Origin: Mobula hypostoma | Lineage: Eukaryota | Assembly: GCF_963921235.1 (NCBI RefSeq) | Contig: NC_086097.1 | Coordinates: 85,128,001 to 85,192,000 of the forward strand | Length of the DNA: 64,000 nucleotides | Direction: 5' to 3' | In this document: positions 1 to 64,000 of the stretch, piece by piece | Layout of the letters: each line of letters starts with the position of its first letter | Position numbering within the stretch: position 1 is the first letter of the stretch | Translations under genes and position numbers: made by a program | Notes under the pieces: model-generated | The model's input: the letters and a program-made list of their open reading frames with translations, nothing else | Database searches by the model: none | What the model was told of the DNA's origin: nothing

Positions 1-416
1 ACGAGCCGGATAGTAATGGAAAATAGCTTTATGGAGGAACATCCTGTTGCTAAACGCCTGCTTAGCTCTTCATGATTAGCACATAGCATAGGCGATGTCT
101 TTGACGTCCAGTTTGGTAGCATTGACATAACATTCACGTTACGTGCTGATTGTCACCAGTGCCTCTATTCCGCATGTTGTCAGCTGCTAATGTTACTGCC
201 ACGCTCTGAATGCCTTTCCCAGCAATGCAGCTGGCGTGATCTATCCTATAAGTGATGCATGAGCTGGATATCTTGCTGAAAACCAGTCGGCGCTTATTTA
301 ATTCAGCAAGGGAAAATGGACTTTTCCAGAAGTGAAGTGAGGTGACACCCATTTCCGGGTGGTATTACTCCAGGAATTTACCTGTTTTCCAGTGAATTCT
401 GACTCTCATTTGAGCT

Positions 417-880
417 CAGAATCAGGTTTAATATCACTGGCACATGTTGTGAATTATGTTATTTTGTGGCAGCTGTGCTTTGCAATGCATAATAAAAAAA
501 CTATAAATGACCGTAATATATTACAAATAAATTAGATAAGTAGTGCAAAAAGAGATCAAAAAAAGAAGAAAAATCAGTGAGGTAGTATGAATGGATTCAT
601 TATCTGTTCAGAAATGTGATGGTGGAGGGAAGAAGGTGTTCCTAAAGTGTTGAGTGTGTGTCCTGAAGCTGCTTCTCCTTGATGGAAGCAATGAGGAGAG
701 AGCATGTCGTGGGCGATAGAGGGCCTTCACGATGGATGCTGCCTTTTTTGCGGCATTGCCTTTTGAAAGTGTCCTCGATGCCGAGGAAGCTGGTGCCCGT
801 GATGGAGCTGGCTGAGTTTGCAGCTTTTTGCAGCTTGCATGTCGCAGGATTTCCGCGTCGGATATGCAAAATTCTCTATG
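417..880 (-). mobile_element. Rex1/Babar-type LINE 3' fragment
   Basis: (TCAGAA)-type tail at ~417. Minus-strand peptide 'AAKKAASIVKALYRPRHALSSLLPSRR' matches the RT C-terminus seen in other copies in this window. Boundaries approximate. Confidence 0.7.
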
Positions 881-2008
881 CAATTGTAATACTCCCTGAA
901 AGGTGTGCACGTGATCAGTGAGGTCCCAGACTGCATCCGAGGAGCAGATTAACTGAGATTGTCCGAGACCTGCCTGTGGTTGTGTCATTCCTGGGGTAGC
1001 AATGTTTTCTGAATCCCACCCCAGTTAAGGCAAAATTGATTGCATCAGCACCCTAATAACCCATTGATAATATCCACATTGCTGTGCTGTTTCTCTGCAA
1101 TAATAACAAATTGCATCTCTCCATCACTCCAGTTCTATCCCTGCTCCCTAAGTGAGTTCTCCTTCCTACACAGAAAAGATGCAGGCTTGGCCACCAGTTC
1201 TAGACCCTAATCCACCCCTTGGTCTTTCCCACGGTCCCACAATCTCCGCAGCACCTCACAGACTTGACACGTTCCTTCTCATTCTCCATGGTGTTCGAAG
1301 ATCAGTGGCTCGTGCCTCAGGCTTCATGGAGGTTTGTGGCAGCAGATCAGCCAACAATATGATGGTCAGTGCACTGCGTCATCACTGAGTGGTGAGCCCT
1401 TTGGTAAACCAGTGTGTCAACTCCCTTTTCCACATTTGCTCGTTCACCAACAATGATGAGATAGCATTAGAATGGAAGTAGTTCTCAGCAGGTAATGTAC
1501 TGTCTGTGCTAGTTTGTGTGTGTGTGTACAACGTGCACGAGGCAGATGAAAGTAAGCGTTTAATAAATCTATTACTTTTTTCAAACACACAGCTTCCAGC
1601 TAGAAAAGTGCAAATAAAGTCTGTGAGCGTTATACATACAGTAACTCAGGGCTCTGGTGGTAACGTATTGCCGTCACAAGACTATGTTGAGTCATCACAG
1701 CTGTGACTAATCTACTGTAGTTCTTGCAGCTGGGAGCTGACGTGACTCCAAGTGGCGTCAGAGAAGCTTCAAGGAAGCCCAGGCTGGGTCCCGGGTGGGA
1801 AGAGGAGGAGCAGGCAGCCACTTAAGCCTCTAAGAAGGGAAGTGAGAGGGCCTGATTCAGATACACAAGGGTCTTCCGAGTTGTTGAATTTCACTCTGAG
1901 AACAACATTTATTTGATATGAAAATGCTACCCTCTGCACAATGCCTATCATTCAGTTTAGTAGCAAGACCAGGCCAATACATTGTGTAAATATTGGGGGA
2001 ATAGTGTC

Positions 2009-2990
2009 AAAGTTCAAAGTAAAATTTATTATTGGAGTACATACATGTCACCACAGACAACCCTGAGATTCTTTTTCTGTGGGCATACTTAACAAATCTA
2101 TAGAACAGTAACTGAACAGAATCTGTAAACTATAAACATCAGGAACAGTAAACAATCTGTGCAAATGTAGTTAATAAATAAATAAATAGCAATAAATAAA
2201 AAGCATGTAATAATAAGATAAAAGAGTCCTAAATGAGTGTAGTAATCCCCTTTGGTTCAAGAGCCTGATGGTTGAGGACAGTCACTGTTTTTGAATGTGG
2301 TGGTGTGGCTCCTGAAGGTCTTGTATCTTCTATCTGATGGCAGCAGTGAGAAAAGAGCATGGCCTAGGTGGATGAAGTTTGCTGTTTTCTTACGGCAATG
2401 TTCCGTGTAGATGCGCTCAATGGTTGGGAGGGTTTTACCCCGATCTACTGGGCCGAATCCACTACTTTATGTAGGATTTTCCACCTAAAGGCATTGGTGT
2501 TCTGTTACCAGACCATAATGCAACCAGTCAGCAAACCTTCCAGCACACATCTGGAGGAGTTTGCTGAAGTTTTAGATCACATGCTGAATCTCCACAGACT
2601 CCTGAGGAAGCAGAGGCACTCTTGTGCTTTCTTCTCAATTATATTTATATGATGGGTCAAAACGGGTCCTCTGAGATAGTGACACCCAGGAATTTAAAGT
2701 TACTGACCCTCTCCACCTCTGATCCTCCGATGATTACTGGCTCATGGACCTCTGCTTTCCCTCTCCTGAAGTCTACAATCAGTTCCCTGGTCCTTTTGAC
2801 ATTGAGTGAGAGGTTGTTGTTATTACACCACTCAGCCAAATTTTCAGTCCCTCTCCTGTACACTGATTCATCACTGCCTTTGATACAGCCCACAACAGTG
2901 GTGTATCATCAGCAAACTTGTATATGGTGTTGGAGCTGTACTTAGCCATACAGTCATAGGTGTAAAACGAGTAGAGCAGGGGCTAAGTAC
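2009..2990 (-). mobile_element. Rex1/Babar-type LINE 3' fragment
   Basis: ORF 2657..2893 'YRRGTENLAEWCNNNNLSLNVKRTRELIVDFRR...FKFLGVTIS' is an RT thumb region. AAAGTTCAAAGT tail at ~2009. Confidence 0.85.
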
Positions 2991-3149
2991 ACATCCATAA
3001 AATGGATCAGAACCCCAGATGAATCTGGTGAAAGACTGCCCATGTAATGATAAACAGGCAATTATTTATCATGCTTCTCAATTGTTTATAATGACCACCG
3101 CGGAAAGGTTTTGTCATTATTGTACCTGTGTGCATTTGCCACCAGATTA

Positions 3150-3507
3150 ATTAGGTAATACAATCCCCACCTCTTACACAACAGTGAGTGTGTGTGTAAA
3201 TATGATTAGGTAATACAATCTCCACCTCTTACAGAACGGTAAGTGTATGTGTAAATATGATTAGGTAATACAATCCCCACCTGTTACACAACAGTGAGTG
3301 TGTGTGTAAATATGATTAGGTAATACAATCCCCACCTCTTACACAACAGTGAGTGCGTGTGTAAGTATGACTGGGTAATACAATCCCCACCTCTTACACA
3401 ACAGCGTGTGTGTGTATAAATATGATTAGGTAATACAATCCCCACCTCTTACACAACAGTGAGTGTGTGTGTAAATATGATTAGGTAATACAATCCCCAC
3501 CTCTTAC
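3150..3507. repeat. 55-bp minisatellite, about 6.5 copies
   Basis: Unit ATTAGGTAATACAATCCCCACCTCTTACACAACAGTGAGTGTGTGTGTAAATATG repeats with an exact 55-nt period (TTAGGTAATA at 3151 and 3481, six periods apart). Confidence 0.97.
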
Positions 3508-3658
3508 TTGTGTCCAAGTATAATTTGTACTGACCAGTTTCAATGTGTGAACAATGATTTTGAGGTAGTGTAATATTTTACAGCACAATTACAAATCTGC
3601 CTCGGGGAAAATACATTCTGCATTTGTAAGAGGGAAATTGTGAGAGAAATAAGTTTTG

Positions 3659-4123
3659 TCAGTCAGTCAGTCAGTGAGTGCCGTCCCGAATCCAGGGTTG
3701 GCGGCTATGCACCTCCATCTTCTTCGATCTTGCAACAGCACCGAGTGCAGCCTCTCCTCCAGTTTGTTCTCGCTAGCCACCTTGGCACCGCCTGCCGCCG
3801 CCCCCGCCAAACTCGAGCCCGAGGCCGTGTCGGCCTCCAGCCGCGGCCGCTTCTTCGAGCTCGGCCCTTCCTTAGACGGAGGCCTTGGGCAGGTCCAGGC
3901 ACACGGTGCAGCGCCCAAGTTCATCATGTCTCTTCTAACTAGGTGCATAGCATACGATTCGTAGATACGTGGCGAGGCTTTAATCTCTTCCATGGAAGAT
4001 GGCCGTCGGCTCATAAGGAGCTCATCCGCCCTTTGTCAGGTCTTGTTTTTTTTCAGTCCTGCTAGGTGTCCTCACACCCTCCTTACCAGACTAAGTCCGG
4101 TGGGGGAGCCGGCCCAAATTGCC
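3659..4123 (-). mobile_element. Non-autonomous RTE-tailed retroelement carrying a CYHR1/ZFTRAF1-like coding fragment
   Basis: 8-bp TSD AAGTTTTG at 3651-3658 and 4124-4131. (CTGA)n 3' tail on the minus strand and an RTE-like ORF end 'QDRRRWRCIAAN'. Internal GC/CpG-rich segment encodes 'KKRPRLEA...AAAGG...KLEERLHSVL'. Confidence 0.75.
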
Positions 4124-6139
4124 AAGTTTTGACAACATTGGAAATTAATAGTAAATAGAAAGGTATAGTTTGTCCTACCACCTGTTTCCTACCTTGCTTT
4201 GGTGGGCTTCTGTGTTTTTCCTCAAGAGCTGTTGTTCCTTTGGAGACGTCAGCTTTCGTAGCTGGCACTGCGGTATTTCAACCAAAACTCAAGGGAAGGA
4301 TTTGACTGTATTTAATACTTTATATTGGAACAAGTAATGGGACTTAGGGCAGATAAATTTCCAGGATCTAATGGCTTTCACCTCAGAGTGCTTAAAGGAA
4401 TAGGTTGCAAATTTGTAGTCACATGAGTAGCTTTCCAGAGTTCACGGAAGCTTGGTACATTTCAGGTACCAGCTTTCGTGCAGGCAGCTTTGTAGAGAAC
4501 TGAATCCTAGTTGCAGTGTGTCAGCCAGTGGATCCCTAACATTAGCATCAGCGCTTCACCACATGAAGTCAGAACCAAGCAGAGGCAGTGAACTTGATCT
4601 CCAATTCTGCTGCAGGAATCAAGAATACGCAGACAATTGTCACATCCTGGGCCGAGTGGATAGATGCATTTGATATTTAGCTCCTCATATTTATGCCGGT
4701 CGTGGCTGGAGAACCCTCTCTTATGATTTGGTCTGGCAGCCCTGACGGTTGGACAAAGTGCTGGTTAGTGGCTGTGACGGCAGTTTGTGACAGAGCCTCA
4801 GGATCCACTACCATAGACCGGGTCATTAATGGCAGACTGTTCCACCTCCTAGGGCATCCATGGAAATAAGACTTGGAGGATATTTTGGGCCAATTTCAGC
4901 ACAAAAACTAAATGCGGCCTCAGGAATAAAGGAACAGACAAATGCAATCTGCTCCAGAAGTGAAATCCGAAGCCTAGCAGGTGCTCTGGCATATGCGAGA
5001 GGTGGCATCATTGTGATACGTAGCATTCAGTCCACAAAATGTATTTTAGAGACAAACGGAACACATCTCTCTGACCAGATTCGTTTCGTGCAAGTAACAC
5101 TTCTGACTTCCAATTGACTGCAGTTTGGAAGGCAGCTGAAAACTTTGAGGAATAAGGAAGTATTGGGTAGATATCTATTCCTAGGTACAATCTGGAATCC
5201 GATCACAGGCTTATTCTACTGCAGAGGCAGTAACATGCTGTGACCCAAAAGGAGGCTAAAAAGATAAATTCACCCAGATTGTGGAGAGTAATGAATAGGT
5301 CAATAGCAGCTTACAATGGGACAGTAAGTCTTCCGGTTCTGTGTAGCAACACAGTCCACATACTTATGTGGAGCCATGGTACTGCAGTAAAGAGTGGATA
5401 TGGTGCACAGAAAACACCCTTATTTATGGTGTTGCTTTACATTAGCTTTTATTTATTCCTTCATTATTCCTAATCCTTCTGTGAATTTATCTTTCTGCCT
5501 CCTTTATATGATTTCTCAGCTCTGCCCTTTCTGTAGTACAATAAATCCCTGCTGTAAGATCAACGGCTTCAGTTTAATAAAATATGAAATATGTTGATCT
5601 CCAGATTTCAGCTTTCAGCAAATAAAATCATTCCAGTGAATCACTACATATATATCATTTGATGGAAATTAATGTATAGTTTTACTATTTAAACTGAGGG
5701 ATCAGTATTGGATTGGATTTCTGGTTTTCTCCTTTATCTTCATTTGGCATGCCATCATTGAACTGGCTGATTAGACTTGTCCAAACCAATTTTACAAATA
5801 TCCCCATCCAGGTCCTCTAGTGAACAATCTCTATGACTAGCAGATGACACTTAGCAACATCACCATCAAAGAATGTTCAACAAACTTTCGTCTTGTCAAA
5901 CACCAATTGCAGAGCGGCCACTGGAAAATTCTATTGCATCGTGTGAAAATGCAATCATCTCATCAATGCTGTCATGTTTACGTTCCCAAGTGCCAAGTTC
6001 CACTCTTCTATGGATATTGAAGTTGTCCCTCCTCAACCCGAGATCAGAAAGGAATGGCATCTTAGCTCATTCCACTGCTCAGAGTACCTAGGAGATTCAC
6101 CAGGATGTTACCTGGGATGGGGTGTTTCAGTTATGAGGA

Positions 6140-6550
6140 AAGGCAAGATGGGTTAAGTTTGTTTTCCTTAAAGCAGATTAGGCTGATGGGAGACTTAGTT
6201 GATGATTACAAGATGATGAGGTGCAGAGATAGTGCTGATGGTAAGAAACTTTCAGTTTAGTGGAGATGTCTAAAACCAGATAGCAATGCTTCAAGGGAAG
6301 GGGTACTTGGCTTGGATGGGATCTCAGGAAGCCTTTTTTCATTCATAGGGTAGTTATGAATCTGCAGCACACTGCGTGAAGGAATGATGGAGACAGGGAC
6401 TCTCACAACATGTAAGAAGTAGCTGGACTACCACTCTAATCACCTGGACGATGGCCTTGGGACAGTGTTGGAAAATTGCATTGGAATGGAAAGTACTTGA
6501 TGATGAGCATGTATATAGTGGGCCAGAAGGCCTGTTGCTATACTCTATAA
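6140..6550 (+). mobile_element. Old CR1 LINE 3' end
   Basis: Degenerate '...AGGCTGATGGGAGACTTAGTTGATGATTACAAGATGATG...GGGCCAGAAGGCCTGTT...CTCTATAAC', the same layout as other CR1 3' ends in the window. Confidence 0.6.
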
Positions 6551-6859
6551 CCTGATAATCATGTCTTTAGCTGCACTGGCAACATGACTGGATGAGATTT
6601 GACAATATTCAACAAACATTAGACCTTTCACCATTATTTCAAGCTGGCTGTCGATATCTATTACAAAAAGATAAGAAAAACATAAGATCTTCTGGTAAGA
6701 TGGAGGCGTGCTCAGACACAGTGGCTTCTACAGGGCCAACCAAAAGTAGTATTGTCTTTCTAAAATATATTTTTTATGATTGCAAGACCCTGCCGGACGT
6801 TAAGAACTTAAGGTACCTCAGGTGTGCCCTGTCAGTTCATTGGCTGAGAAGCTGAAGGA

Positions 6860-7335
6860 ACTGGACGGTGCAGATTGTACTGCTGCCGGCGTCAGAGTGG
6901 GTCACAAAGGAGGTGTGCAGTTTAACAGTGAGTGATCGTCCTGGTCGCTTTCCTAGTGACACTGTTGGATGTCGGTGGTGTGGAATGCTGCAAGTCCGAT
7001 TCACTGGTTTATTGGTGAACGGTGGCGGGGGTGGGGGGGAAGCAGACAACGGCAAAGCTTCAACAGACTGGAGTTGGTGCTGCCCTCTAGTGTTCACTCG
7101 GCAGAAGACAAGGAGTATTGTGTTCGACTGTAGATTGCTGCAATGTTCATGGACTCAGGGAGTTGGACTATATATTTTTTGTGTGACACTATTTTACTGG
7201 TCCCTTTTATGTGCTATTTGTGCCTGGTGCTGCAAATGACTGTTGGTTCTGTGTTTTGCACGTTGCCCCAGGTTACCACTGTTTCGTTTGACTGTATTCA
7301 TGAATGGCTGCATGACAATTAAACTTGAACTTGAA
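6860..7335 (+). mobile_element. Non-autonomous LINE-tailed element
   Basis: Ends in TGACAATTAAA(CTTGAA)2, a Rex-type tandem tail. No RT coding sequence recognised. Confidence 0.5.
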
Positions 7336-9595
7336 AACAGCAGTATCCCCTATAAAATAGGTGGAAGAATAGGTTAAAACAGCAGTATGTTTGTCTTTTG
7401 AGATCCTGGTAGTAAACAGGCTCGCATGTGATCTTAGATGTAAGCGTGCTTTGTCAAAGAAACTTTGATTCCTATCTCCTGATATCTGTAGGCTGTACAA
7501 ACTGCCCACAGATTGGCAATTTGAGAAGGAAGATTGGTGTGCAATGTGGAAAAAAAAGGTCAAAACAGTTTAGTAAGAGTGTGATGTGAAGTTCTTGCTG
7601 AAAAGTTAGTTTCTTAAGTCACAGTGGAGAGCATTGTGCATCTAATCCTGGGTACAAAGCAAGGCTGGGAAACGCTGGGAGCAATGAGTGTACAGCAAGA
7701 GCATTGTAAATCCTTCATATGGGATAAACAGACCCATGGGCTATATGGTGTCTACAACGTTTGTTGCTCTCAAGCCAACAGGTTGCTTCTTGGATAGTGC
7801 TGACAGGTAGGGGGCACCTTCCTCAGCCCTTCTCCACCTGCCTTGAGTTGCAATAACATGACACTATAATTACACGCTGTCAGTTCCTGGCAGCTCAGTC
7901 CACCCTATCAATAAATATCTCAGGAGTTACTGGTGAAGGAATCCTCCTGGAAGTGTCATGTCAGCTCACTGCTGAAAAGGGAGAACAGCCACCCCCAGCT
8001 GTTAAATTAGCTTATTGCATACTTTTATAGCAACAAGAAACTCTTAAACACAATCTAGTCTCACTTTGCCAGTACAGTTAGGAACAAGATTAGTCTCTAC
8101 AAATGCTAAGCAGCCCATATAGATATACCTCTCTTCTTTCCAAGAGTATATGTGCTGAGATCCAGCTTTGACCAATGAATGGATTGGTTACTTTTCTGTT
8201 ATTTTTAATGTTAATTATAAATCAGTAATTAAGTTTTTTATTTTGTATACCAAATTTCATTTTTTTTAATACAGAAGTACTGGCACGCTATGATACTTCT
8301 CTGTAATGCAGGGAGCTATAATTTCTGGCCCCTTTGTTTTCCCTGGAATTCTTTCATTCCAAATGCCGATCTTTACACACAGTGGCATTGAGAATGAAAG
8401 AGTTCCGGAGAAAACAAAGGGGCTGGCAATTACTGTTTCCTGTTTCCTGACACCACAATTCGGATGGCCGTTACATTGCCAAATTGGTACATCCACGCTT
8501 TTGCTTCCTGTCAAGGGCACTAATTTGCAGTCAGAATTAAGGCCATGGTAGATGTAGAAGTAAGGAACCTTGCAGCTATTCAATCTTGCTCCTTTTACAA
8601 ATGGTGTAAACTTCCTGACAGTATCGCCTTGTTATTCAGAAGGAACTCTGCTTTACAATGATGTAACTCCTCCATGCAAATTGTAAATAATGTTGAAGAA
8701 TAATTAAAAGCCTCAAATTTGATTGTGATTAAATCTGTGATGACATAGAGCAGTTTTTTTATGATTTTGGTCCAACATAACAAGCTAGATGTGGGGGGGA
8801 AACAGGACGGAGGCCTTGAACTGTTATAAATGTATGCTGCAAATTCAGTGAGATTTTAGTGATTTCTGATTTCATCGAAACCTGATCAAACTCCAGTCTG
8901 GTAATTAACACCTCTTCTGTGGATATTTTTGTGTAATAAAGGGAATCTATGCAGAAGTTAACATTTGCAAAATGAAATTACCTTATTATTTCAAGTAATA
9001 AAATGCATGAAAACATTGGGATAGCATATTTTTATTTTATTTCAAATTTTATTTTTACTTTTTTTAACTGAAGTGAAATTTATCAGAGTGAATAAATACG
9101 TCAGCTTTTATCTTGTGTCAGCTGCAACCTCTGAGAGCCATTCTAGTGATCACTGTGTTGAGTTGTGTGTGTTCTGAATCACTGGCACCTTTACCATTAT
9201 TACCCTGAAGAGGCTTCATGTCATTGTAATAAACGTGTTAGTATGAAACTCCTTTGGCGTCTTAACACGGATCTGAGCTTACATATTTTTTGACATTTAA
9301 AGCAACCAGCAGGGCTATTTCATCCAGTCACTTTACTGCGATGGTTAATAATACACAAAATGCATCCAATTACCAGGGTGAAGCTTTCCAAGTTTTGTAT
9401 GTTATTTATCCACAGGTGTAGTGCACCTCCTCCCCAGCAATGCAATCTCTGCTCTGCAGTATTAACAAACTGCCCTTGTTGGGCAGTGCTCATCCATCGC
9501 TGCACCCACAGTCCCACCCTCTCCCTCCCCACCCTTTGCCTCCCTCCCCTGCTTCCTTTCCCTTCCCTTGTGACATTATTGTTTTTCATTTGCAG

Positions 9596-9702
9596 CAAAA
9601 GAGCTCAGATCAAAATAATTGATGATGAGGAGTATGAGAAAAACAAGAATTTCTTCTTTGAGCTGAAGGAGCCACGCATGGTCGATATGAGTTTACAGAA
9701 AG
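9596..9702 (+). CDS. SLC8A3: Sodium/calcium exchanger 3, mutually exclusive exon A (CBD2)
   Basis: Long pyrimidine tract and TTGCAG acceptor. 107 nt encoding KRAQIKIIDDEEYEKNKNFFFELKEPRMVDMSLQK; the PRMVDMSxQK ending is characteristic of NCX3 exon A. Donor AAG|GTGGAG. Confidence 0.93.
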
Positions 9703-11092
9703 GTGGAGTACTCACCAGAATGAGCCCCTACTGAAGGCCTTCCTCTCTCCTTTCTTTCCCCTTTGTCTCATTTCATCCCTCCTCTTCTCTTTTGTCTTGT
9801 TTGAATGCTTGATTCCCAAGAGACACTTAACACTGGGGCCCTCCCCGCAGTCAGATTGGTGATGTGCCACCCATTTCAGTCTTGGCTTGTTAGTGAGTTG
9901 CTAATCAGGCCCATCTCCATGGCTGCAGTAACCTGCCACCCCCAAGCCCCTGTTCTTGACATCCTGCCCCTTCCTGCTGCTAACAGCTAGTATCCCAGTA
10001 GCCTGTGGAACACATGAGGACAGGTCTGGTTGTGTGCTAAGTAACATGCTCTCTTGTTATACCCGGACTGCTTTGACTGGTGTGGGGAGTCCATTCCATG
10101 ACTTCTCCTAAATGAATTCTACAGAGAAGCTAGTGAGGAAGAGCTACCAATTACTTGTGCAGTATGTACATTATATGTTGCGAATTGTGACTTTCAGCTC
10201 TGGGAGAGGTGATGTATGAATGTAGGTGAGCCACATTTGTTATGCGAAGCTCACCATTCATTGGTAGCACTGTATTTCATAGAGGCACATGGCCTTGGTG
10301 GCGAAGATATGGCATGAAATGAAGTCTCTACCCGCCCCCCCCCCCATATTCAGTAAAAACAGAATTCTCTCAACTATGCAATATCAGGCAACAAATGCCC
10401 GTAATAAATTCAAAAGGAGTATACTGATGAAGAATCTTATCTCAAGAAGTATTGAGTCGGCCCTTGCAGGCATCACCATCTTGCTCGGAATTGGCACCTG
10501 TATTCTGCCACAGGAACAAATTACCTGGCCCCAGTGTAGGTGATCTCCTTCTTAGACTAGAAGTATCACAGAATCCATCAATAAATACTGGAAGGCTGCA
10601 CACGCTCTGGTGACTCCATGAAAAAGTTCCATGCCCTAAACTCTCTGGAAAACTGCTACATCCTCCCACCTCCTTCTGACTATTGTAAAAAGACATGAGC
10701 AACTTTTAATAGTGTTTAAAAAATCACTGTACCATTCAGAGGCATCTGAAAAGAATTGAGTTGAACCAAGTAATTTAATAAAAGATAAACATGATTTTAA
10801 AGTTGAATAATGAATCAAAAACACCAAATTTAAAGTGTTAAAATATTCCAAATTCTGTGCGATTTTAAACTGCTGATTAGACAACAGAGAGGGAGGAATA
10901 GTTAAAAGGTAGGGCTATTGAGGAAGTGTGAAATAAAACCCGAGAGAGCTGCAATTACTCAGCTGATCATGCAGGTTCAGTGGAGCAAAGGACAGAGTTA
11001 ACTTTTTAGATCTTTAATCTTGCATCGGAACAGGAAAAAAATTGAAGTCAAGTATTTGTACTAATATTTATTTGTAGTGAGAGGTAAAGTGC

Positions 11093-11302
11093 AGTAACAG
11101 GCCTCTCTGGCCCAACAAGCCCACACTGCTCAATTACAATGAAGTGATCAATTAACCTACTAACCCCTAAGTCTGTGGGAGGAAGCTGGAGCATCAAGAA
11201 GAAACCCATATGGGCAAAACTGTTACATACAACAGCGTGAACGGAACCTGAGTCACTGGCTCTGTATAGCCTTACGCTAACCGCTACACTCCTGTGCTGC
11301 CC
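11093..11302 (-). mobile_element. tRNA-derived V-SINE (HE1-like)
   Basis: Minus strand begins GGGCAGCACAGGAGTGTAGCGGTTAGCGTAAGGCTATACAG...GGTTCC (tRNA head), followed by a V-domain-like TGGGTTTC...CTCCAGCTTCCTCCCACA. Confidence 0.7.
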
Positions 11303-11704
11303 AGATGCGTGAAGTTACAGGGAAGAGGGAGATGTGGAGAGAAGAAAGGGAATGTCAGTGGAAGGGTGGGGACTGAGGGAGACTAAATGCCACAAGTGAT
11401 GGTGGTGCTGGCTGCCAGAAGGTGCTGAAGGCTTGTTCAACATAGTTGATCTGTCTGGAGATGTAAATAGAAGATGACAGAAATCCCATCAGGGAGAAGA
11501 GCAGATCCTCTTCAGAGGGCTATTCAGGGGAACTCAGTAAGTTCTGGATGGCTGCAATTACCCCACACTTTCCCCAATATTGTTCTAACAACTGAGAGTG
11601 AGCAGATATGGGACACACCTTCCTCTCTCCACCTCAGCAGAACTCCAAAAGCACTGTTGTTGCAATACCGCCTGATTGGCAAAGCAGAGCAGTAATTGCC
11701 ACTG

Positions 11705-12480
11705 CAACACAGAGAGAATGCTCACTCCCAGCAGTTCAGGCTGCATCTGGGGAAGTGAATAGATAGTTGAAGTTTCAGGCCGAGAACCTTCTTCAGAATT
11801 AAAAGGAAGGGGGAAGATGCCAGAATAAAAAGGTGGGGGGGGGGGGAAGAAGCAAAAATGAAAGTGATAGGTGAATCCAGGTGGATGGGAAAGATCCAGG
11901 GCTGGAGGGGAAGGAATCTGATAGGAGAGGAAAGTGGACCGTAGGAGAAAGGGACCCAGGAGGAAATAATAGGCAGGGAAGAAGAAGTAAAAGGTCAAGA
12001 GTGGGGAATAAAAGAAGGGGGTGGAAATTGGTTTAGCAGAAGAAGAAATCGATGTGTCATGCCATGGCACAGGAGGAGGCCTTGGACCAACGTGTCAGAA
12101 CAGGAATGGGAATTCGGAATTAAAATGTTTGGCCGCCAGGAAGTCCCGCTTGTGGTGGATGGTGCGGGGGTGCTCGATGAAGCGCTCCCCCAATTTATGG
12201 GTCTCACCAGTGTAGAGGAGGCCGCATCGGGAGTACTGGACACAATAGACAACCCCAGCAGCTTCGCAGGTGAAGTGTCGCCTCACCTGGAAGGACTGTT
12301 TGGGGCCCTGAATGGTCGTGAGGGAGCTGGTGTAGGGGCAGGTGTAGCACTTAGGCCGCTGGCTGGCACAAGTGCCAGGAAGGACAAACGGACAAAGGAA
12401 TCGCAGAGGGAGCGATTCTTGTGGAAGGCGGAGGGAGTGGGGGGAGGTAAGGATATGTTTTGTGGTAGGATCCTTTTGGA
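11705..12480 (-). mobile_element. Penelope-like element fragment (GIY-YIG endonuclease and pLTR with hammerhead core)
   Basis: ORF 12095..12286 'FTCEAAGVVYCVQYSRCGLLYTGET...RFIEH' is a GIY-YIG domain. Downstream CTGAAGA-AGGTTCTCGGCCT-GAAAC hammerhead-like core at ~11766-11800. Confidence 0.85.
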
Positions 12481-12984
12481 TTCTACCACCGCTGCCTCAC
12501 AGCTCTGGAGACCTGCATTCTACTCCATCACCAGGTGTCATCCGCGTAGAGTCTGCAAATTCTCTGAGAAACCAGTGAGTTTCTTCTAGCTCCTGTTTCC
12601 TCCCACCCCTCAAAGATGCACAGGCATGTTAATTGTCCGGTGTAAGTAGTCACCAGTGTAGGCACAGACAAAGGAACGAAAGGGGAGTTGATGGGCAAGT
12701 GTAAGAGGAAGACATTGCAAGAGTATTCTGGGAAATAAGAAGGGGAATGTGACTAATGGGATTGCTCTTCTGGGAGCTGGCATTGAGCAATCTGCCCTTT
12801 ATGTGTCATTACAAATATAAATGGTGGTGCTTTTTACCATGAATAACTCAAGTTCTGAAAATCGAATTACCTCACAATCCATGCAATCTGCCAATAAATT
12901 AATTAGCAAACTGGGATCCATCACTTTTAGAAAGAAGATTAAGGTCTTTACAAAGTGGAAAAAGGCAGCAAACAAATTTGGTTG

Positions 12985-13225
12985 TCTGGTGGTTATGTTA
13001 CTGGTTCAGCAAGTTAAACTCCATAAGTAATAATCCATATAATACAAATTTAATTCTCATTATAGAAGTTGTTTGAACTTGGTTAGAACAGTTGTATAAG
13101 CAAGCTGGTTCACTAAAATGAGAAGGGAAATGTTTACTTTTCTAGTCTACATCAGGCCCCAATCGCACACCAAATGGTCGTCTTCAGTTGTTTCCAAGGA
13201 GGTCTAGCAAGCGACCATCAGTCAG
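12985..13225 (+). mobile_element. Old tRNA-derived SINE remnant
   Basis: Degenerate tRNA-like head (GTCTGGTGGTTATGTTACTGG) and CTGGTTCACTAA...AGGGAAAT body. A similar remnant lies in reverse at ~21545-21690. Confidence 0.4.
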
Positions 13226-13790
13226 GATTTCAATGCCTATTGTCTACCTAAACCTGGCCTAGAATTTGACTTGCTGCATAAGGCTTTCAAAGCAAAGGAC
13301 GTGACAAAGAAAGGATGTCACGTGTGCTGGGAACCTGTCCTTTCAACCTATCTTTGCATTGCCTATAGACTACAGTGACTGGCATTCTTAACGTGTCAGG
13401 TGCAACCAGCCTGTTTTACATGTAGTGCAACACGATTTCACCAGGACACTGCAGCAGTAAAGGCATTCTAAATAAAGACCCTATGTTTTTTAAAATGTGA
13501 TTATATTGACTTCAGCATAGAAGAACTGAAGGGTTTGGCAGGTTACATGAGCTCTGTCTTTACCACTGCCTGTTAGGTAGTGGGGGGGTGGGGTGTGGAA
13601 CAAGGTCCAAATGTAGCTTTATTCAGCCTCCTAATAGGCCAAGAAAATGGTGGCATGTGACACCACTATGGTTGCACTATAGGCCCTTCACTAATCAGCA
13701 AGCAAGTTTGCAATTAAAAGTAAGTTGCATGTCTGACTGCAGTGGTTTTCGAGCAACCCATTGTACATTTTCTCTCTTATATCCTTACAG

Positions 13791-13894
13791 GAAAACCATA
13801 AGCGTTAAAATAAATGATGATGAGGAATACGAAAAGCAGGAACATTTCTTCATTGTGCTTGGTGAACCGAAATGGATGAAACGAGGAATATCAG
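13791..13894 (+). CDS. SLC8A3: Sodium/calcium exchanger 3, mutually exclusive exon B (CBD2)
   Basis: Acceptor TTTTCTCTCTTATATCCTTACAG. 104 nt encoding KTISVKINDDEEYEKQEHFFIVLGEPKWMKRGIS, matching recalled NCX3 exon B (…GEPKWMERGIS). Donor CAG|GTGTGA. Confidence 0.95.
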
Positions 13895-15239
13895 GTGTGA
13901 GATCCTGAGATGTAACGGCTTTTTTTTTGAGAAAATCTATTACTTTTCCTCCTGTATTCCCGCTCTCACCCTGTTTCGGTCATCTATGCCTAGTGCTTTT
14001 TTTGGTTTCTCTCCCAGATCATGTGCACTGCATTTTCTCGGCCTGGTCTAGTACTTGCATATAACATCTTGTTGCCGCAAACCGTGCGATGGAACTGGGA
14101 TACCGAGGCAATGCACGTGACTTCATTTTCCTGTATTCAGCTTAATCCTCTTGCTATTTTATTCATCATCTTTTTTTTTGTTTGGAAAAAATAATACATT
14201 ACTTAAAAATTGGCATCTTGGAGGGATGCTTTCCAGGCAGTCAGTCATACACTTTCATTACTAAGGACACAGCAGCCCCTTTGTTTGAATGGCAAAGAAT
14301 GTTTTTCAAATACCCTTAATGCGCGTGTGAGTGTGAATAAGGCTGGAAAGAATGGGTCAAATCCAACTGAATCCCAGGCATAAAGTAGCAGACGGTTTAT
14401 TGTCTTAGTTTGCTTCTATTAATCAAATGCATTTCTCCATTTTATATACCTTTTAAGTTACTCCATTTATCTTGATATATCTTTGTCCTGTCTCCATCCT
14501 ACCCATCCTGTCTCACATTCCAGCCCTCCTCTCTCATGGAGAGATAAGGAAAGTCAAAGTTATTCTCCTTGGACCAAGGAAGATTAAGTGGTGGTTAAAA
14601 GAGACGCTCGAAATGATGAGGGGCTTTGGTGAGTCACAGTGACTATAGGCAGGAGCATTGGACATAGACTTAAGGTGACTGAGACGTAAGAGTCAAGTGG
14701 GAGATGATTCTTCTGTTCCAACGGTGGTTAGTTATATTATAAAACTTAACAGGTGATGGAGGCAGGTTTTTGAAAGGGAAGTGCTTTAGTATTGAAGAGG
14801 CAAAGTTTGAAGGGGGTTGAGAACAAGGGAGGAGATTGGGACCAGTTGGCTTCAAAAAGCAACACGAATTCTCTCTATGAGCCGGGTACATCCTCATGCT
14901 GAGCATTTCCTAGTGACTATCAATCGGCCCTTCAAGTGACATTGCTACAGAGCCTGGTCTGGTCTTAGATCCATGTCCAGAGAGATTCCAGTCTAATTTG
15001 CCTCCATGCTCCACTTCCCTTTCTACATATATAACTTGCTGATGTGATCCTTGGCCATGCTGTGATGTGGAAACTTTAATGCTATTTGGCATGAAGAGGT
15101 GATGTCATGGCACAGTTGCGATTCAAGAGGGCTCCATCAGTTCACAGCTAATGAGCAGTCATGAGGAATGGCTTGGGTCACTTTTCCTGTTCAGTTACCT
15201 TCCCATTTTACTGAACTGTCATTTAAATAAATCACCTTA

Positions 15240-18115
15240 AGGGCTGATTCATGAACTTGAGGGGGATCAAATCCTTGTGAGCGGATTTGCTAGAGTTGTT
15301 GGAGATGGTTTAAACTTGTATGGCGAGGGGATAGGAACCAGAGTGGTAGGTCAGAGGATGGGACAGTTGGTGTGCAAGTAGATGCAACACGTAGAGAGTT
15401 GGTGAGGAAGGCTGTGCAATTTAAAGGGTAAAGTTGCAGTCAGTGGGTTGGGTTGAGGTGTGTCCGTGAGTCTATTTTAATGGGAGAGCTATTTGAAGCA
15501 AGGGCGATGAACTTAAGGCATGGAACTATGATGTTGTGACCATTATGGAACTTGGCTGTCACAAGGGTAGGAATGGCTGCTGGATGTTCTGGGGTTTAGA
15601 TGTTTCAAAAGGGACGGGGAGGGGGAGGTAAAAGAGTTGGGGGACTGGCATTGACAGTTTCACAGCTGTAGAAAGAGGATGTCACGGATGGATTGTCTAT
15701 TGAGTCAGTGTGGTTGGATATTAGAAACAGGAAGAGAACAAACACACTGTTGGGAGTGTTCTATAATTCTCCCCAATAAAAACAGAGACACTGAGGAACA
15801 GATAGGGATGCAGATTTTCAAGAAGTGCCAAAATAACAAGATTGTTGTAATGGGGGAGTTCAACTTCCCTAATATTGATTGGCACCTCCTTAGTCTGAAA
15901 GGATTGAAAGGGTGGAATTTGTTATGGGTGTCCAGGAGGATTCCTGACACAGTATGTAGACAGGCTGACTAGGAGAGAAGCCATATTGCATTTGGTGCTA
16001 GATAATGAAACAAGTCATGTGTCAAATCTCTCAGTGGGAGTGCATTTCAGAGACAGTGACCACAACTATCTGACCTTTACTATAGCCTTGGAGAGGGATA
16101 AGATGAGATAGTATAAGGAAGTATTTAATTGGAGGAGGGAGAGTTATAAAGGTATTAGACAGGAACTAGGATGTTTGCAGGGAAATCCACGTGTGGAGGT
16201 TATTTTGGAAGCACTTGCATGGGGTTCTGGATAGGTTTGGCCGAATGAGGCAGGGAAACGATGGGAGGGTGAAGAAACCCTGATAGATAAAAGATGTTGA
16301 ACATCTAGTCAAGAGGAAGAAAGGAGCCTATTTAAATTTTAGGAAGCAAAGATCAGGCAGAGCTGTAGAAAATTACAAAGTAGCAGGAAGGAGTTTAAGA
16401 ACGGACTTAGGAGAGCTAGAAGGGGCATTAGAAGGGCATGGTGAGTAGGATTTAGGAAAACCCCAAGGTATTCTACAGGTATGTGAAGGACAGCAGGATG
16501 GACAAAGTGAAGATTGGACAAAGTGAAGGTTGGATCGAACAGGGGTGGTGGAGGAAACACATGCCTGATGGGACAGGCCTCAGAATTCACCAGTGAGAGG
16601 AACTTGATGACTGTGAGGACATCGTAAAACTGGCTGATATGCTCAAACACGCTGATGTTAAGAAAGAGAATGTGCTAGAACCTTTGAAAAGCATTAGAAT
16701 AGATAAGATCCCGGGACCAGACAGGATATCCCCCAGGTTACTACGGGAAGTGAGGGAAGAGATTGTTGCACCTTTGGCAATGACCTTTGTTTCTTCGTTG
16801 GCCACAGGAGAAGTACTAGATGATTGGACTGTGGCAAATATAATTCCTTTGTGTCAAGAACAGGAATAGGGGTAACCTTGGGAATTATTGACCAGTGAGT
16901 CTTACTCCAGTGGAAGGAAAATTATTGCAGAGGATTCTTAGAGACAGGATATATAAGTATTTAGAGAAGTCTAGTCTGATTAGGGATAGTCAACATGGCT
17001 TTGAGAGGGGAAGATCATACCTCAAGAGCCTGATTTAATCTTTGAGGATGTGACAAATCATGTTGATGAAGGTAGAGCAGTGGATTTTAGTAAAGCATTT
17101 GATAAGATTCCCTGTGGCTGGCTCCTTCAGAAGGTCAGGAGACATGGGATCCAGGGAAACTTGGCTGTGGAGATACAGAATTGGCTTGCCCAGTAGAAGG
17201 CAGAGGAAGTAGGAGATGGAGTATATTCTGCTTGGAAGTCAGTAACCAGTAGTATTCTGGAGGGATCTGTTGTGAGACCTCTGCTCTTTGTGATTTTTAT
17301 AAATGACTTAGATGAGGAAGTCTAAGGGTGTTCAATAAGTTTGCAGATGACACAAAGATTTGTGTAGATGTGGATACTGTAGAGGGTTGTTATAGGTTGC
17401 AAAGGGACATTGACAGGATGCAGAGCTGGGCCGAGAGGTGGCAGATGGAGTTCAACCCAGAAAAGTGTGAAATGATTTGCTTTGGAAAGTCGAATTTGAA
17501 GGCGGAATAGAGGCATAATGGTAGAATTCTTGGGAGTGTGAAGGAAAAGAGGGATCCAGGGGTCCACGTCAATAAATCCCTCAAAGACGCCATGCAAGTT
17601 GATGGGGTTGTGAAGAGGGTGAATGGTGTGTTGGCCTTCATTAGTCAAGGATTTGAGCTCAAGAATCATGAAGTAATGTAGCTCTATAACCCTGGTTAGA
17701 CCACACTTGGAATATTGTCTTATGAAGATAGGTTGAGCAATCTCGGGCTTTTCTCTCTGGAGCGAAGGAAAATGGAGGGCGACAATAGAGGTGCTCAAGA
17801 TGATAAGAAGAAGAAGTAGAGGGGATAGCCAGAGACATTTTCCCAGGGTAGAATGGACAGTACAAGGGGGCATAGTTTTAAGGTGATTGGAAGGAAGTAT
17901 GGGGGAGGAGGAGTCAGAGGTAAGTTCTTCACACAGGGAGTGCTGGGTGCATAAAACGGCCAGCTAGGGTTGGTAAAAGAGAGGGTCCATTAGAGGCATT
18001 TAAGATAGAAACATGGATGATAGAAAATTGGAGTGTTTTGTAGGAGGAAATGGTTAAAAGGTGGCACACTATCATGAGCTGAAGAGCCTGTACAGTGCTG
18101 CCATGTCCTGTGCTC
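15240..18115 (+). mobile_element. CR1 LINE, degenerate (APE endonuclease and RT)
   Basis: Peptides 'IVVMGEFNFPNIDW', 'DKIPGPDRISPRLLRE', 'KFADDTKI', 'LQRDIDRMQSWAERWQMEFNPEKC'. Many stops and frameshifts. Confidence 0.92.
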
Positions 18116-19437
18116 GATATCATTCTGTGCATGATGTGAGAAGGTCCCAAATCCATTCTGTCATGATCTCAACATAATCTTAGATTATGAGTTTGCACAG
18201 AATACCTTTCATATTTTATGATGATTAATGTGGTCATACCCACTCATTGTTGATGGGGAAAACAATTATTTGAATGGTCTATGCAGAGGTATATGGAAAT
18301 GAAAACCAGACACTATAAGTCATTTTAATCTAAACTTTTCGCCTGATAGAACAACAGAAATGGTGTTCGATAAGACAACTCACATGAATATTAAAGTCCC
18401 ATATTTCTTTCGCCCAGTCCAATACTGTTTACCTCTTAATTTTAAACATGACATACACAATTTCGAGCTGTAGCTTATAATCATTTATTATTTCTCTTTC
18501 CTTTCTTCTCCCAATTAATAAAACCTTGCTGTCTGGGATTCAGTTGGGTGACACTTTAAGCTTATGTAATGCTGAGTCTTAAATACAAAGTGGATGCTGT
18601 TCCTTTAAGCATACTTTTCCTCTATGCTTATAATATGTTTAGCCATACTGTCATTTCTGTTGATGTGTTTGCTCTTCTGCTGCTGCCCTGCACACTGAAT
18701 GACCAGCTGTGTTGTACTTTGCTTTGGTTTGGTTTAAGAAGCATGCCAGTGAAGCTGTGTGACTCTTCGTGACAGGCCACCAGCAAAGTGGAGGCTCTGC
18801 AGGTTTGGCAAAGCAATGGTACCATTCATGTGAATGGCACAAACCGGATTCAGCTACAGCACCCTTAACCTTTTCGAGTACTCTTCTCCCTTAGTAGCTT
18901 TGGCTGAACGCTGGTTGGCAAAGTTACGAAGTGAAAGGAGCCATTGATACATTTGCAAAGACTGGAAAGCAACATATAAAATATTAAGCGTAGAAAGTAA
19001 ACATGGTTTTGTTCCCTCTGATGGCATCTGTTATTGGAGAAAGTAACACATGCTGGAACAATTTGATGGGGAGGCTGGACAGGGGTGAGTAGCAGACTCT
19101 AGGGTGAGAACAGTCTCACTGTTTCACAAGAGCAAGGGTCTGAAACCACTGCTGTTACTAAACAAGTACAGTGTTGGCATTTTAAAAAGAGTATATAAAA
19201 TGGAGTTCTGAGGGCGTGCTTGCTGCATTTAGAACCTTCTAAACCTTCAGTTGAGCTACGGCAAGGACACCTCATGGATAGGCAGAGGTGTCTCAACCAG
19301 GCATTCACCTCAGAATGGAATAGATTTGGGTTTTCACTTGAAATGAACTAATTAGTCCAGCAAATTTTCACAAATGGCTTGGGTATAATTAGGTCCTTCT
19401 GAGTTAAGTACTAAGATCAAAAAGAGAATGTGCAGAT

Positions 19438-19439
<2 letters not shown>

Positions 19440-19477
<38 letters not shown>
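19440..19477. repeat. (GT)n microsatellite
   Basis: Uninterrupted GT dinucleotide run of about 19 units. Confidence 0.97.
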
Positions 19478-19479
<2 letters not shown>

Positions 19480-21171
19480 CTGAGATGAGGATGGTAGTAT
19501 TGTGGTTGGAGAGGCGTGGGCCACTTATATCCAACTCATAAGTTAGATACGGCTATACAAATGTGGCCTATATAGTCAGTCTCATATTTACAATGAATAT
19601 GGAACTAGAAGCCTTCTCACCAACCCCAATGTACGCACTGCTCTCCACTATTTTCCCACCCCTACCCGTTGCCCCGACAGTTCCATAGCTAGTTAAGATC
19701 CTCAGAAACTTACTTAAGATAATAAACACTCTGGAGGGAAATTCCACTTCAAGTCTCTCAAGCAATCGAAACCTCTTTCAGAAGGGTATATTTATCTTTT
19801 GGCCATGTTCCAATATTAAGTACTTTGATACTTAAATATATGTTGCTGAGTTTTTTTTATGATTACTAGGAATTTAAATGTAAGTTAGTATATTTTAATG
19901 GAGTGGGTTTAATTCAGCAGATTTTACAGAAATTAATCTATGTTATTAAAACTAAGCACTGCAGTTGAGTTGTCTTCCCCAAGTTGTCAGTAGAATAGTT
20001 CACATAGCAGGTAACTTAACCCAGATTGTTACAATTATTTTAAATTAGATGCCAAGGAGAACTTCTTGCTACCTTCTCTCATCATCGAAAATATAACTAA
20101 AAAAAGGATATAAACTATTACAAGATAGGATGTGCATCAGTACAAAAACTACCTAGCACTGTTAGTGAGGCTCCTGTTGTATACGTTTTATATTGGGTTG
20201 CTAGAAATCCGGTCTGTGTACATTGAACTCAATGGATGCCATTGACTTCCCATGGTTTTCATTTTGGCTCATTACATAATCCCAGTGCCCAGCAACGATT
20301 GGCATAGAGAGCATTTCCAAAAAAGAACAAACAGTATGAAAGAGAATGTGGGAATAGCTGATGTGTAGCAGAACCCAGATGTTGCTTCATTGTGGGACTC
20401 AAGATCCAATTTTTGTCAGAGTGATTGGAATTAATGATTCAAATTCCAGTCTGAGAGAAAAAAAATGATCTGTTTGAAAATCCTGCCGTAAAACAAGGTC
20501 CCAAAGTGTTGGACAGCATTTCCTTCGCCTTGTATGTAAATATTCTGATCAAGTCATATTTGTCGCAAAAGTATATTGAAGCCAATGTACTCCCTGTTTG
20601 GCGATGTGATGTAATTTGCATTTCATCGTGCCTTATTCCACTTTATTCCCCAAAGTTGTAACTCTGAAGTTCAGTGAGTATTGTACTTTCTGATCTGCCA
20701 GCCACTCTGCCTGAGGCACATCATGTTAAGGGCATTGCAGTGAATGACAGCTATCTGTTCTCTTCACGTTGCAATAAGTTGTTAATGCAAGCACAGCGTG
20801 CTGACCAACAAACGCATCAATTGTCTTAACCACTATATCCCATTAAAGGCCATCTCTGGATTCAAACTATGAACTTGTATGTAAAATGTAAATGCTGCAG
20901 ACACTGGACAACATCTATTGAGAGCGATAAGCAGAGACCTGAACAAATGTATACAGATCCTCTCCATCACAATTTCTACTTTCCTTCACCCTATAATGTC
21001 ATCATTCTCACCCTCATTAATGCTTTTGTTAGTGTCCAACGTCCCCAAGACTCTCGCTAACTGCCGCTAGTCCTTTCCACTCCTCGACACAGCAAATGAT
21101 TTGGATTGGCTTCCAGTCTACCAAGGACTCAATTTTAAACTTCTCTTTCTCATGCTTAGATTCCCCTATGG

Positions 21172-21236
21172 CAGGGGTTCCCAACTTGGACCATGGACCC
21201 CTTGCTTTATGGCATAAAAAAGGTTGGAATGCTCTA
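21172..21236. mobile_element. Small hAT-type MITE (second copy at ~23025-23106)
   Basis: CAGGGGTTCCCAAC...CCATGGACCCC...ATGGCATAAAAAAGGTTGG. The same motifs recur at 23028-23106. Confidence 0.6.
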
Positions 21237-22314
21237 TAGATTTATCCTTCTTGTTTTCCCATAACTTCAGACAGACTCCTGGGAGCTCTGTATTCCTCTA
21301 ACTGCGCATATCCACCATTAAGCATCTGACTCCGATTCCCTGGATTTCCCTCCCCATATCTCTTCCCCTTGAAGGCACTATGCTCCCTTCCTTTTCTATT
21401 CATTACTGAAGGCATCACTCGCATTTAATGCCCATTCCTAAATGCCATTTTAAAGATTGATGTCATGTAGTGACTCTGGAATTCCTTTATTCCAGCAGGA
21501 AAAAATTGTAATTCAGACCTTTTTGTTACAAAATCTCACAGAATCTGTGGTCATCATTGCTAACACTAGTTGTTGTATCCAAATTGTAAATACAAATTAG
21601 AATTTCAAAGCTGCCGCAGTGAGATTTGAACTTAAGTCTCTGGATTGTTAGTCCAGTTATGTGGACTTAACTAGTAAATTGACCACTTGTAACTATCATC
21701 TTCATACGTTCTTAAATCAATAGTAGGAATAAATCTATCAAATCTTTGCATCTACAAACCAAATGCAGCCTACAGTAAATAAGGAGAGCAAAACTTCACC
21801 AAATCCCTGTACATAACTTCCTTACACTTGTAACCCAACCTCCATAAAAAGAAGTTTACTATTTAATTTAAAGTCATGAAGTTGTAATGCACAGAAATAG
21901 ACCCTTCGACCTAACTTTCCGCGCAAGTCTATAAAATATAATTTACCCTCAAGAGCCCACATTCCACTTCATTGCATTCCAGTGAGCAACTATTAAGTTG
22001 AAATGCCTCAGGTGAGGCTCAAATTGGATGTCCCAAACCTTGATCAGGATATTGCATCATGATGTAAGGTAAATGTATTTCTCTCTGATTCTTATCCTTA
22101 AGACATATTTTTGGATCATCCAATAAAGTACATTTTGGTGTATGCTCTGCAAAAGCCACAAAATGGATCAAAACATGAGATATTTCATATCAGGGAGATG
22201 AAATGAGTCAGGAGTGATTACTAACTGCAGACCACCTACTCTGTTGCAATGAAGAATGGGAAGATGCCTCTGATTCTTTCTGAGATTTGATCCTTTTCCT
22301 CTCTTTCTCTGCAG

Positions 22315-22335
22315 CTCTCTTATTGGCACAGCCGG
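22315..22335 (+). CDS. SLC8A3: Sodium/calcium exchanger 3, cassette microexon C (21 nt, ALLLAQP)
   Basis: Strong acceptor TCCTTTTCCTCTCTTTCTCTGCAG and donor CGG|GTAAGC. Phase 1 to phase 1; with the last G of exon A or B it reads A-L-L-L-A-Q-P, resembling NCX3 exon C (ALLLSP). Confidence 0.88.
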
Positions 22336-23879
22336 GTAAGCAGATCTTTCCTGATTTTTCTAAACTGCCATTTTTTTGTAACCTATGCTACATGTATGTG
22401 CGTGGAGATCTATTATAGAGAGAGAAATTCCAGTGGAACGGTGGGAAGATCAAAGTGCAAAGTTTCTAGAAACATGGGTTTGTTGATAGAACTGAATGTA
22501 GGAGGGGTAGTTTAAGAGCCCTGGTTGCTGCCAGAGTTTGCCATGTTGTTGTGTAATGGAACTTAACAGCCACATCACCTCCAGTGTTCCAATTGTACTT
22601 GCTATCTGTGAAATGTCAGCACAGATACACCAGCTTGAAATATAGGCACTTCCTCATCTTCTGCTGCTTGTTATAGTAAGATTAAATGAAAAAGTTTGGT
22701 AAATGAATCCTCTTTTTGTACAGTTTCTTTTGCTGCCTCTCACAATTAAAATCTCCCTCTGAGAGAGGGAAGCAGTGTCCCATTTGATGCTGCTATGCTC
22801 CAAGAGGTTTGGGAGCTCCAAGAGTGGGACAGCCCAGTCTCCTCTCAACTACTTGCATAGTTTCTTCTTCTTTAGCTGGCATGGTGACAAGACCTAGGCA
22901 GGAGACCTTACATAACTATCAGTGTCGTTTTATGATTAGTTTTCAGAAGCCGAGCTCCATGGGTTAAAGGAGGGAACATAAAAAGGGATAAATGATGGAG
23001 AAGCCATTTAAAGCTACTTTTAGAAAACAGGTTCCCAACCTCGGATCTATGGACCCCCTCGGTTAACGGTAGGGGTCCATGGCATAAAAGAGGTTTAGAA
23101 CCCTTGCTTTAGAAGAATGATTAAAACCTATCAGGCCAAATAAGAACAGCATTCCGATGGCTTAATCAGTCTCTGATCTCACCGTACCTATCAATTCCTT
23201 TTCCATCCAGATATGTATAATTTTTTTCTCTTGACACCGTGCTCATTAATTGTCCTAATGCAATAATTGCACTGATTACCTACAGCTGGCTGAATGGTGG
23301 GTGCCACCTATCCAGCCAGGTACAGGTGTAACATTACACTTCATTTGTAATTAAACAACTCATTCTTGGAGCAATATGATCCAAAGTGTCAGTATTACAG
23401 TTTATTCAGGGATAGTCCTTTATTTTCATTATCTATTTCTTGAAATCATTTCAGAGGGCACATTGGTTCAACAGTTACAATATTAATTCTAGGCTCATTA
23501 ACTTCTATTTGGGCAGAACTACAAACTAAAATAACATCCATAGCATCCCACATTTTAAAACCAAAATGTTGTAAAACCATCTTGAGATCTTTGTTTGCAT
23601 TTCCTGGACAACTGAGCTCTATTTGTGTTTTTCTCTCACCAATTTTTTATCATTATTTCTTCCCAACCATGATGAAAATTGAGAAGTGGCTGGAAAAAGC
23701 CTTGATAAAATAGTCAAAATGCCCGTTCGTTCAGGTCATACCTTACTGAATGGTGCAGTGAATGAAGATTTATGCTAGTATTGTTATGTACTTGTTTTTG
23801 TGCACATGTTACGCAGTTCAGAGTAGCTTCACTACTGCATGAAATAGGTATTTCATACGGTAGCTGGGATGTGAATTAC

Positions 23880-26800
23880 AAATTACAGCAGGAGATAGAT
23901 AAGGTGTGTCAGAAAAGCCATGTATGATAATCATTGGAGATTTTAATATGAAAGTGGATTGGGAAAACCAGGTCAGTACTGGACCTCAAGAGACAGAATT
24001 TGTAAAATGTCTAAGGGATGGCTTTTTAAGAACAGCTTGTTGTTGAGCCCACTAGGGGATCGACTGTGCTAGACTGGGTGTTGTACAATGACCTGGAGTT
24101 CACTAAGGATAAGAGAGCTTAAGGTTAAGGAATCCTTAGAGAACAGTGATCACAATATGATCGAGTTCACATTGAAATTTGAGAGGGAGAAAAGAAAATT
24201 CAATGTGTTGGTATTTCTGTGGAATAAAAGAAATTGCAGTGGCATGAAAGGAGAACTGGCCGAACTTGACTGCAAAGGGACATTTGTGGGAAGGACAGCA
24301 GAGCAGCAATAGTTGGAGTTTCTGTGAAAAATGAGAGAAGTGCAAGACAGATATATTCCAAATTAGAAGAAATTTTCGAAGGGAAGAAGGACACTCTCGT
24401 GGCTGATAATTGAAGTCAGAGCCAAAGTAAAAGCAAAAGAGAGGGCATACAAGGAAGCCAAAGCTAGTGAAAAGATAGAGGATTGGGAGGCATTTATAAA
24501 TGTGCAGAAGGAAACTAAAAAGGTCATTAGGAAGGAAAAGATGAATTATGAAAGGAAGCTGATGACTAATATCAAAGAAGATACTAAAAGCTTTTTTAAG
24601 TATATAAATGGTAAAAGAGAGTTGAGGGTAGATATAGGACCAATACAAAATGATGCTGGAGATATTGTAATGAGAGATGCAGAGATGGCAGAGGAACTGA
24701 GTGCGTATTTTGCATCAGTTTTCACAGTGGAAGACGTCTGCAGTATATCGGACATTCAAGAGTGTCAGGGAAGTGAAGTTTGTGCAGTGAAAATTATGAC
24801 TGAGAAGGTGCTCCGGAAGCTTACTGGTCTGAGGGTGGATAAATCTCCTGGACCTGATGGAATGCACCCTTGGGTTCTGAAGGAAGTAGCTGGAGAGATT
24901 GCAGAGGCATTAATGATCTTCCAAGAATTGATAGATTGTACTGGATGACTAGAAAATTGCAAATGTTACTCCACTATTTAAGAAGCATGGGAGGCAGCAG
25001 AAAGGGAACTATAGGCTGAAGATATAGATCTGAAGGAAGTAGCTGGAGAGATTGCAGAGGCATTAACGATCATCATCTTTAAAGAATTGATAGATTCTGG
25101 CATTGTACCAGATGACTGAAAAATTAAAAATGCTACTCTGCTATTTAAGAAGGGTAGGAAGCTGCAGAAAGGAAACTATAGACCTGTTAGCCTGACATCA
25201 GTGGTTGGGAAGTTGTTGAAATTGATTGTTAGGGATGAGATTACGGAGTACCTGGAGGCACATGACAAGATAGGCCAAAGCCAGCCTGGTTTCCTGAAAG
25301 GAAAATTCTGCCTGACAAACCTACTGCAATTCTTTGAGGAAATTACAAGCAGAGTTGTCATGGTCCAGTCCGTGAATTCCACATTCTGGTTCACGGTCCA
25401 GTCCATGGACTCAAGACTCCGGGTCTTCCAGCTGTCCCTTGTTTCGGTTGGGTTAATCATAGGCACCTGATTCCCATCTTGAGGCTTGGAAAAGAGATAG
25501 CCTTAGGGTCGAGTGTGGGTGGCTGGCTCGTCTTGTCAAGATTCCCTGGGAGCAACCTGCCAGTGGAAGGGGCTAGAGCGGCCACTTGCCATCTTTAGGC
25601 CGCATTGGAGAACCGTCGCTTCATGGAACCTTGCTGTCGGTAATCGGAGCTGTCTTTGCAGTATGGATTCAGCCGTTTCCCAGGCCAGCTGAGTGGCTGT
25701 CAGCCACTCCGAGCTAGGTAGGGATCCGGCTGTTTCCGTAGCCAGCCGAGGTTGCTGGCTGTAACTGCAACTTGGAGCAATCCCAATGCAGAGATGGAAC
25801 TGTCTGTCGTTCTTCGGAGTTTGCCTCTTCTTATCCTCGCCGCCGTGGGGTAAGTCAGGCCATTCTGCCGTTACCCTACGGTTGGATCTGTCCCCTCTTG
25901 TCCTCACCTCTGTGGGGTAAGTCAGGCCGTTCTGCCGTTGCCCTGCGGGGGGATCTGTCTTGTCTTGTCTTTGCCTCTGTTGGGTAAGTCAGGCCTTTCT
26001 GCCGTTACCCGACCGATGGACCTGTCCCACCTTAGTGTGGAGATAAAGATGAGTCCCAGCTTTTCCATGGATAAGTCCTGGCTCTATGTCCATCTACTGT
26101 CCAGTCTCGTGTTAGTATCGTGTTAAAGATAAGTCCCGGCTCTACGTTGATGTACAGTTCCCAGTCTGTCCCCGAGCTCCAGCCTCCAAGTTATCAGTCT
26201 CCGCATTCCAAGACCGCAGCCTCCAGCCTCCAGCTTCGTCCTGTCCTGTAGCCATGTCATGTCCTTGCCCAGTTCTGGGGTCCAAGCCCGAGGCAAGACC
26301 CAGGTTCTGGGTCCTTGTCCAGTCTCTGGCTCGGAGTCCAAGCTAGGTTCCTAGTTCATAGTTCCTCGTCCGGGTTCCCTGTTTCTTGTCCACGTCCTAG
26401 CCCAGGTCCTGCACCCTTGTCCTGTTCCTAGTACTTCAGTGTCTGTGTCTTGCATTTGGGTCTGTTCCCAACACCCCCCTTTGTGACAAGAGTAGACAAA
26501 GGAGTTGCAGTAGATGTGGTGTGCTTGGATTTGGATTTTCAGAAGGCCTTTGACAAGGTGCTGCACATGAGGCTACTTAGCAAGATAAGAGCCCATGGAA
26601 TTACAGGGAGGTTAATAGCATGGGTGGAGCATTGACTGGTCAGCAGAAAACAGAGAGTGGGAATAAAGAGATTCTATTCTGGCTGGCTGCCAGTTACCAG
26701 TGGATTTCCGCGGGGGTCGGTGTTGGGACTGCTGCTTTTTATGATGTATGTCAATGATTTGGACTGTGGTATCAATGGATTTGTGACTAACTTTGCCAAT

Positions 26801-27675
26801 GATACAAAGATAGGTGGAGGAGCGGGTTGTGTTGAGGAAACAGAAAGCCTGCAGAGAGACTTAGATAGTTTAGGGGAATAGGCAAAGAAGTGGCAAATGA
26901 AATACAATGTTGGAAAGTGTATAGTCATGCATTTTGGTTGGAAGAAATAAACGGGCAGACTATTATTTAGATGGGGAGAAAATTCAAAATGCAGAGATGC
27001 AAAGGGACCTGGGAGTCCTTTGCAAGATGCCCTAAAGGTTAACCTCCAGGTTGAGTCGGTTGTGAAGAAGGCAAAGGCAATGTTAGCATTCATTTCTAGA
27101 GGTATAGGATATAATAGGGTTGTGACGTTGAGGCTGTATTAGGCACTCATGAGACCACACTTAGAGTATTGTGTGCAGTTTTGAGCTCCTTATCTTAGAA
27201 AGGATATACTGACTTTGGTGAGGGTTCAGAGAAGATTCACAAGAATGATTCCAGGAATGAAAGGGTTACCGTATGAGGAATGTCTGGCAGCTCTTGGGGT
27301 GTATTCCCTGGAGATCAAGACAATGAGGGGGGGATCTCATAGAAACATTCCAAATGTTAAAAGGCCTGAACAGATTAGATATGGCAAAGTTATTTCCCAT
27401 GGTAGGGGATTCTAGGACAAGAGGGCACGACTTCATGATTGAAGGACGTAAATCTGTGGGATTTGTTGCCATGAGCAGCTGTGGAGGCCAAGTCATTGGG
27501 TGTATTTAAGGCAGAGATAGATAGGTTCTTGATTAGCCAGTGCATCAAAGAGTATGGGGTGAAAGCAGGGGAGTGGGGATGACTGGAAGAATTGGATCAA
27601 CCCATGGTTGAATGGAGCAGACTTGGTGGGCCAAATGGCCTACTTCTGTTCCTATATCTTATGGTCTTATGGTCT
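23880..27675 (+). mobile_element. CR1 LINE, 5'-truncated, interrupted by a solo LTR
   Basis: Peptides 'SDHNMIEF', 'DKSPGPDGMHPWVLKE', 'LDFQKAFDKV', 'GFPRGSVLGLLLF...FANDTKIGG'. (TCTTATGG)n tail at ~27657-27678. Confidence 0.95.
25356..26488 (+). mobile_element. Solo LTR (Gypsy-type) inserted into the CR1
   Basis: TGTCA...TGACA termini and 5-bp TSD AGAGT (25351-25355, 26489-26493). The CR1 reading 'EEITSRVDKG' resumes across it. Strand is inferred. Confidence 0.9.
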
Positions 27676-29249
27676 TATTTAGTGGAAAGCTTATTTCAAA
27701 TCAATATTTTTCCTGTGTTGTTACCTACATTGGAAAGCTGTCTAAAAGCCAGCAACACTCAAACTACCAGTCGATTCAATAAAATGGATTGGGATTTCTT
27801 GCCTCATATCTGTTTGATGGTGGAGAAACAGGCAGACCAACAGTTCTAGCAGTTTGTATAATCGGCTTCAGGGGCCCTCTAGAACAAGTGGGACTTAATT
27901 ACAAAATAGAGGACCAGTCATTTAAAATAGAGGTATGGGGAAGTTTCTTGTCATGGAGTCTCTGAAATACTCTACCCCAGACAGTTGTGGGGATAGTTTG
28001 TTAGAAATATTTAAGCTGGAGGAAGATAAATTTATGAAAGATCAGAAAATAGCCGACTATTGTGAAATGAGGAGCTGATACCAGCTTTGGTCATATTGAA
28101 AGGCGAGTCAATCTTGAGAAGTCACTGACCCAACTCCTGCTCCCATTTTCTGGTGTTCTGTGTGTTCGCTTTATGCAGACCAGGAAGGGAAGGTAAAGGT
28201 GGGAGGTTCACATTTCCCCCACACGAGGGCGAGGGAGATGGAGAAAGCTGCAAACGAAAAGATGTGTGTTGAATTAATTTGATTAAAGAAGCAAAGTAGA
28301 AATGAGGAGGTGATAGAAATGAAATGGAAACCACTGCCTGAAAGTCTTTTGGTAACAGATTCAGTGTTTATTTTTTAGAAGGATCTTGGTTATGTACTTC
28401 AAGAAGAATATCCTTTGCAGGGCTTTGGAGAAAGAAAAGAGTGGGATTAGCTAGAAGCTCATTCAGAAAGCTGGCTGGAAGCCTCCTTCTATTCTGCATG
28501 AGTCTGTGATTCCTGCAATGTGGAATGTGCTACCACAGCAGTTCATAAAGCCAATTTAATCACAATGTTTAAGGAGGAGCTAGATAAGAAACATAGCCAT
28601 AGTCATAGTCATAGTCATACTTTATTGATCCTGGGGGAAATGAAGGTGCAGGCAGAGAACATCAAAACCAGACAGAAATATGTAAAATTATTAGAGGCAT
28701 AAATAGTGCAGATTGCAGGTGTCTTTCTTTCCTAGGGCAGAATTGTCAATTCTAAAGTGAATTGGCTTAAGTTGAGAGGGGTTAGATTAAAGGAGGTTTA
28801 TGAGGCAAGCTTTTTATGCAGAGAGTGGTGTTTGCTTGGAAGAGGTAGAAGCGGATATAATAGCAACATTTATGAGGCATTTAGACAGACGTGAACAGGC
28901 AGTAAATGGAGGCAGACAGGATGAGTTAGGTTGGCATCATTGTCTGTGTAGACAGGGCAGGGTGAAGGGCCTCTTCCTGTGCTGTGCTGTTTCCTTTTCC
29001 AAAATGAGACTGCTGTAAGTAGCACTGGTCTGCAGATAACTCTGAATATGTCTTTAAATTTCTACGACTGAAAGTGCTGCAGAACTTTAAAGCATACCTG
29101 CTATTGGCTCTTTGCTTCTTTGGGAATTTGAGGTGAATAGATGTCATAAACTCATGACATAAACTCATTATGTCCTACATGCGACTCCTTTCATTTCCTA
29201 AATCAACCAACGTCTGTACTGGTGGATTGAGGGGATGGTGAATGTTGTC

Positions 29250-31282
29250 ATAGATGCCTACCTTTACCAAAAGGAAGTAGTCCATAATTCAAATCCGCCA
29301 AAGGCTGCTGTTAAGCAAGCATGCAATGTATTGAGTGCCGCGATTAGCAAGCAAGTAACAGCGTACTGTGACGCCTTTCAAGTTGTTGTCAGGGACTTCG
29401 GTCAGGCTTGAAGAAATCTCTGCCCAATTACTATCAACATATCACCTGCACACCAGAGGTCTCAACACACTCGGCTACTACTGTACTATGATTAGGACTG
29501 CCTACCCTTCAATCTCTAGACCTCGTCTTGGGAAATTTAATCATTTGGCTGTCCTCCTCCTACCTGCATAAAAAGGAAGGCTCCAGAAGTAAGAATACCA
29601 AACAGGTGCTCACAGGAGACAGTGGAGTGGCTACCCTGTGATTTCAGACTCAGAAGCTGATATGAGAGCACCCTTCAGAAGGGTGAACCCATGGAAAACA
29701 TCTGGCCCAGACGGGGTTCCTGGCCAAATACTGAAGGCCTGTGCAATTCAGCTGGCTGGAGTGATACCTGATATCTTTAACCTCCTGCTTCAGCAGTCTG
29801 GCAGTCTGACATACCCGCCTGCTTCAAGGAGCCTTCAATTATACCCGTGCCCAAGAAGAACGTGGCAACCTGCCACAATGACTATAATCCTTTAGCACTC
29901 ACGTCCACTGCGATGAATTGCTTTGAGAGGTTGGTCCATGAATCATAGCAACTCCTGCCTGAGGAGCGACTTGGATCCACTCCCATTTGCCTACTATCAC
30001 AAAAAGTGAACGTCAGATGCCCTCTGCTTGGAACACCTGGATAGTGAAGATGCATACATCAGGCTACTCTTCATTGGCTACAGCTCAGCATTCAGTACGA
30101 GCATCCCTCAAAGGTAATCAATAATATAGGCCTCAATAGAACTGGATTCTCAATTTTTACACTTGTAGACCCCCGTCAGTTTGGACTGGCAACAGCATCT
30201 TCACAATTACCATCAGTACAGGTGTGCCACAAAGCTCTGTGCTTAGCCACCCCTGCTCTACTCGCATTATGCTTAAGGCTGTGTGACAGCTCCAATGCCA
30301 TTTTTCATTTTGCTGACCACATCACTGTCTATTGGCCCATTCAAAGGTGGTGACGAATCAGCATATAGAAGGGAGACTGCGAATCTGACTGAATGGTGCT
30401 GCAACAACAACCTCTCACTCACTGGAAGCAACAGTAAAGAGCTGATTATTGACTAGAGGAGGAGAAAATCGGAGTCCTGATCAGGGGATCAAAGGTGGAA
30501 AGAACTAGCAACTTTAATTTGCTCGGTGTTATCATTTCAGAGGACTCTGTCCTGGATCCAGTATGTAGCTGCCATTACAAAGTAGTCACAGCAGCGCCTC
30601 TACTTCCTTAGAAGTTCGTGCAGATTCAGGATGTCATCTAAAACTTGACGAACTTCAATAAATGCATGGTGCAGAATATACTGACTGGTTGCATCATGAC
30701 CTGGTAAGGAAACACCAATGCCCTTGAAGGGAACAACTTACAAAAAGTAGTGGCTATAGCTCAGTCCATCCCAGGTAAAGCCCTCCCCATCATTGAACAC
30801 ATTTACAAGGAGAGCAGTCGCAGGGAATCAGCATCTATCAATCAGGATCCCACAATCAAGGCCATCCTCTCTTCTCACTGTTGTAATCAGGAAGGAGGTA
30901 CAGGAGCCTCACATCCCACACTACCAGGTTCAGGAGCAGTTATTGCATTTCAACCATCAGGCTCTTGAACCGGAAACCAGAGGGGATAACTTTAGTCACC
31001 CCCCCCCCCCACCCCCTGGAACTTATTCCACAATCTATCCACACTCTTTTAAGGATTGCAACTCATGTTCTTGATATTTATTATTATTATTTCTTCTTCT
31101 TGTATTTGCAGTTTGTTGTGTTTTACACATTGACTGTTCGCCACCTCTGTCATGTGAGGTGTTTTATTGATTCTATTATGCTTCCTTCTATGTACTGTTA
31201 ATGCTCCACAAGAAGAAAATCTCAGGATTGTATATGGTGACATATATGTACTTCGATTTAAAAAAAATTACTTTGAACTTTG
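29250..31282 (+). mobile_element. Rex1/Babar-type LINE, degenerate and internally deleted
   Basis: 'RRVNPWKTSGPDGVPGQILKACAIQLAGVIPDIFNLLL', further RT remnants, and an (ACTTTGA)n tail at ~31270. Confidence 0.85.
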
Positions 31283-32620
31283 AACAATTCCTGGGATTCA
31301 CTGGCCCAAGATCACTCAAAGTGGAGACAAAAACATTCAGGATGCTGTTGAGAGTCTCGATTCCCAGTATTGGCATCATACAGAAGCTCCATGTAAGACC
31401 TGGAAGGAGAGCATCACCTCACAAACTACTTTCCATTTGGCAATTCTCTGCCCCATTTGTGGAAAATTCTGCAGTTCCAAAATAGCTTTCTTCAGCCACC
31501 TGTTGGATCATGGTGATTTTGCAATCCAAAATTTCTTTGAAAGTCAAGAATGTGGCATAAAATTGTTGGTTACAGTCGTTTGTTAAGTGTCAGGAAAATG
31601 AATAACAGGAAAAAGAAAAGAACAGAGAAATTGTGGTCATTTTGTATTACAAACAAGTGAGATTAGACAAAAACAGGACATTCCAGAGGTAAGAATAACC
31701 CATGAAATAGCCAGTTTCAGTGGCATGACACCTGGTGCAGAGAAACTTCTGGAAAAATACAGAATTAGCTACATTACAATTACTGAAAAATTCACTGAAC
31801 AATTACATATGTAGAGCTGATTATATAAAAATACAAGCAAGCACAGGAAAAGCTAAACTACAAGAAAAATAATAATTTTATACACTAAACCAACACACAT
31901 TAGAATCCACAAAACCGAAGTGAGAAGCAGAAAACTTTTCATTTGTTTTCTAAGTATTCTATATATAGTGCTGAGTAATAAAATTCCCATGCTCATGATT
32001 GTCAGCTGAATGTTATATTTCAGGATGTCCCTGCCCCTACCTTCACTGCGGCTGGCTTTTCTGTTAGAATAAGTCGTCTAGCTGTACAGCACAGCGGTGG
32101 TCCTCTGGTCTGCCACATCCGTGCCAAGTTAATTGCCATCAACATTAACAAAGGTTGTGCTCAGCATCAGAAGCAGTGGAAAAGCAAAAGGGCGGAATTC
32201 TTAGGTTCCATCCTCCCACTTTAATCCCTGCCCCAAATGTTACGCAAAACTTTTCTGTTCTGGGTGGTTCACTGTAACAGGCCATGCAACTTAGAATGCT
32301 GACTCTGTGCTCTGATCCAATCCCAGCTGATCTCACCCAACACCACACATTGTGCACTTGCACGCAGCAGCAACCATAGATTTTGTCACTTTCACTGGAT
32401 GCTGTCCAAGGGAAAGCAAACTTTGTATTCAAGGAAAATGCCCAAAGAAGTTAGTGTAATTTATAAAAAGGAGGGTGCCCACCTGATGACCCCCATGACG
32501 TACCTACCCTCCCTTCTTGTCACCACTCCAGACCGACTGCCAACATCGAGAGTGCCAACTTACCATAAGGATTGAAACATTAAGTCCTAGTAGCTCTACT
32601 ACTATATTTTATATATATAT

Positions 32621-32654
<34 letters not shown>

Positions 32655-32681
32655 AAATGTGTGTATGTATATATATATAGT

Positions 32682-33634
32682 GTCAGTGGCCACTTTATTA
32701 AGTACTGTAGCTCAGAAAGGTGATGTCCATTATTAAGGACCCTCATCGCCTCATCACCCAGGACATTTCCACTTGTTGTTACCATCAGGAAGGAGGTTCA
32801 AAGCCAAAGGGCACACACTTGGCGATTCAGTGACAGCTTCTTCCTCTCTGCCGTCCGATTTCTAAGTAGACCCATGAACACTACTTCACACCTTTATTAT
32901 TTCTGTTTTTGCACTATTTTTAAGTTAACTATTTAATATATACTTATTGTAATTTCTTTATTTATTCTAAATTCATCATGCATTGCATTGTACTGCTGCT
33001 GCTAAGTTAACAAATTTCATGACATATACCAGTGATACTGAACCTGATTTTGATATACTGATTCTGACTTAATAACATGGCCTTCTGCTGCTGTACCTCA
33101 TCCACTTCCAGGTTTGACGTGTTGTGCGTTCAGAGCTGCTCTTCTGCACACCACTGTTGTAACATGTAATTATATGAGTTACTGTCATCTTCCTGTCAGC
33201 TTGAATCAGTCTGACTGTTCTCCTCTGACCTCTTTCATTTTGTAGTTACTGCCTGTTAGACCACTGGCATTTAGGGCAGCAACTCTCTCATTAACAAGGC
33301 GTTTTTGCCCACAGATCTGCTGCTCACTGGACATTTTTTGTTTTTCTGCACCATTCTCTGTAAACTCTAGAGACTGTTTTGTGTGAAAATCCCAGGAGAT
33401 CAGCAATTTCGGAGATACTCAAACCACCCCATCTGGCACCAACAATCATTCCATGCTCAAAGTCACTTAGATCCCATTTCTTCCCCATTTTGATGTTTGG
33501 TCTGAACAACACTGAACATCTGAACCTTATTATACATGCTCTTATGCACTGAGTTGCTGCCACATGATTGGCTGATTACTTATTTGTATTAACGAGCCAG
33601 TGTACAGGTGAACCTAATAAAATGGTCACTGTGT
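32682..33634 (-). mobile_element. Tc1/mariner non-autonomous element with transposase N-terminus; Rex tail nested at ~32706-33068
   Basis: TIRs CAGTGGCCACTTTATTA...TAATAAAATGGTCACTG. 'MGKKWDLSDFEHGMIVGARWGGLSISEIADLLGFSHKTVSRVYREW' is a Tc1 helix-turn-helix. Confidence 0.85.
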
Positions 33635-33989
33635 GTTATGTTATGTTATGTTTTCTTGCATCAGCTAGCTTTGCCTTCTGTCAAAGACTATTTTAGAGGT
33701 AGTGTTTCTGCCCAATGCCAGGAAGTGGTGCCTTGGGATTGTTTACTTTTAAAGATACTTATTTAAATGCAATGTTTTCTATCAACTTTATTTACTTAAC
33801 TATATTAATTATGTTTAAATAAATTATATTAAGATTGTATATATATATATATATTGATTCTAACTAGTGTCAGTTGTGTGAACCGTGTTGCCATTGGATA
33901 CTACACCTTGCTTAGGGTGAACAAATTTTAATAGCATCAGTTGCATGTGTCACTGATAGTTGGGAAATAAGCAGTAAGAAAATTTAGAA

Positions 33990-34165
33990 ACATAAGAGAT
34001 TCTGCAGATGCTGGAAATCCAGATCAATGATCACAAAATACTGGAGAAACTCAGCGGGTCAGGCAGCACCTCTGGAAATGAGTAAACATTTGAGCTGAGA
34101 CACTTCATCAGGACTGGAAAGGAAGGGGGAAGAAGCCAGAATAAGAAAATGGGTGGAGGGAGAGC
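33990..34165 (-). mobile_element. Penelope-like pLTR fragment
   Basis: AGATTCTGCAGATGCTGGAAAT end. Minus-strand CAGTC-CTGATGA-AGTGTCTCAGCT-CAAA is a decayed hammerhead core. Confidence 0.75.
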
Positions 34166-34914
34166 AGAACAATTCGGAATTGTTTTGCTCATTGCAGTTT
34201 CAAGCATTCATGCTTGGAGATGCCACAAATGGCCGGGAGTGAAAATGAAACAATTTCACTGCTTCAACAAGTTAGGAACGAAAAAGAATTTGAAAGCAAT
34301 GAAATCATATTGAATGCTACAATGAAAGTAATGATTTGGATGATGCAATTGTTGAAAGCATTGTATAACAGCAGTCTATAATCTGAACTAGGTGTCTGCA
34401 CTAATTTTGTTCATTTAGTCAATTAAAAGAACATGACTGTGTTGATTGTCCCTTGTCCCGATGATGACAGTGAAACCTGTGTGGGAGAGTTTTAAAGTGG
34501 GAAAGCCATTGCGCTGGGGCAATTCCAGTCTCTTGACCTCAGAAGTCCAGTTCTAGTGGTACGAGTAGTCATCACAAACTGGCGTCTAGGCTGCAGTGGA
34601 TAGCCATGACTTCGTTTGTACCTTATTATGCCCTTTTTCAGAACTGCTTTCTTAGCCATTGGATCTCACTGTTGATCTACTCTAACCATTCTGCCAGAAC
34701 AGACTTCCCATGGTAGGAAAGGCATGTCCCTTTTTCACCGGTTTATGAGGCCCACCGGATATCCTTGCCTTGTTTAGCCTGCATGTGGAAGCAGTGTAGC
34801 AGCGTGTAGCCACTCTCACATGCAAACAGATACTGGGGGTCACAAGTGAGAGCTGAGTGTCCACTGGGGACCAAAGGTGCGTGAGCTGCCCCAGAATGGA
34901 CCTGACAAGCCCCT

Positions 34915-35052
34915 TGAGTCCTGGAGAAGGGTCTTGGCCCAGAACATCGACTGTTTATTCATTTCTATAGATGCTGCCTGATCTGCTGAGTTCCTCCAGC
35001 ATTCTGTGTGAGTTGCTCTGGATTTCCAGCCTCTTCAGAATCTCTTGTGTTT
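34915..35052 (+). mobile_element. Penelope-like solo pLTR
   Basis: TSD ACAAGCCCCT (34905-34914, 35053-35062). Decayed core GTC-CTGGAGA-AGGGTCTTGGCCC-AGAA. Confidence 0.8.
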
Positions 35053-35279
35053 ACAAGCCCCTCCACCAGAGGTGCTACCACTCTCTGGACACCCCATACA
35101 CAGCAGTGTACACTGGATGATTACCCTCAGGAATTACAGTATATATATATACCTTCAAAGCCAATCAAGGATTTCTCATATGCACTGTTTTACAAATTTC
35201 CTGATCTGACATTTAACTTCAGAATCAGAATTACTATTAATATCACTGACATATGTTGTAATTATATATAATTAAAATA

Positions 35280-36173
35280 CAGGTTCAGCGCCCCTTATCC
35301 AAAATTCCAAACTCCGAAAACCACCAAAATGCAAATTTTTTTTGAGCGCTGGCATGACGTCACAAATGAGTAATTCCACAAGGAGCGGGGAAGGTTTCCA
35401 GGTGATGCATGGGTCTCTGTGCACCACAGACAGTTCTGAGAAGTGACCTCGCATATATAATGAACAGAAGTTAATGAAAAATAGAAAAACACTGCATAAG
35501 GTGAAAATGAAGATCTCAATTGTGTATTGAAAGAATGGAAGTATCAGCGTTGGTGTGAACATGTGTTGCATATGATATGCTGATCATGAAACAAGCAAAG
35601 GTTTATCATGACAAACTGAAAATTGAGGTAATTGTGAATACTCAGCAGGCTGGTTGCATAATTTAAGGTAAGGCACAACATTATATTTTTAACCATTTCT
35701 GGGGATAAAGCAGCTGCTGATCATGAAGCAGCAGATAAATTAATTGATGACTTCATCATGATCATCACTGATAAACATCTCGCATGCCGAAGGGCTACAG
35801 CAGTACATATGTGTGATGAACAAGTGTAAGGCAAAGACTATTTATTGGTAGCACAAAAATTCAGAGTTGGGAATGATGCCAAACAGCCACTGACTGTCCA
35901 TCTGGATGGCTAAGATATTGATAGCTTACCTTCCTGTTGGTTTAATGTACACATTATTGTTTCATGCACAAAATTATTACAAATATTATATAAAACAACC
36001 TTCAAGGTATGTGTATAAGCAGTATATGTAATGTCAGTGGATTTCATGTTTAGACTTTGGTCCTATCCCCAAGCTATCTCATTATATAGGTGCAAATATT
36101 CTAAAATCAGAAAATATCCGAAATCTGAAACATTTCCAACCCTAAGCATTTCAGGTGAGGGGTGCTCAACCTG
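35280..36173 (+). mobile_element. Tigger/pogo DNA transposon, internally deleted
   Basis: TA-flanked TIRs CAGGTTCAGCGCCCCTTATCC / GGTGAGGGGTGCTCAACCTG. Internal CENP-B-type remnant 'MLIMKQAKVYHDKLKI...AGWL...ISGDKAAADHEAA'. Confidence 0.85.
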
Positions 36174-36175
36174 TA

Positions 36176-39100
36176 GTAGTACAGAAACAGAGCGAAAAGA
36201 AGTAAAAATAGTACGGTAGTGTACGTGGGCTCACTTTCCAGTCAGAAATCTGATGACAATGGGGAAGAAGCAATTCTTAAAATGTTGAGTGTGAGTCTAC
36301 AAGCTCCTGTACCTCCTCCTTGATGGTAGCAATGAGAAGAGGGCATGTCCTGGGTGATGGGGCAACCTTACTGACAGATGCTGCCTTTTCGAGACATTGC
36401 CTTGTGATGATGCCTTTGATGTCCTCAATTAGGAGGCCCATGATGAAGCCTTTTCCAGTCCTATATTGTGGCCCCTCCGTGCCAGATGATGATTCAACCA
36501 ATTTCAGTGCTCTCCATGATACATCTGTAGAAATTTGCAAGTGTATTTGGTGACATATCAAGTCTGCTCAAACTCCTAATGAAATATAGCTGCTGTTGTA
36601 CATTCATTGTAATTGCTTCAATATGTTGGGCCCAGGATAGGTCTCTAGGGATATTGACACCCAGCAACGTGAAACTGCTCACCCTCTCCACTGCTGATCC
36701 CTCGATAAGGACTGGTGTGTGTTCCCTCGACTCCCCCTTCCTGAAGTCCACAATCAATTCCTTGGTCTTCCTGACGTTAAATGCAAGGTGGTTGTTTGAA
36801 CACCAGTCGACAAGCTCATCTATCTCACTCCTGTACACCTCCTTGTCACCATCTGAAATTCTGCCAACAATAGTTCTGTCATTGGCACATTTATAGATGG
36901 TGTTTGAGCTGTGCCTAGCCACACAGTTGTGGGTGTAGAGAGTAGAGCAGTGGGCTAAGAACATATGCTTGAGGTCCAGCTGCGTTGATTGTCAGTGGGG
37001 AGGAGCTGTTACTTCCAATTTGCACCGACTGTGGTCTCCCGATGAGGAAGTCAAGGATCCACTTGCAGAGGGAAGAACAGAGGCCCGGGTTTTGGAGCTT
37101 GTTGATTAGTATTGAGGGTATAGTGGTGTTGAATGCTGAACTATAATCAATAAACAGTTGCCTGACATAGGTATTTCTATTGTCCAGGTGATCCAAGGCT
37201 GTGTGGAGAGCCAGTGAGATTGCATCCACTGTAGACCTATTGTGGTGATAGGCAACTTGCGTATGGTCCAGGTCCTTGCTTAGGCAGGATTTGATTCTGG
37301 CCATGACCATCCTCTCAAAGCACTTCATTACAGTAGATGTGAGTGTAACTGGGCAATAGACAGTGAGGCAGCCCACCCTACTCTTCTTGGGCACTGATAT
37401 GATTGTCACCCTTATGAAGCAGTTGGGAACTTCGACTGCAGCAGTGAGAGTTTGAAGGTGTCCTTGAGCACTCCTGCCAGTTGGTTGGCACAGGTTTTCA
37501 GTGCCCCACCAGGTACGCCATCAGGGCCTGATGCCTTATGAAGGTTCACTCTCATGAAAGGTGTTCTGACATCGGCCTTCAAGGCAGAGATCACAGGGTC
37601 ACCAAACGTTACAGGGATATGAACTTTTATTCTCCCTTTCAAAGCATGCAAAATGGCAATTAGTTCATCTGGGAGTGAAGCATCGCAGCCATTCATGATG
37701 TTAGGTTTTGCTTTGGGGGATATAAAGGCCTGCAAACACTGCCAGAGCTGATGTGCATCCGATTCTGTCTTTAACTAATTTCAATCAGAATTGCTTTTTC
37801 ACCCTTAAAGTAGCCTTCTGTTGGTCATACCTGGACTTCTTGTATAGTTCTGGTTCACTGGGCTTTGAATTCCACAGATCTAGCCCCCAGCACACTATGA
37901 ATCTTTTGGTTCAGCCACAGCTTTAGGTTTGGGTATGTCTGGTATGTTCTTGAAGGCGCACTCCCATCCTCTACAATCACTCTGAGCACCGATGTTCCAA
38001 AAGGCTATGTACTCAGCCCCCTGCTGTACTCACTGTACACCCATGATTGTGTAGCCAAGTTTCCATCAAACTCAATATGTAAGTTTGCTGATGACACAAC
38101 AATTGTAGGCCGTATCTTGGGTAATGATGAGTTTGAGTACAGAGAGGAAATTAAGAACCTGGTGGCATGGTGCGAAGACAATAACCTATCCCTCAACGTC
38201 AGCAAGACAAAGGAATTGGTTGTTGACTTCAGAAGGAGTAGCAGACCTCACGACCCAATTTACATTGGTGGTTCGCAAGTGGAACAGGTCAAAAGCTTTA
38301 AGTTCCTCAGGGTCAATATCACAAATGACCTGACTTGGTCCAACCAAGCAGAGTTCACTGCCAAGAAGGCCCACCAGCGCCTTTACTTATTGAGAAAGCT
38401 AAAGAAATTTGGCCCGTCCCCTAAAACGCTCACTAATTTTTATAGATGCACCATAGAAAGAGTTCTTCTAGGGCGCATCACAGCCTGGTATGGAAGTTGT
38501 CCTGTCCAAGACGAAAGAAGCTGCAGAAGATCGTGAACACAGCGTAGCACATCACACAAACCAATCTTCCGTCCTTGGACTCACTTACACCGCACGCTGT
38601 CGGAGCAGTGCTGCCAGGATAATCAAGGACACGACCCACCCAGCCAACAGACTTTTCGTCCCTCTTCCCTCCGGGAGAAGGCTCAGGAGCTTGAAAACTC
38701 GTACGGCCAGATTTGGGAACAGCTTCTTTCCAACTGTGATAAGACTGCTGAACAGATCCTGACCCGGATCTGGGCCGTACCCTCCAAATATCTGGACCTG
38801 CCTCTCGGTTTTTTTTGTACTACCTTACTTTCCATTTTTCTATTTTCTATTTATGATTTATAATTTAAATTTTTAATATTTACTAATTTTTACTATTTTA
38901 AATATTTAATATTTGTAATCCAGGGAGCAGGAAGCACAGAATCAAATATCGCTGTGATAATTGTACATTCTAGTATGAATTGTTTGGCGACAATAAAGTA
39001 TAAAGTATCCACCCAGGTCTTGATGAAGATGGTGATAACTGTGGCATATTCATTCAGATCCAAAGACAAATCCTTGAATATTTTCTAGTCTACCAATTCA

Positions 39101-39700
39101 AAGCAGTCCTATAAGTGTTCTTCCATCTCCCTTGACCATACCTTCTTGATTCTCACCACTAGTGCTGCGGTCTTCAGTCTCAGCCTATACGCCAGAAGTA
39201 AAAGTACAGCCAGGTGATCGGACTTTCGATAGTGTGGCCATGGGTGGCTCAGTAAGTCCTCTTGAGGGAGGTATGAGAGTGAGTAAGTGTGTTGGCTCCT
39301 CTAGTTCCATAAGTCTTATGTTGATGGTAGTTGTTCAAAGACTTCTGAAGCTGGCCTTGTTGAAATCCATGCAACGATAGGGAAGGCATCAGGTACACTG
39401 TTTCATGATTGCTGATTACAGTCCACAGCTCCTTCAGTGTCTGCCTGATGATGGCTTGAGTTGGAATGTTTACTGATACCAGGATGATGGCAGAAAGTTC
39501 CCCCAGCAGATAAAATGGACAATATTTGACTGCTAGATGTTCCAGGTCGGGTGAGCAGGACTGAGACAAAACCATCACATCTGTACACCACAATGTGCAC
39601 CACGAAGATAACTTTCTGTAGTTGTTCATCTTTAGGCTCAACTTTATTTGCGCATTTATAGATCAAAAGCAACTAACATAACTTTAAGAACTTGAAGGGC
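36176..39700 (-). mobile_element. Rex1/Babar-type LINE, long degenerate copy (tail continues at 35220-35277)
   Basis: ORFs 39249..39641 (APE endonuclease), 37412..37735, 36915..37409 ('QLFIDYSSAFNT') and 36494..36964 (RT). Confidence 0.9.
37970..39007 (+). mobile_element. Younger Rex1/Babar-type LINE nested in opposite orientation
   Basis: 'KFADDTTIVG...YREEIKNLVAWCEDNNLSLNVSKTKELVVDFRR' with a CAATAAAGTATAAAGTA tail. The host element resumes on both sides. Confidence 0.9.
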
Positions 39701-40189
39701 AAATCTTGAATTGTTGAGGATAATGAAATAACTAATAAAGTTAATTAAATTTGTAGGAAAAAATCTTGTATTTAAGTAGCATCTTTAATATTTAAAAGAA
39801 TCCCAAGGCCCCACTTCCTGGCATTGTGCAGAAACCTTACCCCTAGAATACCCTGATAGGCTTTGACAGAAAGCAAAGCTGGGGGAAAACTTTGTCTCCT
39901 GTCAAAGAAGTCATGGCACTTATTGTAAATGCCTCTGATAGTGAAAAAGTGTTAATTTGAAATGATTAAATAATGTTTAAAACAACTAAAAACAATGATA
40001 ACATGTATAGGATGTAGGATTAATTAAATAGTATGAAAATTATTACAAAAATAAACCTTCCACTCCCTTTGCTTCCTAACGAGCCTGCTTAGAATTCAGT
40101 ACCAGGGAACCCCAGCTAGAAAAGGCCTCACCAAAGGAAGCCATTTGGAGTTCAACGATGAAGCTTCTGGATTAGGGATAAGAGGAGGA

Positions 40190-40840
40190 AGAGAAGATGG
40201 CGGCATGACACAGCACGTGCGGCCACTCCGGTGAATGATATCTGTAATCTGTCAAGTAGGGTACCATGCACAATTCTGATTTGATGGAGACAGACGTGAG
40301 AGTACGGAGGAACATCTGGAGAAACTTCTGAAATGTCCACTTCGTTGCCGCTGCTACTGTGTGGTCCGGAATCTCCGGAGGAGAAGGCCCCGAATCCTCG
40401 GCTTTGCTTGTTTTGGCGGCCGGGGCGAGGTCGATGGCGCTCGGGAGGCTGTATCGGAGGGGCTGGTCAGAGGCTCGAAGTTTTTGGACGGACAGACTCA
40501 GTGTCGGCTGTTATTGGGTGCTTCCAATGCATTGGCAGTTGTCGGTGCCTGGAGGTTTATGGGAGTTTCTCCCTTTTGCCGCCTGCTATCGGGGACTCGG
40601 GAGTCGATCGGGACTTTGAGACTTTTTTTTACCATGCCCATGGTCTGTTCTTTATCACATTATGGTATTGTTTTGCACTGCTGTAACTATATGTTATAAT
40701 TATGTGGTTCCGTCAGTGTTAGTCTTTGGTTTGTTCTGTTTTTTTATGATATCACTCTGGAGGAACATTGTATCATTTCTTAATGCATGCATGCATTTCT
40801 AAATGACAATAAACGAGGTCTGAGTGTTCTCATAGTCTAA
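40190..40840 (+). mobile_element. Non-autonomous ~650-bp LINE-derived element
   Basis: AAGATGGCGGC 5' motif and TGACAATAAA...CATAGTCTAA tail. A homologous reverse copy lies at 58308-58925. Confidence 0.75.
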
Positions 40841-41153
40841 TTGACAGACTCTTAGATAGGCATGTGGATGAAAGAAAAGTGAAAGAGAAGAGTTTGACTG
40901 ATCTTGGAGTAGGCTAAAAGGTTGGCAAAATGTTGCAGGTGTAATGATCTGTACTGTACTGTACTTTTCTATGTTCTATAAGCATTGTGACAGAATCAGA
41001 ACCATGTTCAATATCATTCGCATACGTCATGAAATTTGTTGTTTTGCAACAGCAGTGCAATACATAATAAAAACTATAAATTACAATGAGAGATATATAT
41101 ACTGTATATAAAATTAAGTAAGTAGTGCAAAAAGCGAACAAAAATTTGTGAAG

Positions 41154-41364
41154 CAACACACATCAAAGTTGCTGGTGAACGCAGCAGGCCAGGCAGCAAC
41201 TCTAGGAAGAGGTACAGTCGACATTTCAGGCCGAGGCCCTTCGTCAGGACGTCGACTGTACCTCTTCCTAGAGAAGCTGCCTGGCCTGCTGCGTTCACCA
41301 GCAACTTCGATGTGTGTTGCTTGAATTTCCAGCATCTGCAGAATTCCTCTTGTTTGCGTTTTTA
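41154..41364. mobile_element. Penelope-like fold-back (inverted pLTR) insertion
   Basis: 72-bp inverted arms (41151-41222 / 41251-41322, 3 mismatches) and 14-bp TSD AAAAATTTGTGAAG (41140-41153, 41365-41378). Confidence 0.9.
41217..41250 (-). ncRNA. Minimal hammerhead ribozyme motif (Penelope type)
   Basis: Minus strand reads GTC-CTGACGA-AGG(GCCTCGG)CCT-GAAA-TGTC-GAC: CUGANGA and GAAA boxes, stem II, a GUC site and a GTC/GAC stem I. Confidence 0.65.
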
Positions 41365-42149
41365 AAAAATTTGTGAAGTAGTGTTCATGGGTTCATTGTC
41401 CATTCAGAAATCTGACGGCAGAGGAGAAGAAGCTGTTCCAAAATGCTGCGTGTGTGTCTTCAGGCTCCAGTGCCTATACTTCCTCCTTGATGGTAGCAAT
41501 GAGAAGAGGGGATGTCCTGGGTAATGGGGATTCTTAACGATTTGAGACATCTTCTTTTGAAGTCATCCTCGACGCTAGGATTCTCTTAATCAAGTGAAGT
41601 TCAGTTCCAGAGTGAATGGGGGCTTCCAGGACTTAATTATGGACTGAATACAATTACATTCAGAAGCACAGGGTACAGGCATCTTAACATATTTCATTAG
41701 CTCATTATCTCTAATAACTTCCTCAAGTCCAGGCGGGACCTTTCCCTCGTATTAATGACCTCTATTGGTCCTTCGCTTTTGTTGAAAATAAAATAAATAA
41801 TGGGCAGAATTCAGCTCAGCAGAGCCTAAAACATGGGGTGTTGCAATTTTCATTTTACACCCCTGTCATGAATTTTGTTTCAATACTCCTGCCAACAGGG
41901 TCACTTTGTGTACAATTTGTCCAGGCAGTTGGATGAAGTGGCAGTTGGTTTTGTTCTCATCATTTCACCAGCCACTAGTGGGGTGATGTCAAGGCATAGT
42001 TTCATTATTTGATAAGTGGGGTTGTGGATGGAAGTGCTTAGTCTAGTTTTAATTTCAGTTACTTATAATTCCATTGCAAATTAAGGTATGTGCTTTCTGT
42101 GCGTGCTACTGATGCAAACTGGTGCTCTGTGCTGGCTAGGCTCACCTTT

Positions 42150-43520
42150 GGGACAATGAGAAATATTGGACACTGAAGAAGGTTGTCAAATGATACTACA
42201 AGATATAGTTACAGGTATGGGTGTAGAAATAACAGCTGTTTTTTATACCAGGCAATGATGAGGTGATGCACTTTGGAAGGTCAAAAGTAAGGGGAAAATA
42301 TTCAGTTAATGACAGGACTCTTAAGAGGCTTGATGTACACAGAAGTCATGAGGTCCAAGTCCAGAGCTCCTTGAAAATGACCATGCAAGTAGATATGGTG
42401 GTACAGGAGGCATATGGCGTGCTTGCTTTCATTTGACAAGACGTGGAGTGTAACAGTAAAGAAGTTGTGCTAGTAGCTATATGGAACTTTGGTTAGGATG
42501 TACTTGGAATATTGTGTGCAATTACAGGAAGAATGTGGAGGCTTTGGACCACATAGAGCTGAAGGATGCTGCTTGGATTATAGAGTATGAGATTGAGGAG
42601 AGGTTGAAAAAACTTGGGTTGTTTTCTCTGAAGAGTTGGAGGCTGAGGGGAGATCTGATAGAAGTTTGTAAAATAGTAAGTGGCATTGATAGGATAGACA
42701 GTAAGAATTTTCTTCCAAGGATAGAAATACCAAATACTAGAGGACATGCACTTAAAGTGAGAGGGGCAAGCTTAAGGGAGATGTTGGTGAGTTCAGTTTT
42801 CTGTTCAGTTTTGGTCACCCCACTGTAGGAAAGATGCTGTTAAACTGGAAAGACTACACAGGAGACTTATGAAGATGCTGCTGAGACTTGAGGGACAGCA
42901 TTACTCATGGAGGCTGAGCAGGTTGGGACTTCCTTCATTGGGTCATAGGGATGATCGTATGGAGGTGTATAAAATTATGAGGGTTTTTCCTCCTGGGTTG
43001 GGGAGTCAAGAACTAGAAGGCGTAGGTTTCAGGTGAGTGATGAGAGAAGTAATAGAAACCTGATGGGCATCTTTTTCACCCAGAAGTTGGTTTGTAATTG
43101 GAATGAGTTGCCAGAGTAAATGGTTGAGGTAGGTACATAAAAAGATACATGGATAGGAACGTTTAGGGGGAAATGGGCCAAAGACAGTCAAATAGGTTTA
43201 GCTTAGGTGGGAACTTTGGTTGGCATGGACCAGTTGGACAGAAGAGCATCATCCTGTGCTCTATAACTTTATGACTCTCTGTGTGGGGCAGCATTTATGT
43301 GCAGATTAGTAGACATATGGAATAAGCTGTTGGGCAATTGTGAAAATAGATACAATAACTGTGTTTAAGAGGCTGTTAGATAGACACATGAATATCCCAG
43401 GAATGGAGGGATATGGACCATGGGCAGGAGAAAAGATTTACTTTAATTTGACATTGTGTTTAGCACAGACATCGTGAGCTGAAGTGCCTGTTTCTGTGCT
43501 GTCTTGTTCTGGGTTCTGTA
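42150..43520 (+). mobile_element. Stacked CR1 3' fragments
   Basis: 'EERLKKLGLFSLKSWRLRGDLIEVCKI...NTRGHALK' plus two further CR1-type 3' ends. Confidence 0.8.
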
Positions 43521-43933
43521 TTCTATTTGTTATAATCTACATTTGGAGAACAGGAGCAATGCAATCTCATGAGATTTGCATTTTTTGTGAGCAACTCTGT
43601 CTCTGAGCAGTTCGGAAAAATAAATGTTGGGAATGTCTCAGATATTTCTTGCAGTGGCTTCCTGTTGACCTTTAAGTATACACAGTGGTCTCTCACAGAC
43701 ATGCACACACACAAAAGACAAACAAGCACATGCAAGTATGCATTGGCATGAACACAAACACACTCAGATTCACACAAAAATTCACACTTACAAAAACCTC
43801 ACATCCATGCGTGAATGCATTTGTGCACACATATATATGAATGGCACACCTCCTGACTCACCCCTGACATAAACAGTGCCTTGCACTAACTTACTTATAA
43901 TACCACCTGACCAGTTGATATCACATTGGGTAA

Positions 43934-45870
43934 GATCATAAGACCATAAGTCATAGGAGCAAAATTAGGCCACTCAGTTCATCAAATCTACTCTACTATT
44001 CCATCATTGCTGATTTATTATTCTTCTCAACCCCAATCTCCTGCCTTTTCCCCATAAGCTTTGATGCCTTGACTAATCAAGAAGCTATCAACCTATGCTT
44101 TAAATATAATCAAGGACTTGGCCTTCACAGCTGTCCGTGGCAACGAGTTCCACAGATTCGCCACACTCTGGCTGAAGAAGTTCCTCCTCATCTCGGTTCT
44201 AAAAGAACGCCCCTCTATTCAGAGGCTGTGTCCCCTAGTCTTAGAGTCTCCCACCATCCACCCTAACTAGGCCTTTCAATATTGGATAGGTTTCAATGAG
44301 ACACCGCCTCATTCTTCTAACTCCAACAAATAAAGGCCCAGAGCATACTATGCTCCTCATATGCTAACCCTTTACTTCCCAGAATCTTTCTCGTGAACCT
44401 GCTCTGGACCCGCTCAAATATCAGCCCATCTTTTCCTAGATAAGCAGCCCAAAACTGCTCACAATACTCCAGGTGTGGTCTGACCAATGCCTTATAAATC
44501 CTCAGCATAACATCCTTGCTCTTATACTCTAGTCCTCTCAAACTGAATGCTAACATTGGATTTGCCTCCCTTGCCACTGACTCAACCTGAAAATTAACCT
44601 TTAGGGAATCCTGCACAAGGTCTCACAGTCCCTTTGCACCTCTGAATTTTGAATTGTCTCCCCATTTAGAAAATAGTCTATGCCTTTATTCCTTCTACCA
44701 AAGTGAATGACCATAAACTTCCCGACACTATATTCCATCTGCCATTTTTTTGCCCATTCTCCTAATCTGTCTAGCTCCTTCTGCAAACTCCCTGCTTGCT
44801 CAACAGTACCTGCCCCTCCATCGATCTTTGTATTGTCTGCAAACTTGGCCACAAAGCCAGCAGTTCTGTCATCCAAATCAATGACATATGATGTGAGAAG
44901 AAGCTGTCCCAATACCGACACTGTGGAACACCACTAGTCACCAGCAACCAACCTGACTAGGTTCCCCTTGTTTCCAGTCTTTGCCTCCTGCCAATCAGCT
45001 AATCTTTTATCAATTCGATGATAGAATTCCATAGGCTCTTATTTGGTTTAGCAGGTTCATGTGTGGCACCTTGTCAAAGGCCTTCTGAAAATCCAAGTAA
45101 ACAACATCAACTGATTCTCCTTTGTCTCTCCTGCCAGTTATTTCATCAATGAATTCCAAATATTTGTCAGACAAGATTTCCCCTTAAGGAATCCATGCTG
45201 ACTTTGGCTTACTTTATCATGTGCCTCCAAGTATCCCTAAACCTCATCCTTAATATCAGACTCCAACATCTCCCTAACCACTGAAATCAGGCTAACTGGC
45301 TTGTAATTTCCTTTCTTCTGTCCCCCTTCCTTCTTAAAAAGTGTAGTGACAGTCGCAATTTTCCAGTCCTGCAGAACCATTCCAGAATCTAGTGATTCTT
45401 GAAAGATGGCTACTAATACCTCCACAATATCTCACGCTACCTTGTTCAGAACCCTGTGGTGTAGTCCAACTGGTCCAGGTGATTTTTCTAACTTCAGAGC
45501 TTCCAGCTTCCCAAGTGTCTTCTCCTTAATAATAACGACTGCAGCCACTTCTGATGCAAAATACATACTGTATTATGTTCGCCTGCCATTTCTTTGTTGC
45601 CCCATCACTACCCTTACAGAATCATTTTCAAGCAATCCAATATCCACATTCACCCCTCTTTTACTCTTTATATCTCTGGAGAAGCCTTTTGGTATCCTCT
45701 TTCATATTATTGGCCAGCTTACATTCATATTTCATCTTTTCTCTCCCAATGTTTGTTTTTAGTTGCCTTCTGTCAGTTTTTTAAACTTTCCCAATCCTCT
45801 AACTTATCGCAGATTTTTACTATATTATATGCCGTCTCTTTAGCTTTCATGCTGCCTTTGATACCTGTTG
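43934..45870 (-). mobile_element. CR1 LINE, 5'-truncated
   Basis: ORFs 45237..45425, 44601..44921 ('KFADNTKI') and 44317..44616 ('LVRPHLEYC'). (CATAAGAC)n tail at ~43934. Confidence 0.92.
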
Positions 45871-46975
45871 TCCGATCCTGATCTTGGACTGTGTATCTTG
45901 GGCAGAAGGAATCGTATGCCTTTTATTGCACCATGTAGCACATCGGGATCCTCTACCTTAATTAGGTGCTCCAGCAGCCCTCTGTCAGGATCATGCCCAA
46001 CGCAGCAAGCTAAATGAGACTGCATGTCACTCAGTGCATGGCACTGCCACCTGCTCTGTGTCAGTAAGGCAGTCGCAGTGACTGAGTGATGATGCATGTG
46101 AAACAATTGCACTTACAGGTTTGCCTTGCATTTCAAAGTTAAGTACAACTAATGATATTTTGCTTTCTGATTCTTCCTACAAAGTTTGGACCTGCAGCAC
46201 AGTAGTTCGGGTGCTCAGGAAACTGTATTGATTAGGCCCACATGTTACATTTAAAAGAACAGAAAATGACAATAGCTCAGTTGCTGAATATGACTTTTGA
46301 TTAACCTCAATGAATTCTCAGGTGAATTACTATCCTCACAGTGTTTAATTGTTCTCAATGACTATGATAAATTATAAATCCAGTCTGCCACATCCAACTT
46401 GCCTCTACTTACATCTTCATCTCAGGTGGCATGTATGTAAGTCCAGTTTTGTACGTGGTGACTTTGTCTACTGAAGTTTCTATGTCAAAGTTGGGGAGTT
46501 TTTAGTGAACTTTTTAACAAAGGGAAGTAAATTTTCTGGCTTCCACAGTTCAGTTTTCCTAACTAGGGTAAAGTGAACTGCTGGTGAAAACAAGCAATCA
46601 GAGGCGCAAGGTGATGGACATAGATAGGGCCAACTTCAGGGTCACTTCCAGATTGAACAGCAAATGTGACACAGGATGCTGACCTGAAATTTAAGTCCTC
46701 TCCAGAGGATGATGATGGCTGGGCAACATGGCATAACACAGAGAGGTCACATCTAGTATGCTGCAGAGCTCTGAGCTCTCAGCTCTGCCTGCAAAATATG
46801 GAACTCACTGCAAGTGAGGAGTGAATTCGATATTAAACAGTGATATTATTAACAGGCTATCTGTAGCAATAGATTGGCCTTGTACAGATCACTGATAGAC
46901 TTGTCTGAATATACAGTGATGTTGATGTGATCTGGCAGAGACAGTTCCAATAATGAGTGGTTAACAGGCTGCTCC

Positions 46976-49900
46976 TCTTGTGTATTTAATATTTCAGTAA
47001 TATTTGAGTAATATTGTTCATTTAAATAATTTATTACAGGTTATATGTAAAAATACGTAAATAACATATGTCATCACACCACCATGTTATACGTGTTTAT
47101 GCCACTTAAAGTAATGTTACGATTTCGTAACGTACCAGCAGCAAGAGATGACAAATTGAGTCGGGTTTTAATATTAAAACCACTATATTTATTTACATCT
47201 ACTCAAAAATATAGAAGATTAAATAAACTATTTTCTTAAACAGAATTTAACAGTGTTGTGCGTCTATAGCTCCCAAACAGTCAAACTTAGAACCCGTTCT
47301 TAACAAATCTTACTCAAGCACAGTCTTAAAGTGGCAGTTCAGAGAGTCCCAGTAATTCACGAAATAGGTGAGAGGAGAGACTTGGAGATTCATAGTGCAG
47401 TGACGAGGCGATCACGATGAATTCCAAAGATTTCATGAACAAAGAAACGGTTAGCGAAGATCCCAGCCGAGGGATACTATTCTGAAGTCCACAAAGAGCG
47501 ATTTCACAAAGTGACTGTCACGAAATCCACACCCATGGATCATACGAAGGACAGACACGTCTTCACAATGCACAGTGTGCCACTGATTAACCCAATCCTT
47601 TGGGTTTGGGTAAGCATTAGACTTTACCCTTCTCGATCGTAAGCTGTTCCCGGATAGCTCGAAGCCTGTAATCTTCACTCTCTCTCTCTTTCCTTTGACT
47701 CCTTCTCAGCACAGTCCACATTTCTTTTATACCATCGGCATACATCATAAGGTACTGCTCACAGAAACAAAACTGTGGACCCTCAGTAAAACGAATCTGG
47801 GGATATGTGACACCCACAGTAAACAAAACTATGGACTCCCAGGAAAACGAAACTGTGGACACGTAACAGTAAAAACAAAGGTACATGAGTAATCCTGGCT
47901 CCATGTTTCTCTTTTAATTAGTTTAATGTTTTGGAGATACAAAACATAACAGCGATGACAATACATTTTAAAGACAAACCTGAGTTGACTACCTAACTAT
48001 CAAAGCGCAGCGAGATGTTTCTCTTTAAAAAAAGCAGCGCAACACGTCTCTTTGGAGGGGAGCGAATGAACATGGGTTCAGTTAAAAAAAACAAAAAAGG
48101 ACAAATTTCACAGGTTCATACTGGGTGACAATAATCATAAATTTAAAATAAGAGCAGAAATGGCTGGCCACATTGGAAAGATAGACACATTCGGTTTCAC
48201 AACAAATAGGTAGATTTTGTATGCTGAGCAAATTGAGCTGTATTTTGAAGCAAATGAAATAGCCGATGAGAAATGAATGCCAGTTTTGCTGAGTGTAATT
48301 AGTGGAAGAACATTCTGTTTGCTTAGAAGTTTAACTGTTCCAAGCATACCAGCTGAAATGAGCTTTACTGATATTGTAAAAGTAATGCTGGTACATTTAG
48401 AACCAAAATTGAAAGTGGATTCAAAAGGAAGGGAAGTCCATTTCAGCATATGTGGATGAATTGAAGAAGCTGTTTAAATGTTGTCAGTTCAGTGATGAAC
48501 TTAGTGATGCACTGAGAGATTGTTTAGTTTGTGAATTCTGACAAAGAAAATTCAAAAACAGTTCCTAACTGAAGCACAATTCACATTTAAAAGAGCAGTT
48601 GAAATAGCTGTATCAATGAAAACAGCAGACAGAGATGCAATTGAGTTTCAGTCAGGAATGAAAATGAGCATGAACAAAATTGTAACATCTAAATAGAAAC
48701 CTACCTGGCCTCAAAAATTGTGTTACTGTTGTGCCAGGGACTCAAATACACCAGACTAATGCAGGTTTAAAAGTGAAACTTGCAGAGAATGCAACAAAGT
48801 AGGACATATACAGTACTAAGAATAGACTGGGCAGACAAAAATAAATGGACTGTGCAATAAAAAGATAAAAAGTCAAATTGCAGTTTCAAAAAGAGCACCG
48901 ATCTTCATGCTGTTGATGAAAAATCTGATAATAATGAATGTGAGTGACACAGGACTGAGTAGCTTTGAGATTTATGATGTGAAAACTAATAATAGACAAA
49001 CAATATAGCTTACATCAGATGTGAATAGCAAATTAACTAAAATGGAATTGGACATTGGCTTGGCTGTTTAAGTTATTCCACAAAATGATATTGAACTGAA
49101 GTCTGCAGATATTCAACTAAGGATTTAAACTGGAGAAGAGATAACTCCTGTGGGTATAACATTTGTATCAGTAAAATACAACAACCTAAAGGCCACATTG
49201 GGTCTGTTTATAGTAAAAACAGTAAGGCCAGCACTGCGGGGATGTGATTGGCTGAAACAACTACAACTTGGTTGGAGATCCACCCACCATTTGCTTGCCA
49301 CATCCCCCGTAATAGAGTCAACAGAAAGCAAATTAAGAAATGTACTGGATGATGCTGCAGCAGTGTTCAAGTACAGCACTGGAAAATTCAAACATATCAA
49401 GCGTAAAATAGTGTTAAATGAAAATGCCGCACCCAAGTTTTGCAAAGCCTGTCTGGTTTCCTTATACCATTCGCGATAAAAGTAGCCAGTGAGCTAGATC
49501 ACATGGAGGCTGAAGGAATTCCTTCCAAGGTTGAGTGGAGCACATGGACAATGCCGTTTGTCCCAGTAGCAAAGAAGAATGGGTCTGTCAGGATCTATGG
49601 TGATATTAACGTCACCATCAACCCAGTACTGAAAATAGATCCGTATCCTCTGCCCAGGAGAGAGGATATCTTTGCACACCTTTCTGGAGGAAAACATTTC
49701 AGCAAAGTGGATTTAGCTGAGGCCTACCTACAAGTGGAGATGGAAGAAGAGTCCAAAGTGTTTCTCACAAAGGGCTTTATCACTACAAAAGGGTTATTTT
49801 TGGAGTAGCATTTTCACTTGTACTCTGGCTGAAAGCTATGGACCAGGTGCTTCAAGGCTGCCCAAGCTCTCAGTGTTACCAGGATGAGATCATTGTTGCC

Positions 49901-50882
49901 GGTAATGATGACGAGGAATGTCTCTAAAATCTCAAGACCGTGTTAAAAATATTAGAAGATTATGGGCTCAGAGCACAACGCAACAAATTCTTTAAACCAA
50001 GCATCACTTACTGTGGTCACACCACTGACACGCAAGCATTACACAAGTGTGCTGAGAAAATTCAAGCAGTGGTGATTGACCAAGGCCAAAGGACATGTCA
50101 CAGTTGTGGTTCTTTTTAGAATTTGTCAATTATTAAACCAGGTTCCTGCCAAACCTGGCTACTGTGCTCCATTCCTTGAACTCATTACTACAGTTCGGGA
50201 GGAAATGGCAATGGACAAAACGGTATGAGGTGGCTTTCAAAAAGGTAAAGGGAATGGTGACATCAGACACACATTATGAGCAACATCATCCAGTGAAACT
50301 TGCAATGTACTGTTCAGCAATGCAATACGTACAGAAGAAAGGTGTCCAGAGTTATCAGAATCACTTCCTGTGGTTCCAGAGTCAATACTTCCTGTAGTCC
50401 CAAGTCAACGCCTACAAACACCATGGAGGCGGCCACAGAACCTGGTTGTTTTACAGCCACAAATCTCACCTGCCAAGCAGTTTGACTCCACCCATCAGGA
50501 AAGGCATTATCGCACCAGACGAAGAAATCCTCCACAATGGTTAAATCTTTAGGTCTGAGCAAATTAAAATTTGCTACGCTGTGGATGTCTGTATAGAAGT
50601 CGATTTGTATAGTATACTGTATATAAACAGGGAGGACTGTTGTGTATTTAATATTTCAGTAATATTTAAATAACATTGTAAGTATATTGTTTGATTAAGC
50701 ATCTTATTCATTTAAATAATTCATTTTGGATTATATGTAAAAGAATGTAAATGGCATAAGTCATCATGCCACCATGTCACATGTGCTTGCCTCACTTAAA
50801 GTAAAAATGAAGTACTCAAGTTATCCCAGCTTCCTGATTTTCTTTTAATTAGTTTAATGTTTTGGAGTTACAAAACATAGCA
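46976..50882 (+). mobile_element. Gypsy (Mag/K02A2.6-like) LTR retrotransposon, degenerate; integrase apparently deleted
   Basis: LTRs at 46976-47951 (interrupted) and 50638-50882, TSD GCTCC (46971-46975, 50883-50887), purine tract before the 3' LTR. Gag knuckle 'CRECNKVGH', protease 'MELDIG', RT 'PFVPVAKKNGSVRIYGD...YPLPRREDIF...FSKVDLAEAYLQ'. Confidence 0.93.
47115..47868. mobile_element. Solo LTR nested in the Gypsy 5' LTR
   Basis: TGTTACG...CGTAACA termini and TSD GTAA (47111-47114, 47869-47872). The 3' LTR shows the empty site CACTTAAAGTAAAAA. Confidence 0.9.
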
Positions 50883-51139
50883 GCTCCAGTTAACCTTTTG
50901 AGTTGTCATCACTTAATGCCATATTATGGAATGCCCTGTTACATGCACTCCTGTTCATATGACCCTATATCAAATCCATCCACTACAACTAGACTGGGCC
51001 CTGTGATGAACTCTACAGTTTAATAACTTACCTTCAGAATTCAGAAATTGGAGATACAAAGGGACTTGGGAGTCTTAGGTCAGAATTCCCTTGAGGGTAA
51101 CTAGTAGTTTGCGGGTTAACTCAAAGTTAATCACTAAGC

Positions 51140-52200
51140 TCTAATACCTAAGCCTTGACCCCTCTCTGTGCAAATGGATCCTCTATTTCCTCACTTGCAG
51201 ACCCCAGTCAGTTCAGATTGACAACAGCGTCTCCTCCACAATCTCCATCAGCACAGATGCACCACAAGGCTGTGTGCTTAGCCCCCTGCTCTACTCACCT
51301 TACACTTATGACTGTGAGGATACGCACAGCTCCAACATCATATTCAAGTTAGCTGATGACATCACTGTTGCTGCAAAATCAAATGTGGTGACAAATCAGC
51401 ATATAGGAGGGAAATTGAAAACCTGGTAGAATGGTGCTACAACAACAACCTCTCACTTGACATCAACAAAACTAAAGACTACAGTACATGAGGAAGAATT
51501 TGGACATCCATAAGCCTGAACTCATTAGGGTCAGTAACTTTAAAGTTCCTGGTGTTACCATGTCAGAGAACCTGTCCTGGCACCGGCACATGGGTGCCAT
51601 CATAACGAAAGTGGGACTGCATGAGTTTGTGTAGATTTGGCATATCATCTAAAACTTTGACAGACTTCTTTAGATGCACAGTGGAGTATATCCTCGCTGG
51701 TTGCATCACAGACGAGTATGGAAACACCAATGTGCAGGAATGAAAAAGTCTACAGAAAGTTATGGATACAGCCCGGTCCAACACAGGAAATGCTCTCCCT
51801 GCACATGTACAAGGAGTGCTGCCACAGGAAAGCAGCATCCATCATCAAGGCCTCCCACTGTCCAGCTCATGCACTCTTCACACATTACTATCGGGCAGGA
51901 GGTACAGAAGCCTTGGGTCCCATGCCACAAGGTTCAGGAACAGCCACTAGGCTCCTAAACCGGCGTGTCTAACTTCATTCACCTTAATTCTGAAAATGAT
52001 TCCATAACCTAAAAAATTATTGATTTATTATTTATTGATTTTTATTTGTGTAATTTGTTCTCCTTTGCACATTGGTAGTTTGTCAGTCTTTGCTTATGTA
52101 TAGCTTTACATAATTTCTCTTGTGCTTCTTAGTTTTTGTGTAAATGTCTGCAGGAAGATGCATCTAAAGGTAATGTATGGTGACATATATGTACTTTGAT
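51140..52200 (+). mobile_element. Rex1/Babar-type LINE 3' part
   Basis: '[12 protein letters not shown]' and 'KLADDITV' motifs readable. The 3' UTR resembles other copies. Confidence 0.85.
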
Positions 52201-52208
52201 ATTAATTT

Positions 52209-52517
52209 GTGGGCATGTGGCCAAGTGGTTAAGGCATTTGACTAGCGATCTGAAGGTCGTGAGTTCGAGCCCCATCCGAGGCAGCGTGTTGTGTCCTTGA
52301 GCAAGGCACTTAATTACACATTGCTCTGCGACGACACTGTTGCCAAGCTGTATGGGTCCTAATGCCCTTCCCTTGGACAACATTGGTGTCGTGGAGAGGG
52401 GAGACTTGCAGCTGGTCTTCCATACAACCTTGCCCAGGCCTGCGCCCTGGAGAGTGAAGACTTTTCAGGCGCAGATCCATGGTCTCACAAGACTAACAGA
52501 TGCCTTTAATTTAATTA
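52209..52517 (+). mobile_element. tRNA-derived SINE with CORE-like domain
   Basis: A box TGGCCAAGTGG, B box GAGTTCGAGCC, GTGTCCTTGAGCAAGGCACTTAA core, and TSD ATATTAATTT (52199-52208, 52518-52527). Confidence 0.85.
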
Positions 52518-53072
52518 ATATTAATTTACTTTGAATTTTGGCTTTAGTAAGGTAGGGATATGCAATGTTTGCATTCATTGTGAAATGACTAAAATTTAAA
52601 AGCAGTATGTACTGCTGTGACTTCATAAGCTATTGGTCAGCTTGCATTTGGTCTATTGTGAGCATTTTTAGTGAGATGCCAGGAAAGGTGTGTCAAATTG
52701 TGAGGGAGGGGGAGTCTTGAAATGTGGGGATGGTGGTGGAGGGCTGGTGAAGTAAAGGAGGGGTGGATGATGGTGGTGTAATATGTACATATTGAGAAAT
52801 AAAAGCAGAGGGTGAAATACTTAGCAGGTCAGGCAGCATCTGTAGAGAGAAACAGAGCCTCAGATTAGTGACCCGTCATCAGACTCAGATAACTTAGAAA
52901 TAAAGCAGATTTTAATTTACAGAGAGAGAGATGGATAGAAAGGACAAAAGGGTGGTCTGTGATAAAGCAGAGACCAGGAAAGATTGTGTGGAAACGTGGA
53001 TCTTTGATTAGGTTGGCCAATTGTGAATGGCAGGTTAACACAAAGTTTGGCCGCAGCTATTTACGATCGACA

Positions 53073-53480
53073 GTTAGTGGCCACTTTATTAGGTACCCCT
53101 GTATGCCTGCTCGTTATTGCAATATCTAATAGAACCAATCAAGTGACAGCAACTCAATGCATAAATGCTTGAAGATGTAGTCAAAAAGTTTAGGTGTTGT
53201 TCAGACCAAACATCAGAATGGAGAAGAAATGTGATCTAAGTGACTTTGACTGTGCCAGGGTGGTTTGAGTATCTCAAAAACTGGTGATCTGGGATTTTCA
53301 CACACAACAGTCTATGGATTACAGAGAATATTGTGAAAAACAAAACACATCCAGTGATCATCAGTTCTATGAGTGAAAATGCCTTGTTCATGAGAGAGGT
53401 TAGAGGAGAATGGCCAGATAAGTTCAAGCTGAAGGAAGGTGACAGTAATCCAAATAGCCATGTGTTACAAAAGTGGTGTG
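53073..53480 (+). mobile_element. Tc1-type element, truncated second copy of the 32682-33634 family
   Basis: TAGTGGCCACTTTATTAGGTAC TIR followed by ATGGAGAAGAAATGTGATCTAAGTGACTTTGAC. Confidence 0.8.
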
Positions 53481-53484
53481 CATT

Positions 53485-54130
53485 TTTTAAAATGATTGGA
53501 GAATGGGTAGTGTTGATGTTCAAAGGGGACCCGGGTGTCCTTGTGCACAAGTTACTGAAGCTAGAGATGAAGAAAGAAAATGCTATATTTGCCTTCATTA
53601 TAAAAGAATTTGAGTTTAAGAGTAGAGATGACTTACTGCAAATTTATAGTGCCTTAGTTCAACTGCACCTGAAATATTGTGCATAGTTTTGGTTTTATAC
53701 CTAAAGAAGGATGTACTTATCAGAGAAGAAGAGTGCAGTGAAGATTTACTTGACTGGTTCACAGGATGGCAGGCATGTCTATGAAAAGAAATTGGTTTCA
53801 TTAGAACTGGTTATCCAGAGTTTATAAGAATGAGAAGAGATCTCATTGAAACTTGGAAAATTCTTACAGAATTGACATACTGAATGCAAGGAGGATGTTT
53901 CTCCTAATTGAGGGCTATAGTGCCAAAGATTACAGAGTAAGCATAAGGCATATGTCATTTAGGATTAAGATGAGGTGAAATTTCTTCACTCAAATGGTGA
54001 CAAATCATTGGAAGATTCTATCCTGAAGAGCTATGTCGGCTCAGTCACTGAGATCAAATGATTTATGGATATTTGGTGAATCGGGGACAAGAGTTATAGA
54101 GGAAAATGGTGTGAGGCAGAAAATCAGTTG
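53485..54130 (+). mobile_element. Old CR1 3' fragment
   Basis: 'FKGDPGVLVH...AIFAFI...LLQIYSALVQLHLKYCA'. Confidence 0.75.
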
Positions 54131-54139
54131 CAATCTTTA

Positions 54140-55010
54140 CTGGTGTGTTATTGTCACGTCTACAGTGAAAGCTTGTGTTACATACAGTTCATTCACATCA
54201 AATCATCACACAGTGCATTAAGGCAGAACAATAACTGTACGGAATAAAGTGTAAAAACTACAGAGAAAGCACAGTGCAGGTAAACAATAAAGTGCAAGAT
54301 CATAACATGGTAGAGTGCGAGGTAAAGAGCTCATCTTATCGTACAAGAAGTTGATTCAAGAGTCTCTGAGATAGAAGCTACCCTTGAGTCTGATGGTGCG
54401 TGCTTTAAGCCCTTTGTATCTTGTACCCAATGAGACAAGGGAGAAGAGAGAATGTCTGGGATGGGTGGGGTCTTTGGTTCTGTTGGATGCTTTTCTAAAG
54501 CAACAAGAAGTATTGACAGAATCCGTAGAGGAGAGTTTGGTTTCTGTGATGTGCTGAGCTGTGTCCACAACTCTCTGCGTTCATGTGCAGAGCAGTTGCT
54601 ATACCAAGCTGTTACGCATAAAAATAGGATGTTTTCTATGGTGCATCAATAAAAATTTTGTCAGGATCAAAAGCGATATGCCAAATTTCTTTAGCCTCCT
54701 GAGGAATTGGTGAACTTTCTTGATTATGACATCAATATGTTTGGACCAGGATAGGCTATTGGTGATGACTACACCTAGAAACCTGAAGCTCTCAACCCTC
54801 TCAACCTCAACACTGTTGATGAAGACAGAAGCATCTGCACTACATCTCCCCCCCCCCCCCAAAATCAATGTCTAGCTATTTTGTTGACACTGAGGAAAAG
54901 GCTGTTGTCATGATTCTCTCTATCTCCTTCCTGTACTCCAGCTCATTATCTGAGATATGACCCACCACAGTTGTATCATCTGCAAACCTGTAGATGGAGA
55001 TAGAGTAGAT
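54140..55010 (-). mobile_element. Rex1/Babar-type LINE 3' fragment
   Basis: 'YRFADDTTVVG' and 'VERVESFRFLGVVITNSLSW'. Confidence 0.85.
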
Positions 55011-55199
55011 GTAGATGGAATTGGTGCTCCCATTTCTTGTGTTTGTATGTTTAAGGGGAGAGTGAAGCTGAATGCTGGGAACGTGAGACTCAAAGCTCAT
55101 TTGGCTGATTTATGGAATCGTATTTATTATTAAGTCCGGAGGATTTAATGTGTTCACTCAGATTCTAAGGGGTTTGACCTTGAGCTTATGTCGAACTTT

Positions 55200-55347
55200 G
55201 ATGGAACAGTGGAGAATGTCAGACAGCAGAAATGTGATAGGGAATTAAAGTGACAGAATATTGGAGGTTCAGGGTCGCCCTTGTGGACAGACCAGGGAGA
55301 TTCTGGACAGTAGTCACCCAGTCACCATTTAGTTTTCCCAATGTACA
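55200..55347 (-). mobile_element. Penelope-like GIY-YIG remnant
   Basis: Minus strand reads approximately LYIGKTK*...LGD...SVHKGDPEPPIFCHFNS, similar to 12095..12286. Confidence 0.55.
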
Positions 55348-55791
55348 GTACAATATATGCGCAAGGCTTTTGCACAGAACTGTAGTAATTTTATGCATTG
55401 CACTGTACTGCTGCCACAAAAAAAACACACACAGAACAACTTTCATGACAATTGTGAGTGATGATAAACCTGATTCTGATATGGGTCTCTGTTGTGGACC
55501 GAGAGTGGCAAGGGGTCTGGGAGAGGGGAATCAGGGCTGGGAAAAGGGGAAAGGAGAGGCGGGTGAGAGGGAAGCACCAGAGGAACATTCTGTAATTATC
55601 AACAAACCAACTGTTTGGAATCAAGTGACCTAGCTTGGTGTCTCAGAGCATCCGTGCCACCTTCCACCCCTGGCACTCCTTTTCTGCCACCCGTCCCACA
55701 CTTCTTTTGCAGTGCCGCACCCCTTGCCATTCTCCAACATCCTCTGCTCCCACCAGATTTACAAACTTGCTCTCTATTCCATGTAGAGAAA

Positions 55792-55862
55792 TACCATGCT
55801 GTACAAAATTCTTAGGCACCCTAGCTATATATATGTGCCTAAGACTTTTGCACCGTCCTGTA
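55792..55862. mobile_element. Tc1-type mini inverted-repeat element
   Basis: CTGTACAAAATTCTTAGGCAC...GTGCCTAAGACTTTTGCACCG hairpin. A partial second copy lies at 55353-55384. Confidence 0.65.
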
Positions 55863-58297
55863 GATGAAGGCATATCTTGAGCACCAAAAAAGAGGACTTA
55901 ATTGAGTGAATACGAAGTTTTGCTTGAGGTTAACATAATCAATTATTCATGTCTAATTATTTTACATATTGCTGCTAAAAACAATAAAAGTTAATAATCT
56001 TTCAAAGTTGGTGTTCCTGCTACATCAAGCAGCTGAGGAAGTTAGGCCAGACCAGGATAGAGGACGTGGAGTGAAACTGGAAGCAATTTCATGTGATCCT
56101 CTGTGGAATTGGATTTATTATGTATCGATTTATTAAAGCCTACAACATGCCGTACTTTAACAGCCTGAGACAGCTAAATGTGAAAATAGAGGACTGAATT
56201 CAAGTTGTTGGGATTCCAATTATCCCTTTGCTTTTCCCATGTCAGTTCCCTTCTTGTAGAGACTTGCCAATTTGCAGCCCTTACTTTGTGAGACTGCATA
56301 TTTTTACAATGAAAGGGCTGCTATGCTTGGAAATCTAAGCAGTTAGGACTGAATTCATATTATTTGTATTATATAGGTAGAAATATTTCTGGTGACATTC
56401 TGGTTTAATGAGTTAAGCAGCCCTATCGGCTGACAACACAGCAAAAGAAGCACACAGCTCCTCAAGGTAGAGAGCTGCTTCCCTATCTACTTTAAGTCTT
56501 GTCTTTGTTTTATCCCCTTGAACTCTTACATGTTTCCATACTCCCCTATTGCACACAGGGTCGCAAGGTAACAAGGTCTGTAAGCTTTTGGTTGTCAATA
56601 TCGCCACGCAGATAGCCGCTCTAAATACACTTCCTGTCAGTCCGCTGACAAATTTGTTTTGATGCCCCTCTTGTGCTCTTCGAACATAGTGGAACCCCAT
56701 TGACACACCACCGCTCACCAACTGTGAGAAAGCTGACAAGGTAACAGAGGTCAGTTGTCTCATTATTCTGACATGAAGAGACACTGCCGTATGTTTTAAG
56801 TTTCTGTGCTTAATTACACCTTATATTACTTTTTAGGTCAGTTATTCTTATTTCTAGCATAACATTGCAATGCAGTAAACGTAATCATCTAATAAATTAT
56901 CTCACATCAAAACAAATAATGTGTGCTTGGCCTGTACATGGTGCAGGAATTATTTTGTGAGTGAACAAGTCTTAAGAATGTCTACACAATGTCTGATCTC
57001 AGATGATGAATTTGTCCAGTTTAACACAGAGAGGCCTCTTCCACCCCACAGCCTGGTTCACGGTGCTCGTGAACCACTAAATCATTATAATTGTATGTGA
57101 GCTGTTGTGTGATTAAATATACCATTACAAATTATAATTTATCAAACAAATTATCACTTTGAGCAAAATTACATTTCACCTTTTAATTACAGTATTGATT
57201 TTTTTTTGCAGACTGCTTTGTAGAATCTTCTCGAAACCAGCTGAAACTATTGTTGTACATGGGGACAAAACATATTCCAGTCCTGAGTTTCCACATAAAT
57301 GCTATTCAGTGAGCTCCATAGTCACCAAGTTTGGTGTCTGACACCCAAAAATTTACTTTGATATTTGTTGAAATGTTTCTTATCCTAATTGATGATATAA
57401 ATACATTGGACCAAATCTTGCTGGCGCAGTCTCAAAACTTGGAATTACCAGCCACTACCTCCACATGCCTCTCTTTACCTTATTTAGATGCTGGGATCTT
57501 ACAATGTTGGCCCGAAGCATCCCAGATTCCAGTTGAATGGTCTGGATGTAGACAAGACTTCCAGCAGTAAAGAAGACCTACCCCAGTGCCCCTGAAGGTT
57601 TTGATTACCAGCAAAGTCCAGTCCTTGTCTTGTCAAAGTTGTGTGGATAATTTAGTAGTTTTTTTTAAATGTCTCTAACATCAGACAGGTTATTATTGAG
57701 GTAAGCATTACAGAATAATTAAAATTATTTAAAATGCAATGTTTACAATTTCAGTAGATTTTTGCCGTGAATAGAGGCAATGTTACTAAAACAAGCAGAT
57801 ACATTTCTGCAGAACATACATGCAGAAAGTTGGGATCCTTGGTTTTAATGTGTGGTTAGAATATTGTTGTCAATGATTCAGAGCCTCTGAAGTGTGCACC
57901 TAATACAACACCACTTTGTAGTATTTTTAGGACTATACACTACTTTGTAGTATTTTTAGGACTATATAGGACTATATACCAAAGAAAGTGTAAGGTGCTC
58001 CTTCACTTCGTTAACCTGCGGGTGAACCTTGGGCAAGTTGTTGCACCTGCTTGCACCAATCAGAGTCATGAGAAGCCAGGGGATCAGCAGGCGGATGGTC
58101 ATATGAGCAATTGGTGCATATCACAAATCCTGGTTATGCGACCACTGACACCAGGCAGACAATCTCGGAAGTGTATTGATAATAGTTGGGGTCACCCATC
58201 TTATAAAGACACTGCCCAGAAGAAGGCATGGCAACAACTTCTGTAGAAAAGTTTGCGAAGAACAAATCATGGTCATGGAGACCATAATCGCCTAAGT

Positions 58298-61200
58298 CAG
58301 TGTTTTTTTAGATTATGAAGACACGCAGTCCTCTTTTTATTGTCACTTAGTAATGCATGCATTAAGAAATGATACAATATTTCCTCCAGTGTGATATCAC
58401 AAAACACAGGACAGACAAGACTGAAAAAGCTGACAAAACCACATAATTATAACATATAATTACAATAGTGCAACAATACTATAACTTGATGAAGAAGCCC
58501 ATGAGTACAGTAAAAGTTCAAAGTCTCTCAAATGTCCCACATCTCACGCTGACGAGAGAAGGAAGAAAAACTCTCCCTGTCATGCCGACCACAGTCCAAC
58601 TCTGAGCCATCCGAAAACTTAGAGCTCTGATCAGCTCTCCGACACTGAGTACTGAGCGCCATCTCTGTCCAAACGATTCGACCTCAATCTTGGTCACCAA
58701 CAGCAGGCAAAGCCAGGGATTTTGAGGCCTACCCTCTGAAAGATTCCTGACCACGCAGTAATGACAGCAGCAAACAAGCATTTCAGAAATTTCTCCAGAT
58801 GTTCCTCTGTGCTTTCATGTCTGTCTCCATCAAATCAGAATTGTCCATGGCCCCTATTTAACGAATACGATATCATTTTCACCGGAAGGCTGTGCACGCG
58901 TGGTGCGCTGCTGTCTCTCCTCCCGCCAATTTTCCCAACCTTTAAAGGCCAATGTCCCCCTAAAGCACTTTCATATTACCTGTGCACTGTTCAGCAGATT
59001 CAATATCAATGTAATCCTTGAGCTTGATGATTTTTTGCAAGAGTTGAAATATCTAGTTTGAATTGTGACAGCAAAAGCCTTAAGTCCCCACACGTAACAA
59101 TGTCCAAGTGGTTTCTGTTATTTGTGAGTAGGTGGTTCTCTCCACTGAAGCCTCTTTCAATAAGGTAGGAGGATGGAAATGCGATGAAGAGCAGTTTGGC
59201 TCTTCTCCAAAGACCAAAAATCTTTGGATGATAGTGTAGCCACATACTACAAAAGCAGACATTTTTGAAAAATGTGTTTGCTTCTTCATCATTCTGAATT
59301 TTTATCAGTTCTTCTTGCAAGCTTTCTTTCTGTCCTTCCATTTTGCAAAGAAATGGGTTAATTGTGCAGTCTGTTTTCCAGATCATTCAAATTCTTGAAT
59401 CGATTCTGAAAATCCTTCTTCAGTGACTGCAGGTGTAAGCAGTACTCTTGCAAATCACCATCTGTGAAAGAGAGTGGCATAATTTCCATGCAGGGAAACT
59501 GTGAGAACGTTCTTCTCCCAATGTTTTGCTTATTTATTTCCAATTTTCCGATAAAAGTGGACACTGCACTTATTACCTTGATTAAATCGAAATTCTCAAC
59601 CTGCAATTTCATATTTAGGATGTTCATTTTGTCATACAGATCAGCTAGGTATGCCACATCTCCATGTAGAAGTTCAGTCTTGTTTCCCAAACTTTTGTCA
59701 ACTTTAAGCAAAAATTCAACCACAGTCAAAAAGATCAAAGAAATATTTTAAGCAGCAGCCCTTTGACAGCCAACGCACTTCAGTGCAAAGAAGTAAGTGT
59801 TCCAACACTTCATCGTTATCTTGGCATAACTGGTGAAATATTCTGCTATTTAATGGATGAACTATAATTTTGTTGATAGCAGTTATTACAAGAGTCATGC
59901 TTGAGAAAAGTCACTGGCTGAAGCTTTTGGCTGCGAGATGATGATGGTGAATTACACAATAGAATGCAAACATACTTGGAATTTCTTTTCTCATAAATGC
60001 TACTAAACTAGCATGGCGACCTGTCAGATATGGCGCTCCATCTGTTGCACAACAAATCATGTTCCTAATTGGAATACTTTTATCCTTGTCATTTTGAGCT
60101 CATCATAGATTGATTCTCCATTGATATTTGTTTTTAACACTTTACCAAAGAGAATTGCTTCATACACTTTTCTATTTTTGATAAATCATACATATACCAT
60201 TAGCAATGTCTCATTGTCTCAAACAGTTGACTCATCCAGTTGTATCCCAAATTCTGTTTTTGTAGCTCTGTGCATAGCTGATACTTAATGTCTTCGCTCG
60301 TTTTATCAATACAATGAGCTACAGAGTTATTACTCAGAGGAATTGATTTTAAAATAGTGGTATCCATTTTTAGAACAGTATTGAGCACTTCTGATACAGC
60401 AAGCATTATTAATCTTTCACCAATTGTATGAGATTTTCCACACTTTGCTATCTTTTTGGAAATGTTATAAGAAGCAATAAGGAATAAGCAATAATCATTT
60501 TTACCTTTCTTGGAAAATGACTTGAGTGTGCAACACTTTTCAAATGCTTCTTTCATCTTCTGAAACTGAGTAATACCATAAGTAGCCTTTTCAGAGTGTC
60601 TTTTATGGAAATGTTCCTGTAATCTTGATGGTTTCATGGCTTCATTAGACAGTATAGTATTACAAATAGACACACGGGGCATCGCTGGTCTGACGGGAAT
60701 GAAATAAAACCATACTCCAGGTATGTAACATTGTATTGATACACTTTCTGGAGTTTCTGTTTCTCAGCAGGATAAGAATTGAAGGCTTCACCGCCTTCAG
60801 ACTCGTAGAGATAATGCGGTACATATTTATCCGTCATTAATGGATTAGTTAAATTAATTAAAATAAAAAATTAACACAAACTTTGAATGCCTATTGGATG
60901 TTGACAATAGCAGCAAGTTGACAGGGATGGAATGATGGTAGCGGCACACAAAGGAATGGCAAGGCAAAGATGAAGATGAACACAACAGCAAAATTTACAT
61001 TAACAAGGGTTTAGATTGGAATCTGAATGTTAGAGCTGGTGTTTAGCAAGCTACTTCTATACTACTCCAGTGTGTGTGATTGACCAAAGATGGTTCTTAG
61101 CTGTACATGAAGCTGAAGTCACTTTGAACACTTCAAGAGGAATCCTCTGGGTTGGCAGGTTCACTGATTGGCTCTATTTCACTATTTGGTTCTGGCTAGT

Positions 61201-61625
61201 GCCGTATCATTACGCAACCTGTTTTCCGCAGACCTGTAGAGAAAGTTCAGAGGGTGTTCTTCACTTATCAACTGTTAACTTGCATGAACTCATTCCGTGC
61301 CTCGAGTCAAGGGAAATTGTTGGGCACCTTGGTTGCTAATTTATGTATCCCCAATAATGTCTGTTTGGTTGATAAGGTCGGATGAGATTGCCGAGTTTCA
61401 GAAGTGTTGTGACAATGAATGCTCACCAGCTGCAGAGCTAAGCTTCTTTCTGTGTTCCAGTGTCTCATGCTTGCTGTTGGAAGTGTCTGCTCTACTAACA
61501 GTCAGTCAAGTCTTGTGCCTGAAGTTAGGGCGCCACTTACTGCCCCACCAAGAATCTTGAACAACAACTTCTATTTCCCCTAACACCTCCTTAGGACACA
61601 TAACCGCCCCTGTTGGGAATCGCCG
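58298..61625 (-). mobile_element. hAT (Buster/Charlie, ZBED5/SCAND3-like) DNA transposon with frameshifted transposase
   Basis: ORF pieces 'YLEYGF', 'LSNEAMKPSRLQEH', 'KSHTIGERLI', 'TEVRWLSKG', 'FPSSYLIERGFS...GDLRL'. Ends CAGTG[insert]TTTTCCCAAC / GTTGGGAATCGCCG, with imperfect 8-bp TSD GCCTAAGT / GCCTACAT. Confidence 0.9.
58308..58925 (-). mobile_element. Non-autonomous element, second copy of 40190-40840, inserted in the hAT terminus
   Basis: Reverse-complement similarity to the first copy, e.g. CTCCAGATGTTCCTC, GTCTGTCTCCATCAAATCAGAATTGT, GAAATGATACAAT. Confidence 0.8.
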
Positions 61626-62399
61626 GCCTACATCAGTTCTTCTTCTCCTCTTCCCCTCTCCTACAGCTTCTTCCCCTCTGCCATCCAATTCCTAAATGGA
61701 CATTGAACCTGTGAACACTACTTCACTTTTTAATATATATTATTTCTGTTTTTTTTTGCACAATTTTTAATCTATTCAATATACATATACTGTAATTGAT
61801 TTATTTATTATTATTATTATTATTGTATTTTTTCTTTTCTATATTATGTATTGCATTGAACTGTTGCTGCTAAGTTAACAAATTTCACGACACATGCCAA
61901 TGATAATAAACCTGATTCTGATTCTGACGTTATCAACATGCCACATAATGATGGTGATTGTTATGTAAAGTTCAAAGGTCTTACATATAGAAAACCTAAT
62001 CTATGGCCTTGGAAGTCTTAATCAATCAGAGAGTCTCTTTAACTCCAGTTATGTTCTTAAACTCGAATCATGTCTCCAGAATGGCATAGTGTTGAAAAGA
62101 TTAGTACCATGCAGTCCATTTCTGATTTTGCCCGGAGTAAATTATGTTAGCTATTTTTAAGGATAAAAACATGCCATTCACAAAGTTAGATCAGACGTTT
62201 GCATTCCTGATCTGTGCTTGCATGTGTGACCTTTTCTTGCCCTCACTGAATGATGCTGCTATTTGCAAAAATACATCTTTTATCTGTGAAAAGCTTCACG
62301 CTGCAAGCATCACAGAACAGTCTCCCTCAAACTGGATCATACAGATTGCCATAAATAGCTATGAGGTGCAAAATTAATAAAGAATGCAACAGAAGGGAA

Positions 62400-62940
62400 A
62401 ATGCAGAGTTCATGGGTTTATGGACTGTTTAGAATTATGATGGCAGAGGGGAAGTTGATATTGTTGAGCTGTTGAGCCTGCATCTTCAGGCCCCTGTATT
62501 ACCTTCCTGATGGTAGTAATGACAAGAGGGCATGGTCTGGATGATGATGGTCCTATGTGGTGGATGCAGCTTTCTTAAAGCACCACCTCTGAAAGGTGAC
62601 CTCAATGGTTGTAAGGACGGTGCCCATGTTGGAGCTGGTCGAGTCTACAGTCCTCTGCCTCTGTGGCCTCTTGCAATCCCATGCATTGGATCCTCCAAAC
62701 CAGGCTGTGATGCAACTAGTCAGGATGCTCTCCACTGTACATCTATAGAAATTTGCAAGAATTCTTTGTTAACATACCAAATCTCCTCAAACTCCTAAAG
62801 AAGTAGAGATACTGGAATGCCCCTCCATGATTGCATCAACATTTTGGGCCCAGGATAGATCCTCCGATCCTTCACGGTGATACCTGGGAACTAAAGTCTG
62901 CTCACATTCTCCACCACACTGACCCCTCAGAGAAGACCAT
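62400..62940 (-). mobile_element. Rex1/Babar-type LINE 3' fragment
   Basis: 'MESILTSCITAWFG...RWCFKKAAS'. Confidence 0.8.
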
Positions 62941-63155
62941 TGTATATTGTCCCATTTTCCATTATGATATCTGGAAACTAGAAGGATATTGTGCTAGTTT
63001 GTGGCTGTTTAATGGGGGGGAGGGATTGGAGGGAAGAAGATGATCAGCTGGCATCAGAAATTCTGAGTGGGCCACCTTAGAACTCCCCGCGAGCTGCCAA
63101 AACACTTTTTCCCCATTGCATGTGTTATTATCAATAGTGAGTACTTTCTCCTTTG

Positions 63156-63709
63156 TGTGGTTGCGGAGATGCTTGTTAGTCTAGGGGAAGACAGCCTCCG
63201 GCCTGGCCAAACTTGAGAAATCTTGTTTGGGTGGATGCTGTGTGATGTGTTCCCCGTTACAAATCAGTACCACAAAATAATAAACAGTACACGATATGCA
63301 ATTAAATGATTGAACTTTATAATTCTTAATTTGACCATAGGGTTAGTAAAGAAACAAAAAAGGAAAAAGGCCCATTCTCATGAAACAGTCTAAAGTACAG
63401 CCTTGGAGTTCATGATTTTCCCGTCTGTTCGTTCTCCATCAATTTCCCCCAGGTGTTGTCAACTCCCGACCCCATTCCATGTCCACTCTGTTCTGCAGAC
63501 TATGACTTCCCTGTTCGGGCATCTTCTCTCTCCATCTTCCGTCGAACAAAAGACCACAAAACTCTCTCTTGGATACACAAGAAAGAAAAACACCTCCCCT
63601 CATGGGTCAGTGCACATTCCAAAACCCCCATTATCTCTAGTCATAACCCAAACACTGCACTACAGAGAAACCATTCCATTAGCAGTGAAACCTTTCCCAG
63701 GTCATTACA
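63156..63709. mobile_element. Probable solo LTR
   Basis: TGTGGT...ATTACA termini with 4-bp direct repeat TTTG (63152-63155, 63710-63713). Confidence 0.6.
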
Positions 63710-64000
63710 TTTGGATGACACTGCCAGCAATGGCCCATCAGTGGAGATGTGACTGAGGCCTGAGCTGGGCCCTAATGCCAGATCTGCTCTCTCCATAGAG
63801 GTCAACATCACCATGACTCTTAACTCCCTCACCACTGGCCTCTTGATGTCTTCCAGTGTGGCTCCACCACTGTATTTAAGGGAAATCATTTCCACGGCCT
63901 CCAACTCAGTAAGCAACAAGTGGCATTTTGGGCACAGGAATTCTCCAGCCACACTGTACTCCTGACAAGCTCTGTGGCCTCTGATTGCCATGTTGCACTC

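Follow-up and report, generated by a model that had tools for sequence, protein, structure and literature searches.

Bipartite non-autonomous LINEs of the RTE clade, among them Bov-A, RTESINE1/2, WALLSI3 and MAR4_MD, lack ORFs and join the 5′ part of one RTE to its extreme 3′ end with a microsatellite tail; the coding body is deleted, and the copies carry target-site duplications (TSDs) and undergo 5′ truncation (Kojima 2018, PMC5786205). In that survey, such elements usually, not strictly, retain the extreme 5′ end of the LINE. Host sequence is carried by other families: 33 mouse circRFWD2 pseudogene copies, flanked by LTR sequence, contain non-colinear host exon sequence that was fixed and multiplied with a retroelement (Dong et al. 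2016, PMC4897178), and SVA_F1 (84 copies) and pt_SVA_D6 (94 copies) are non-autonomous non-LTR families with a GC-rich host first-exon piece, from exon 1 of MAST2 and STK40, respectively (PMC6139936). LTR-mediated retrocopies (Tan et al. 2016, PMC5131818) and LINE-1/mRNA chimeras (PMC13174262) contain partial mRNAs that replace internal sequence or are fused to a LINE, and are re-amplifiable. Finally, ADAR hyper-edited (ultra-edited) RNAs are characterized by dense clusters of A>G changes that do not extend beyond a long double-stranded stem (PMC3197674).

A 465-bp element on the minus strand at positions 3659–4123 of the window (the whole 64,000-nucleotide stretch of Mobula hypostoma DNA that was analysed) shares these features. 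Judged by its sequence, it is a bipartite non-autonomous RTE. In contrast to the described bipartite RTE LINEs, a host coding fragment takes the place of the body and, in full-length copies, an inverted, A>G-laden arm replaces the extreme 5′ end of the RTE. Relative to circRFWD2, the non-colinear join lies inside a single exon, 4 nt off the splice donor; a non-LTR RTE serves as carrier, the host piece comprises exactly one lap, the copies are about 20–30 times more numerous, and the parent circRNA is putative. Whereas the exons of SVA_F1 and pt_SVA_D6 are spliced colinearly onto the 5′ end, the host piece here sits inside the element in permuted order and is about ten times as abundant. Unlike LTR retrocopies and LINE-1/mRNA chimeras, the element lacks microsimilarity at its junctions, keeps both RTE ends and presents the host sequence in permuted order. 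The A>G pattern, described for RNAs, is here found in genomic DNA and shared by inheritance across an entire retroposon family. Neither the family nor an edited founder is described in the literature titles and abstract openings covered, a range outside which subscription papers and repeat databases fall.

The window copy is flanked by an 8-bp TSD, AAGTTTTG on the plus strand, at 4124–4131 on the element's 5′ side and at 3651–3658 on its 3′ side, in agreement with the original prediction of a 465-bp insert. Its head (3913–4123, minus strand) comprises RTE 5′ UTR and first codons, with the first RTE ATG at 3948, and matches the RTE 5′ majority with 93% identity across 219 columns; it carries 7-nt and 10-nt deletions relative to the RTE, and the copy is 5′-truncated by about 115–120 nt relative to full-length copies. 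Two pieces of ZFTRAF1 (CYHR1) exon 1 follow on the same strand: piece B (40 nt, 3873–3912), which holds the RING start CTVCLDLPKASV and is identical to the parent at 40/40 positions, and piece A (138 nt, 3735–3872; EGPSSKKRPR...EERL.SVL), 94.9% identical to the parent in this copy. The tail (3659–3734, minus strand) represents the last ~76 nt of an autonomous RTE, with the RTE stop codon and (CTGA)n; here the family majority is 97–99% identical to RTE 3′ ends. The host portion had been estimated at ~155 nt; it in fact measures 178 nt (3912–3735), the RING start included. The predicted 115-aa frame (4014 to 3667) is open and contains the expected middle peptide and the QDRRRWR...(CTGA)n end, but it is not a family feature: the ATG at 4014 is private to the window copy, the family majority having GTG, and it extends a 93-aa family frame (3667–3948, minus strand) that opens at the first ATG of the RTE, closes at the RTE stop and is intact in 32/70 copies. 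The window protein P0001 had no Pfam match under an E-value of 0.08 and, used as a query, found no longer homologue, whereas the parent exon did find homologues; in a protein atlas search, SINA-type RING clusters were the only lead.

The element had been described as antisense to SLC8A3. It does lie on the strand opposite an SLC8-family gene, as Na_Ca_ex matches on the plus strand at C1:84.79 and 85.30 Mb bracket the window; the analysis did not discriminate the paralogue, and SLC8A3 is a name that we assume for the host gene. Two SLC8 exons that resemble each other and both contain a DDEEYEK motif lie on the plus strand at ~9550–9720 and ~13750–13900 and presumably form a mutually exclusive A/B pair. 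Also present in the window are a minisatellite at 3150–3507 (55-nt unit, 6.5 copies, 91% matches), 150 bp from the element, and a 187-aa stop-free stretch on the minus strand (60203–60763), which we take to resemble a hAT/SCAND3-type transposase fragment.

The window element is a 5′-truncated member of a non-autonomous RTE family of ~580 nt. As predicted, the three-part structure is multicopy: a pattern spanning the internal junction had 404 exact matches in the genome (control 0). This pattern is present in 37 of 70 copies (10/19 and 11/28 in subsets), and the 404 matches thus correspond to a family of roughly 750–1,000 members. A genome search with the window element gave 2,248 first-look candidates; the 40 that were scored are near full-length and, the window copy aside, 92–94% identical. 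Among loci retrieved by the left part of the element, 30/30 were family copies; selection on the 5′ arm gave 40 loci, of which 37 align without a break over head, insert and tail, and three are partial, with other breakpoints. TSDs of at least 7 nt were found in 33/70 copies, compared with 5/70 flank-swapped controls, and in 25 of the 40 copies chosen on the 5′ arm. Outside CpG sites, 18 family copies have diverged by 2.6% and 29 RTE copies by 3.1%; this similarity indicates that the two were active in the same period. Capture at the window locus itself was rejected. A Pol III SINE was also ruled out, as the full-length copies have neither a tRNA nor an Rfam-matching head: ARAGORN identified a tRNA in 0/5 full-length copies and none in the window, and Rfam gave no match in three full-length copies and none of weight at the window element.

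Turning to the donor of head and tail, both match one autonomous RTE of the same genome, as had been proposed. The family head is 93% identical to the RTE 5′ region, which has 36 matching places in the genome, and differs from it by deletions of 98, 7 and 10 nt. One long copy (L125) contains the head, pieces of the endonuclease and reverse transcriptase frame, and the tail together, and the donor has Pfam matches to both enzymes; RNase H families did not match the scanned RTE ORF pieces. The clade name RTE is our assumption, based on the single APE+RT layout and the QDR..WR end typical of RTE-clade ORFs rather than on a tree. Of 30 loci retrieved by the tail, eight match in the tail only, and the six of these that were translated either lead into a reverse transcriptase frame of the RTE type or match the 3′ end of such a frame, which closes with the element's end peptide and (CTGA)n. 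RTE copies reach ~60–150 nt further upstream, where the family begins with its inverted arm instead. No bases are shared at the two RTE/host junctions. Several features of the RTE copies themselves were also observed. Comparison of L131, L142, L144 and L156 with L137, L148 and L157 reveals at least two sequences upstream of a common UTR, which suggests 5′ switching; the L144 variant includes a short ATG-started frame that could be a host exon. In L115/L150, L147 and L157, RTE 5′ and 3′ pieces are opposite or nested, as in twin-primed or tandem insertions.

The middle of the element derives from ZFTRAF1/CYHR1, as predicted: the parent exon returned 115 matches, of which the named ones are nearly all ZFTRAF1/CYHR1, with the best (79%) in Pristis. 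The unpermuted motif occurs at a single locus (L031) in the 3.5-Gb genome (control 0), and this parent is the first coding exon of ZFTRAF1/CYHR1. In reverse-strand L031 numbering, the middle of the element reads 1508–1547 followed by 1370–1507, in sense orientation. In the gene, piece A directly abuts piece B, which lies downstream, with no gap or overlap; the entry and exit points of the host sequence are one and the same phosphodiester bond, with no base gained or lost. The 178-nt piece is an exact circular permutation of its source, its two halves swapped. The family majority is identical to the permuted parent at 175/178 positions, and at 98.6% over piece A. Piece B ends 4 nt short of the exon-1 donor, a phase-0 site from which the Pristis protein continues, and in the element this end is joined to an AGG within the exon. 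This join is exact and lacks microhomology, with a 3-nt repeat 2 nt off it. The original prediction had the capture stopping just before the RING cysteines. The RING start is in fact present, 138 nt upstream and out of its native frame, and the cut falls just before these cysteines because the piece is circularly permuted; upstream of the KKRPR segment, the family majority encodes CTVCLDLPKAS in a second reading frame. No exon 2 of the parent turned up within ~10 kb. In the parent locus, a strong-looking cryptic 3′ splice site (branch-like CTAAC, 16/22 pyrimidines, CAG|G) lies 24 nt upstream of the captured piece, inside coding exon 1 and in phase 0 with the donor.

At the start of full-length copies, ~55 nt of the UTR, in its already deleted form, recur in inverted orientation and create a long stem (z = −10.8 for the family majority and −5.7 for a real copy, L187). 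Neither this fold-back head nor the permutation was part of the original prediction. Compared with the RTE on the transcript strand, both arms together carry A>G changes at 16/21 positions and T>C at 1/19 in the raw count; with one doubly counted CpG site dropped, the figures are 15/20 and 0/18 (Fisher p = 1e-6, a descriptive value only, as the edited sites stem from one event and are not independent). Outside the stem, A>G changes number 0/56 in the remaining head and 0/28 in the insert. Comparison of one arm with the other, which involves no RTE reference, gives 35 Watson–Crick pairs, 13 G·U, 2 A·C and 2 other pairs (n = 52), G·U accounting for 13 of the 17 non-Watson–Crick positions. The changes weaken the stem (−101 versus −124 kcal/mol). 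In 40 copies chosen on the 5′ arm alone, all 15 sites are mostly G, and most reversions to A fall at two CpG positions. The last remnant of the edited hairpin in the window copy is GGG at 4113–4115 (minus strand), where the RTE has AAA, including all 15 scorable copies of 30. As side observations, many family copies start at about majority position 24–28, a truncation hotspot inside the stem near the CCATGG of the 5′ arm, and L002/L075, L028, L046 and L058 are missing some of the loop and inner stem of the hairpin, which may mark a sub-lineage or repeated skipping of the stem by the reverse transcriptase.

Retroviruses are known to undergo A-to-G hypermutation in inverted repeats. Since A-to-I edits of a hairpin RNA followed by reverse transcription leave this very pattern, the A>G-laden hairpin is likely, on the evidence of its sequence, to be a fossil of ADAR hyper-editing in the founder RNA of the family; DNA-level processes are disfavoured, as they would hit both strands or strengthen the stem. 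ADARs disfavour a 5′ G neighbour (PMC3197674); such a neighbour precedes 5/15 edited A's, a point against editing, although it also precedes 3/4 spared A's and the sites are few. It is highly improbable that the cluster reflects ordinary divergence, GC-biased conversion or a different RTE subfamily instead of RNA editing. Such a reading could draw on the RTE 5′ majority reference, which is built from just seven copies, and on the at least two 5′ variants of the RTE, yet RTE copies have A at three tested clusters (9/9, 15/15 and 21/21 scorable copies of 30), the T>C mirror is absent, no A>G changes occur outside the stem, and the two arms, although copied from one molecule, differ by G·U on one strand only.

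For the host piece, we propose, with a probability of about 0.6, that the RTE reverse transcriptase captured it in exactly one lap around an exon-1 RNA that was looped or circular. An RTE copy would have shed 98 nt of UTR together with its coding body and acquired the exon piece as the enzyme jumped from the RTE tail to the exon RNA, passed the end-to-start join and exited at the entry point, where either the circle was nicked or the enzyme met its own cDNA; it would next have jumped onto RTE 5′ RNA. Fold-back would then have doubled ~55 nt of the UTR as the inverted arm, the hairpin transcript would have been A-to-I edited on both arms and reverse-transcribed, with the edits fixed as G, and the edited founder would have been copied some 750–1,000 times in trans by RTE protein via its tail. 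The order of deletion, fold-back, editing and amplification is suggested by the deletion being common to both arms and the edits differing between them. One-lap capture from RNA is supported by the sense orientation, the end near the donor and the homology-free junctions. Template jumping needs little or no pairing (PMC8857657), and LTR-type switches show a median microsimilarity of 6 bp (PMC5131818); the RTE/host junctions, which have no common bases, resemble the former and not the latter. The source on template jumping also cautions that pre-ligation of RNAs explains L1 chimeras (PMC8857657). The circle's 3′ end lies only 4 nt from the splice donor of exon 1, which suggests that it is the end of an RNA; that it does not lie exactly at the donor counts against an RNA route. 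Exact-match genome patterns gave 0 matches for an unedited deleted head and 0 for a head joined to the tail without an insert, searches that decayed or single precursors can escape, and no second lap of the host piece occurs among the 70 copies. The precursor searches found no surviving intermediate that would fix order or template.

A route at the DNA level, a serious rival although in our view the less likely one, would start from a 178-bp microDNA circle from the CpG-island exon, cut once and end-joined into a break that deleted the RTE body, with retrotransposition merely amplifying the product. An exact permutation free of gain or loss is the default outcome for a once-cut circle, the piece is exonic and GC-rich (127/178 G+C), and an AGG repeat occurs at its start and 2 nt beyond its end, small circles of this kind often having end repeats; according to PMC8040306, microDNAs are ~200–400 bp long and arise with a preference for exons, 5′ UTRs and CpG islands. 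This route predicts neither the sense orientation nor an end 4 nt from the donor, a combination with a rough chance of a few percent, and it requires an encounter, in germ-line cells, between a free circle and an RTE copy undergoing breakage. A linear route without any circle, in which at least two template switches on intact mRNA or on the gene (through replication slippage or repair) came to abut by chance, is improbable. LINE/mRNA chimeras are known (PMC13174262), and PMC4897178 considers, as an alternative, that reverse transcription ran across 5′ and 3′ ends lying close together; independent switches, though, do not explain why piece B starts right after the last base of piece A, except where the enzyme stopped at its own cDNA, which is one-lap capture itself, the best explanation.

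Within one-lap RNA capture, a special case that we consider rather doubtful is that the template was a 180-nt circRNA back-spliced from the exon-1 donor to an exonic AG, 2 nt of which were lost later; the family would then be a circRNA-derived pseudogene amplified by a LINE. Adding two bases at the join gives an exact donor-to-AG|G junction, from phase 0 to phase 0, three further losses, of 98, 7 and 10 nt, are seen in the founder, and the 33 mouse circRFWD2 copies provide a precedent (PMC4897178). Against this, no copy retains the 180-nt join, either by genome pattern (two matches, both in an unrelated repeat, as against two for the control) or among the scorable joins of the fetched copies, and the implied acceptor is poor (9/22 pyrimidines, GAG), with a better one (16/22, CAG) 24 nt upstream. 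The coincidence is in any case weak, as AGs occur about every 13 nt in the exon, where 34 are listed. Back-splicing into a first exon is unusual.

As to what the copies do, the original prediction had envisaged RNAs directed at the parent gene. It appears improbable that the family yields antisense or small RNAs regulating ZFTRAF1, or a KKRPR-bearing peptide: hundreds of copies are about 95–98% identical to the parent exon, the hairpin head is strong even in a real copy (z = −5.7), the 93-aa frame runs from RTE start to stop in those 32 of the 70 copies, and retrocopy-derived silencing RNAs are reported in a moth (10.1101/2022.04.04.486979), but the insert is in sense orientation and outside the hairpin, the copies decay with CpG loss like neutral DNA, and the frame or its ATG is lost in 38/70. 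Most likely, the copies spread as parasites with the ZFTRAF1 piece as a passenger.

The mechanism of circRNA retrotransposition is termed 'mysterious' by Dong et al. (PMC4897178). Here the donors of all three parts are preserved in a single genome, so that every junction is resolved to the base and the one-lap model is open to testing with purified RTE protein. The capture of first exons, as in SVA_F1, is extended to RTE elements of cartilaginous fish, at a roughly tenfold higher copy number. The head offers an internally controlled case of RNA editing that was likely fixed into DNA and then amplified, and a comparison of the edited with the unedited hairpin in a retrotransposition assay would address whether ADAR editing restricts or frees a retroposon. 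Taken as a whole, the account in which a circular first-exon RNA was copied for one lap and an ADAR-hyper-edited transcript then founded a family of about a thousand copies, with editing perhaps freeing its spread, is tentative, and we hold it to be on balance doubtful. If it is true, RNA edits were written into the germ line, and the loosening of a near-perfect hairpin by editing may have allowed the family to spread, so that a host defence would have created a successful transposon.
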